Source of the DNA: Podarcis bocagei
Taxonomy: Eukaryota
Direction: 5' to 3' (one strand)
Assembly (NCBI GenBank): GCA_964188305.1
Contig: OZ076897.1
DNA length: 64,000 bases
Each line of letters begins with the position of its first letter. Position 1 is the stretch's first letter. The notes under the pieces were generated by a model. That model did no database searches. It was not told the DNA's origin and was given only the letters and a program-made list of their open reading frames with translations. The position numbers and the translations under genes were made by a program. This document shows positions 1 to 64,000 of this stretch, piece by piece.

Positions 1-440
1 TTCAACACATTTTGAAATGCATTTTGATAATATTTTGGAGCTGCAAACTCTGTCAGAACATTCGGGAAGTTCAAAAGCCAGTGGATAGCTAAGTTCTGAT
101 CCACATATATAAGTCCAGGAGCTGCAGATAACAGGCAATTGGTATTGGAATTCATGACAACAGAATTGGATTATTTTTTTCAAAAAAATATATGTTTGAT
201 GCTCCTCTAAGCGCAGCATTTTTGAGTGGCAAGTGTTGAAATGGTCTCTTGGAAGGAAGCTCACTGAGAATTGATACGAGACATGGGGATTGTTTTAAAT
301 GTCATGTATCTCTGCCTCTCCTCCATACATCAATGCCAAGGCATATTCCCCCACTCCCCAGTGAACTCCAGGTCTATATATAATCTAGAAACTTGTGCTG
401 AAGGAAGAAGGCAGAAATTTCCATTCTGACATTTATTTCT

Positions 441-579
441 AGGATAGCTCAGTCAGTACAGCATAAGACTCTTAATCTCAGCTGCATGGAGCCCCGCGCT
501 GGGCAAAACTTCCCTGCTTTGCAAGGGGTTAGACTAGATTACCGCTGCGGGCTCTACAATTCTATGATTCTCTGTATTC
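441..579 (+). mobile_element. tRNA(Lys)-derived SINE with CR1-like 3' tail
   Basis: Head GGATAGCTCAGTCAGTACAGCATAAGACTCTTAATCTCAG resembles tRNA-Lys. The 3' end GGGGTTAGACTAGAT...CTCTACAATTCTATGATTC matches the CR1 terminus seen at 53034-53172. Confidence 0.75.
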
Positions 580-807
580 GTCACAACCAGCACAGTTTCC
601 ATTCCGCTGCAGTTTGCTTTCCAGCAAATACTTCAATATTCATCTTGCCGTGTGCAATTAATACAAGTTACCTAACGGATGAAACTATTTACATAGCTTA
701 CTTAACTGGCATTCATTTCAATGTAAAAGAAACATCAAAACGATATTTAAAAGTCGTTAATTATGTTTGCAGACTTAACCCTACGAATCCAGAAGTTCAG
801 ATGACAT

Positions 808-1312
808 GTTGTTGTTGTTGTTTAGTCATTTAGTCGTGTCTGACTCTTCGTGACCCCATGGACCAGAGCACGCCAGGCACTCCTGTCTTCCACTGCCTCC
901 CACAGTTTGGTCAAACTCATGTTGGTAGCTTCAACAACACTGTCCAACCATCTCGTCCTCTCTCGTCCCCTTCTCCTTGTGCCCTCCATCTTTCCCAACA
1001 TTAGGGTCTTTTCCAGGGAGTCTTCTCTTCTCATGAGGTGGCCAAAGTATTGGAGCCTCAGCTTCAGGATCTGTCCTTCCAGCAAGCACTCAGGGCTGAT
1101 TTCCTTCAGAATGGATAGGTTTGATCTTATTGCAGTCCATGGGACTGTCAAGAGTCTCCTCCAGCACCAGAATTCAAAAGCATCAATTCTTCGGCGATCA
1201 GCTTTCTTTATGGTCCAGCTCTCACTTCCATACATCACAACTGGGAAAACCATGGCTTTAACTATACGGACCTTTGCTGGCAAGGTGATGTCTCTGCTTT
1301 TTTAAAAAGACA
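808..1312 (-). mobile_element. 5'-truncated BovB (RTE-clade) LINE
   Basis: The minus-strand ORF 822-1283 (KAMVFPVVMYGSESWTIKKADRRRIDAFE.WCWRRLL.VPWTA...WRALVHGVTKSQTRLND) is the BovB ORF C-terminus. It has a (CAA)n tail and an 11-bp TSD TCAGATGACAT at 797-807 and 1313-1323. Confidence 0.95.
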
Positions 1313-1881
1313 TCAGATGACATAGACTGTGATATTCCTGCATTCTCTCACTCCACACTGAAGTTAGGACTCATCTGCAGGCAGCAGGGGGGTCTTCCCC
1401 GAACTGATGCCCCAAAGTGGTTTAGCCTGGATTCTCAGCTCAGAGACATATTGAGCAGAAAAGTTTCCATTTAGCCTGGAGGACAACTTGTCTTCATTTC
1501 ATTTGTTTATTTACAATACTTAGTTTCTGGGCTACAGAAAATTCTCTGGGTGGTTTTACAGTGGTGCTTACCTGTATGTTAAAATCTTCAGCAGAGGGTT
1601 TTCTGCAGGTGAGATGAGTGGGCGCCAATGGGTGGCACCCCAATTGTGGAATGCTCCCCCGTACGGCTGTTCCCAAATGTTCAACTGTGCTCCCCTCTCC
1701 CAACCATTCTCCATTCATTTCATTTAGAAGAAAAGAGATTACGTTTGAAAAGGAAATGGAAGATAATTTTTGGCAAAATTCTTGTGGGTGGAGTGCAGTG
1801 CTTTTGGTTGTGATTACCTTACATTCAAGGCGGAAGCTGCCTTCGGCTAAGAAAACACCACACGTTTAAAGCACGTTAAAT

Positions 1882-2265
1882 GGGGATGCAAGTGCCGCTG
1901 TGGTCTAAACCACTGAGCCTCTTGGGCTTGCTGATCTTAAGGCTGGAAGTTCAAATTTGTGTGATGGGGTGAGCTCCTGTTGCTTTGTCCCAGCTCCTGC
2001 CAACCTAGCAGTTCAAAAGCACAAGTATATAAATAGGTACCACTGTGGTGGGAAGGTAAATGGCATTTCCATGCACTCTGGCACTCGTCATGGTGTTCTG
2101 TGTGCCAAAAGCAATTTAGTCATGTTGACCACGTGACCCGGAAAGCTGTCTGTGGACAAACGCCGGCTCCCTCAGCCTGAAAGAGGAGATGAGTGCCGCA
2201 CCCCATAATTGAATTTGACCGGACTTAACTGTCCAGGGGTCATTTACCGCTTTACCTTTTACCTT
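1882..2265 (+). mobile_element. Sauria SINE
   Basis: GGGGATGCAAGTGCCGCTGTGGTCTAAACCACTGAGCC head, CCTGCCAACCTAGCAGTTC body and (ACCTTT)-like tail. Confidence 0.9.
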
Positions 2266-3804
2266 CAAAGACATTTAAAGCCCTTTAAATGGGAATCCTT
2301 TAGTTTGGTTAGGATGCTGGAACTTTTAGCTCAGTGAGGGGTAAACTATACTTCCTTGGATTTGGAGGAGAGAGATCAGGTGTTTTAGATTTATGGTCTG
2401 TATGCAGTCCTATACTAAGTCAGATGGTGTGAAGGTGGAGACGTTTATATTTTCCACATGCTCTCAACAAAGGGAAGATGTCAGTCTCAGGAACCTGGTC
2501 AATGCAGTGTAATGTTGGGTAGTTAAGTCAGTAAACTCAAAACACTACTGTGCCCTCTGTTTTGTTTAATCCCCATATACAACTGCCTTACGAAGCAGGA
2601 CAATACAAACACAAAATTTTGGTGATGGGGGATTGAGCCCTGGTTTTTTGGGGGTTGGGTAGCTAACCATGTTCCTGCTGCTGTGTCTGTAGGCCAGAAG
2701 TTGGAGTGGCAATGGAGCAGAGTCTCTCACCAGTTTTCTTAGTGGAGTGACTTCTGACAATCTCCGAAAAGAATTACTTCCATGGATTCCCAAGCACAGG
2801 GATAGACAACCTTTCACCCTCAAGATGTTGCTGTGCTATGGTTTCCATTGCCTTTGACCACTAGCTGAGGTTGATTGGGGGTGGGGTGGGGGGAGTCTAG
2901 CAACATCTGCAGGGTCACCATTTCCTCCCTCTGGTTCTAGTACCTCAAGCCGTGCAGAACATGATCGTTGCCCGAGGATGTGAATTTCAATGCAAATGCA
3001 TTTTACACAACGACAACAGCACAATTCCCCAAAGAAGAGTTGTGTGTGGAACTGTCGATTGAAAGAGACCACTGTTTTTTTCCCAGGATGCAATTGATTT
3101 TGCTACATGGAAGGCACTCAAATTTATTGCCTATTAATTTATTTATTTTATTGCAAAGTTTTGCTAACTTTGAACTGCATTTCTTCCGCAGGTATCGTTT
3201 TTAAAAAGTATTTTGTTAGTCGCCACCACTCACCACTCTCCTTGTGCCTGTGTGTTCTTTTACCCATCACTGCCAATTAATCATAGTCGCTTTTAAATTG
3301 CAACAGCTATTATTTTAAGTCGTGCTGAATCATAAAATTTAGGAAATTTAAATCCGGCTCAAATACTGGTTTTACAGAGAAGCGGGTTATTGAACCAGAC
3401 AACCCGTGTTATTTAAGTACTGGGAAAGTCAGATGATATATGTGTGAACAGATCTTGATTGCAGCCAAACTACTTATAAGGACAAATTCCAATACTTTTT
3501 AAGGGGTTAGAACTGAATCAGGAAACACTCGGGGTTTATTTTTCAGTCATCAAGATGGAGGAAAATATGTTATTTAGCAAATACGCTGCATTTCACAAAG
3601 TTCTCCGTTGCATGACTAACTTCTTTTTAAATTAAATGGCAAGCATTCTTAAAGTGTAATTTACTAGCACAGCTGAATTCCCAAAGGTTGTATAAGCAAA
3701 CTGTAATGCTGTGCAGTGGAATGCACAGCAACCTTCCAACTATGGATAGCATCAAGTCAACAATTTTGGACTAGTATATATTTGCAAGCTCCAAAAATAT
3801 AAAA

Positions 3805-4068
3805 CAGAGGTAGAGAACCTTTTTCTGCCTAAGGGCCACATTCCCTTCAAGGCAGCCTTCCAGGGGCCACATTGGTGGGTGGCATTAGAGGTAAATATAG
3901 ATGGAGCAATAGATTTAGATTTTATACAGCAGGCAAGTTTCTACATACACTCACAACTCAGGAGGAGCATGTGAAGCAAGGCTGGAGAGGAATGGGGTCT
4001 TGGGATAGATCAGGCCGAGAGGCCTGGAGGCCCACATTCGGCCCTCAGGGCTGAAACTGCTCACTCTG
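3805..4068. mobile_element. Degenerate hAT-like MITE
   Basis: Starts CAGAGGTAGAGAACC, has GGGCCACA subterminal motifs and a decayed right end. No clean TSD. Confidence 0.4.
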
Positions 4069-4250
4069 GACACAGGATGTTTTCTTTAGATTCATGAACA
4101 GAAGAGCAGACCCTCCAAATGTCCCTATTTTCCAGGGACAGTCCTGGATTTACAAAAGCCATTCCGGTTTCTGATTTGACCCTGAAATGTCCCGCTCTTC
4201 CTTAGGACGTCCCTATTTTCATTGGAGAAATGTTGGGGGATATGGAGTTA

Positions 4251-4614
4251 CAGTGGTGCCTTGCAAGACGAAAAGAATCCGTTCTGTGATTCTCTTCGTC
4301 TAGCGGTTTTTTCGTCTTGCAAAGCAAGCCCATTGAAGGATTAGCGGATTAGCGCTATTAGCGCTATTAGCGGCTTTTAGCGGCTTTTAGCAGCTTTTAG
4401 CGGCTTATCTGCTGATCAGATCAGCTGATAAGCGGCTTAGCGGCTTAGAAAAAGGGGGGGGAGGGAAAAAACCCAGCAGGAACTCGCAAGACATTGTCGT
4501 CTTGCGAAGCAAGCCCATAGGAAATTCGTTTTGTGAAGCACCTCCAAAACGGAAAACTCTTTCATCTAGCAAGTTTTCCGTCTTGCGAGGCATTCGTCTT
4601 GCGGGGCACCACTG
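4251..4614. mobile_element. Tc1/mariner-pogo (Tigger-like) MITE, family A
   Basis: TA|CAGTGGTGCC...GGCACCACTG|TA, repeated CGTCTTGCG motifs and an internal TTAGCGG minisatellite. Confidence 0.9.
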
Positions 4615-4644
4615 TATGTGATCCCCGAACCAAGGAGATAAGTA

Positions 4645-4940
4645 ACTGTTTGACCTTTAGAAGACATCTGAAGGCAACCCTGTATAGCAGACATAGGCAA
4701 ACTCGGCTCTCCAGATGTTTTGGGACTACAATTCTCATCGTCCCTGACCACTGGTCCTGTTAGCTAGGGATCATGGAAGTTGTAGTCCCAAAACATTTAG
4801 TGGGCCACGTTTGCCTATGCTTGCTGTGTAGGAAGGTTTTTGAATGTTTAATGTTTTATCGTGTTTTTATATATGTTGGAAGCTGCCCAGAGTGGCTGGG
4901 GCAACCCAGTCAGATGGGCAGGGTATAATAATAATAATAA
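4645..4940 (+). mobile_element. L2 LINE 3' fragment, interrupted by a hAT MITE
   Basis: GACCTTTAGAAGACATCTGAAGGCA...GCCCAGAGTGGCTGGGGCAACCCAGTCAGATGGGC followed by (AAT)n. Same sequence as 52615-52990. Confidence 0.85.
4688..4823. mobile_element. hAT (URR1/Charlie-like) MITE
   Basis: TIRs CAGACATAGGCAAAC / GTTTGCCTATGCTTG, 8-bp TSD CTGTATAG/CTGTGTAG and a GGACTACAA...TTGTAGTCC core. Confidence 0.85.
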
Positions 4941-5019
4941 AACAATGTCTCTGTTTTCACAGGATAAATGTTGGAGGGTATGGAAGAGCACATCTCAGCT
5001 TGAATGACTTTTTAGCCTA

Positions 5020-5261
5020 CAGTGGTACCTTGGGTTACATACACTTCAGGTTACATGCGCTTCAGGTTACAGACTCCGCTAACCCGGAAGTAGTACCTCA
5101 GGTTAAGAACTTTGCTTCATGATGAGAACAGAAATTGTGTGGCGGTGGCGCGGCAGCAGCAGGAGGCCCCATTAGCTAAAGTGGTGCTTCAGGTTAAGAA
5201 CAGTTTCATATTAAGAACGAACCTCCAGAACGAATTAAGTATGTAACCAGAGGTACCACTG
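5020..5261. mobile_element. Tigger-like MITE, family B
   Basis: TA|CAGTGGTACCT...AGGTACCACTG|TA with repeated AGGTTA(C/AG) motifs. Five more copies occur in the window. Confidence 0.9.
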
Positions 5262-5284
5262 TATGCTTAAAATCAACAGGCATT

Positions 5285-5381
5285 AAGGCTGCCATCCTAT
5301 GTGTACAGTTTCTTGGAGATGAGCCCCACTGAACAGAGTGGGACTTTCTTCTAAGTAAACACCCATAAGATTGGGTTGTAA
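5285..5381. repeat. Short palindromic interspersed repeat
   Basis: GGCTGCCATCCTAT...CCCCACTGAACAGAGTGGGAC...ATAAGATTGGGTTGT, related to 39778-39872 and the partial copy at 48742-48795. Confidence 0.6.
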
Positions 5382-6054
5382 AAATACTTATCTCTGGCTG
5401 GACTGTGCCCTAAATTCCTCCCCGTCTTTTCCAACCTCTGCTTGGTGAGGTCACTTGAGATTTCCACTGACCTTTTGAACACAGTATAATTTTGTTACCG
5501 GTGCTGCTGAAACAAAAATTATTTGACTTGCAGAAAGGGGAGCTGGCCTTTGTTGTCGAGCTGAGCCTCTTTTTGTGGGTTCTGCAAACTGTCCTCAGCA
5601 CTGATTAGCTTAATCCCTGCCTCATAAAAAATATTTTTTAAGAGCACTTTCATTTTTGCTTTGAAATACCCTTCCTTGCATTTAATAGCAGATATTTATA
5701 AAGAGGTTTCTGCCATGTATCTGCATCTCCACAACTGGGTTCCCAGGGCTTATTTACGTTTCATTGTGCATGACCCTGGTTAGTTCCAATAAATATAATT
5801 TTTAGCTGTAAACAGCTGAGGGTGTAACACTCATCCCTTGGAACTCCCACTCCCAACCCCCCCTCTAATTCTTGATTTAAATTGAGTTCAGCTGCACCTG
5901 ATAACCCAAAGTTGTATTTCAATAAAACAACAACCAAGAAGTCTCAGAACTCATTTCTTTGGAAATTATGAGCAAAATGCGACTGCATAAACCCGAAACA
6001 CATTTGCCTTTGACAGACTTGCCTTTTTGAAAATGTGTGTTTAGGAACACGTAG

Positions 6055-6114
6055 AAACATAGAATTGTAAAGTTGGAAGAGACCCTAAGGATCATCCAGC
6101 CAGATGGGCGGGGT

Positions 6115-6164
<50 letters not shown>

Positions 6165-6262
6165 TAATAATCTCAAAAATATGCAGCAATCCCATATGAG
6201 GATTGAACTTGCAACCTTGGCATTATCAACACCAAGTTCTAACCAACTGAGCTATCCAGGCT
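6055..6262 (-). mobile_element. tRNA(Ile)-derived SINE with CR1-like tail, interrupted by a short L2 3' end
   Basis: The minus strand reads GCCTGGATAGCTCAGTTGGTTAGAACTTGGTGTTGATAATGCCAAGGTTGCAAGTTCAATCC (tRNA-Ile-like) and ends GTCTCTTCCAACTTTACAATTCTATG. A plus-strand CCAGCCAGATGGGCGGGGTA(TAA)n is inserted at 6096-6170. Confidence 0.75.
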
Positions 6263-6674
6263 GACTGGAATTGGGGATGACCTTTGCAATTAGTGACACC
6301 ATCTAACCCTAAGCAAAGGAGTCTCAGCCTTTTCACAATCTTTAAAATAAGACCTGCAAGGGAAGAGGGAGTGCAGGAGTCAGTCGAGGGGGTCAAAGCA
6401 GACAAAGTGGAAGTGCCTCGAATAAGCGCTTGTTTCCAAGCTTGATTTCATCAAGTGTTGCAAGCCCCCAAAGACCATTTGCAAATACGTCGTTTTCTTC
6501 ATTGCCTCTAATTAACGTTTTCCTTGGCTCTCGTGCTCAGTGAACTTGGGAGGATTTCACTGGGAGGATTTTGAAGAAGAAGGAAAGTCTGTTTCCCCAC
6601 TTCCCTCTAGCAGGTGGACTTTTCCCTGTTCGACCAGTAGTGACATTGTGTGATCCTTCCACTATATTTTATTG

Positions 6675-6676
<2 letters not shown>

Positions 6677-6711
<35 letters not shown>
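6677..6711. repeat. (AT)n microsatellite
   Basis: Perfect dinucleotide run. Confidence 0.95.
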
Positions 6712-6715
<4 letters not shown>

Positions 6716-7288
6716 TCAGCTCTGACAGAAGATGGAACATTCCACAAATCCCAGCACGGAGCTTATTTGATGAACTAAGTTTGTGCAGTGTGTCCAGGAG
6801 TTATGGAGTTGTTTGCAAAGAACTTTATTGTCCAAAAATTTATGGCAGCAATATAAACTCACAACCCCCCCTCTCTCTCGCAAGAAGTTGGCTTCAGGAG
6901 CCAAATGACGGATGATGTGACAAAGTGTGATAGCAAGCACAACTGCAGGGGAAACAGCAATAAATAAATAATAATAATTAGAAAAGATAAAACGGGAGAT
7001 AAAATGGTTTTCAGTCAAAGTGCTAATGAATGCCTATGCTTTATTTTTTCATAATGTAATCGCCCCCTACCAAAGTTCTCCCTTTGATCATATTTGTGGT
7101 TCTGTGAAATATACTTAAAGTTGTTTTTAAAAACGGGTTGGCAGTTACAGTATTTCAGCCTTGGAAGATTTGACAAGTCCCCCCCAATGCCTCTGAAGTA
7201 AAACATCTTTACTGTTAAGCCTTTGCTTTATTTGTTTTTCCTTTCCTTTCATTTTGAAAGATATTAAGCATCTCACACAAAACTAGGG

Positions 7289-7301
7289 TAATAATAATAA
7301 T

Positions 7302-7351
<50 letters not shown>

Positions 7352-7682
7352 TTTATACACCACCCCTTTTACTGGGTTACCCCTGCCACTCTGGGCAGCT
7401 TCCAGCAAATTAAAACTCAGTACGGCATCAAACTTTACAAACTTCCCTGAACAGGGCTGCCTTTAAATGTCTTCTAAAAGTCAGATAGTTGCTCATTTCC
7501 ATGACATCTGATAGGAGGGCGTTCCACTACCGAGAAGGCCCTCTGCCTGGTTCCCTATAACTTCGCTTCTCACAGTGAGGGAACCGCCGGAAGGCCTTTG
7601 GAGCTGGACCTCAGTGTCTGGGCTGAACGATGGGGGTGGAGACGCTCCTTCAGGTATACTGGGCCAAAGCCATTTAGGGTTT
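7289..7682 (-). mobile_element. L2 LINE 3' fragment with trinucleotide tail
   Basis: Reverse complement of the L2 end at 52615-52990, with (AAT)n on the plus strand at 7289-7351. Confidence 0.88.
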
Positions 7683-8542
7683 AAGTAAATGACAAGGTGT
7701 AGTCTTTGCAGCAGCAATAAGTTCCCTCTTCCTCCAAAACAGGCTTCATCCTGAAGCTATGAAGAGATGAGGCCAAATGTTCCCCAGTAGGAAGAGAGTC
7801 ACATGTGCAAGACATTTCCACTGGGGGAAAAAATCCCTTCTCCGACTCGCGGCATACCTAAGGGTTGGTGAAGCCAGACGCAGCCAGGGGTGCAGGCCCA
7901 ACTCCCCCACACAAAAAATCACCCCGGAAATTTGTAATCCATTATCTGTATAAGGTCATGAGCTTCAACAAGAGCTGGGAGCTGGGCAGCTGGAGAAATG
8001 AAGAAAGACTGCTGGAGACTATGGAGTGTATGGTGCTTATGTGTCCGGCAATGCGCTGCCACTATTATGGTGAGATTCAACATGGGAGAAGTTTCCCATC
8101 CTTCTAGCACCACGGCAGAAAGATGTGCACTTTCTTTTCACTCTTTCTTCTCTCCTTGCCCTCACTCAGATGCTTCAAGTACATGGTTCACATAAAATGT
8201 ATTAATTTCTAATGTAGCTATTGCAGTAAAGTGGGTTATTCATGGGGAGGGGTGCCGACACAGCCCCTTGCCAAGGGTGTTGAAAATTCCCCCCTAACAA
8301 TTTGGCGCCCGGGGCAATCGCCCCTGTACTACTACCACTGGCACATTTGGGGGTACATTTTTTATTTAATGGATGCCCAGAAAGATAGGTTACAGTTTTG
8401 TTTTTAAATTCAAACATGAAACCACCATAACACCACAAAATAAGAATCAACGTTAAAAACCAGAAATAGTCACACTTTCCCAGCCCTGCAGATCAGCGTT
8501 CGAAACAAGCAGTCACATTTTGCGACAGGAAACATCCTTACT

Positions 8543-8665
8543 TAAGGTTACCAGGTGTTTTTCAATGAATCTGGGGACACTTTTCAACTTCAATGGATTT
8601 TGTGTGGGGCATGATTTGTAAATCCGGGGACTGTCCTCGGGAAACAGGGACGTCTGGTAACCTTA
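8543..8665. mobile_element. hAT MITE (123 bp)
   Basis: TIRs TAAGGTTACCAG / CTGGTAACCTTA and a perfect 8-bp TSD TCCTTACT. Confidence 0.9.
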
Positions 8666-9109
8666 TCCTTACTGTGATTGGTTGAGGAAGCCTTATTGCA
8701 ATGACGGGACTTCAAAGAGAGGTTCCCCTCACCCCAATCCTCTCGTTCTGATTCGCCAGCTTCAGCAGCTCCTGCATTAGGGTGGATGTCCTCCATGGAC
8801 GGGACCTATCTATAGTTTGGTGGTAGAGCTTTGAATACAGAAGGTCCAGGATGAACCTCAGGCATCTTTGATGGTGCCGGGAGGGACCCTTTCCAGAAGC
8901 CCAGGAGATGTTGCTCTCCCCCTGACCATGGGGATTAATTCTGAGAAACCTCTTGCAAAGGAGCACCCTACACCAGGCAGGATTGGTGCCTCCAGCTGTT
9001 CAGTGGAGACAACAATCCTAGTTAATTGCAAGTGGCTTCCCTATGAGGGACACCATGCAGCAGTCAGGATCAGTGCTTCTTCTGCAGCATGCCTGTGGGA
9101 TATTGATGA

Positions 9110-9240
9110 AGAAGCTTTTAATGTTTGATGTATCATAGTATTTTAATATTCTTTTGGAAGCCGCCCAGAGTGGCTGGGGAAACCCAGCCAGATGGGCGGG
9201 GTATAAATAATAAATTATTATTATTATTTATTATTATTAT
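9110..9240 (+). mobile_element. L2 LINE extreme 3' end
   Basis: GGAAGCCGCCCAGAGTGGCTGGGGAAACCCAGCCAGATGGGCGGGGTATAAAT followed by (TTA)n. Confidence 0.85.
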
Positions 9241-9635
9241 ACAGGTGGCAGTGTCGATGTCGGGGTTCTCCTGTACCACCTGAGGCCCATCATTTGATAT
9301 TGTCACCTTGGAGAACTGTTGACCATTTAAGTGCCAAACTAGAGCCAGGGAAAATTTCCAAGCTGGTGCTCACCAGATTGGTAATTGTAAATCACTAGCA
9401 GCAATGCAGTGGAGGCTGATGGTACCTAGACCTGGTGGAGCACCTAGGAGGTCCCATGGGTGGAGTGGTGCCTCCTTGTGAGATACCTTTGCAACAGCAG
9501 CACAGCTGAACAAATTATTGGCACCTGAAAGTGTCCGAGCTTAGTTTAGAATGGGCCCTTGCTGTCACACTTGCTTGTCTGGAGGATCCCACTTCTCTTA
9601 TCCTTGATATTATTATGACAGGAGAAATACTGGAT

Positions 9636-9913
9636 CAGGGGTCAGCAAACTTACTGTGCCTCGGGCCGGTGTCTCCAGCGCCGGTGTCTCCAGTGCCAGA
9701 GGGTGGGGGAGTGTGTGCCCATACGCATGTGCACACGCTATTTCCAGCGTACTTCCGGGTCGGAGGAGCACTGGAAAGAGCTTGTGTGCATGTGCACGGG
9801 CCTCTTCCGACCCAGATGTGCACCGGAAATAACGCTTGCGCTTGCGCCCAAGCTATTTCTGGTGCTCCACCGACTTGGAAGTGGGCAGCCGCGCCTTAGT
9901 TTGGGGACCCCTG
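9636..9913. mobile_element. hAT (Charlie-like) MITE
   Basis: TIRs CAGGGGTCAGCAAACT / AGTTTGGGGACCCCTG and a perfect 8-bp TSD TACTGGAT. Confidence 0.92.
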
Positions 9914-12849
9914 TACTGGATCATGGTATTTGGATGTTTTGGAGGGTTCAGAATTTTGGCAAGGTTGTGCCCCGCTTTGCCCCAAAGAGATGCCTCCCCT
10001 GCGAAGGGCCCTACAGACTGCAGTTGTTTTTCCAAGGCTCAGGTAGCTTGCCTTCCAAAATCCAGGACTCTTGACTCCCTTTCTCTCACCAAGTAGTCAA
10101 CACATGCTCACAAAGAAAATACAACGGAGGTCAAAATGGGGGGTTTTCATTGGGCAAAGTGTTGATACTAGAGCAAAGTAAAACAAGAAGCTGTTTTACA
10201 AGAGCTGTCAGTAATTAGCCCCGCTTTTGAATTACATATTGGTTTCTAAATGTTGCTTCAAGCGGGTTTATTGGATTCCCTCTGAGTTCAGTCATTTAAT
10301 ATTGGCTTAATATAGGCATACACTATGCTGGAAAGAAACTATGCTCCTGTTTGTTTATTTAAAACTTTTATATGCCACTTCTTTCTTAAAATACCCAAAG
10401 CTGTTTGTGATATGAGAAATCGTAAATTGATAAAAACACAGCAAATGCAGTTTAAACAGCAGCAGCCAGAGGAAACGATCTAAGATCCAAGAAAACAATA
10501 TGCAGTTAAGTGCAATATCCCTCTATCCAGAAGATACAAATTCAAACATGCCCACTGCACTCAGAAGAAAAGGGCCTTTAAGAGATGTCTTCCAGGCACT
10601 GGCAGTGGTAACATTTTGATCTGGTAGTTTTTAACCATGCCGTTTTCGTCACAATAGGACTTGTGCAACACTTATTTAGGAAAGTGCGCCATTGCACATG
10701 TGCAGAGTGCCGTCATCTCCTTTGTTCTCTAAAGAAAGAAAGAAATTATTCTGTGCCTATCTATGAACAGGAAAAGGCTTCCATGTAAGAGGACCAATAC
10801 TTCTTATTTGGAAATTAAGCCATACCACACAAGTTTTTGAAACTCTTTGGAATGCAATGCAATTCCATAAAAAAGTAATGGTTAAATATGATCAATGAGT
10901 TTTGAAAAATAGAACATAGATATCCACATCTACCCCATAGGGTGTAATTTAAAATAAATCCAATATACCTTACCATATTGAGAACCTAGTGACCCAAATA
11001 CTTGCTATTAAGACGTTTTTATTTTTATTATTATTTGTTTGCTGCCTTGGGCTCCTTTGGAGGAAAGGTGGGATATAAAGTTAATAAATAAACTAGAGGA
11101 CACCTTCAAATAGAGAACTGTTGTCTGTAAAGTAGGATGCATGCACATGCCTACCATAATATCCAACTGCTGCTATTCTAGAATATCTCCCCAATACCAA
11201 AGTCAATAAATTCAGTCATGCTCAAGCCCAGCATACTAAATAATAGCAGTTACAGCTTTTAATAATGGCTCTGCTAAATGAAATTCTGGTTGCTTAGTCA
11301 CGACTTTATTGATGGAAACCAAGGCTTGAGAGATATTCTGATTGACTTGTCTAAGATCTAGGACAAAGCGCTCTACTATAGGCATACTAGTCAAGCAGGC
11401 TTTTGGACACTTGATTACTTGCCCGTTCTAAATATTATCCCTTATTTCATGGGTGTTTATAAAGTTCTCCCAATTGTAGAGGAAAACTGTAGCCAGCTTT
11501 TTAGCATGCATGGAACGACAGTATTTTCCATAGACAAAGAATGGAAGCCATTAAGCTGGTGTGTGCTCTGTTGTATATATAATGTGTGTACATTTTGACC
11601 CAAGGACCCAATTATGTGAAACGTGAGAACATTATCAATGGCTTGGAAAGTCTTTTAAAAATTAATTTTCAAGGAAACACTAAAGCGTAACCTCTGTGGA
11701 AATTTTATCACATCTTCATAAAAATACTTCGCTTGGAACAGTGGTGGTTCATGATTACATTGTCAAAGTATTATTTTAAGAATTTGTTCGGTAAACCCTG
11801 AAAACATCTGGACAATTCCTAATGTTACTGACCAGGAGAGCATTCTTTATATTATGAAACTGCTGTAGAACAGGAACAGGTAAAAAATAGGGAGGGAGAA
11901 AAATAAGAGTAGAGAGACCCACCATTTTTACAATTTGTCCATAAAGGGGGTTCCTGAAAACTTATAACAGAGGTGGTGATGAACCTACAGACTTCTAGAT
12001 GTTGCTAGACTACAACTCTAACCATTCCTGAGAGCATTAGCCATACTGGCTGGTGTAAATGGGAGTCGGAGCTTCTTACATTCTTAAGCTTAGGACTTAA
12101 GCATTTCTTCCTTCCCAGTTTAGCCCATTGCATTTGCCATAAGTATTAATGCATTGTGCGATACCTTTCAGTATGTATGCAATGGATAGGATCTTGGAAC
12201 TTGGATTTAAGAAATGGAAGTATATGGGGATTTAGAAAAGACCAGAGCTCACCTGGAAAACATCTGAGTAGGCTTTTAAAAACATAATATTATACTACAT
12301 TTCACAGCCAGTTTGTGATTGCATGAACTAGCTGTATTCTCTAGGCAAGGATTATTCATTTCATACATCATTTAGAACTGTAGAGATCCTACAAAGGAAT
12401 GTTGTCTTGAACATTAAATTAGGAGAAGCAGCATGGCTTTTAAAGCCCTCTGATGTCTCTTATTTGAATTATTTTATTTTTCTTGACTGCAAGAAAGATA
12501 TGCACAGTTTTCTCTTTTTTACTTGGAGCATTTAAGTGGCAAAAAATAAGGTTCTTCTCTTTGTTGGGGTACGTAAAGCCAAAACCATGATATTTGGGGC
12601 CATAACCCACATTCCTCAAAACCTCCACCACCACTAGGGAAACTAGGTAGAATATAAACCTAATCAGTAAACATCAAGACAAATTGAAAATAATCTCTCA
12701 ACCTGGTGGGGGGCAGGGGGGCGGGGAGGGAGTTCATCGTCACATACTAGGAGTATTATTTCAGATTTTTGGGATGGGCCAGTGTTCTCAATAAAGGTTT
12801 AGAGACCTGTTTCCAGATAAATTCAAATTGCAGATAATAAATTAATATA

Positions 12850-13128
12850 CAGTGGTGCCTCGCAAGACGAAATTAATCCGTTCCGCGAGTCTCTTCGTCT
12901 TGCGGTTTTTTCGTCTTGCAAAGCACGGCTATTAGTGGCTTAGCGGCTATTAGCGCCTTAGCGGCTTTAAGAAAAAGGAAACAAACTCGCAAGAACTCGC
13001 AAGATGTTTCGTCTTGCGAAGCAAGCCCATAGGGAAATTCGTCTTGCGGAACGACTCAAAAAACGGAAAACTCTTTTGTCTTGCGCGTTTTTCGTCTTGC
13101 GAGGCATTCGTCTTGCGAGGTACCACTG
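12850..13128. mobile_element. Tigger-like MITE, family A
   Basis: TA|CAGTGGTGCCTCGCAAGACG...CGTCTTGCGAGGTACCACTG|TA. Confidence 0.92.
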
Positions 13129-13212
13129 TATTTTAAAGAACATTTGTTTTGGCTAATTTTTAAAATCTCACCCTAAGCATTGGGTGTTAACGTTAGACAG
13201 GCATCCACATTA

Positions 13213-13430
13213 CAGTTGTACCTCTGGTTAAGAACTTAATTCGTTCCGGAGGTCCGTTCTCAACCTGAAACTGTTCTTAACCTGAAGCACCACTTTAGCT
13301 AATGGGGCCTCCCACTGCCGCTGTGTCGTGGTAGTGTGATTTCTGTTCTCATCCTGAAGAGAACCTGATTTACTATTTCTGGGTTAGTGGAGTCTGTAAC
13401 CTGAAGTGTCTGTAACCCGAGGCACCACTG
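13213..13430. mobile_element. Tigger-like MITE, family B (reverse orientation)
   Basis: TA-flanked reverse complement of 5020-5261. Confidence 0.9.
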
Positions 13431-14479
13431 TATATGTTTTAAAAGATGCCTACTCTTTTTATTTAAACAAAACTCTCCAGTTATATAAGTTAGTATTTGC
13501 TTCTAAATTTTGCTGATTTTATCCATATATTATTTATATATTTTATATTGTTGTTTATATTAACACTTATATTTTTTTTTGGGTGGGGGGGGTATGTGAA
13601 GCAGCTTATATATATTTTTCTAAATAAATAAATTTCCCTATGCAGTCTTCCCCTTTGCAAGTCAATGGTAAGCTCTCCTTTGTATACCCCCTAAAACTCC
13701 AAACAGAGGCTCACCCTTACTGATTACCCTTGGAGTAACAGGTCTCATAGCAATTAACAAGTTTTCGCTTTTAAAAATTAGTTTGGTGGCATTTCCTTTT
13801 TTAAAAAGAAAGTTCTTGACTTCCTTTTACATCAATTTATATATAATTGCCGCCTCCTCATTAGTGCAGTAGAGAAAGATTTTGTATTTCATCAGCTCCT
13901 GCTTGAACTTGTGTGATCCTGCTCTTTCCATTTAGCTCTCAACACTTTGCAGACTTAAGGAAATTTCATATCTCATTATGCTATTTGTGGAGGTTCTAGT
14001 ACAATCATGCAAGATCTCATTACATTAATTTTCCATTTGTTTCTGGCATGCCCTGATCTTGTAATTGGAAATACTAACAAATGGGGAGTTCTCCAAATAT
14101 GGTGCACGCATCGTATTTCATTCCTCAAAATGTTCCAATCGGGATATTTTGATACCCTTTGGTTATATCGGGGCCACTGGAAGATGATGTGGAAATTGTG
14201 AAATAACGTCAAAAATATCAGGAGACGGGCAGAATTTTGCCAGTATGATTTTGGAAGATCTTTCCATTTTCACAATTCTAAAGCTTACAGTAACCTTTCC
14301 CAATGTGAATTGAGTTCAGCCTTGGAATATAGAGCAAAACCCCTTGTTAGGAGAATGTCTCTGTGCTTGGACAAATATGAAAGTGAACAACATGGGCCAG
14401 AAATGGAGAGCCAGGTTTATGGGACTGGAGAAGCCTCCAGATGTTGCATGGCATGGCCCTGAGCACCACCCCATTTCTT

Positions 14480-15480
14480 AGATAATGAATCACATGGACA
14501 CCTATATTTGGGGTTAATGGGATAAATAAGGCCACAACTTTATTGGTTACAGATGTGAGCGGTATTGGCTTAGGCATTGGAACTGAACCGACTATACTGA
14601 TTCCTGACCGTCATGTAGGTAGTCTTCTAAGAGTCAACCACCAGTAGGGGGAGCCCTGTTGATGTACATCAGGGGTCAGCAAACTTTTTCAGCAGGGGGC
14701 CGGTCCACTGTCCCTCAGACCTTGTGGAGGGCCGGACTATATTTTTAGGGGGAGACATGAATGAATTCCTATGCCCCACAAATAACCCAGAGATGCATTT
14801 TAAATAAATGGACACATTCTACTCATGTAAAAACATGCTAATTCCCATGGGCCGTCCATGGGCCGGATTTAGAAGGCGATTGGGCCAGATTCAGCCCCCG
14901 GGCCTTAGTTTGCCTAGCCATGATATACATCAACTGCGAGCTCCCCCAGGGTCCCGGATGGGGTTGTGGCATGGTCCTAGCCCATACCCAGTCTTCAGAC
15001 TGGATCCACACCCCCGGATCCCTTTAATGGAATACCCTTAAAGAGGAGGGGGAGGTGAAGGCCACAACCTCCCCTCCCATAAACTAGGTTTACCAATGCC
15101 TAACCACCAAGCCTTACAAAGTTGTGATGATTGCTAGAAGGCAGGTGAAAACCACATGGCTGGTGCCAATTTGCCGAGTGGGAAAATTCCTACTTGGGCC
15201 CCTCAACAGGCGACCAACCATAGTCCATAGCAAGGCCAAGATGATGAATGCATGAAAATAGGGCGGGAGATCCAATACAGGAGGAGAAAAAGGAGAACGG
15301 GCCCCGGCCGCGCGGAGGTTTAAATCTGGCAAGCCACGCCCCACGGTTGACCTGATTGGTCGGCCATAGGGTGTGATGCAGCCGGGACTCCCAATGATAC
15401 AGATGGCATCACCACGCCTCCCGCTGTACCTGGGGAGTGCTCATGACGAGCCTGCAACTCCGCCCTCCCGGGAAGGTGAG
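14480..15480 (-). mobile_element. Putative DIRS/Ngaro-like solo terminal unit (non-coding, promoter plus poly(A) signal)
   Basis: GC-rich island. In minus-strand order it has CCAAT (15355-15359), GC box (15333-15342), TTTAAA (15319-15324), a structured body and AATAAAGTTGTGGCC (14530-14544). I found no TG..CA termini or TSD. Boundaries are approximate and the family assignment comes from recalled motif similarity. Confidence 0.5.
14670..14922. mobile_element. hAT (Charlie-like) MITE nested in the 14480-15480 element
   Basis: CAGGGGTCAGCAAACT...AGTTTGCCTAGCCATG with TSD ATGTACAT/ATATACAT. Confidence 0.9.
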
Positions 15481-15519
15481 CAGTTTACCCAGGCAAAGGA
15501 TAAAGCAGAGGTTGCTGGC

Positions 15520-15692
15520 CATAGGAGCCAATTCTTAGGGGCCAAGGGGGCTCTGCTCCCCAATAAAATATTTAAGCCCCCCCCCAAGTTGATGGGCATT
15601 GCTATTCAATTGTACCACGTCATGTGATTTGGTTATGCAAGGCGGTGTTTACCTGGGCCCCTCCCAATATTTTATTCAAGCTGGTACCCTTG
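15520..15692. mobile_element. hAT-like MITE
   Basis: Imperfect TIRs CATAGGAGCCAA / CTGGTACCCTTG and flanks TTGCTGGC/CTGCTGGC (7 of 8 match). Confidence 0.6.
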
Positions 15693-18132
15693 CTGCTGGC
15701 ACACTAGGGTTCTCTATTTGGGCCTTGGAATTTTCCCAGGCCACGCCCCCTCTCCCCAGGCCACACCCCTCATTTGCCCTGCTTCGAATCCCGAGTATTT
15801 CTGCCTGGTTCAGATGTGGCCTTGAACTCGGATGATGCATCTTCATTGTATTTATGGAAAACTGAGAGGATGTGTAGAAAGTAGTCCACTGGGCAAATGC
15901 AGGCATTTGATGCTCTGTCTGTTTTTGCCTCTGGCCCCCACCATCACAGGTATATGGCCTATGGAAGGTTGTCCAGAAGGAAATGGGACCCTGGAGTTGA
16001 AAATGGCTCTAAATTAGTGAAATTCTGCACCATGCAGTCAGTTTCCATTCATTCCTTCAGTGTGCAAACTATCGTTCTGGATTTTGTAGTGCTTTACTGC
16101 AGCAACATGTTGGGAGAATACATCAATTAAACCCTGAATATATGTATATTGCAGCTGGGCACCAAATGCAGTTCATTTATGTCACCCGTCTAGAAAGTCA
16201 CATTTGCAAAATGACATGTAAGAAAATAATTAAAATCAAGCCTGAAGTAGTTTTTTATTTTACTTTCCCTTTCCAAAATTAATGTGACCGAGGATGGGGG
16301 AGGGGGAAAATCATATTTACACTACTTAATATTGGTAGGCAATCTGCTTTCTTTTGTGTCACTTGAACTAAAACCAAACGAATGAGGCCAAGTGGATGTT
16401 TATAAGCCCAAATCAAATTAATTAGCAGTTTCATTCCCTGTCCAGTGTCAGCGGCCAACTATTGCTATACTCATGAGACTGAAAGATGAATGTCACTTAT
16501 TTATATTGTAATTAAGAAGGGGTTTAATTTCCCAGTGGCAGAATTGAAGACCGTTCCACTTTCTCGGGAACCATATGATGAAAATGACCTATATTTACCC
16601 TGTTGTAATATAACACAGATTTCATCGGCTTGGAGCCCTCTGGGTTTTCTGAACTGCAACTCCCATTAGCACCCGGCACCACAGCCAATGGTCACAGATG
16701 ATGAGAGTAGTAGTCAAAAATGTCTGCACCACAACAAGTGGGGGGGGGGGGAGAGAAGGCTGATATAACAATACTGCCGACATAATGCTAATATCGGGAA
16801 ACTGCTGCAATATAAACACTTGTGCCATATCTTTTAAGTAGAAGCAGGTTATAATAGGCTGGTTTTGCCTTCTTTGCAAAGCAACAATGTACAGATTCCA
16901 GTTCTGCTTTTCTAGTAGTAAATATTCTTACAGGATTGTTGGGGGTGGGGGAAATCAATGTGCTTTTTTTTTTTTTTTGCTAGTTTGTTTCCTGATTAAA
17001 GAGTTTTAAAATGTGGTTTTACTCTGCTCTATTATCTTCTAACAGGTGCTGGCTTTCATTCAAATAGAAATGCACACTGAAAGCTTTTGGCCAAGACCAA
17101 AGCTTAATCAGGACCAGAACCCCTTCTGATTCTACCATTGCTAATTTATACAGTAGTACTGTAATGAATACTGCCTTGGTTAACCATAATCTTCATTTAC
17201 CTCATACATCTTTCAATTGAGTTAAGTCATTAGGGGAAAAAATAGATTAAAGAATGAAATCTGCAGTGGTATAATCTCTTCCCTTGCTGAAAGCAGCAAG
17301 ACATAATGATGCCAAAACACAGGGTGCAGGCTAATCCGAGGTCTGCTACTCAGTGAGGTGGTAAAGCTCTGTCTGGACTGTACCACTTCAGACTGCGGGG
17401 CGGGTGGGCAGGAATCGCACGATGGAATACCCTTCCATATCCCTCAAAAGCCCCTCTGCATAAGGCACTAGGTAAGCCTTCCCCAACCTGCTGCCCTCCT
17501 GATGTTTGGGACTGCAACTCACATCCGCCCCAACCAGCACAGCTGTATTGGTATTAGAGAGGAGCGCCTAGCCGTCTCCTTGACATGCTGACATACACTT
17601 TGTGTGGAGGCACGTTCAGTCGTGTGAGAAGTAGACCCCACAGGGAGAGATCCACTGGGATGTTTTTCTGTGCATGCCCCATTACACCGAAAAGTGGTGT
17701 TCCCATTCATTTAAATTAGGCCCCCACAGGAGAGTTTGTTGGTGGACTGTGTCAAAACAGTTCATTATGCAGGGAAAGAGATGTTTCTCCCCACCCTCTA
17801 GTCTTGTAATTGCTGTTTCTGAGACCTTTCAGCTGTCCGCATGTCAAAACCTCAGTGGCTTATTGTTACTGCTCCCTTGCACTGCCCAAAGAGAATGTGA
17901 CTATTCAAGGTTTTCCTTTTTTTAATGCAACTTCTTTTCGTTGGTAATGTTGTTGTGAACAGTTGGGGGGGGGGGGAGAGAAAGTACTTCCGTGTCCCCT
18001 TTCTGCTGAAGGATCCCTTTGCCTTAGTTTTCAGTAGAGAAATCCTTAGCCCTGCCCAGATATCCATATGTGTTGAAAGGGAGGAATCCCATTCCTGACT
18101 TCCATGTGTCCTGGGGTGCCATTGGTATACAG

Positions 18133-18449
18133 CAGGGGTCAGCAAACTTTTTCAGCAGGGGGGCAGTCCACCGTCCCTCAGACCATGTGGTGGGCTGGAC
18201 TATATTTTGAAGGAAAAAAATTAACAAATTCCTGTGCCTCACAAATAATCCAGAGATACGTTTTAAATAAAAGGACACATTCTACTCATGTAAAAACACC
18301 AGGCAGGCCCCACAAATAACCCAGAGGTGCATTTTAAATAAAAAGACACATTCATGTAAAAACACGCTGATTCCCGGGCTGTCCATGGGCCGGTTTGAGA
18401 AGGTGATTGGGCCGCATCCAGCCCCCGGACCTTAGTTTGCCTACCCCTG
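18133..18449. mobile_element. hAT MITE, same family as 14670-14922, with an internal tandem duplication
   Basis: CAGGGGTCAGCAAACT...AGTTTGCCTACCCCTG with TSD GTATACAG/GTATACAC. The CACAAATAA..CAGAG..TTTTAAATAAAA.GACACATTC unit is present twice. Confidence 0.9.
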
Positions 18450-18924
18450 GTATACACCCTCCCTCCATGCATTCACTTCAATGCATATAGGTTCTTCTAT
18501 GCACATCTAGTGCTGTACAGAAATGCAGGGCATGGGTCCTGCATGTGTGCTGTGCATTCAGGCATGGTTCAGATCGAACCCTGGGCAATCTGGAAGACCT
18601 GAGGCCCCTGGGACCAGCAGGCAGCACCCTTATCTACATGTGCATTTACTCACATAAATGACTGAACTATTAATATAGTTACTATGTTATTATTGCTATG
18701 CTTCGTTTCACCATTAAATGAAGATTCATTTCATGTCCTAATTAGGTGAGCTGCTTATTGGTGGGCACAATGAGGCTGGGATGAACACGGTGAACCAGGA
18801 ATGACATCCCAATGAAATGCAAGGGACTTGTGAACTACACAAAGAGTTCTAGTTACAAGTAGGTAGCCATGTTGGTCTGCCATAGTTAAAACAAAATAAA
18901 AAAAATTCCTTCTAGTAGCACCTT

Positions 18925-19298
18925 AAAGGTAAAGGTAAAGGGACCCCTGACCATTAGTTCCAGTCCCCTGACCATTAGGACCATTAGGTCCAGTCGTGGC
19001 CGACTCTGGGGTTGCGGCACTCATCTCACTTTATTGGCTGAGGGAACCGGCGTACAGCTTCTGGGTCATGAGGCCAGCATGACAAAGCTGCTTCTGGCGA
19101 ACCAGAACAGCGCACGGAAACGCTGTTTACCTTCCTGCCGGAATACCTATCTATCTACTTGCACTTTGACGTGCTTTTGAACTGCTAGGTTGGCAGGAGC
19201 AGGGACTGAGCAACGGGAGCTCACCCCATCACAGGGATTGGAACCGCCGACCTTCTGATCAGCAAGTCCTAGGCTTAACCCAAAGCTCCACCCGCGTC
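18925..19298 (-). mobile_element. Sauria SINE inserted in the Penelope pLTR
   Basis: (AAAGGT)n tail on the plus strand and a full SINE body. It splits AGCACCTTA|CCAGCTAAGTTTG, which is contiguous in the copy at 37331-37356. Confidence 0.92.
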
Positions 19299-19315
19299 CA
19301 GCTAAGTTTGTTATT

Positions 19316-19356
19316 GGTATGAGCTTTCGTGTGCATGCACATTTCTTCAGATACAC
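19316..19356 (-). ncRNA. Minimal type-I hammerhead ribozyme motif (Penelope pLTR)
   Basis: Minus strand GUAU-CUGAAGA-A-AUGUGCAUGCACAC-GAAA-GCUC-AUAC. It has conserved cores, stem I GUAU/AUAC, a palindromic stem II (A-C mismatch at the base), a loopless AGCU stem III and a CUC cleavage triplet. Confidence 0.75.
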
Positions 19357-20015
19357 TGAAACAGAAGTCACCAGACCCTTATATATAGTGAGAGGGTGGC
19401 GAGGGGTATTACTCAGAAGTGTGGTGGGAATGGGTGATTGGCTGATAGGTGTGGTAAACCTGTTGACAACTGTTAATGACTGCAATTGGTCTTACACGAA
19501 AAAGCAAGGGGTGAGATGGCTAAAAATAGCTTTATCATGTATAATGAGATAAGAATCCAATGTCTCTATTCAGACCAGGTCTCTCCATGGTTTTAAGTTT
19601 GGTAATAAGTTGCAATTCAGCAACTTCTCTTTCCAGTCTATTTCTGAAATTCTTTTGTAATATGACAGCTATTTTGAGATCTTGTATAAAATGTCCTAGG
19701 AGAATGAAGTGTTCTCCAAATGGTTTCTCTGTCTTGTGATTCCTGATGTCAGATTTTTGTTCATTTATCCTTTCGCACAAAGAGGTTGTCTCAGTGGAGA
19801 CTTCATAGAAAACAATCCTTGTGAATTAAAGAACATTGACATGCTGACATATGATTCAACCAGATCGTAGCTGGTTCTTCTCTCCACCCCACCTCCCTGT
19901 TTTTGGGGTTAGGTCTCCTCTTCTTGCTTTGAAAACACTGTAGTTGGCCACCCTCTTTTCAATCCTGTTACCTGCAGGCAACATGCTTGTGAAGCATGTT
20001 TCCATCATCCCTGTA

Positions 20016-20352
20016 GGTAAGGACCCCTGACCATTAGGTCCAGTCGTGACCGACTCTGGGGGTGTGGCGCTCATCTCGCTTTATTGGCCAAGGGAGCCGG
20101 TATTCAGCTTCTGGGTCATGTGGCCAGCATGACTAAGCCACTTCTGGCGAACCAGAGCAGCGCACAGAAATGCCGTTTTCCTTCCTGCCAGAGCGGTGGT
20201 ACCTAATAATCTACGTGCTTTCGAACTGCTAGGTTGGCAGGAGCAGGGACCGAACAACGGGAGCTCATCCCATTGTGGGGATTTGAACTGCCGACCTTCT
20301 GATCGGCAAGTCCTAGGCTCTGTGGTTTAACCCACAGCGCCACCCACGTCCC
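20016..20352 (-). mobile_element. Sauria SINE
   Basis: Full body, with the direct repeat CCCTGTAGGTA overlapping both ends (20009-20019, 20350-20360). Confidence 0.92.
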
Positions 20353-20399
20353 TGTAGGTACTGCTACACTAAAGGCCTGAGTCTGACAATGTGAGGTCA

Positions 20400-20780
20400 C
20401 TGTTGCCCTCTCCTGCAGAGTGCAGTGATTGGCTGTGTCTTTTATGCAGGTCTTTTAGGTCTCCTGTTCACTGAGGTCACATGGACCTCTAGCAACAGAG
20501 ATGGATACAGGACCACTCCAGACTATGGACTGTCTTCTTCCGGGGGAATATGACCCCATCCAAAGCAGGCAAGTCACCAATTAATTGAACTCAGGAACTG
20601 CCCATCTATATCACCTCCATAATGCCCGGATCCAGACTCAGTGTTTTGGTCCTCATCCAGCCCACCACCAAGTCCAGGACTTGCATGACCTCTTGATTCA
20701 GATGTTAAAGAAAAATAGAGCTGGATGTCATCAGTGTACTGGTGGCACCACATACCAAATCTCAAAAAAAAATATCCCAA
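20400..20780 (-). mobile_element. Old L2 LINE reverse-transcriptase fragment
   Basis: Minus-strand translation CHQYTDDIQLYFSL matches the degenerate L2 HQYADDTQLY catalytic motif. Confidence 0.7.
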
Positions 20781-21119
20781 ATAATCCAAAGCTCCCTTGC
20801 AGCTATCAGGATTGCACCTTCTGCTCACTAGCTGGTGAATGGAAGACTCAAGCCCGTTCAGCTTGACAGTGTGTGTGTGTGTGTGTGTGTTCCTGAGAAT
20901 AGGGCCAACACAGCTATCTGTGGGAGTTGTAGTCCAACAATATCTGAAGGACCAGAGGATCCCCACCTATGCTTTGGGGTGGTAATTTATAGAAAGGGGG
21001 TACCCATTACAATTCAATCTACATAGTAAAGGATTTTAGTAGCGTGTCTTTAGCTCAGCCTTCATCAACCATCAACCTAGTGCCTTCAAATATCTGCTCC
21101 CAACAGCTTCATGTAGATG

Positions 21120-21330
21120 TGATACCCTGCGGCACCCCACAGCACAGCTGCTAGAGGGTTGAGAAATAATCACCTGGTGCTATTCTCTGAAACCAGCCCT
21201 GGGGGTGGGTCCAGAACCATGGAAGAACTGTGTACTTCCCCACCAATGTTCAGAGCCAATTCAGAAGGATGCCATGGTCAGCGGTATCAAACTTGTTGAG
21301 ACACCAAGTAAGAATAAGAAGGTAACACTC
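21120..21330 (-). mobile_element. Old L2 RT fragment, upstream of and collinear with 20400-20780
   Basis: The minus strand TTTGATACCGCTGACCATGGCATCCTTCTG encodes FDTADHGILL (L2 AFDTVDH.ILL motif). Confidence 0.6.
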
Positions 21331-22415
21331 CCGATGCATTGTGTAGAGAGCTAGATTTGTGGAAGTTCTCCATTTATTCTATGAGCCTGCTGGTTCTGTT
21401 TTGACTTTTGTCCCTTCAACCGTTAAGAGCAATGCAAAGCTTAATCATAAGACAAATTGTTCTTGTTTTGTGATGGTAGGGGAATCCCATTGACAGTGGA
21501 GGCAAGCTAGGGTTATATGCTCTGTGTGAGTATGTCTTCTGCTATTAGTATGCAAGGACACCCAGAGTAATAGTTTTCTTCCCATCTAGAAAATTCACAT
21601 TGAAATGCTCCCATTTCCCCCCAAAAGTGCCTGTATTCCTTTCTGGTGAAGTCAAATGCCTGCCTTGGCATTTTATACATCTGAGCCATTTGATCTATCA
21701 ATTAATAAGACTTTAACCAAACACTGTAAAGTAGGGGACCATCAGAGAGGCCTCAGCCCTTGGCTGGGATTGCTAAGACTCACTGTGAACAGCTGGCCTC
21801 TTTACAGTCCTTGTGATGCAGATTAAATGAAAATAATACATGGCAGAGAGAGAAAAAGGCAAAATCATTTGAACTTCACAAGTTATAGCCCTGAGCCATT
21901 TCACTACAGCTCATTAGGGAGTTTATGTTTATACTGTAATGCCTTTAAATATATCTGATTTTTCTAAACAGGGTTTTGTAAATTAGAACTTTCCCAAGGG
22001 GCTAACCCGGTGCAAGCTGTTCTACTTGGACTGTAGCCGGAACGAAAAGGCTACAGGGGAGCAGGAACGGATCAGAGTATGAGGGCTGGGGCTGAGATGG
22101 TACCCGACTTGGACAAGTTCAACTGTCTCTCAGCCATGAAGCTTGCTGGGTGGCCTTGAGAAGTTCCCCCTCTCTTTCTTAGCCTAGTCGGCCTCTCAGG
22201 GTCATCCCAAAGCTAGTGGAAATCCAAGTAAGAATGATAAAAATGGGTTGCTTAATAGATTCACATTTTCACATTGTGATTTATGCAAGAAGTTGTTGTT
22301 TGTCTGTCGTTAGTTGGCTCCAAAATGCACAAGTAACTGATTACGTGGGAAATAACTTGCATGAGCAGCATTACACCAGCCAGTTGTGACGTTGCTCTGG
22401 ATTTATGACTTAGGA

Positions 22416-22549
22416 CAGGCTTCCTCACTCAGCCCTCCAGATGTTTTTGGCCTACAACTCCCATGATCCCTAACTAGTAGGACCAGTGGTCAGGGATGAT
22501 GGGAATTGTAGTCTCAAAACATCTGGAGGGCTGAGTTTGAGGAAGCCTG
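22416..22549. mobile_element. hAT (URR1-like) MITE
   Basis: TIRs CAGGCTTCCTCA / TGAGGAAGCCTG and a perfect 8-bp TSD ACTTAGGA. Confidence 0.92.
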
Positions 22550-22936
22550 ACTTAGGAAATCAAGCCAAGACCACAGTATCTGTAGGCAGCTGCATCCAAC
22601 ACTGTCATTGTCACCAGATGTTGATACCAAACACCACAAACATATTTGCCATGGAGTTTGTGCAGATGGGCGATGGCAAAGACAAGACAAGGGAAGCTGC
22701 ATCTCTGCACCAACCCATGGGCTTTCTCGATGTCAACAACCCATCGGGAAGCTACATGCTGTAATGTAGCCATAAGCTGTTACAATCACGCGCAGCATAG
22801 TTGGGCAAGTTGGGCTCGGTTGTCTCACGTAACCATGAACACTATCATGGCTACTACACTAATCTGTGTTCTGTTCCAGCTTCACATGTCCACAGGATTA
22901 GGGTGAGCTTCAGTTGCTGTTGCTTCCCATTTATAT

Positions 22937-23506
22937 ACTGGTGGCTCCCCACTTGTGTGTGCTCAATTTACACGCAGCCGTGGATGTGCATGGTGCCAGA
23001 AAAAAAATTAATAAATTGACTAAAATTGCAAAAAGGCTAAAAACAGACTGAAAAGAGTGGGGGAAACTGCAAAAACCGCATAAAAAGAGTTAGAAAACAG
23101 ATAGTAGTCCCAGGAGCCTTTACAGCTGCAATCCCAGGAGCCTTAGTTAATGACCTTTGAGGCCTGTGGATACTTTGAATTTGAGAAAGGAGGTTTGGAG
23201 GAAGGAATTGTGGTGGAGTTTGACTTATTTTTGGTGTAGTTTAGCACTTCAGGGAATTGCTCCACCTGTCTTGTTGTTGTTTTCACATCATCCTCCAGTG
23301 AAGAGGAAGACTGAGAGCCACCATTGCCACCAGTCATGCCATTCTGGTAAGTGCTGCTGGTTTTTTAAGGGGTTTTCAAGGGTTTTCCCAAAGTTTAGAG
23401 GGTGTTCATAGTCTTTTTAGATGGCGTTTGTTCCCTACTATACATGATTTCATGTATGCGGGCGGTACCCGGAAACATAACCCCCACGTAAGTGAGGAGA
23501 TGCCTG
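22937..23506. mobile_element. Degenerate Tigger-like element
   Basis: TA-flanked imperfect TIRs (CTGGTGGCTCCCCACTTG / CGTAAGTGAGGAGATGCCTG) and a GGAAACATAACCCCCACGTAAG subterminal motif typical of pogo/Tigger ends. Confidence 0.45.
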
Positions 23507-23826
23507 TACAACATTTTCACCCATGCATAGTTTGTGGGACTAATTTTAACAGTGGGGTATGACAGTAAGGGGTGTGTCATATATCTACTTACTACTGTCC
23601 TGTGTAAAGCTATCTGGCAACAAGACACAATGAGATATGTATGATTAACTCATCCAATCTTTTTGAGGGAAGTCACTTGGTGCTCTGAAATTATATCTCC
23701 TGGCCCTGGGGAATGGTCTAAGAAGATGTGAAACTTTTCCATGGCTAAATCTCACCTGATCTCTGCTCAGTCAGTGCCAGATTGGAGCTCCATTTAAGCT
23801 GCTCTGAGCTTCAGTGTGATATGGAA

Positions 23827-24008
23827 GGACTTCAGCTCAGTGGCAAAGCACTTGCTTTTCATGCAAAGGGTCCCAGGCTCAATCCTTGACCTCTCCAGCT
23901 TGGACTGGGAGAGGTCCCCATCCAAAAGCCTAGATAACCAATCAGCACAGACAATACTGAGCTAGATGGACCAATGGTCTGACTCAGTATAAGGTAGCTT
24001 CCTCTGTT
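23827..24008 (+). mobile_element. tRNA-derived SINE (Squam3-like)
   Basis: AGCTCAGTGGCAAAGCA...GGTCCCAGGCTCAATCC head and tail GACAATACTGAGCTAGATGGACCAATGGTCTGACTCAGTATAAGG. Decayed relatives lie near 26180-26340 (-), 38950-39140 and 62495-62575. Confidence 0.7.
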
Positions 24009-25029
24009 TGTAACTAAATAATTGACTCCTTTTTTGAGAGAGCCAGACTAGGTAGAAAGTTGGACTGAGAACAAGGAGATACTTAAATTGGAATGTTTTA
24101 TTGCATATTTTAATTTTGGCTGATTCCATTTTAATGTTTTATTAGGATTTCTTTATTCCCTATTTTCTTTTTGGGCAATTTTATTTTAATGGGAATGCCT
24201 TATTCTATTGTGGATGGCTTGCGGAATTGGTTTTTATACTTGTAAACTGCTTAGAAGCTTATTTTGACATTAAGTGGTAGATAAATAAGTAATGCATCTT
24301 TTTTTAAAGAAAAAAAATCACTACTCAGCTGTAGATGGCCTTGGACTCATCACACTCTTCCCACCATTGTTTTTCAATCTAACCAGGCATGCTGTGAGGA
24401 TAAAATTAGACAACCCATGCAAAGCCACCATAGACTCCTCACAGGAGATTCAAATCTGACAGCTACAAATAAGCCATGGATTGAATATATTTCATGCACA
24501 TATGGTAATCAGCTACATTTCAGGCTACCAGTGGCTCACCGTTGGCTAATTTAAAGTCAAGGATTTTTATTATATTTTAAGTTCTGTATGCCTGTACAGA
24601 TAATTCACAATCCACACACCCCCTTCCTCCATAAATTCCACTTCATTGGGTACATTTCTGCTTCCTTTTGTGTATTTCAACAACGATAAGAGCTAATAAA
24701 ATATGGTTATTTTCCTAAAACCTAATGAGCATAGGAACTTATTCTGCATATCTCACACTGCCTTAAAGATGCTGGAGATAGGCCCCAAAACCAGGCTAAA
24801 GTTAGCACATACTATATACTATCATTCAAAATTGTTTAGACTTTTTCTTTTGATTCATGCCGTTGCTGTATTTTGCACATCCTCCTGGCCACTCTGAGCA
24901 GCTGTAACAACACTTGCGGTATTACCAGTAATTTGCAACTTATCAAACATGATTGAACCTTGTTCTTTTGTGTAAATGAAACAGAACTCTCTGGTTAGCT
25001 TTCTTTATACTTTGGAAATAGTGCAAAGG

Positions 25030-25201
25030 NNNNNNNNNNNNNNNNNNNNNNNNNNNNNNNNNNNNNNNNNNNNNNNNNNNNNNNNNNNNNNNNNNNNNNN
25101 NNNNNNNNNNNNNNNNNNNNNNNNNNNNNNNNNNNNNNNNNNNNNNNNNNNNNNNNNNNNNNNNNNNNNNNNNNNNNNNNNNNNNNNNNNNNNNNNNNNN
25201 N
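25030..25201. other. Assembly gap
   Basis: Run of N. Confidence 1.
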
Positions 25202-25722
25202 ATATTTTTCTAATGTCAAAATGGAAATGCTAAGACTAAAAAATAAGTTTGAGTGGGATGAAGATGCGTGCCTGATAGGCTGCAAAAATAATGAATGTTT
25301 GCGCCATAACGAGCAAGGCCCTTCTCTGAGGTTTCGCCCCCTTAATGAAACAAAACAGAGCGAGCAATTTTCTGTTGGAATGGCTTTCCTCAGAGTCTTG
25401 GCAACTTTTAATTAGTTCTGCTGGGATTCAAATGTAAAATTGGAGCGCAGTGCTCTCCCATTCAGCAGGCTGCATAGCTTACCTATCCTGCAGAACTCTT
25501 TCCAGCTAGAGATTGAGAGTTGATCCTATCGTTGCCTGAGTTAAATCATATCCAAGCCTCTGGCACATAGCATTTGGAGTGCAGTGACTTGTACCTAATG
25601 CCGTCCAATGTCAAATATGCATCACATGAAACAAAGGCTGAAGAGATTAAGACTAGAGCTTCATTCATCTAAATGCATATGGACAGATCCTGTCTATATC
25701 TTCTCTAAGCGATGGTATGTAT

Positions 25723-25861
25723 NNNNNNNNNNNNNNNNNNNNNNNNNNNNNNNNNNNNNNNNNNNNNNNNNNNNNNNNNNNNNNNNNNNNNNNNNNNNNN
25801 NNNNNNNNNNNNNNNNNNNNNNNNNNNNNNNNNNNNNNNNNNNNNNNNNNNNNNNNNNNNN
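25723..25861. other. Assembly gap
   Basis: Run of N abutting a SINE tail. Confidence 1.
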
Positions 25862-26176
25862 AGGTCCAGTCGTGACCGACTCTGGGGTTGCGGCACTCAT
25901 CTCGCTTTATTGGCCGAGGGAGCTTCCGGGTCATGTGGCCAGCATGACTAAGCCACTTCTGGCAAACCAAAGCAGCACACAGAAACTCCATTTATCTTTC
26001 TGCTGGAGCGGTACCCATTTATCTATTTGCACTTTGATGTGCTTTCGAACTGCTAGGTTGGCAGGAGCAGGGACCAAGCAATGGGAGCTCACCCTGTCGT
26101 GGGGATTCGAACCACTGACTTTCTGATCAGCAAGTCCTAGGTTCTGTGGTTTAACCCACAGCGCCATCCGCATCCC
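25862..26176 (-). mobile_element. Sauria SINE (tail lost in the gap)
   Basis: High similarity to 20016-20352. Confidence 0.92.
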
Positions 26177-28065
26177 TTGACTAGGAACAACTTAGGAACC
26201 CACATAATACTGACCCAGATCATTTGTCCACCTAGCTCAATATTGTCTACATTGACTGCTCCCCAGGGTTTCAGAGATGGGGCTCTCATGTTTTTATCTT
26301 TCAGCATCCAAAGTAAATGTTCTACCAATGCCACTTAGCTATAACACTTTGCATATAATCCTTTATACTAGTGACCAAAAATTACAAGTAATCACCTTGG
26401 CCTGAAAAAAATCAAAGAGACCTAATGCTTTAGATTCAGACAATAATTGTTCATAACATAAATTATCATTTGGCTATAATTTGGCTATAATCAACTGTAT
26501 ATGTGGTTTTTTTCTGTGTCAGCTGAAGCGCCACATTTTCCCTTCCACATGTAGGATCGATGTGTAGAATGTGGAGCTGCAAACTCTGTTGTGTGTTGAT
26601 TTCATTAACTTAGGTAAAATATTTATACCCCATTCCTTAATCTCCAGAGCACACACAGCATCTGACAAACATAAAATTCCAATAAAACTTAAAAATCATG
26701 CAGATAAACCAATTGAGGGTGGGGGTGGGGAGATTAAACACAGCAGCAGCAAACTACTTTAAGGGGAAGGGGCGAGACACAGCAGCATCTTCAAAGTCTT
26801 TCAGAAATTTGGCAGAGAAGGAACCTGATGAATTGATGGTGGAAGATCATTCTAGATTTGAGGGGCCACAATTGAAAAGTCCATGCTGCTCTGTCGTCAC
26901 CCAACTCACTTCAGAATAAAAAAGGTACTCTGAGCTGTTCTAGAGTGCATGTGGAGTCTGACATGAGAAGTGCATACATTTTGAGCCCCCATTGTTGAAC
27001 TAATGAGAGAGTTTTCGGCACAGTTTTTTTTTAAAAAAATTGCAGGAATGGTTTTCACATATGGTTTCATGGAAAGGCACAGTGACTCGGTAATGTTTCC
27101 TTTCATATGAGAATTGGGTTTCCATTGCTTTCTCAATACCTGAATGGTTAGTGATGAAGACCGAATTGAAATGCATCATGCTATCTGTAAAACAATTATA
27201 GCCAACATGTGAATTTATAAGCATTTTGTAAAGTGGGTATAAATGATCAGCATTATTGTGTATATGTTATTTGATTATTTTTAGAACATTGTACAATATG
27301 TTATTATGCACTGTTACTTTTTCATCATTATTTGTGACCTTTTCAATTATATATTACAATTCCAAGTGCCCTTTCTTTGTTTTGTTTTCTGTTTTTCATC
27401 CACAAGAGGCCTTTTTTTTTGTTTTGTTATCCTAGTGAAAACCAAGAGAGAATACAATAATGCATCTTTTCTCCTTGGCCTTTGGGTTCAGCTGCCTACT
27501 GATGCTTGCTTGTTCTATGTTTTGCTAGTTTGTCGAATTTGTTTTTGTAACCAACAAGTAAGTGCTCTCAACTGAGATGTGCTGCTTTAATAAAATAATC
27601 AACCATCACAACCATCTCTGTGCTCTCTTTGACTTTGAAGCCCGAGGCATTTTAGAGAGCTAAAGGATTTCCTGAGAGCAGGGGGGAGGACATTGTGGAG
27701 ATCATGAGAGATAAGAAGCACAAGGCTATCAATGACTACTAGCCCCAACTGCCACTGTTGGAGGCAAACTACTTTTGAATGCCACCAGTGGGAAGAGGGC
27801 TTCCGATAAGTATCTGTTTGGCCACTGTGAAAACAGGATGCTGGACTAGATGGTTTATTGATTTGATCCAGCGGGGTTATTCTTATATATATATAGGAAA
27901 GTACTGCTAGCGAGCTCTCTAATCTGGCCCAACCAGGGGTCTGATCCCTGCCTCTTTCTCCTTAAAGTATTATAGGACAGATGAGTGACTAGGCAAACAA
28001 GTGTGGCCATCATGAGCTAGCAAGATACTGAATGTCCTTCAGTGTTCATCTTCAAGCCTTTCTTT

Positions 28066-28536
28066 AAATTTTGAAATTAAGTGAACAGGGGAGAAATTTG
28101 ATTTTGTTCACATTTAAAGTCAAATCTTTCATATCTGCATTTTCCAAAACAACATGAGAAATGAAGCACAGCCATCCTTCCAAATTCACGGTTATCTGAA
28201 TTTTGCAATGCAGTTAGCCAACCAAATAATATTAATAAAAATGCATGTATTAGGAAAAATTGTGCATAAAAATGGATATATTAGTGGTAAAAAAAAGCAT
28301 CATGTTAGATGGCATTGCTTGTGAAAAGGCGTACAGTGCTAATAACTGCATAAAATGTGTTTATTTGGATAAATTTTCACAAAAATGCTGTAGAATTTTC
28401 ATGCTGTAGAATTTTCATGCAGCAGAATTTTCATGCTGTAGAATTTTCAGATTGTTGCAGAAATGTGGAGAACTGAATTTAAGATATGAAAAATATTAAG
28501 GTGAGAGAAGCGAAATTGATAGACCTTTCTATCCCT
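28066..28536. mobile_element. AT-rich non-autonomous DNA element, with relatives at 56021-56374 and 61781-62192
   Basis: Shared GAAATTTGATT, CACAGCCATCCTTC, AAATTTTCATG and GAGAACTGAA.TTAAGAT motifs, ending ATCCCTA. Contains a 16-bp tandem (ATGCTGTAGAATTTTC)x4 at 28385-28448. Confidence 0.65.
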
Positions 28537-30876
28537 AAAAGTGAATGAGAGACAATGGGAGGTTAGTCAGAGTAGAACCACTGAAATCAATGAGACTTCC
28601 TTCCATCGTAAATGCATGAGTTATTTAATATTTTTTATTTAAATATTATACCAGCCTCCGGGCAAATCTCAAGGCAGTTTAGAACAGTCAATGGTAACTT
28701 TTAAAGAAGACATTAAATAAGCAGAGTAAGATACAACAGAAGAAGAGGCCTGCTGGATAAGGCCACAGGCCCAACATCCTCACAGTTGTGGACAAGATGT
28801 CCTTGACCAGCACATGAGCACTCCAGCACTCTCCCCTCTTGTGATTCCCAGCAATTTGTATTCAAACGCATAAACAACCACAGAGGCAACAATAACCATA
28901 ACAGCCAGGCAATCTCTCAAGGCTTGGTATCAATAACCCATAAAGTCTAGAGGAATAAATATATTTTCAGGAGTTACTGCAAACTAAACCTTCATTCAGG
29001 GAGAGATGGCTCTGCAGACCCACAAAAATCTCTCCCTTGGTTACACCAGATGTCCTTCAGTGGTTTGCAATACAAAAAAGGGTCCTCATCCTGAGATCTT
29101 AATAGCTGGTCTCCTCATCATATAGGTGAAAGCTTTCTTTCAGTGAACCAGATCCCAGGTTGTTCAGACCCTTATAAGTCAATAGCATAACCTTAAATTT
29201 GGCCTGGTAGCAAACAGGCTGGACTTTCAAGAGTGGATGTTAATTGATCATGATAGACTGCTCCAGTTAGCAGTCTCACCACTACATTTTGTAGACCATT
29301 CAGGGCAGCTTACGTTGTGTTCCTAAGGCAGCAATTGTTGTGCATGTTTTGCTTATAAAACTAAACTATGTTTGGACTTTAGTTGCAGCTCAGGTGCATG
29401 ACTCAACTTGATGGTCATTCCTAGGGATCTGGGTTCTGAGAACCATGTGGAGTCACTATAAATACTTGGGAAGCAGAACTGCTTAGAGAGAGAGAGGAGG
29501 AAACCAAGGCGGAGATCGATGACAAAAGAGGGCTGAGCTCAGCTGGGTGGGAAAGACCATTAAGAGGACAAAGTCAAATTGTTTTTCAAGGCCTCAAAGG
29601 CTATGCCTGCTGGAGTGTAACATTGCTGAAGCCACTGGAGAACTGTGGATGTATCACTGGCTGAGAGAGAAGAATGAGGTCCATAGAATTTTCCAAGAGG
29701 TGTGTGCAGTGGCTCTGGGCCAATGGCTGAGCACAGTGGAAAAATGTTATTGATGCCAGTGACTGGAGAGATTTCTGTCCCTCTGCAAGATTTGTGAATG
29801 ATCCACACAAAGATTTGGCAGCGGATACTGAAATACCTGCATGTCACATGTGCACAGCTGTGTATATGAGCCATGCCTTATTGACCCCTGAGGTCAACCA
29901 TAGGGCAATCCATAGGGATAAACACTGTACACTAATGAACCATTTATCCCTTCCTTTCTCTAACTTAATTAATTTATTCTCTCACCCATTCTTGGGGGAC
30001 TTCAATTAAGACAGAGAAATCTGTCAAACCTGCAGGCTCCCTTCCTTACTAAAACATTTGCTGGTTAGGCGGCGATCCCAAAATTCACCAAGCGATGCCA
30101 TAACTCTGGTCGTGTCTTCCAGCAAATCAAAACGGTTGACATGAAGGAGCAATCAATCAGACCTATTCCTTGGGATGTATAAAATATGTACACGGCGAGG
30201 TGCTTAAGCCACAGCATTAAAGCAGCTGCGAGTTAGTATTTAAACGGCAAATATGCTAAATATATTTTAAAATTTGCAGCATTTGCAATTCCCATCATCA
30301 AATGAAGTTTGCAGGTGTTCAAATGCGTTGTTAATCCTGGAGGTTTTTCAGAAAACTATTAGCAATATTAAATTGAAACTATGGAACACAGGCAAGCTAT
30401 TTGGTTGGAGGAAAAAGTACAGCAATAAATAATGTCTCTTGATGACTGATACAATAATTCAAGACCTTTTAAGGTGGTCCTGCTTTCGCCCCATTTCAAG
30501 CACAGTAGAGCGACCATTTTAATATTACTATAATGCAGATAAAAACAGTTGCATTGGGGTGGGGGTGAGGAACAGTGCTCCTTTGTTTAAGACAAAAAAA
30601 GGGAGGAAAACGACCCCATAACTTTATTTAGCCCATCAGAGTAAAAGGTCAATGCCGTGATGAATGTAAATGTTCCTTACTCTGCACCAAACCAAGGAAG
30701 TATATTTGTGGCACCATATCCCCAGCCCAAGCCCGCCTTGCTCTAACCAGACCTAACAAATCAAGTATGACGGGATGTGCTGGCATTTCCTGCAGTGGGA
30801 AAGGAGAGCTGAAAAGAATGTCAATATTTCTCACATCTGGCAACCAATGCGCCCATTTGATTTCAGATAGTACATG

Positions 30877-31201
30877 CACGACTCTGGGGTTGCAGTGCTC
30901 ATCTCGCTTTACTGGCCGAGGGAGCCGGCGTTTGTCCGCAGACAGCTTCCAGGTCATGTGGCCAGCATGACTAAGCCACTTCTGACGAACCAGAGCAGCG
31001 CACGGAAATGCCATTTACCTTCCTGCTGGAGTGGTACCTATTTATCTACTTGCACTTTGAGGTGCTTTCGAACTGCTAGGTTGGCAGGAGCTGGGACCGA
31101 GCAATGGGAGCTCACCATGTCACAGGGATTCGAACCACCGACCTTCTGATTGGCAAGCTCTAGGCTCAGTGGTTTAGACCACAGCGCCACCCGCATCCCA
31201 T
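30877..31201 (-). mobile_element. Sauria SINE lacking its 3' tail
   Basis: SINE body with TSD TACATG at 30871-30876 and 31202-31207. Confidence 0.9.
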
Positions 31202-31350
31202 TACATGGGTAAATGAGTCTAAAACCCCCAAGACACAAAAATTCATGCCCCCCCCCAGCAGCTATGGTGGCTCATTTATTGATTCTGACCAAACTAAGCC
31301 TCCTGATGTATATTTTGCTCTAGGAGGCTTAGTTTGGTCATAAATGAGTA

Positions 31351-31592
31351 CAGTGGTATCTCGGGTTACATACACTTCAGGTTACATACACTTCAGGTTA
31401 CAGACTCCGCTAACCCAGAAATAGTACCTTGGGTTAAGAACTTTGCTTCAGGATGAGAACAGAAATCGTACAGCGGCAGCACAGGGGCAGCAGGAGGCCC
31501 CATTAGCTAAAGTGGTGCTTCAGATTAAGAACAGTTTCAGGTTAAGAACGGACCTCTGAAACGAATTAAGTACTTAACCCGAGGTACAACTG
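31351..31592. mobile_element. Tigger-like MITE, family B
   Basis: TA-flanked, same family as 5020-5261. Confidence 0.9.
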
Positions 31593-31960
31593 TATAAACT
31601 TCCAGAGTTAACACTAAATACATTAATTCTGGTAAATGAGCCACCATAGCCACTATAGGGCCATTAAAATTTGTCTCCTGGCCTTTTTAGACTCGTCTAC
31701 CCATGTACTATCTAAAACCAAAGGAGTGCACTGTTTGCCAGATGTGAATTTTCTTTTTCCAGCTCTCCCACCCCACTCCCTCCTTTTCCAGGGCATGACG
31801 ACTTCCCACAAGTAGCAAGTGGTATTGTCACAATTTGACTACAGAGAAAGGTTTTCTCCATATCTTATTATTCATCGCACGCAGTGCTGTGTTTCTTCTG
31901 CTGTAGTTCAACCTCCAACAAAAACAGCATCATTTAAATGTGTCATTAATTACATTAGTA

Positions 31961-32375
31961 CAGTGGTACCTCGCAAGACGAATGCCTCGCAAGACAAAAA
32001 ACTCGCTAGACGAAAGGTTTTTCCGTTTTCGATTTGCCGCGTAAGACGAATTTCCCTATGGGCTTGTTTCGCAAGACGAAAACGTCTCGCGACTTTGTTT
32101 CCTTTGTCTAAAAACAAAGACATGTTTTGTTTATAAAGTTAATTTATTTTCCCTTCAATTTTTGAACTGCTCTTTACAGTATGTGTGACTTTAAAGAGCA
32201 GTTAATAAACTGTTGCTGTACCAAATTTGGCTTTGTTTGGACTTTTTTTGACCATAGGAACGCATTAATTGATTTTCAATGCATTCCTATGGGATTTCGT
32301 GATTCGCAAGACGAAAAATTCGCTAGACGACAAAACTTGCGGAACGAATTAATTTCGTCTTGCGGGGCACCACTG
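31961..32375. mobile_element. Tigger-like MITE, family A (415 bp)
   Basis: TA|CAGTGGTACCTCGCAAGACG...GGCACCACTG|TA, near-identical to 47094-47508. Confidence 0.93.
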
Positions 32376-32412
32376 TATTACATTATTCCACACCAGTCAT
32401 CTCCATAGATTT

Positions 32413-32590
32413 GGAGAGCTGGAAAAGGTTCAGAAATGCACAACCACAATGATTGGGGTGTGTGTGTGTGGAGCAAATAAAGGTTGCAGCAATGGGAACA
32501 TTTTAGTTCAGAAAAAAGGGGAGCAAGAGGTGAATCGATAGTCATTTATAAAATTATCCATGTCATGGAGAAGGTGGATAGATAGCACTT
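32413..32590 (+). mobile_element. Old CR1 LINE ORF2 fragment
   Basis: GAGCTGGAAAAGGTTCAGAAA (ELEKVQK) ... TATAAAATTATCCATG (YKIIH), decayed. Confidence 0.6.
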
Positions 32591-32604
32591 GGAGCATCTA
32601 GGGA

Positions 32605-32605
<1 letters not shown>

Positions 32606-32635
<30 letters not shown>

Positions 32636-32734
32636 AAGAAGAAGAAGAAGAAGAAGAAGAAGAAGAAGAAGAAGAAGAATTTGTAATTTATACCCCACCC
32701 ATCTGGCTGGGTTTCCCCAGCCACTCTGGGCAGC

Positions 32735-32789
<55 letters not shown>

Positions 32790-33240
32790 TGATAAAACAT
32801 CAAACATTGAAAACTTCCCTAAACAGGGCTGCCTTCAGATATTTTCTAAAAGTCAGATCATTGTTTATTTCCTTGACATCTGATGGGAGGACATTCTACA
32901 GGGCGGGTGCCACTACCGAGAAGGCCCACTGCCTGGTTCCCTGTAGCTTAATTCTCGCATTGAGGGAACCGCCAGAAGACCCTCAGAAGTGGACCTCAGT
33001 GTCTGGGCTGAATGATGGGGGTGGAGACGCTCCTTCAGGTATACTGGGCCAAGGCTGTTTAGGGCTTTAAAGGTCAGCACCAACACTTTGAATTGTGCTT
33101 GGAAACATACTGGGAGACAGTGAAGATCCTTTAGGACTGGTCTCAGAGGCCACTCCCAGTCACCAGTCTAGCTGCCGCATTCTGGATTAGTTGCAGTTTC
33201 CGGGTCACCTTCAAAGGTAGCCCCACATGGAGCGCATTGC
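32606..33240 (-). mobile_element. L2 LINE 3' fragment with (GAA)n and (AAT)n microsatellites
   Basis: Reverse complement of the L2 end, with (GAA)n at 32606-32679, (AAT)n at ~32735-32788 and AGGGAT on both flanks. Confidence 0.9.
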
Positions 33241-36200
33241 AGGGATGTTCTTTAATATATGCGGGGTTCACACTGTATAGTTTATAGATAAGAAGGTGAA
33301 CTTGTCACGCTCTAAATGTTGGGGGACTACAGTTTCCATTCTCCCTGTCCATTGGGCATGCTAGCTGGGGCTGATGGGAGTCATAATCCAATAACATTTG
33401 GAGGACCTCGGGTTCCCCTGACCGTGACTGGCTGGAATAAACAGCAGCTGGTAGAATCCATATTACTGTTCCTTCCTTTCTATTCTTCTAGCATGAATAG
33501 CAGAACAGTACCACAGAACTGGAATTTCAAAAAGCTGTGTCTTTATTCCTGCCCCATTGCTTTAATCTTAAAATGGATACCAAATGAAAGTCGTTCGAAA
33601 ACTGTATACAGCAGCTGTGACTTGTTGAGTCAATCACAATACAGGATATTTTTAAACCTGTTTTAAAATAGTATATAAAAGAGCCATCTGAAGAATATTG
33701 AGTTTCATAACAGGCAGGAATTATTCAATAACCTTCTCCCAAATAGGAGTAACAGCTTCTGGATCTTCAAAGAAGAATCCTGAGCTTAAGAAAAGAGATC
33801 TTATGCTGTTTAAAATCAGGAAACATGTAGAATAAGGAACTCTTTTTGGTCTACCTTAATAGCTTGTGGGCTAAGGAAATGACCTCCACAGCTGTCAAAG
33901 TTTAGCTTATATAGGGGTGGAGATGAATTTTTCTCCCTGTAAATATAAAAACTTTGAGAAATCTAAACTCTTGTGATCTGTATTGCTAGTGTGACTAGGT
34001 TATTCATACTTAGAGTGCAATTCAGTTAGGATCAGTTAGCCAACTTGGTGGCTTCCAGCTTTTGTGAATCTGCTTCTCTTAACTGTGACTGGCAGGGCTT
34101 GGTGGGAGTTGGAGCCCAACAACATCTAGAGGACCACATGATAGTCAAACACACACCCGCACATTCAGGTTGTGCAATGACAACTGATTAATGCTCTTTT
34201 GCAGTAACCCCCTTCCCCTAACTGCCCAGCCCAAAAGATAAAGGGATGACAAAATGCGCCAGAAAGTGCGGAATAACAATTACTTAACACAACACCATCT
34301 AATCTCTCTGCAAACTAAATCAGAACGAATGCTCGATAAATAACTGACGTTGTCTAACCTTCCTGCAAGGTTTGTGCAAGCAAATCAGGATGGATGCTCT
34401 ATACAGTTCATCTGGTCCGAATAGAACTGGAGCTTCTTTTCTTCTGCCTGTGGCTGGCTTCATTACGGAGGAATAAGCCTAGCACTTAGAAATAGGAATG
34501 GTTTGCACTGCTGAACTCGGTTAGCAAAGCATTACCTAATGCTAAAAGAGCATCAGTGGTGTAGTAAAGCTACTTGGAAGAAATGGAAAACATTAAAACA
34601 AAAATATAACTCCCTTTTAAGAAATCAAGCTCCTGAGCATGTGGGGGAGCTCAGATTTCTTGCACAGCTTTCTGAAAATAAAATAAAATGAGCTGGTTTT
34701 GAATATAGCTTGCTATTCTGCTTTGCCATTGTGAATGTGTGTGTTTTTTCTTCTCCCTTTTAAAAAAATATTATTCGTCTATTAGAAGACAACAGCTTCT
34801 CTCGTCATTAGGAATGCCTTTGGGGGAAAAGCAACTCTAAAACAACCTCATTTGGAACACCCCTGGTGCATGAACTCTTTATAGAAATGACATGTTATCA
34901 GTTTGAAAGGATACTAGCACTTTGAGTAAACACTGATCTGTAAAAATAGAGATTATGCAGTTAATAACATTTAATATTTTGGTATCTCAACCTCCTCCTG
35001 TGTAGATCGGCCTGGGATAGATATGTTTGTTTACTTGCTGCATGTGAAAGTTCATTCTCAGTATCAAGTTTGTTTGGTCCACTAACTTTGTTAACCTTTG
35101 CATTCACTTGTATTATTTGGTGTCGTTCCATGAGTAGCCCGGATAGAAATGGTTACATTGGGGTTAAAGGTCATAACCATTACGGGATTTCAAGTTAAAA
35201 TACACGGTGCTTTTTTGAGGATCAGAGTCTGTTTATTTTCTTTGTGAGAATTTCTATGAAGAAGATTATTATAATATATAAACCATCTGGTTGAGCTTTA
35301 ATACCTACCTCATTTCTTAATGAAATAACAATCCAAAACTTTACCGAGAAGCAGCTAAATTCCAACGAGAACGGCAGGGCTTGATATTCCGCAGTCACCG
35401 CTTCTTATGGAAATTCAATTAACCAGAAGTGGGAAGAAATCAGTGCATGGTGCCAATATATTTATTAAAAGTGCTGCCACTCTTCATATTGCACCGCAAA
35501 TTGAGAGTTTTACAATATTTCAAAAGGATTATTTTATGTTGCATTAACATAGCCTTCAAACACACATGACCGTGAAATTCCCTTGTGTCATACGTTGCTG
35601 TCGAATGTAATTTTTTTTCTTTTTTAGTCAAAACACCAAATAACATTTTTAAGGTCTCATAAAATGATATTTATATCTTTAAAACATTGCATTCCTAATC
35701 ACCAAGCCGAGATTCATAGCGCTCAAGAGACACTGAAATCACTGCTTAGAAACAGTATTTGCTGACTTCACCAGGGTAACAGTTTAATCCTTAAAGTAAT
35801 CAACTTTCACCCTCGTCTTTGGGTCTCCTTGACTTTTAAGTTCTCCCTCGCTTTTTCAGAGGGGGGAAAGAGGCCTGGTGCTAGGCGACAGCTATTATTC
35901 TCCTCCATGGGATAGTCCACTTCATTCAGACAAGTAATATCATCTTCTATTTACACTCATTTGAAGCAAGTGCACAGAGGTCAGCCGCCGGTACACTCTG
36001 AAGTTACACCAAAGCAAAAGGGAAAGCCAGGGCAGCAGGAGACAGCAGGGTTTTGAAACCAGAATAACCTGGGAAGCAGATACTGCATGCTTATTTATTT
36101 CTTTTATTTGATCCTTCAGGGGAAAAAGAAACAGACGCACACACGGAAACATCCAAATCCCAGTGCCATGTCGTCAAAGGATTTCACACAAACTTAAGCA

Positions 36201-36773
36201 GGGTAAATGGAAGATGCAGCCCTGGGCATTATTCCTTTCTTGCCCATCCATAATGCCTTAGGGCTAATCTTGGCAAGCATATCCCAGATAAGGAATGTTC
36301 AAAATATAATGCAAAAAAAAAAAGTATCATCCGTGTGTGGGTTGGTGGAAACTAACAAAGATAACTTGGAATGACAAGAAGCGGGGCTATCCACCCAAAA
36401 GGAGGAGTGATTTTTTAAAAAATAAAAAAAATATATGCAACATGGAAGTCTGTGTAGCAAAATTTCCACCCAAGATCACCATTGTAAGTTGCTTTATACT
36501 GGTTTTAATATTGTGACTCATCTAGAGACCTTACAGGGTGAAGAGCAGGCAATAAAATATTATCATCCTGGCTGGCCAAGGAGCATTTTTTAAGTCTTGG
36601 TAAGGTGACAATAACTTTGGATAACACATGCCTCTGTAGCAATGTGCACAATGGAAGGATTTAACACTGAGCAACAACTTTATTGCACGATCGAGTGAAA
36701 TTTCATTTATATGCTGCTTTTTCTCTGAGAACAACACACATGGGATTATACCTTCTTTTCTCCTATGAACCAG

Positions 36774-36920
36774 AGGGATAGCTCAGTCAGTAGAGCATGA
36801 GACTCTTACCCTCAGGGTCATGGGTTGGAGCACCAATGTGGGGTGAAAGATTTCTGCATTGCAGGGGGTTGAACTAGATGACCCTTGTGGGCCCTTCCAA
36901 CTCTACAAGTCTGTGATTCT
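36774..36920 (+). mobile_element. tRNA(Lys)-derived SINE with CR1-like tail
   Basis: GGATAGCTCAGTCAGTAGAGCATGAGACTCTTA..CTCAGGGTCATGGGTT head and GGGGGTTGAACTAGATGACC...CCTTCCAACTCTAC tail. Same family as 441-579. Confidence 0.8.
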
Positions 36921-37361
36921 GAGATAGATGGGGTCCACCCTGAGATCAGCCAGTGAACATCACAGCTGAGCAGCAACTTAAACCCAGAACTTTCTGTTTC
37001 AAAGCCACCACTCTGATCGCTACAAAACAGTGGTTAACACAAAATCTCTAGCATTGAATGATGCACTTAGTCAGCACTATGTGGAAAAAAAGTCTGACAT
37101 TGTGGGCATTGTTCAGAAAACATGGCTAGCCAATTCCCATCTAATTCCCATCAGCCCAAGCCGGCATGGTCAATGATCACAGATGGTGGAAGTTGTCATC
37201 TAACAGCGCTACATTGGCTACACACCAATGACAACTCTATACAGTTCTAGATTCAGGTAGGTAGTTGTGTTGGTCAGACACAGTTGAAATAAATTAAAAT
37301 AGTAAAAAAAAAAAAAAAAAAATGCCCAGTAGCACTTTAGAGACCAACTAAGTTTGTTCTG

Positions 37362-37402
37362 GGTATAAGATTTCGTGTGCATGCACACTTCTTCAGATAC
37401 AC
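37362..37402 (-). ncRNA. Minimal hammerhead motif (stem III palindrome mutated)
   Basis: Minus strand GUAU-CUGAAGA-A-GUGUGCAUGCACAC-GAAA-UCUU-AUAC. Confidence 0.65.
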
Positions 37403-38052
37403 TGAAACAGAAGTCACCAGACCCTTATATATAGTGGGAGGGTGGGATGGGGTTTTTCTCAGAAGTAGGAGACGGGTGATTGACTCATTGGGTATGGTAA
37501 ACCTCTTGACGACTGTTAACGACTGCAATTAGTCCTACAGGAGAAAGCAAGTGATAGCATGCAGATGACCAAAAATAGCTTTAGCATATGTAATGAGACA
37601 AGAATGCAGTACCTCTGTACAGACCAGGTCTCTCCATAGTTTTCGGTTTAGTAATAAGTTGTAATTCAGCAACTTCTCTTTCAAGTCTATTTCTGAAATT
37701 CTTTTGTACTAAGACAGCTGCTTTGAGATCCTGTATTGAATGCCCTGGGAGATTGCAAGTGTTCTCCTACTGGCTTCTCTGCCTTGTGGTTCCTGATGTC
37801 AGATTCATGTCCATTTATCCTTTGGCGTGGGGTTTGGCCTGTTTGTCCAATATAGAGAGCTGAAGGACAGTAGGAGAACACTTGCATACTATCTCGTCAT
37901 CTGCATACCATCCCTTGCTTTTTTCTGTAGGACTAATTGCCATCGTTAACAGTCGTCAACAGGTTTACCATACCCATTGAGTCAATTACCCATCTCCCAT
38001 TACCCCACTCCACCCTCCCACTGTATATAAGGGTCTGGTGACTTCTGTTTCA

Positions 38053-38093
38053 GTGTATCTGAGAAAGTGTGCATGCACACGAAAGCTTATACC
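38053..38093 (+). ncRNA. Minimal hammerhead motif (core mutated)
   Basis: GUAU-CUGAGAA-A-GUGUGCAUGCACAC-GAAA-GCUU-AUAC, with the CUGANGA core disrupted. Confidence 0.6.
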
Positions 38094-39777
38094 CAGAACA
38101 AACTTAGTTGGTGTCTAAGGTGCTACTGGACTTTTTTTAAAAAAAGAAAAAAAAATCTATACAGTTCTGTTCATTAACCTGATTTTACTAGCTACTCTAT
38201 TCTGTTCAGTCATTGTTGAATAATATGGCCAGTATCCACAAACTGTAATGGGAGCTCTTGGTAATTTAACCACACCAGCTAAATGTGTGTATGGTTGTTT
38301 AAAGAAAAGTTGCTAATATTTATGTTTAGCATGCCAGTTTCCAAACGGCATTCACCGTTTCCAGTGGAACAGGTGTCTTTTCTTTCATTCATAAATTCAT
38401 TCAGAACTGCAAGTGCATATCGGTAGCAGCTACTACTATATAGGTGAACTGCAATGGATCGGCAGCACTCACTAACCAAAGCTCCAATTCTATTCATAGT
38501 TACTTGGGAGTGTTGCATAGAAATTATTGGGACTCGCTTCTGAGCAAATATGGACCAGATCAGTGCTGTGAGCCATTTAGTGCTTTGCAATGTCAGTCGT
38601 CTGCACAAAATCCTTTCATGCAGGCTAAATATTATTTAAAAGATATCAGAAGGCAATTTCCTTTCCTAAATCATAGGCAGACAAATCTTCTGACTTATAT
38701 GCTACATTGCCATATATTCAAAGCAGTCTCTATCACACACATGATAAAACATGGCCAATACCATCTGCCAATTTGCTGTATCACCAACCCTCAGATTACT
38801 CTCAGGATTGACAATCTGGATCTGCTCTGTTCAATCAGCACTGTAATGAGAATCCAACCTTATTATCTCCACTGACAACATTAGGGAATGCTGTAAGTGT
38901 GGTGCAGTAAGAGGCCATTTTCTTTCTTTCTGTCCTGCAACAGAAATTTCAGCCATAGCTCAGCGATAGAGCACATGTCTTGTATGCTCTGCAGAACGGT
39001 CCAGCTTCCGTCCTGATCAGCTTCAGCTAGAAGACCATTGGTATATCTGGAAAGGTTCCAGGAGGCCTGAAAAGCCACCACAAGTTAAAATAGACATTGC
39101 TAGCTTAGATAGACCAACAGTCTAACTCATTGTATAGGTAAGAGAATCTAAGAGCCACGTGCCACTTTAAAGACAAACATGTGTAAGCATAATCTTTAAA
39201 GGACCATGGTCCACTTTGGCAGATCAAGGAAGGCATATGCAACAATAAATAGATAGTCTTGAAGGTGTTATAAGACTTTTTGTTCTTCTTGTTGCAACAA
39301 ACTAACACAGTTATTGTTCTAGAAATCAGTATAGGGCCATCATCATCATCTGCCCATCTGACTGGGTTGCTTATCAGGACAAAAACTGTGTGTGTGATAG
39401 AGAGACAGAGTAGCAGGGAGAGGGAGAGAGAGGAATTAGCTTCATATTAGTGCCAACAGGGCTGGCCCAAGACATTTTGCTGCCTGAAGCAAAGGACATG
39501 ATGGTGCCTCTACTCCACTTTATGTGCGCAACACCTATTAGACTGACAGCCAGGTGTTACTTGAACTCTGTTGGTGTCCTCCACTGTATCAGAGGGCAAG
39601 AGACTAGTTTAGGTGGCACAGGGCAGGGTGTCTGGCAAACATAGACGTGTCCTCCAACATCTGAGGCAGTTACCTCACTCTGCTCAATGGCAGGGGCAGT
39701 TCTGACTACAGAAAAATGTGGAATTGACTTGAGCACCACAAGTTACTCATATTGGCCTACAGACACATAGGCTGCAA

Positions 39778-39872
39778 GGCTGCAATCCTATGCACACTTC
39801 TCTGGAGAAAAGTCCCATTGAACTCAGTGTGGCTTGCTTCTGATTAGAGTCATGTCTAGGATTGCACTGTAA
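39778..39872. repeat. Short palindromic interspersed repeat
   Basis: GCTGCAATCCTA...CCCATTGAACTCAGTG...TAGGATTGCACTG, with inverted ends. Confidence 0.65.
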
Positions 39873-41979
39873 GTTAATAATGCTCTCTCCTTGTATTGCC
39901 ACACTATTCCTTTCCAAAGTTAAGGCTCAAAGTAGAGAGTACTAACTGATACATCTATGTAAATTCTGCACATGACTTCTGTGGGTTTACATAGTTGATT
40001 TTGAACACAAAACATTTCTTTTTGGGGACAGAATATGGATCTTTTACAGTTTTGGATGTATAGTGTGAAGAATTTTGCCTATTGGCTTCAGATGGGCTAG
40101 ACTAGTATTAAATGGATTATTTATTGCTCCCTTGGTTAAATAATGCAGAACACAGAAGCAAGTTATACAATACCCTTCTTAGTCAGGCATGGGATGTAAA
40201 GTTATAGTATAATGGTTGTCACACAATTCTTTGGAACTCCACCCAAAAAGGAGATTCCTCTGGTGTGTTAATAAAGTTTGATTTAATGAGCCCATCATTC
40301 TCTTTCTACTTCTTGAAACCAGTAGCAACCATCGGATGCCAAATCAATAACTGAGCAGAGCGGGTTGCAAAATGGAAACTCTCGTCTATAAAGTACTACA
40401 GTGTTTTGAGATTTATTTTCATTCCTAGTTAGGGTGAAAAGTTCACCAAGCAGAGAATTTTTAGGCAGGAGAAAATTTTCAGGGAAAAATCAGTTTAGTT
40501 GTGAGTTAAAGCAAACATAACCCTAAGTGTGCTGCTTCAAGTCAACTCAGAAAAAGTGAAATGAAAAAGGCACTTCCTGATACATCATAGGTTTACTGCA
40601 GTGTCTGCAACAGAAACCAGCATGTTGAAAACCAATGAATGAAAATATATATTTTTTGGAGGGGGGGTGTCATTTACCATTATGGAATTCATTGACCTGT
40701 GGTTGTTGGAAGGTTATCAATTGCTCAAAAACAGTTAATAGAGATCATCCAGATTTTCATAGTTCTCTACAAGATGGAAGCATAAGTGGGTAATAAAATA
40801 ATGTATCTTTCTTAGACATTTCTTTTAATTCTAGAATACCAAATTATAGAGTCTTGTGCTAGCTAGCTAAATGATTTTGTCCACTGAGAGTTGGATCAAT
40901 GCTGACCAAAGCTGGAAACAGGCAATAGTTTTTAAGAGAGCTGAAAGCAAATTCCCCTTGTTTTATTCTTCTGTCTGGTGAAATATATTTTGCAGAGAGG
41001 AGACTACAGAAATGGATGTGACCAAAGATGATAGTGGAACAGAAATTCTGAAAAAGCCTTAGTCTTCAGAAAATTGCTGGGTGTAGTTTTCAATATAAGA
41101 AAGGGAGGAGGATGGGATAAGTATAACGTATTGATCTTATTAGATCTTTCTTTAGCATGAATTGGTGGTGCAGAGCTGTGCCTTTAAATATTTTTCGGCA
41201 GCTGCAACTGTACTTGATGAAAAGCGACAGCAGCCCTGTTCGTGCATAAGGAAAATATTGGAGAATACCTTTTTTTTACTAGATGTAGCAAGAAGCTCAC
41301 CTTGTGACAAGCGTGAACTACCAAAAGCAAACAATTTTGGTGCTGAACTATTTCCATTGCCCTCTAGGCACAATGCAAAAATGGCTGGCTTTAATTTGAA
41401 ACTCATTTGTGCCTTTACTTCACTGGTTTGGTCTACAGCAATACTCGCTCCATAGTAAATTACAAGAAGTACCAAAGCAGCCTTAAAAGGTGAGAAAGTG
41501 TCACAGAGCTGTTAAATTTTGTATTTTTCGACGAGGGTTCTTACCTAGGATTTGCGTAACAATATGACTTGCATGCTTAAGTGATTACAAAGGCTTGAAC
41601 TCCCCGTCTCCATTTTGAGCATATTATTTTTAGGTCTACCAAGAGATTTAAGTAAACATTACTGCATTCACCTGTACAATCTGCACAGTTCTTCCAGTAA
41701 ATTAATCCGTTTGCACTTCAGTCCTTGTTCGTAGAAATTGTTCCACTGATTTTAAGGGTGAATATATCCAAGTAAAGGATATATTCCAGACATTACTTTT
41801 GGCCATTTTCCTCATTCAGCGGAGAAAAGGAGACTCAAACGAACAACAAAGCAGGCGATCTGGGACCTCGTGGTTTTCAGTTATGGCAACATCTATGATT
41901 TCAAAGGAAGCTTAATGCTTAGGATTGCAATCTGTCCTTAAGCAAAAGTTTAATTCTGGAAGTATTTATTTACTTGGAG

Positions 41980-41982
<3 letters not shown>

Positions 41983-42018
<36 letters not shown>
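41983..42018. repeat. (AC)n microsatellite
   Basis: Perfect dinucleotide run. Confidence 0.95.
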
Positions 42019-42020
<2 letters not shown>

Positions 42021-43181
42021 CTTTCATCCAGGGCTGCACCAAGACTTTTTGCTGCCTGAGACAAAGTTCCCATCCAAGTTGAGTGTCCAGGTTATTTTGG
42101 CACCCCAGGTAGAAAAACTGACAAATGCCTCTCCCCCGTCTGGCAGTCAAAATACAACCGCCATAACAAAATATCAAACCCATTCCTGTCCTTTCATAAG
42201 GGCTAGTCTAGTTCTGACCTAAAGCACAAGATTATCGGGGTTGCCAACAGTGCCCATGGATATTAGTGTGCCCGCTGGTACTTCCTGTGGCACGTGAAAA
42301 TCTCAGTAAAACATTCCCTCAAAAATCCACAAGGCATGAGTGACTGTACCTGCTCAGTCCTGTTTACATTGGCTCCTCCTCTCCTACAGTTACAACATAT
42401 AGAGCGCAACAGGCTGAATGGTAATGTTTGTAACAAATTTCTTTACAGTACTAGTTACTTCCTAACGTACGAATCAAGTCCAGGATGTACACCATATACA
42501 ATCCTTAAACAAGGTATATAACCTATTTAATTATATCCAATGCAGATATATTTCTTCCTTTCTTAATACTTTCTTGTTTGAGTTCATATATTACACAGTC
42601 CTCAAATGTGGTTAAGGAAAGGTCCCTGGAATGTCACGGACAATACAGTCAATGAGGTCGGCTAGCATAGGTAGCAAACACAGGCAGGCTGGCTCAGTGT
42701 CTTGTAACTTGTAACTATTGCATCTGCGTAACAAGGTATTGTATTTGTTTTGACCCTCCTCTCCTACATGCTGCCATAGCAGCCATTTTGTGCTATGTTG
42801 CATCCCACCGCAGGCATTTTGTGACAGATGCACACAGCACTTTGTCAACATTCCAGGTATGCCCATTGGCCCAATCCCTGCACAAGAAGAACTTGGTGGA
42901 TCTGACCATGGGTCTATCTGATCCAGAATTTTGTTGTCACTGTTGTCAAGCAGGTGCCTATGGGGAAAATACCAACAGGACACGAATGCAACAAGCCTGT
43001 CTTGCTGATTATTCCCAGCAACTGGTGTGCACTTAATATTGGAGGTAATTTAGTTATCATGACGAGTATCCATGTCTAGTAATCTATTGTCCTATCCTCT
43101 GTGAATTTGTCTAATGCTTTTGAATGAATTTCTCAGGGGAGGGTGTGTGGAGAGAAGAGGTGATTTTTTTAAATCTATATA

Positions 43182-43396
43182 CAGTGATACCTTGGGTTAA
43201 GAACTTAATTCATTCTAGAGGTCCGTTCTTAACCTGAAACTGTTCTTAACCTGAGGTACCACTTTAGCTAATGGGGCCTCCCACTGCCGCTGCGTGATTT
43301 GGGTTCTCATCCTGAAGCAAAGTTCTTAACCCAAGGTACTATTTCTGGGTTAGCGGAGTCTGTAACCTGAAGCGTCTGTAACCTGAGGTACCACTG
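43182..43396. mobile_element. Tigger-like MITE, family B (reverse orientation)
   Basis: TA-flanked, same family as 13213-13430. Confidence 0.9.
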
Positions 43397-46300
43397 TATT
43401 ATACTGTACCCCCGCACACACCTTTGGTGCTATGGTGGAGATCCGAAAATGCAGTTTGTGGTAGGAATTGCCAGGAAGTGAAGACCCCACTAATTTTAGC
43501 CTATAAACTTCAATGTCTTGCAAGAAGGAACTAGAAATATATCTGTCACACAAAGCAGCAGGTCCTTTCCAGCCTCTCCCCGCTCCCCTGCCTTCTATCT
43601 GAGTTCCTTCCAGTCAGTTCACTATTATCCCTCACACAAACAGCATCAAAAGTTACATTCAAAGAAAGGAAGTAGCACAAGATAAATGTCTGAAAATAAA
43701 GCTTGCTACTGGAAAATGTACTTTAAAAGTTTCCACATGGCTGTAAAAATCTTTCTCCTGGGAAAAAAGAGGCACTTGATCATGAAATAAGCAATATGAA
43801 TACGTTTGTCTCAAGATAAAACTTCTATGGCTTTTGCGTCGGTGTATTACTGTTATTTAACTCACCACCCCATATGTGCCTATAAAACTCACTGCAGTTT
43901 TTATTATATTTTACTGAGCAGTGTTCAGCTTTGGGTATTGGAAGGAGTACTTTTATTTTTATTTTAAATGTCAACTTTTGTACAATATCTAGACCTGTTG
44001 TGTAAATGGTAAGTGCCGTATTCTTAGAAAACAAGCAGGTAGACCATTGGGGGCGTATTTTATCCATTTATTAAATTTGTATTCCATTTTGTAATACTGC
44101 CTCCACCTTTTGCTTTCTAACTTTGAAGGTGCCCCACTGACTTACTTTAAAAATAATAATCATGAAAGCTTAGAGTTCAGTCCTGCTTTGGGGGAAGTAA
44201 TGAATGTGAAGATGAATCAGAAATCATTCACAGCTCTACCCCAAAGTGAACTTAATTCACCTTTAGTTCAGTCAGCAACTATAGGAACTCCTTTCAGGTG
44301 TAGTACAGCAATTCCCCCCACCCCTTTCAACTGGACTAGTTAATTCTAATATTGGTTTTGCCTGGGGGTGCCTGAGTTTGTTTGTTTACCTAAACTTCCT
44401 ACACATGGTGAATTGGGGCTGTGGCGCAGGGTGGCTGGGTAGATTTAACCCTTTGCCCCATCACAGTTCAGATCCTGCTTCCCTTGCTGCTGCAGCAATT
44501 TTTGTTTAAAATCATGCACGTCAGGTCACACCATGTGAATAACATCACATGTAGGTTGCCCATGAATAAACATGCATTGGATTGTGCTGTAAAGTGGGGA
44601 GGAAAGGGGAGGAGGATTGCCAGGCCAAGACTGTAGAAATAAAAGGCCAAACAGATGTTACATAGCTCATCTCATTGGTCTGAAATGATAACTAAAATCA
44701 GCCCAACTTTTGTACTGAAAAGAATAATCAGGGATTGGTTCAAGCAATCTCTTCTGTCTTCAGGATACTTCCACCATTTGTAAACAGCCCCACCAACCTC
44801 TTCACTCTTTATGAAACCACACACATGGCATATGTGTCTTGTGCTATGTTATTATTTGGGCTTGATACTAGGAGGCAGGGACTGGTGAGTCATCATGGGC
44901 AATGGGATCCATTTCTGACTCTGGGAGATAAATTGATTCACTACAAGGGTCATTTGTAGTATCTTCGTAGGCTTTCTTCCTTTCACTTAGCAATCGCTGT
45001 TCCATCAGGTTGAAGAACAGAGTTGCCCCCTCTCACTGAGTGGCAACCATTCCATCAGACTGCCTGAGTCATTTCTGTTCCAGTGGGGCCTTTTATCAGC
45101 TGTAACTTGAAGAACTGTTGCCTGAGCTTGCCTTTCCCTTCTCCTTTCACATCCTTTTTTCCTTGTGTGCCATGCCTTTTAGTGCAGCGACTATCCTGCT
45201 GCCTTTTGTAAGCCACTCTGGGAGCTTTTCTGGCTCAAGAATGGGATGGAAATCTTGAAGTAAATAATAATTTATAGACAATGCGGTAGAAAATGAATTT
45301 GATGACCAATAGTCCCTTTCTTCTCCATGCTGGAATGCACATTTTTGCAAGACTTAAAGTGAACTTCCCCTCTTGTTTTCCCCTCATTTTGCCCCTTGTA
45401 TTGTATAGTTTAGTTTTAAGAGAGACTGTTTACTTCCAAAAGCCTGTCCTGGCACTTTTCTCACAACGTGCTAATTACAATGTCTTTGGTACTCCTTTTG
45501 CCGGCTGCATCTGTGTTTACATATCTTCTGTGATCAGTCAGAGGCCTGCTCTGGGGCCTTTCAGCTCCTTTCAAAGCTAGTCCTCCAGGAGTTTAACCAA
45601 ACTCTGCATCGCTAAGATCAGTTACTCCCAGGAGTCTTCCCTGGTCAATTTCTACCATCCACTGACATTTTGACATAAATAGGCAGGCAAGCGCTCCCTA
45701 GTCTGGAGATATGAGACTTGGGAAAGTGTGAATTCAAATGACTGTTGATAAATTGCTCTATAAGGCCTTCACTATTAATTTCTGTCAGTAGACAGTAAAA
45801 TGGCAATGGCTGCTCAATATGGTTCCAAAAACAACACTTTCTGCTGCGGAGCAGAGCATACAACACTGACAGATTGGAATTAATCTCGCTCAATTGGATA
45901 TTGAGTGCTATCTAAAATTACACAGCTGGTGTTGAACAGAGGTATTGTTCCCTCTCCAGTTTATGAAATATAAACACAGGCAGGATCATGCCCCTCTGAT
46001 TGGCTTGCAGAGGGGACGTTGGCTTTCTCCGGACATTGCAGGGAAAGGTCATTGCACACTATGGAAACTTGCAAAGGAATGGGACCAGAGTGGCTCAGTA
46101 AGGATGTCAAGACTTTGGGAGGGGGAAATAGGTCCATTTCTCATTTGCACACGCTGACTCATTCAAATAACTCAAAATCTGAAGTTTCCCACTGACTAGC
46201 AATGAAGTAAAAACAAAGGTTGCCATAGCCTTTTTTTTAAAAAAAAACACCACCAACATGATTCATTGTATGGGTTGGGTTTTCTTCTTTAAAACACTAT

Positions 46301-46689
46301 ACAAAATTCACAAATTGTGGCATGGCCTTAAAGCCATGCTTAGAAAAACTTAGCAAGTTGCTAGCATGTTGTGCAAGCTTATGGCTGAGCTGTAATGGTA
46401 AGAAATGCCATTAACAACAGCTGGTGAGAGCAAATGATCATTTGGGACTTGAGCACACAGAGACAGGCGGACCTTACCTGGCATAATTGGGAAAGAAATA
46501 TTTAACTCTGAACACAAGCTCTGGAGTTTAAGTATCTCTTTCTTCCCACCACCTTTGTCACATGTCTGTCATTAAAAAAATGGTCCTCACATACCAAAGA
46601 AGGGGAGATTATTTGAATGAAAAATCTTTTTACTCTCTCTTCTCACAACTGCCATTTTCAACATAGCTTGAAAAGAGTGCTTCTAATGT

Positions 46690-47050
46690 GATGGGCATTC
46701 GGTGGTTTTGTTTGCACAGCCATGGTGTTTTTTTTAACAAATCATGAGTTTTCCCACAGATGATCAAACAAAAGCATGGTTTGTTTCTTCAAAGTTTGGT
46801 AAGTCATGCAGCTGCTCTTGCCTCATGCATTTGTGCAGAGGGTGGTCGAACAAACAAAACCATGGCTAAAGACTGGTGCCAGATTTGCACATTACACCAA
46901 GGCATAGTTAAAACAAACCGAGGTTTGTAAGCAAATCGTAAGCCATGGCTTCAAATCATAGTTTGCTGTTAGTAAATAAGCCATAGCTATGCCACCGGGC
47001 ACAGTTCAGATGATCAAACAAGCCATGGTTTATTAGTATTATGTGAGAAC
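46690..47050. repeat. Cluster of degenerate AAACCATGGTTT/AAGCCATGGCTT palindromes (old MITE-like repeats)
   Basis: Repeated CCATGG-centred palindromic motifs, with CAGATGATCAAACAA present twice. Confidence 0.5.
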
Positions 47051-47093
47051 CAGGTCAATGAAATATTGAGGAGATGGCTGGAGTAACAGCATA

Positions 47094-47508
47094 CAGTGGT
47101 ACCTCGCAAGACGAATGCCTCGCAAGACAAAAAACTCGCTAGATGAAAGGTTTTTCCGTTTTCGATTTGCCTCGCAAGACGAATTTCTCTATGGGCTTGT
47201 TTCGCAAGACGAAAACGTCTCGCGACTTTGTTTCCTTTGTCTAAAAACAAAGACATGTTTTGTTTATAAAGTTAATTTATTTTCCCTTCAATTTTTGAAC
47301 TGCTCTTTACAGTATGTGTGACTTTAAAGAGCAGTTAATAAACTGTTGTTGTACCAAATTTGGCTTTGTTTGGACTTTTTTTGACCATAGGAACGCATTA
47401 ATTGATTTTCAATGCATTCCTATGGGATTTCGTGATTCGCAAGACGAAAAATTCGCTAGATGACAAAACTTGCGGAACGAATTAATTTCGTCTTGCGGGG
47501 CACCACTG
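47094..47508. mobile_element. Tigger-like MITE, family A (415 bp)
   Basis: TA-flanked, near-identical to 31961-32375. Confidence 0.93.
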
Positions 47509-49729
47509 TAGTTCCACTAGTGGTCATCTGCTTAGAATTGCCATAGACACTTGTATTCTCTCACAGATTGCAGAGATAGGCTTTATCCATAAAGGATAGC
47601 TTAGAGCCTAACTACGCTTAACTTTCCTGTGATTTCCTGTGATGTAACTGTGATTCCCTCCCCCACCCCACCCCTGAGAATTATAATAATTACAAGCTTG
47701 AAGGTAGTGATAGTTAAAGGGTGGAAATGAAGTGTGAAATCTCTATGAAATACAGATTCCTAAACATGCAAAAATATTTCTTTCCCATAATTGTGCTAAT
47801 TTGGAACAATGCCTCATATTTGTGATAGTGTTAATTTGGCACAGTTAATAGAAAAGGTACAAATGGAGAGTAGGCATAAAGTTACACACAGACAAAAAAT
47901 AAATCAGAAAGATCACTTTGTTCTGAACTTTTTCATCAAAGTATGGAGTCCTTTTTAATTACCTCACTTTTTGTTAACAGGCTGAACAATTATCCTGCAT
48001 GTATTTGTGAAGTTCTGTCTATTACAATTAACTTATGTTGAAGAACACTTATATATGATGTTTTACTTTTTGTCCCTCTCAAACATTGCATCTTCTACCA
48101 TGTACCATTTTTCTAACAGTCAAACCATTTTCTTCTAGTTATGAGGGAGGACTCTGGCAGATTTCTTCCAAACCTTGCTACAGCATTTCCAAGTGAAACT
48201 GCTTGCTTTGCAGCAGGGGAATTTATTGCCATTTCCCCAAAACTGAATTAAGCTTTCTTTGTGACAGCAGAAGAGTGTGAAATGACCATAACCAAGCCAT
48301 TAACTCCATGCTTGTAAATAGATGTCACTAGAAGTTTGTACTTGTTTGAGTTTCTTTTTAACTACATGTAAGTAATAAGCAACAATAACATGAAATTTCT
48401 TATAAATAAATATGCCAGTACTTAACAGAAATACAGAAAAAATTCAATTTAGCATTACTGTAAAGAACGGTGTCTAAGTAGGATATCTGAAGAGATGCCA
48501 TCTTTTTTTCCTAGTCCAGGTTATATGATGGAATCTAGCTTTGAAAACAAGATAAACGACTCAGCCTCCCTGCATCTTATCCCTCCCCTATAGCATCCTT
48601 GCACCTGCAAGAGTCCCTTGAGGCTCTTTCAACTGCCCCAGAGGTCAGCTGTAGATTCTACATCAAATCCAAAACTTTGATGGGACAGCTGAAAAGAGCT
48701 CTGTGCTCAAGAATTTCACCCAACAGTTTCTACCAAGAAATCTACAGTGCAGTCATATATATTTACTCAGAAATGAGCCCCATTGAGTTCAATGGTTATT
48801 GGAACATGGCTTACTTGCATTGTTGATGGTATCAACATGTGGAGATGAGCCTTTGGCTGCCTTGCTGACAAATCGTGTTGGTTTTTGAGGCACAGAGTAG
48901 AAAAAAAGAGAATGGGGGAGGCTTGACATGAATCTGTAATGAATGCATACATTCCACTGTTTATTTTTGCATGCTGAAGCTGTGAGAGAAGGGTACGGCT
49001 CACATTTCAATCCTACTCTCTTGTCAGGTCCCTGGGTATATTTTTCTACCCGTCAGCGTATCTGCAAAAACAGAAGAAATTTTGAGAATAGAAAAACTTT
49101 GGTATCAATTGAGGGCTCAGAAGCTGCAATGCAAACAGACTTGGTTCCAGAATTGCCACACAAGAAAAACCCAATTTCCAGGAGGAAAAGATCTGAAAAT
49201 TAATGTGGCCCTAATGTTAAAGGATCACAAGTATAAATTTGCCACCACGGTCTGGATTCTGGAGCAATAAAAGCAGATGCAATAACAGAATACTGCATTT
49301 GGAAAGCACTTCATTTAAGGTGCATCCTATGTATGCTGTTGCAATTGTTTGCAACTTCCTGTAAGGCAGATCAGTATTGTTCTCCTCATATTGCAGCAGA
49401 AAGACAATTCTCATTTTCTGGCCACTCTTTAAAAGGGCAGACTTTGCACCATGTCCCATGTCCTCTTACCCTTAAAATCTTGCTGAGTACTTTGCGGTAC
49501 TAACAAGAAGCATTATTGTACTGTTTGTTTGCTTGCTTGTTTCATAATATTTATACACCACTTGGTTGTGTTGTTGTTGCTTTTTTAAAAAAACAACCTC
49601 AATGCAGTTTATTTAAAAAACTCTTTAATATTAACAACAATAATTTAAGACTTTTGAAAAGTTAACATAACAATAGTCCAAAAGCAAATGAAAACTTGCA
49701 CCAGTTTTCTAAACGTCATATTCTGAGTA

Positions 49730-50564
49730 CAGTGGTGCCTCGCAAGACAAAATTAATTCGTTCCGTGAATTTTTTCATCTAGTGAATTTTTCGTCTTGCG
49801 AAGCACGGTTTCCCATAGGAATGCATTGAAAATCAATTAATGCGTTCCTATGGTCAAAAAAAGTCCAAACAAAGCCAAATTTGGTACAACAAGAGTTTAT
49901 TAAGTGCTCTTATAGTCACACATACTGTAAAGAGCATTTCAAAATTCAAACCCAGAATTTTTTTAAAAAAGCAGCAGAGTGGCCCAATGGTCACAGAAAA
50001 TCATAAAAATGCAGAAAAAAACCACAAGCTTCCAGATTCTTGCAAACCCCTCCCCAACTGTTCCCCCAGCCACCCAGCACACAGAAATTCAAATCCAGAT
50101 TTTTTTTAAAAAAACAGCAGAGTGGCCCAATGGTCACAGAAAATCATAAAAATGCAGAAAAAAAACACACAAGCTTCCAGATTCTTGCAAACCCCTTCCC
50201 AACACCAAGTCCTTGAATTCCAAACACCCCAACCCAAAATCCAAAACCCCCCAAAAAAGTTTTAAAAGCTTAACTTACCAAATGGCTGCAAAGGAAGTTT
50301 TGGAAAAGCTTCAAAAATCACCAAAGTCTTTAAAAACCTCAAAAAAGGCTACTATGTACACTGCGTTCTATGAGTTGCTCCTCGAAGTCAAGTCGCAACT
50401 GTATTAACGATGTTAAGAAAAAGGAAACAAACTTGCAAGACGTTTTCGTCTTGCGAAGCAAGCCCATAGGGAAATTCGTCTTGCGAAGCAGCTCAAAAAC
50501 GGAAAACCCTTTCGTCTAGCGAGTTTTCCGTCTTGCGAGGCATTCGTCTTGCGGGGCACCATTG
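49730..50564. mobile_element. Long Tigger-like family A element (835 bp) with an internal ~143-bp tandem duplication
   Basis: TA|CAGTGGTGCCTCGCAAGAC...GGGGCACCATTG|TA, with duplicated units at 49942-50084 and 50085-50203 (partial). Confidence 0.9.
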
Positions 50565-50981
50565 TACAACAGTTCAACTTCTTCAGCTCAGGGAAATGGG
50601 ATTCTAGTGCACTGAGGCTTCTGGGGATGTGGGCTTTCCCAAGGTTGCTTCTAAGGGGATTCCTCTCCCATTCCAGCACCTCCTCAGAGTTCCTGGCCTT
50701 ATCCCTTGGGACCACAACACCAACATACTCCACACAGAACTTATCCCTTCTGACCATCTTGTCTCTATGCAGGGGATGTTACAAGACAGAATCCACCATT
50801 ATCTTTTAGATCCCTGATTATTGGAGCCACTTCAGCTTGGGATGCTTCCGCCTACCAAAATGGTGTGTGTGTGTGTGTGTAGAGAACCGGAACTTTTGGA
50901 AGTGATTTCATCTTGCAGGATACCACATAACAACTGTGAAACAACTATAGATTCCCTACGCAATGAAATCATCTTCTAGAG

Positions 50982-51603
50982 CAGGGGTCAGAAATCTAAG
51001 GCCCATGGGCCACAAGCAGTCCATGGGGGTTGTTTAACCGGCCCACAAGCCGCCCCCGAACCAAGACACCCGCTCGGTGAGTCCCCATCTGCTGCGCTAA
51101 ACCAGTGAAGCACAGAACGGGGACTCACTTCCGCAGCACCAAAAATTGTGTCTGTGCAGACGCAGATGCCGAAAATTGTGGGCGCGTGTGTGATCTGGCC
51201 TACAAAGGGGTCATCTCCTTCCAGCCGTCCCACTGTGAACACCCATTGGGCTCTGCTCCGATGTAAATCAGCGACCTGGGCTTCAAAGCCAGGGCACACT
51301 ATATCAGCAGAGCAAACTACACACACAGAATAGGCGTGAGGCTTGTGGAAGCATACTACAACTATGGATTTATTATTCATAAATCAGGACAAAGAAACAT
51401 GTTATATTTCTCTTTTTCTTCTTGTCAAGAGAGAGAAAAGCAATAGCTATACACACAATGGAAGTTCCCAGCAGACTGTGCTGGTATGTAAACAGACATG
51501 TGACATGTAACAATCCCATGTCTGCTCCTTAAGGTGGAATGGAAATTCTCAACACTCCGCTGGAGTGAACCGGCCCAGGCGAAGTAAACCTTGCCGACCC
51601 CTG
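50982..51603. mobile_element. hAT (Charlie-like) MITE containing a nested insertion
   Basis: CAGGGGTCAG...CCGACCCCTG with a perfect 8-bp TSD TTCTAGAG. Confidence 0.88.
51219..51554 (-). mobile_element. Probable solo LTR (336 bp)
   Basis: 4-bp duplication CTCC (51215-51218, 51555-51558). The minus strand starts TGTTGAG and has AATAAA (TTTATT at ~51369-51374). The 3' end is AA rather than CA. Confidence 0.55.
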
Positions 51604-52614
51604 TTCTAGAGTGCCCCTACAGTTGCTACCAAGCTGAGCTGGATGCAAACCATCAATCCGAGCACAAAGGCTAAATATATGAGCCATTCTGTTTCCCCAA
51701 ATAATAGCTAATTTCCAAAGAAGTCTTACTTAGTGAACTCAGTTCTTAGCCTAGGAAAGATCTGAGAGAGGGAAAACTTGTAATGGGCATATTGGCACAC
51801 ATCTATTGCTTCTGCTGTAATCAAGCCAATTTCAATAAATAATTGTTGAGGTTTGTTTTAGACAAATCACTCAATGGGACATTTTTTTTGTTATTTTTTA
51901 GAATTTGCCATGATTAAAGAAATGAAGACTGGAAACAGACGGTTTCGGCAAAAGCCAGTCATGCTTTCAGAGTAAAAGGAAAGGAACAATGCAAGAGCCA
52001 ACTGCACACCTACATAAATACTCCCATGACAAACCATCCTTGAAATATTTCACCTACTGTTTATTCTAGGGCAGTGAAAAGCGACAAAACAATTAATTTG
52101 CCCTGAAGTCTTTCGGCATCCAAAGATATTATTTTGCTGGCAACTTTTAAAAAATATATATGAGCCGCAAGGGTCACATGAAACTACGTTGCTGCGGAAC
52201 GTTAATTTCCATGCATTTAAACAAAGTAATGTCAAAATCAGGATAATTGAAAGTGTGCCCATTTTTGCAAGTTGCTTCCCAGCATGTTCCCTTTGCAACA
52301 GCTGCTGGGTGAGCTGAAATAAAATAATAGTGTTGGGTCAGGTGGCATTAGTATATTCATGACACACCCAGAAGCTTCATATAGATGTTTTATGATTGCA
52401 CAAAATGCTCAGTAAAGGTGGAGGCATATCCTCCATGCCTCATTGGTACTCATTTTTACCCCATTGGTCAGGAAACACAGAATCCATTCCAGGGCAAGTC
52501 CCTTAATACCTATTAGGTCCTACATACAATCTATTGGAATCAGCTGCTCAGTGGTTACATCAAGCGTCTTTGAAGTTCTGCACCAAGCAGAATACTGCAC
52601 CTAGCAGAATATCT

Positions 52615-52990
52615 GAATACCACCCCCATTATTCAGCCAGGACACTGAGGTCCAGCGCCGAGGGTCTTGTGGCAGTTCCCTCCCTGCGAGAAGTGAGGTT
52701 ACAGGGAACCAGGCAGAGGGCCTTCTCGGTAGTGGCGCCTGCGCTGTGGAACGCCCTCCCATCAGATGTCAAGGAAATAAATAACTATCTGACTTTTAGA
52801 AGACATCTGAAGGCAGCCCTATTTAGGGAAGTTTTTAAATGTCTGATGTTTTATCGTGTTTTGAATATTCTGTTGGGAGCCACCCAGAGTGGTTGAGGAA
52901 ACCCAGCTAGATGGCCGGGGTATGTATGTATGTATGTATGTATGTATGTATGTATAAATAAAATTGTTTCATCATCATCATCATCATTAG
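52615..52990 (+). mobile_element. L2 LINE 3' fragment
   Basis: Encodes RTLRSS...RAFSVVAPALWNALP...TFRRHLKAALF (L2 ORF2 C-terminus), then a 3' stem-loop and (TATG)n and (ATC)n tails. Confidence 0.92.
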
Positions 52991-53033
52991 ACTTCCTTCC
53001 AACACTGATCAGCTGATTGATGCTGACAAGAAG

Positions 53034-53172
53034 ACTTTGGAGGTCTTTAAGCAGAGGCTTGACAACCATATGTCAGGAGTGCTCTGATGGTGTTTCCTGC
53101 TTGGCAGGGGGTTGGACTCGATGGCCCTTGTGGTCTCTTCCAACTCTATGATTCTATGATTCTATGATTCTA
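53034..53172 (+). mobile_element. CR1 LINE 3' end
   Basis: GGCAGGGGGTTGGACTCGATGGCC...TTCCAACTCT followed by (ATGATTCT)x3 octamer tail. Confidence 0.92.
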
Positions 53173-53836
53173 AGCCCTGTTTGCAAAGGAAGAATTAGAA
53201 AGTCACCTTAGGCTTCCAATTGTTCCTTCATAGCTATCTTCATACCTGCTCCACAGCTGATGTCACACGTGACATCAAGTATAGGCCATGTGGGTGTACT
53301 TTGTGGGCAAAAGCCTTGAAGGTCAAACTGAGACCTGTGCTCTGCTTAATTAGGCTCACGGGTCGGTGAACACCACAAGAAGATTGGGTACCAGGATCTA
53401 GGATGCTGACTACCCATTCCAATAAGCCACAAGAAGATGCATGGTCTGTAATAAACAGGGACCGTGTTCGAGAGCAGAAATCAAGGATCAGAAGGAGACA
53501 GAGGAAGGGGCATGGAAAGAGACAACTAATTTTTTAGGGCTCTTTGGAAAAGCACCTACTTGGCATGCAACCAGTCCCAGGTTCAATCCTCATCATTTGC
53601 AGGTTGGTTTTGAACCCTGGGGAATTGCTGCTGCACTAGATGAATGAGTGGACTGATGCAGTGTAGTCTGTTCCAATGCAGTCTGTTCCAATGAAAATAA
53701 GCATACAGTATATAAATGAAGATGACATTAAGGAACTTAAGAAAACAGTTTTAAAATTAAAAGTAAAAGTAAAAACAAACAAACCACAAACATAAGTTGA
53801 ATCAATTCAGACACTCTAAATATGAGATGGAAAACT

Positions 53837-54194
53837 GACAGTTAAGTCCAGTCAAATTTGACTATGGGGTGCGATGCTCATCTCTGCTTTCAGGCCAAGG
53901 GAGCTGGAATTTGTCTGCAGTCAGCTTTCCAGGTCATGGGGCCAGCATGAAATAACCACTTCTGGTGCACAGAACACTGTGATGAGTGCCAGAGCACATG
54001 GAAACTTGGTTTACCTTCCTGCTGCAGTGGTACCTATTTATCTACTCACCCTGGTATGCTTTCAAACTGCTAGGTTGGCAGGAGATGGGACAGAGCAACG
54101 GGAGCTCACCCCGTCATGTGATTCGAACTGCTAAACCTCTGATCAGCAAGCCCAAGAGGCTCAGTGGTTTGGACCACAGCGCCCCCTGAGTCCC
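53837..54194 (-). mobile_element. Sauria SINE (older)
   Basis: Reverse complement of the 1882-2265 type. Confidence 0.85.
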
Positions 54195-54551
54195 TCTTGT
54201 CTACATATAAAACCACCTCCATAGTGAAGCATTTCCATTGGCCTCTGGTTGCCAGTCAGCACGTTTGACTGGTCCTGAAAGTAGATTTTGCAATATCAGC
54301 TTATGATTGGCCATACCTATTGCTGTAATTAGACAGTGCTCCAGACCATAGTGTCATGCTAGGGTTGGAGATATGTAACCCCATGGCAAAATATTTAGAA
54401 GCAGACAGGTATCAGCTCGAAGCACCTACAACACCCATTAAATTGAGACCTCTTCTTTCAGTAAGCTATGATATACTGTAGATTGACCACACACTCACTA
54501 GCATACTATGTTGGAAAGGAAATCACAAATTTCCTCTTAATGACATCATGA

Positions 54552-54668
54552 TTTGGCAGGAGCTAGGGCAGAGCAATGAGAGCTCACCCCATCGTGCAGA
54601 TTGGAACTGCCAACTTTATGATTGGCAAGCCCAAAAGGCTTGGTGGTTTAGACCACAGAGCTACCCAC
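54552..54668 (-). mobile_element. Sauria SINE 5' fragment
   Basis: TTGGCAGGAGCT...GAGCTCACCCCATC...GGTTTAGACCACAG. Confidence 0.75.
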
Positions 54669-55407
54669 ACTGAGACCACATTCATGTCACACATTTAAAG
54701 CACTATGATACTACTTTCAACAGCCATAGCTTCCCCAAATAATTCTGGGAGCAGTGGTTCATGTAGGGTGTTCAGAGTTGTTAGGGGGCCTCTTTTCCCC
54801 TCTCAGAGCTAGTTTCCAGCATGGTTTAACAGTCAATGCCTCTTCACAGGGACCTCTTGAGAATTGTAGCTCTGTGAGGGGAAACCTCCTTACAACTCTC
54901 AGCACCCTTAACAAACTACAGCTCCGAGAATTATTTGGAGCAAGCCATGACAGGGCCAGTTCCACTTGGAGGTTCTGCTTCAGATGGCTGATGGAAATCA
55001 TCTCCTCCCTTTCCCTATCACAGGCTCAAAGAATTACAACTAGCTATTAAACAGTGACATTGCTGCAATGTGTATGAAAGAGCGCTACAGAGGCAAAAAA
55101 AAGATGCTATGATGTATTACCACTTCCTTCAAGCAGTTGCAGAATGATTAAGGGTTGCCCTCAGTTATGTGGTTAACTTCTGAACATCTCCAGATGCGAT
55201 GTTCATGGAAAATATTAAGTGCTGACATGCCCCAATTCAGATTGCAGTGAGTTATGTGTCTGTAAAGGAAGTGTGAGATTAATTGCAATTATGATGAAGA
55301 TGAAGAAGGTGAACATATATTGTGCATAGTTTTGTCTGTGAGAAGGATAAATTTATTATGAGGAAGTAGTTATCTTGGTTGCTCATTTACCCTTGTTGTC
55401 CTCAGTA

Positions 55408-55649
55408 GAGTGGTACCTCGGGTTACAAACGCTTCGGGTTACAAACGCTTCGGGTTACAGACTCCGCTAACCCAGTAGTAGTGCCTCGGGTTAAGAACTT
55501 TACCTCAGGATAAGAACAGAAATTGTGCGGCGGCGGTGCGGTGGCAGCAGGAGGCCCCATTAACTAAAGTGGTGCCTCAGGTTAAGAACTGTTTCAGGTT
55601 AAGAACGGACCTCTGGAACGAATTAAGTTCTTAACCAGGGGTACCACTG
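55408..55649. mobile_element. Tigger-like MITE, family B
   Basis: TA-flanked, with the first base of the TIR mutated (GAGTGGTACC). Confidence 0.9.
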
Positions 55650-56020
55650 TACTACAAACCTTGTACCAGAATACTACATGGTAACACCTCTCTCTCTTAA
55701 CTTAATTGCCTCATCAAAAGTAAACCTGTGATTTCTATCAAGACTTTGGGTTAATCTCAGGGATCCACATATTCAAACTGGCCTTATTTGTGGTCGCTCT
55801 TGACCTCTCATCTCCCTGACAAAATGTGAGACAAAATGCTTTTTTGAAACTGCATCCCTCTGAGAAAGTTGTTTTCACGATGCCCCAGAGTAAAACACAT
55901 GAAAGTTCTTTGCTCCTGAAGATGGTCACCATATCATATAATTGCTCCGTTCAAATGCCTGACTCCCTTCTTTCTTTGAAAGTGAGTGAACACTTTGTCA
56001 GTCTCAAGTTATTCTTTCAC

Positions 56021-56374
56021 TAGAGACGGCAAAGAAATTTGATTCAGTTTCCATTGAAAGGCAAACCCATCTAATTCACACTTTCTGAAAAAACGTGCAA
56101 ACTGAAACACAGCCATTCTTCACAATTCATGCTTCTCTGCATTTTGCAATACATAGGTACAAAAATGCATACATTAAAGTATGCGTATATTCATGGCTAC
56201 AACACACAAAAATGCATGTAAAATGTGTGTATTAAAACAAATACACACAAAAATGTTGATAAATTTTCATGAGGAATTAAAAAAATCGAAATTGCAAAAC
56301 CATGTGGAAAGAGAGAGAACTGAACTTAAAATTGGAAAAATGAGAAACTGAGATTTGCATATTTGTCCATCCCT
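56021..56374. mobile_element. AT-rich non-autonomous DNA element
   Basis: Shares motifs with 28066-28536 and ends TGTCCATCCCT. Confidence 0.6.
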
Positions 56375-56549
56375 TTCTCTCACTTTGCAGTGAGATCTGC
56401 AGAGCGATCAGAACCCCATTCTCTTCTCCCAAGCACAGGGTGAAGTGAGTGGTTAAACTATATGCTGCAATTTAAAGGCATCTGAATCCTGGGGGTGGGA
56501 TTCTTACCTCATTCTCCTGTCTGCAAAGTCCAGCAGAAAGTGAGAGAAT

Positions 56550-56830
56550 TGGTTGACATCTGCCCCAAGCCCATTTGTACACTGGACACAGGGCTTGGAG
56601 GAGGGGAGGGGGCCTCCTCCTTCCCTCTACATATGTATTTGTGAAATTAAAGTACAAATAATTGGTGGGTGCATTTGTAAATATCATACTGGGATTTGGT
56701 TGGTGCTGGTCGGGAAGAAATTCATTTGGAGCACCCCCTTTGCTGATCTGTTTGGGATATAGCTATTTGAATAAATAAATGTGGCCCAGTTAACCCAACC
56801 CTTTGTGTCTTGCTTCTTTATTTCTCTGTG
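56550..56830 (+). mobile_element. Possible remnant related to the 14480-15480 element
   Basis: AATAAATGTGGCCC..TTAACCC..TGTGTC end motif, a GAGGGGAGG/CCTCCTCCTTCCCTC hairpin and a GGTCGGGAAGAAATT motif. Confidence 0.35.
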
Positions 56831-57067
56831 CGGCCGCAAATCACATACTGATGTGGTAATATAGCAAATGGAACCTAAAACTGGAGGTCGAGAAACTGAA
56901 AGCAATGGATTCGTCTACCCTTAGTGCATTGTGACTTTATGCGATCAGGATTCTGGTGTGACCAGAGGAGCCTGATTTTTAGGAAAATAATTATCATGTA
57001 TTGAAAGATGGAAACAGAGGGAGCCTGGTAAATCTGCATCAGAAGGGAGTTCTACAACTGTGGCATG

Positions 57068-57214
57068 CAGTGGCGTAGCGTGGGTTGTCAGCGCCCGGGG
57101 CAAGGCAAGTAATTTGCGCCCTCTAACCCGTGGATTTGCGCCCCCTAACCCTAACCCCCAGATGTTGCGCCCGGTGCAACTGGCCCCCTCTGCACCCCCC
57201 ACGCTACACCACTG
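57068..57214. mobile_element. hAT MITE (147 bp)
   Basis: TIRs CAGTGGCGTAGCGTGGG / CCCACGCTACACCACTG and a perfect 8-bp TSD GTGGCATG. Confidence 0.92.
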
Positions 57215-57787
57215 GTGGCATGACTACCAAGAAGACCCTAACATCTTGTACTCATCCACCAGATATTATACATGGACTGGATTGAGACTTGTTCCTCTTG
57301 CTTCCTTTTTCTTTTCTCCCTGCTGCTCCACTTTCCACCTTATCAGACCAAGTCGTGCACTGTAAATAAGAGAGTTAGGACTGCAGTCAGGGACAGAAGT
57401 TTTTACAGACAGAATTAAGGGAAACAGCTACTAGGAAGTGACTCAGTATGGAGACAGAGAGCGTTAGGAGTTGAATGCAAGTTAGTTTAAATGAACTTCT
57501 TTCTTTTCTATTACTTCTGCTCAGTGATGAATTTAATTAACCCTACCTGAAACATGAAAGAATCCAAACTTCCCCCAAAGCAGAGATGGATTTAGTGCAA
57601 TGCAACCGGTTCCTCCACACTGGGTGCCAAGCCTAGGGGGTGCCGCAGGGCACCAAAACTATGATGTAGTGAATTGAGCAGAATGGAAGGCAGTAGGCAG
57701 GGGGCGCTGAATTTGAGCCTCACATAGGGCGCCACTGAAATCTGAAAGACCAAGGTGTGCCACCACCGAAAGAAAGCAGGATTAATA

Positions 57788-58029
57788 CAGTGGTACCTTG
57801 GGTTACAGACACTTCAGGTTACAGACGCTTTAGGTTACAGACTCCGCTAACCCAGAAATAGTACCTCGGGTTAAGAACTTTGCTTCAGGATGAGAACAGA
57901 AAGTGCACGGCAGTGGCGCAGCAGCAGTGGGAGGCCCCATTAGCTAAAGTGGTGCTTAAGGTTAAGAACAGTTTCAGGTTAAGAATGGACCTCCGGAACG
58001 AATTAAGTTCTTAACCCGAGATACCACTG
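57788..58029. mobile_element. Tigger-like MITE, family B
   Basis: TA|CAGTGGTACC...GATACCACTG|TA. Confidence 0.9.
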
Positions 58030-59178
58030 TAATACTGAATGAGCACTTCCCTGCTTGAGAATAATTTCCGACTCTGGTGTTCAACTCGCGATGAACGCTT
58101 TTTTAAAAAACAAAAAGCTGCCCTGTTCGTTGCCTTTGTTGTTCATCCTGAAACAAACACAGAGCCCTACTTATTCGTCTTGCCTACACATTTATTGCTT
58201 CTCTCGACTGCTCCCCTCTTTCCTTTTCCGTTTGGTGACATAGATTCTTTTGCGTGATGTTGCTCGTGCGTGAAGTTTAGAATTCCATCAAAGGGCCTCT
58301 AGGTTCTGCAGTAGCAGATCTCAGAAAGTGTCTTCGCATGAGCTTTGTGAAGAATAAGGGGAGGAGGGTGTTTTGGTTTTTTTAACCTTGGGTACTTAAC
58401 TTTTGTGTCTTGAACAAAGAGCCCTTTAATGTTTCTTCCCCCTCTTGCATGTTTGTTTAGTTCTGCCGGCATTTGCTCTTTCTCCCATTCCGTGCCCACT
58501 TCAAAGCCAGGCCTTTGCCATAATCTTTCCTTTTAGCGAGATTACTACTGTTCATGCAACTCAATGTGCCTGTATTGTTTTGATTAACATAGGAGGCGGC
58601 ATCTTCTGTCACACCAGAGGAATTTGTATTATACCCATGTCTTATTTCAGGGCTTCAGTACGACACAAACCAAATACATGGAAAACTGAAAGGGGGGGGG
58701 AGAGAAGATTCTATTCAATATACCTACAGATCTTCTTCCAAATGTCATTTAATGTGTGGGTTGTAATAGGGCTGCCCCTCCAACTTCTACTATTCATAGC
58801 CTTTTCTTTAGGCTGTTTCATATCGGCAAATCATCATCATTCTTCCTTATCTACAATAGAAAAAAATGAAAAATAGAAAAAAAATTCTCCATACCTCCAG
58901 GAAACATTTGTAGCTTACCCTAGCTACAATTCTTTTCATATTGCTTGCATTGTTGTTTTGCTGTTGTTGATGCTTCCAGAAACACACAGTATCTATTCAT
59001 TTATCTTTTTTATCTTTATATTTTTATCCTTCATCTAAAGCATTCCAACATGGTGTACAAAGGTGGTGGTGGTGGAAACTATTCATGCAACATATAAATA
59101 CAATATCAAAAATCAAGAAAAAAGCAGAACAATCTGCAGCTGAAACAGGAAGCAAACTAAAAAGATTAAAGAGTAGAG

Positions 59179-59318
59179 CAGGGCTGAGGAACCTGTGATC
59201 CTCCAGATGTTTTCAAGCACCAATTCTTATCAGCCACAACAACCCTCTGGTCAATGATCAGGACTGATGGGAGTTGTAGTCCAGCAACATGCAGAGGTCC
59301 ACAGGTTTCCCAGCCCTG
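59179..59318. mobile_element. hAT (URR1-like) MITE, older
   Basis: TIRs CAGGGCTGAGGAACCTGTG / CACAGGTTTCCCAGCCCTG and flanks GAGTAGAG/AACTAGAG. Confidence 0.8.
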
Positions 59319-59406
59319 AACTAGAGGAAACTTCTTCCCAATTACAACTCTCATGCTCAATAGTGACACCTATAAGTAGAATCAAGCACTACACGCCTAT
59401 GAAGTC

Positions 59407-59552
59407 CATAGAATCATAGAGCTGGAGGGCCATCTAGTTCAAACTGATGTTTGATGCTGGAAATCCAGTACTAGAGTGTCCCCAACCGACTCTGCTTAAA
59501 GAACTCCAACAAGGGAGAGTCCACCACTCATCTAGGTCATTGTTTCCCACTG
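59407..59552 (-). mobile_element. Old CR1 3' end
   Basis: CATAGAATCATAGAGCTGGA on the plus strand, then CTCTGCTTAAA..CTCCA..AAGGGAGAGTCCACCAC. Confidence 0.7.
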
Positions 59553-59848
59553 TTGTTGTTGTTTTTTAAAAAAACCCATGATTCCCCCAGTTTGGGTGCT
59601 ATGATGAACTGGGGTTTGTTAAAAGTCAGAATCAAAAGTGTCTGATCTCATCCTCTGATGTGTATGGGGCAGGGGAAGAATGGAAGCCTTAGACCTGCCA
59701 TAGCTCATTCTCATAACCAGAAACCATGAATGAATCAGGCTACTGAATTCTACTCATACATTTGGCATTACATGTGTCAAGCACAGCGGTGCAGTTTTAG
59801 CACAACTGGAAATCAGCACAGATGGACTGAAGTCTAATGCTGCCACAC

Positions 59849-59903
59849 ATTGATAGGATCAGAAATTTACATCAGAAATTGATAGGATCAGAAAATTACA
59901 TCA
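59849..59903. repeat. Two-unit ~30-bp tandem duplication
   Basis: ATTGATAGGATCAGAAA(T/A)TTACATCA present twice. Confidence 0.85.
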
Positions 59904-61780
59904 TAGCATCATGGACACTACTTTCAGAGAACAATTTCAGAAGTTATAAGCCATTCATATTTCTAAAAGCTCATTTGAAAATCCAAATTTCTTCCTCGGT
60001 GCAAGATACTTAGGATAAGTTACAAAACTTTATTATTCAGTGGTGAGTTTTGGGTGGCCATTTTCTGTTTTGATGATAGGCCAGGAAGAACCTCTGGCAC
60101 ATATTGGTGACGTGGTTTTGCCATATGCATATTGCCATTGGAATGGCTTTTCATGACAGTTCTGGAGGCATTATATAAATACCAAGGGAAATGCTCATAA
60201 ATGGGGGGAAAGTCATCATTAAGTTCCCAGTCGATCAGTTTTCTAATTAGAATAGCCTGCAAACAGTTAATTAATGATACCCTTATTTGAAAACTATAAC
60301 ATTTCAGATCACTGTGATGAATGTTTTTCTGATTTTCCTTTTAAGAAACAGAGTTCTGCCTCTGAGGATACTGCATGAAAGGTAAATAAGACCTCTTCTG
60401 AAATCACTCACTATGCCAAATTAATTTTAATACTAATATGCCTGGCCTTTGCTAGTTTAACAGATTAATAATGTTGCGAGGGGGAGAGTTTCTTTCACCA
60501 TTTGAAAAAATGGGGAGGAAAATGAACAAAAGATCGTCTGGAATTGGTGTGTGCACTTTAAAGCTGTGTGTCTTGATTCCTTCATTCCATAAAATTTCAA
60601 ATGCAGTGCCTCCCCAGATGTTAAGCTTTGTAATTCATGGCAGTGATTCAAAAGGAATATGAGCTGCTATTCTGCCACTGAGTAACATGTATTTATTGGT
60701 CTTCTTGGCTTTCATATTAATTCAAAAGAACCTCTCTCCCTCTGTGTGAAGTCACAGTAGATCTACCTGCGTCGATGGCCAGTCTCTTTCCTCTCCCCAC
60801 TTGTGAAATAAAAAAAAAATTCAGAAAATCCTAGAGCAAAAAACCAGAAAACCTAGATCTGAACATAAACAGCGGAGGCTCCTTGAAGTCATAGAAAAGA
60901 TGCTGAAACGGATGGCTTCTTCCATTCTCATCCAGACAGTGGAATTGCAAAATCAGTAGAAAAGGTGAAAAATGCCATTTACTTACTGTAGCAGCAGGAA
61001 ATCGAGGGAAGAAAATAAACAGGGTTTGGATTCTCGGGCCTTTTAACCTGCTAGTCAGGCAGCTTTTCTATAGTTTCAGATCTGTGCACGCCAGTGTGCT
61101 GGTAAGCAGCAGAGGGGAGGCAGAGGGACTGAAAGCATGCGAGATCGGTGGAACTCCCACCACTATAAGCACAGCTGTACAAACACAGGGAAGGTCTTTG
61201 TTAAAGTCGGGTGGGCAACGGAGGCTGAAGCTATTGAGCCTATCTGACCTATTAAACCCCTTGCAAAAGCCGTACCTGAGCAAAAGCCAGGAGTTATGCG
61301 CAAATGTTTTAAGCTCAGCCAATGCCCCATACGTTTCCTCCTCTTACAAAAAGAGAGAGAGAGAGAAATTAAAAGGAAAAGGAGAAAGGGAGAGGGTGTC
61401 TTATTAGCCAGATAATTTCTGAAGTTAATATATGTAGGTGCTTGCAATGACTCAGTGGCGAAGGCTTGATTACCTGCCAGTGGAAGGGGAGGAGAAGGGG
61501 AGAGGAACTAATAACTCAGTGAGTCCTTCAAATGAATTTTGGAGGTTTTAAAGGCTACACCATAAATTAAACGGACTGGGGAGGGCAGAGCTGGATTAAC
61601 AATTATGGTACTTGGTAGGGATCCAGCAATATGAGGCATGGCAGGTGAAAGCAGCTCTGTGCAAAAGGGCAGATGCATATCGTAGATGGTGAGTAAGTTA
61701 ATTTCTACGAAGGCAGTCCTGGGACACCTCAAGCCTGCCTTAAAACCAGTGATCTTTGCCATGGTTGCTTGTGCTCACTG

Positions 61781-62192
61781 TAAGAATGGGAGAGGATTTC
61801 AGTTTGCATTGAAAAGTGAACCGATGCGATTTGCACTTTCTGAAACAAACCGAGATGCAGTCATCTCTCAGTTTTGCACATCTCTGAATTTTGCAAGGCA
61901 GTCCTCTAAATGAGCATAAAAATACTTATGCTAGGGTAAAGTGTGCATATAAACACATACATAATGTACAAAACCCAAATTATTTTAGGGGACATTGCAA
62001 AAAAAAAGTGTATATTAGGCAAAATCACACACAAAAATGTGTGTATTAGGAGAAATTCTTAATCAAACGCTGACGAATTTTCACGAGGACTTGTCAGAGG
62101 GAAGCATTGCACACTGATGTGGAAAGGTGGAACACTGAACTTAAGATTGTAAAATTGAGAGAACATGAAATTGACATATTCCGTCCTTCCTA
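61781..62192. mobile_element. AT-rich non-autonomous DNA element
   Basis: Shares motifs with 28066-28536 and 56021-56374. Confidence 0.6.
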
Positions 62193-62848
62193 ATTCACTG
62201 ATTTGTTTTGTACCATATACAAAGGCAGCACTTGTTTCTGGGGACTGAAGGCAACTTACCTTTCTTTTCTCATCTACATTTTCTAGCACTTATTTATTGG
62301 AACACAGAAAAGATTCAACTCCCAACTCAGCAGTGAAGCTCATGCAATCACGGACTCTCAGCCGAACCCACCTCCCAGGCCTGGAAGGAGAAAAACATGC
62401 AGGATGCCTTGAGCTCCCTGGAGGAAAGGTGGAATATAACTGTCACCATCAAAGCTGCTTATGGTCAAAATAAAACAGTACATACCCTGGAGAGCCGCAG
62501 CCAGTCAGTGTAGGTTATACTGAGTTAGATGGACAAATGGTCTGATTCAGTATAAGACTGTTTCCTGTGTTGCTGTGTTCTGCAGATGAAGACTCAATTT
62601 GTGTGATGTATCCATGGTTTAAAAGGAGTGCGGGCAGAGAATTTTCCTGAATAGGAACTCTATTTTAGTGGGTGTTCTTGTGGAGACCCTGGTTGTGCAT
62701 GCTTAGTGGGGCCATTCTTTTTTCGTGGCTGGTTTGAGTTCTGCACACCTTGTGAGTTGAGCTGCAGGCCAGTTTCCCAACAGACAACTCAGAGGGCAAG
62801 AGGGATATTCTAATAGTCTCTTGGAAGAGTGCTACTAAATATGCTGAA

Positions 62849-63330
62849 TGTCAGGAACTGGGCAGAGGAGAAATGGTGGAGACCGCCTCCCCATCCTGAC
62901 CCTTCCTGGGAGGAAGAAGAGGAAGACAGTATAGAATTACAACAGGGGTTTGAGGGAGGTGGCAGCTCAGAGGCAGATGAGGGGGGAAGTTGGGAAATCA
63001 TAGGAGAGCTGGGACAACACCAAGCTGACATGTTGTCATTAGAAAGCATTCCAGACCCTCCATCTCTCAGAACCTGGCAAGTCTTAAAAGTAGGGAATCA
63101 AAGAGCTCAAAGACAGAGGGCACGTAGCAGCACCCATAGAAGTGATGAATGAGGAAGTGGAAGATGCTGGGAGTGGAGATTCACTCAGGACAACACCATT
63201 ATCCAAAAGGCTGGGTTCTATAGCCTCTCTCTGTAAAGACTGAAATAAAAAAGGAAGGTAAGAAACTTTTCCTTGTTTTTATACTTTCTTGGGCAAACCA
63301 GCCGGCAGCTGCTGACAGCATCCTGACACA
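62849..63330 (+). mobile_element. Solo LTR (Gypsy-like)
   Basis: TGTCAGGA...TCCTGACA(CA) inverted termini, 5-bp TSD CTGAA (62844-62848, 63331-63335) and AATAAA at ~63244. Confidence 0.8.
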
Positions 63331-64000
63331 CTGAACAGCTTGACCCAGTGAATATAAGGGCACTTCCAGAACACCTGTTTATTGAACTTTCATCCTGAAT
63401 TGCCTGCAGGGAAATTAGATGGTGTTGGCTACCTAATGGGCATTTGGTCTGATTTGTTTGTGGAGAGGTTAGATGATGTCATGTCAAAGCAAGTGTTATC
63501 TCCCACTTTCCATACATTAATTTCAGTGGGTCTGCTCTAAGTACGGTTAATATTGGATGCAACCCAATGGCTGGTATTCAATTAAGTTTTACTCACAGTA
63601 GGACCATCTCACTTAATGTACCTTAGTCATACTCCTTAATTTGAATGGATCTGCTCTTTGGAGAACTTAAATACCACAAGATGTCTCTAACCCAAAATTT
63701 GCATAGGGTGCTCTACCGATAACGAACCTTAAAATAGTAAACATAACAAAATGATCAAAGATAGATTAAATCACCAGATTTTAAAAACATGATGTGGCCC
63801 AATGAAAATCACCTCCCTCCAAAAAAACTAAAAAATCACCCTGGAAGCGAAGTTGCCACTGGAACCTTCCGATCTTGTAACAACACTTTCAGACCTTAAA
63901 ATGAACATGTGGAGGTGGGGCACACTCAATCATGGGGGCCCCCCATGTTCAAATAATGTCTGAAAGCAAGAGGGGTGAATTGAAAAGAGCCCAATAATTA

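Follow-up and report, generated by a model that had tools for sequence, protein, structure and literature searches.

What is the stretch of about 1 kb on the minus strand of the window (the whole 64,000-nt stretch of Podarcis bocagei contig OZ076897.1 that was analysed) that reads like a complete small RNA gene? The first-pass annotation took positions 14480 to 15480 for a self-contained cassette, derived from a DIRS/Ngaro element, that acts as a highly structured non-coding RNA of about 500 nt. The motifs that it listed, i.e., CCAAT, a GC box, TTTAAA, a pyrimidine-rich run, AATAAA, an 11-bp inverted repeat and a G/C hairpin at 15043-15078, are all in the sequence at the places given there, and it was right that there is no credible ORF (the longest ATG frame in the spacer and B of eight MITE-free copies has 19-46 aa). 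The question is to which kind of unit these signals belong. We have found that the stretch is almost certainly a decayed solo A-spacer-B piece of a Ngaro (tyrosine-recombinase, YR) retrotransposon (Table 1), and that promoter and poly(A) signal are present because A and B are the promoter and the 3' repeat of the parent element.

The true ends of the unit, 15485 and 14444, fall outside the limits first drawn. Copies end alike at these two positions, with flanks that are unrelated between copies, and by eye the unit has a CAA core at its 3' end and a NAR-like core at its 5' end. The expected absence of TG..CA ends and of a target duplication was confirmed by eye at the ends of other copies (23 at the 5' side, 28 at the 3' side) as well as in the window. 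The unit is also multi-copy, as anticipated: a search of the own genome (1.6 Gb) gave 46 matches to its 5' part, from 40 scored of 5036 candidates, the main ones with 77-88% identity, and a word of 22 letters from the poly(A) signal has 983 exact matches in the genome, a count that includes sister families, against 0 for the control. The edge of the A repeat is identical in the own-family copy L085, and motifs resembling CCAAT, GC box and TTTAAA were recognized by eye in the A repeats of sister families as well. Every lizard family aligned has retained the AATAAA and the GU-rich element. The TTGCA of the A 5' hairpin is predicted to pair with TGCAA at 14448-14444.

Table 1. Features of the solo unit and of the insertion nested in it (window positions).
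Feature	Position	Strand	Basis
Solo A-spacer-B unit, ~790 nt minus MITE	14444..15485	-	Common ends of copies; split-order homology to 3' ends of YR elements
A repeat, promoter part, ending at GGATCT where A1 and A2 contexts diverge	15268..15485	-	A1/A2 edges of sister families
A 5' hairpin, half of the predicted B|A junction hairpin	15453..15485	-	Junction folds in 6/6 lizard elements folded
CCAAT (15359-15355), GC box (15342-15333), TTTAAA (15324-15319)	15319..15359	-	Sequence
Pyrimidine-rich predicted start region	15278..15297	-	Sequence; start site inferred
Spacer, unique to the A2-B2 context, predicted multi-helix domain (helices 1-5)	15110..15267	-	Sister-family comparison; consensus fold
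Spacer arm predicted to pair with 14539-14531 beside the poly(A) signal	15120..15128	-	Helix 6
B repeat, starting at a TGGCGG-type motif and ending in the CAA core	14444..15109	-	B1/B2 edges of sister families; copy ends
11-bp helix, 5' arm, at the 5' edge of B	15093..15103	-	Helix 7
11-bp helix, 3' arm	14570..14580	-	Helix 7
Strand with context-dependent predicted partners	14542..14569	-	Duplex tests
hAT-type MITE, 253 bp	14670..14922	+	8-bp duplication 14662-14669 / 14923-14930
Hairpin with palindromic tip, split by the MITE	14648..14946	-	Intact in MITE-free copies
AATAAA (14544-14539) and GU-rich downstream element (14502-14488)	14488..14544	-	Sequence

The nested MITE had been recognized before, with 14923-14930 included, which is a copy of the duplication and not part of the insertion. 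Its 8-bp duplication and CAG-type ends point to the hAT type. The hairpin that it splits, with the helix 14946-14938/14656-14648, is indeed unbroken in MITE-free copies. A second copy of this MITE family, 85-86% identical, lies at 18122-18456 of the window. Two sites of the unit are repeated landing sites of hAT-type MITEs, i.e., the palindromic tip of the hairpin (equivalent to 14655-14675; L006, L013, L078) and the 3' arm of the 11-bp helix (equivalent to 14566-14575; L007, L008, L019). A common ancestry of the MITEs in the window and in L006 was considered and rejected: the same end variant is found in unrelated MITE copies (L109, L376), and thus independent insertion is preferred.

The linkage to RT-RNaseH-YR ORFs, proposed from the beginning, was obtained from broken copies of the window's own subfamily, first from locus L076, together with intact sister families. 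All 30 YR loci fetched carry patches with 68-80% identity to the unit behind the YR, in the order B-then-A in 28 of them. When 12 young YR loci were fetched whole (10 kb), ten showed A1..B1-A2-spacer-B2 and the other two end at B1. The full order in the sister families is A1-gag-RT/RNaseH-YR-hydrolase-B1-A2-spacer-B2, with an A1 of 212-235 bp, a B1 of 402-436 bp and a spacer of ~165 bp. Closer to the window, B copies 78-86% like its B follow remnants of RT-YR-hydrolase (80-86%), of YR-hydrolase or of the hydrolase (L455-L460, L462); their distance from the window matches that among family members, for which pairwise comparison gives differences of 26% in A and 12-14% in spacer and B. In L456 the tyrosine recombinase follows the RT on the same strand, in the order RT-YR-hydrolase-B, and in L462 a hydrolase end with B is linked to an A like that of the window. 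No intact element of the exact subfamily was found, and a pattern for the predicted B1 edge of the own family gave 0 matches.

The parent proteins comprise a CCCH-gag, RVT_1 and Phage_integrase (PF00589 above cut-off); the named YR relatives are lizard proteins with 53-62% identity. Matches to the GDSL hydrolase are weak (E 7e-4 and 2e-3, both below the curated cut-off, and none for a third protein). The RT-RNase H frame contains YLDD and, by eye, the acidic residues of RNase H, and stops ~40 aa further on; a DPPY/NPPF-type methyltransferase (MT) motif is absent after RT-RNase H in 3/3 elements. Following the classification of YR elements in the relevant part of PMC4157794, a DIRS1-like element was rejected because there are only direct repeats, with neither inverted terminal repeats with an ICR nor an MT, and a PAT-like element because its split direct repeats are accompanied here by a hydrolase and no MT. 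The architecture matches the definition of Ngaro given in PMC9210276, as far as that text was available. Thus, of the earlier DIRS/Ngaro assignment, the Ngaro-type YR solo repeat stands and the DIRS1-like half falls. One young family (L092, L097, L100), with which 15 of the 30 YR loci cluster, has intact YR and hydrolase frames and identical B1 and B2, carries a tandem-repeat array (about 3600-4450) and lacks a long RT frame; it is probably non-autonomous yet recently mobile.

The window unit consists of one A and one B with the outer ends of the element and no ORFs, as a solo AB repeat does. Among 60 loci of two young families we counted 26 full 3' ends, 5 such solos, 5 ends with hydrolase and B only, and 1 fragment; the 26:5:5 ratio is consistent with both halves being left by recombination after insertion. 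The window solo was likely left by recombination between the two A repeats of its parent. Permuted elements (A-spacer-B-A-ORFs-B) were found in none of the 60 young loci (L351-L410) and in none of 19 10-kb windows searched upstream, a weak test as many of these windows are broken. None was seen even though a double-stranded circle would have the B|A junction twice, in identical form. Internally deleted A-(short)-B forms occur beside the A-spacer-B solos (L071, L085, L148/L462, L167).

The stems were analyzed at the level of the family, using an alignment of 10 natural MITE-free copies from about six families of one genome, with a mean column identity of 63%. Spacer and B keep one sense-strand fold across families that are about 30% apart. 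The consensus fold has 77 pairs and -79 kcal/mol in the sense strand, compared with -45 in the antisense strand and -22 to -39 in eight column shuffles. Over the 76 pairs counted, 93.8% of the cells are paired (35-54% in six slid controls), 16/76 pairs show a two-sided change, and all 500 shuffles are exceeded on four of five measures, figures that are inflated because the structure was derived from the same 10 rows. It is very probable that spacer plus B has a conserved sense-strand structure in the family. Thus, the RNA structure first proposed for this locus is supported, as a predicted fold with compensatory changes, for the family and not for the window copy. A G-U versus A-C strand count was discarded, as it is biased by sense-strand folding, and antisense folding was used instead.

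Two long-range helices close the RNA, one between a spacer arm and the letters after AATAAA (helix 6), and the other the 11-bp helix at the 5' edge of B (helix 7). They give little covariation because they are almost invariant: helix 6 has 98.9% of cells paired over 9 pairs, 8 of them invariant, and no covariation, and helix 7 has 1 two-sided pair of 13. The chance expectation for one 11-bp inverted repeat per 1 kb is about 0.1 by our estimate, so that alone it would be unremarkable; we consider it real because both arms are fixed across families while the neighbouring letters change. The first pair beyond it is not better than chance (12/22, p=0.21). Another hairpin of the first-pass annotation, at 14988-15003, did not survive. 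Its letters are present, but it is absent from 10/10 other copies shown and includes three private substitutions of the window copy (14992, 14997, 15001); being private, it is attributed to chance. A C-rich run (CCCRCCC repeats) was seen by eye near the start of the spacer (window ~15267-15255), in lizard elements and in the distant L235, L238, L241 and L248.

The folds also suggest that the pairing of B depends on its context, with one partner for B1 after the hydrolase and another for B2 after the spacer. In the B1 context, the strand at 14542-14569 is predicted to form a duplex of about 25 bp with the last part of the hydrolase gene, reaching up to and covering the start of AATAAA. This duplex is stronger for cognate than for non-cognate combinations (-31.1 vs -28.6, n=22, p=0.0002; shuffled -14.2; antisense -25.1). 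In the B2 context, the same strand is predicted to pair, more weakly, with the end of the spacer (p=0.04 in lizards).

A further property of the parent elements concerns the two B copies themselves. Upstream of AATAAA, B1 and B2 differ by 0 mismatches in 11/15 elements and by 2-14 in the four older ones, and sibling elements differ from each other by 0-9 letters in both B copies alike. In three families this identity ends at one common motif, in a fourth it does so four letters further on, after TGGC, and this sharp 5' edge coincides with the invariant 11-bp helix. The identity and the sharp edge together suggest that the whole B is probably remade from one template, its 5' edge being the place where a polymerase starts or stops; the invariant helix at that edge favours a role in starting or switching reverse transcription. 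Our main reading, to which we give a probability of roughly 0.5, is that the window holds a solo Ngaro piece whose predicted stems are cis signals inherited from the parent RNA rather than those of an independent RNA gene, with a role in the start or switch of reverse transcription. This reading is drawn from sequence and predicted folds; B1=B2 would equally follow from gene conversion or from the plus strand starting at the internal|B1 edge.

A more specific and tentative form of the main reading is that the A2-spacer-B2 tail may be a dedicated primer module, in which a fold-back RNA primer starts DNA at the 5' edge of B, the primer lying in cis or in a separate ~520-nt RNA made from the A2 promoter. 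The parent RNA would begin in A1, pass the poly(A) signal of B1, which the helix with the hydrolase end is predicted to cover in part, and terminate in B2. The 3' part of B2 would fold back onto the spacer|B2 edge, held there by the 11-bp helix together with its neighbours. If the RNA were then cut behind the 3' arm of the 11-bp helix, a fold-back primer would result, much as in Tf1, where an 11-bp RNA duplex is cut to yield a primer that is the 5' end of the RNA. Minus-strand DNA would start at the spacer|B2 edge, copy spacer-A2-B1-ORFs, and then jump via the short 3' part of A, recopying A and all of B1, so that B2 would be a fresh copy of B1 in every cycle. The YR would insert at a 3-nt CAA-type core within the folded B|A junction, and later A1xA2 or B1xB2 recombination would leave the two halves. 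Fold-back self-priming as the specific mechanism seems to us rather doubtful.

To extend the comparison beyond lizards, 80 YR loci were collected in a metagenome scan, 16 of them with B1 and B2 separated by a gap (11 after removing near-duplicates). None of these 16 elements shares sequence with the lizard repeats. In the 11 distant Ngaros, the 50 nt before B1 pair better with their cognate B1 (10.2 vs 8.2, p=6e-5), and the edge-spanning spacer|B2 segment with its B2 (8.3 vs 6.7, p=4e-4), in windows that were picked after an earlier look at the same elements. The spacer alone gave p=0.05, control windows gave p=0.39 and 0.998, and a further window just upstream of B1 gave p=0.017. A perfect 11-bp repeat at the edge of B is not universal, as the 16 distant elements have only 5-9 bp, and 14/16 lack AATAAA/ATTAAA in B; both facts speak against the main reading. 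In several of them the helix extends 8-9 nt into the spacer, and therefore a primer cut would have to fall within the helix. The hairpin at the B|A junction pairs the crossover core in 6/6 lizard elements and in most of eight distant ones, a count made with no shuffle control. The lizard B1 edge has a TGGCG-hairpin-TGGCG motif, which was also seen, with different stems, behind the hydrolase in 5/13 distant hydrolase-bearing loci, in 0/56 distant loci without hydrolase and in 2/69 on the reverse strand. The five loci (L201, L212, L258, L194, L207) share this sequence despite ~30-38% YR identity to the lizard elements. A scan of viral contigs gave 80 loci at 25-36% identity, apparently phage integrases.

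Other roles could be assigned to the same helices. It is unlikely that they mainly govern the choice of poly(A) site, hiding the signal of B1 so that some of the RNA reads through to B2 while other signals serve reverse transcription. The B1 duplex does reach AATAAA in most of the 22 copies and covaries, and the conservation of AATAAA and of the GU-rich element in all lizard families would fit. However, in B2 the spacer arm likewise pairs beside or into the signal, many of the distant elements without the signal in B have context-specific helices, and the sharp edge of B would be left unexplained. That edge could instead be the place where a host tRNA primes, at a short or split primer-binding site, with the cis helix only regulating access. 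In three families B opens with TGG. In all lizard families the acceptor stem of the genome's tRNA-Gly(GCC) (L442) has the same 7 nt as the core of the 11-bp helix, and the B start of the L102 family complements the 3' part of this tRNA over 12 nt (-31 kcal/mol). We consider this quite improbable. In the other families the pairing with tRNA-Gly reaches only -15 to -21, compared with -26 to -37 when the cis arm is the partner; in a sample of ~38 tRNA ends, with many isotypes missing, one Lys and one Cys gene score better than Gly; the 3'-terminal base of the tRNA is mostly unpaired; and the B1/B2 identity begins after TGGC in one family. Improbable too is that A2 drives a separate spacer+B RNA of ~520 nt working in trans as a primer or packaging RNA, and that the solos are or were mobile and expressed themselves, a possibility discussed for SIRE of T. 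cruzi. A2 repeats the whole promoter, B2 carries a poly(A) signal, the predicted fold is closed within the spacer+B span, the young families contain solos of 99-100% identity, and on a young element, at 85% likeness, the read depth is 2-11 on spacer and B and 0-2 on the ORFs. Nevertheless, these reads are those of diverged paralogues, lie on both strands, share no starts or ends and are expected from copy number; full-length forms prevail in the young families, where the two halves are equally rare; and to rebuild a solo, the upstream portion of A and the 3' portion of B are needed, which such an RNA would lack.

There are also two ways in which the window copy could be something other than an old repeat. 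Its promoter motifs and poly(A) signal are still readable, as they would be in a copy exapted as a host non-coding RNA gene, but this is very improbable. Its spacer and B carry 21 private substitutions, 9 of which lie in columns that pair (42% of all columns do), and 8 of these 9 break the pair; one private change, at 15128, is in the spacer arm of helix 6. Private changes thus strike stems and loops alike, with no sign of selection on the stems of this copy, and over all copies the substitution rates are 5.3% in paired and 6.6% in unpaired columns. In addition, the MITE sits inside a hairpin. Single-sequence folding z-scores (20 shuffles each) are -2.5, 0.0 and -0.3 for three old family copies; the two pieces of the window unit that flank the MITE have -1.4 and +2.1. 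Single copies range from 0.0 to -3.4, about equally on both strands. With the MITE left in, an Rfam scan gave one match, not above chance (E 0.83, 18.8 bits vs a gathering score of 80), and a hammerhead reading of CTGAAGA at 14996-14990 was rejected, as its letters are private to the window copy and find no support in Rfam. In four RNA runs, searched at 95% likeness over 6-12% of each and possibly from a species other than the window's, reads fell on the MITE and on a 52-nt piece of B continuing into other sequence, with almost nothing else and none on the flank 13600-14445 or on 15198-15573; the small share of each run and the possible difference of species make this weak evidence. At 14529-14580, runs X23 and X24 each gave ~300 strongly one-stranded reads, which belong to the 52-nt B piece of another locus. 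The earlier expectations that this copy is transcribed and acts as an RNA cassette are thus not borne out: it is interrupted by the MITE, its stems have changed like its loops, and reads are lacking on the flanks and most of the body, leaving its status as an RNA gene unsupported. As far as tested, it is an old, inert solo Ngaro piece. A solo LTR of an ERV or Gypsy element, finally, is suggested by a promoter-to-poly(A) layout like U3-R-U5 and is refuted by the linkage of the unit to parents that encode a YR and carry split repeats, besides the missing TG..CA ends and 4-6-bp target duplication; we regard it as practically out of the question.

For annotators, these solos matter as mimics of complete small RNA genes, with promoter, stems and poly(A) signal. 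If true, the primer module would explain the split direct repeats and supply the primer still missing for an entire superfamily of retrotransposons. The family-level result turns the priming question of the DIRS order into a point prediction, i.e., that in young intact elements of this genome DNA synthesis copies its first base at the spacer|B2 edge, beside an invariant helix.

Among the systems already described, the closest to the window unit are the solo AB repeats scattered in the genome of Cafeteria burkhardae, thought to arise from recombination between the 5' and 3' repeats of its Ngaros (PMC8547959). These are likewise an isolated A plus B and have been compared to solo LTRs. The window unit differs by its unique spacer of 158 nt and by a resolved conserved fold, neither of which is described in the available part of PMC8547959. 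Xenopus DIRS-53_XT resembles the lizard elements in its four ORFs (gag, RT/RH, YR, SGNH hydrolase), the lack of an MT and the split direct repeats, with an A of about 236 bp, whereas its B has 152 bp compared with 400-435 bp in the lizard elements (PMC9210276); the words "solo" and "secondary structure" are absent from the main text of that paper. SIRE of Trypanosoma cruzi, derived from VIPER, is composed of A2, a short exclusive internal region and B2; the consulted part of PMC6681497 calls its origin and mobility open and mentions an annealing model for Ngaro. SIRE is thus the VIPER counterpart of the window solo, in a VIPER-like clade with a spacer of about 30 bp. Polymerase II promoter motifs are not expected in trypanosomes. 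DIRS-1 of Dictyostelium is, like the lizard Ngaros, a YR retrotransposon with a priming question; its cDNA is single-stranded, no primer is known and a 3' hairpin primer has been suggested (PMC7192593, in part). Unlike the lizard Ngaros, DIRS-1 has inverted terminal repeats with an ICR and an MT domain. Tf1 and HIV-1 are integrase-type LTR elements and offer functional analogies to the predicted helices only, in the case of HIV-1 the poly(A) hairpin, a stem that hides the upstream poly(A) signal. A context-dependent fold of B did not appear among the open-access papers listed in our searches, and the original Ngaro papers or the Poulter-Butler review may hold part of it. Against this background, the window copy itself is ordinary repeat DNA of a known kind, and what appears to be new lies at the level of the family: a conserved sense-strand fold, a context-dependent pairing of B, and an identity of B1 and B2 that reaches to a sharp edge.
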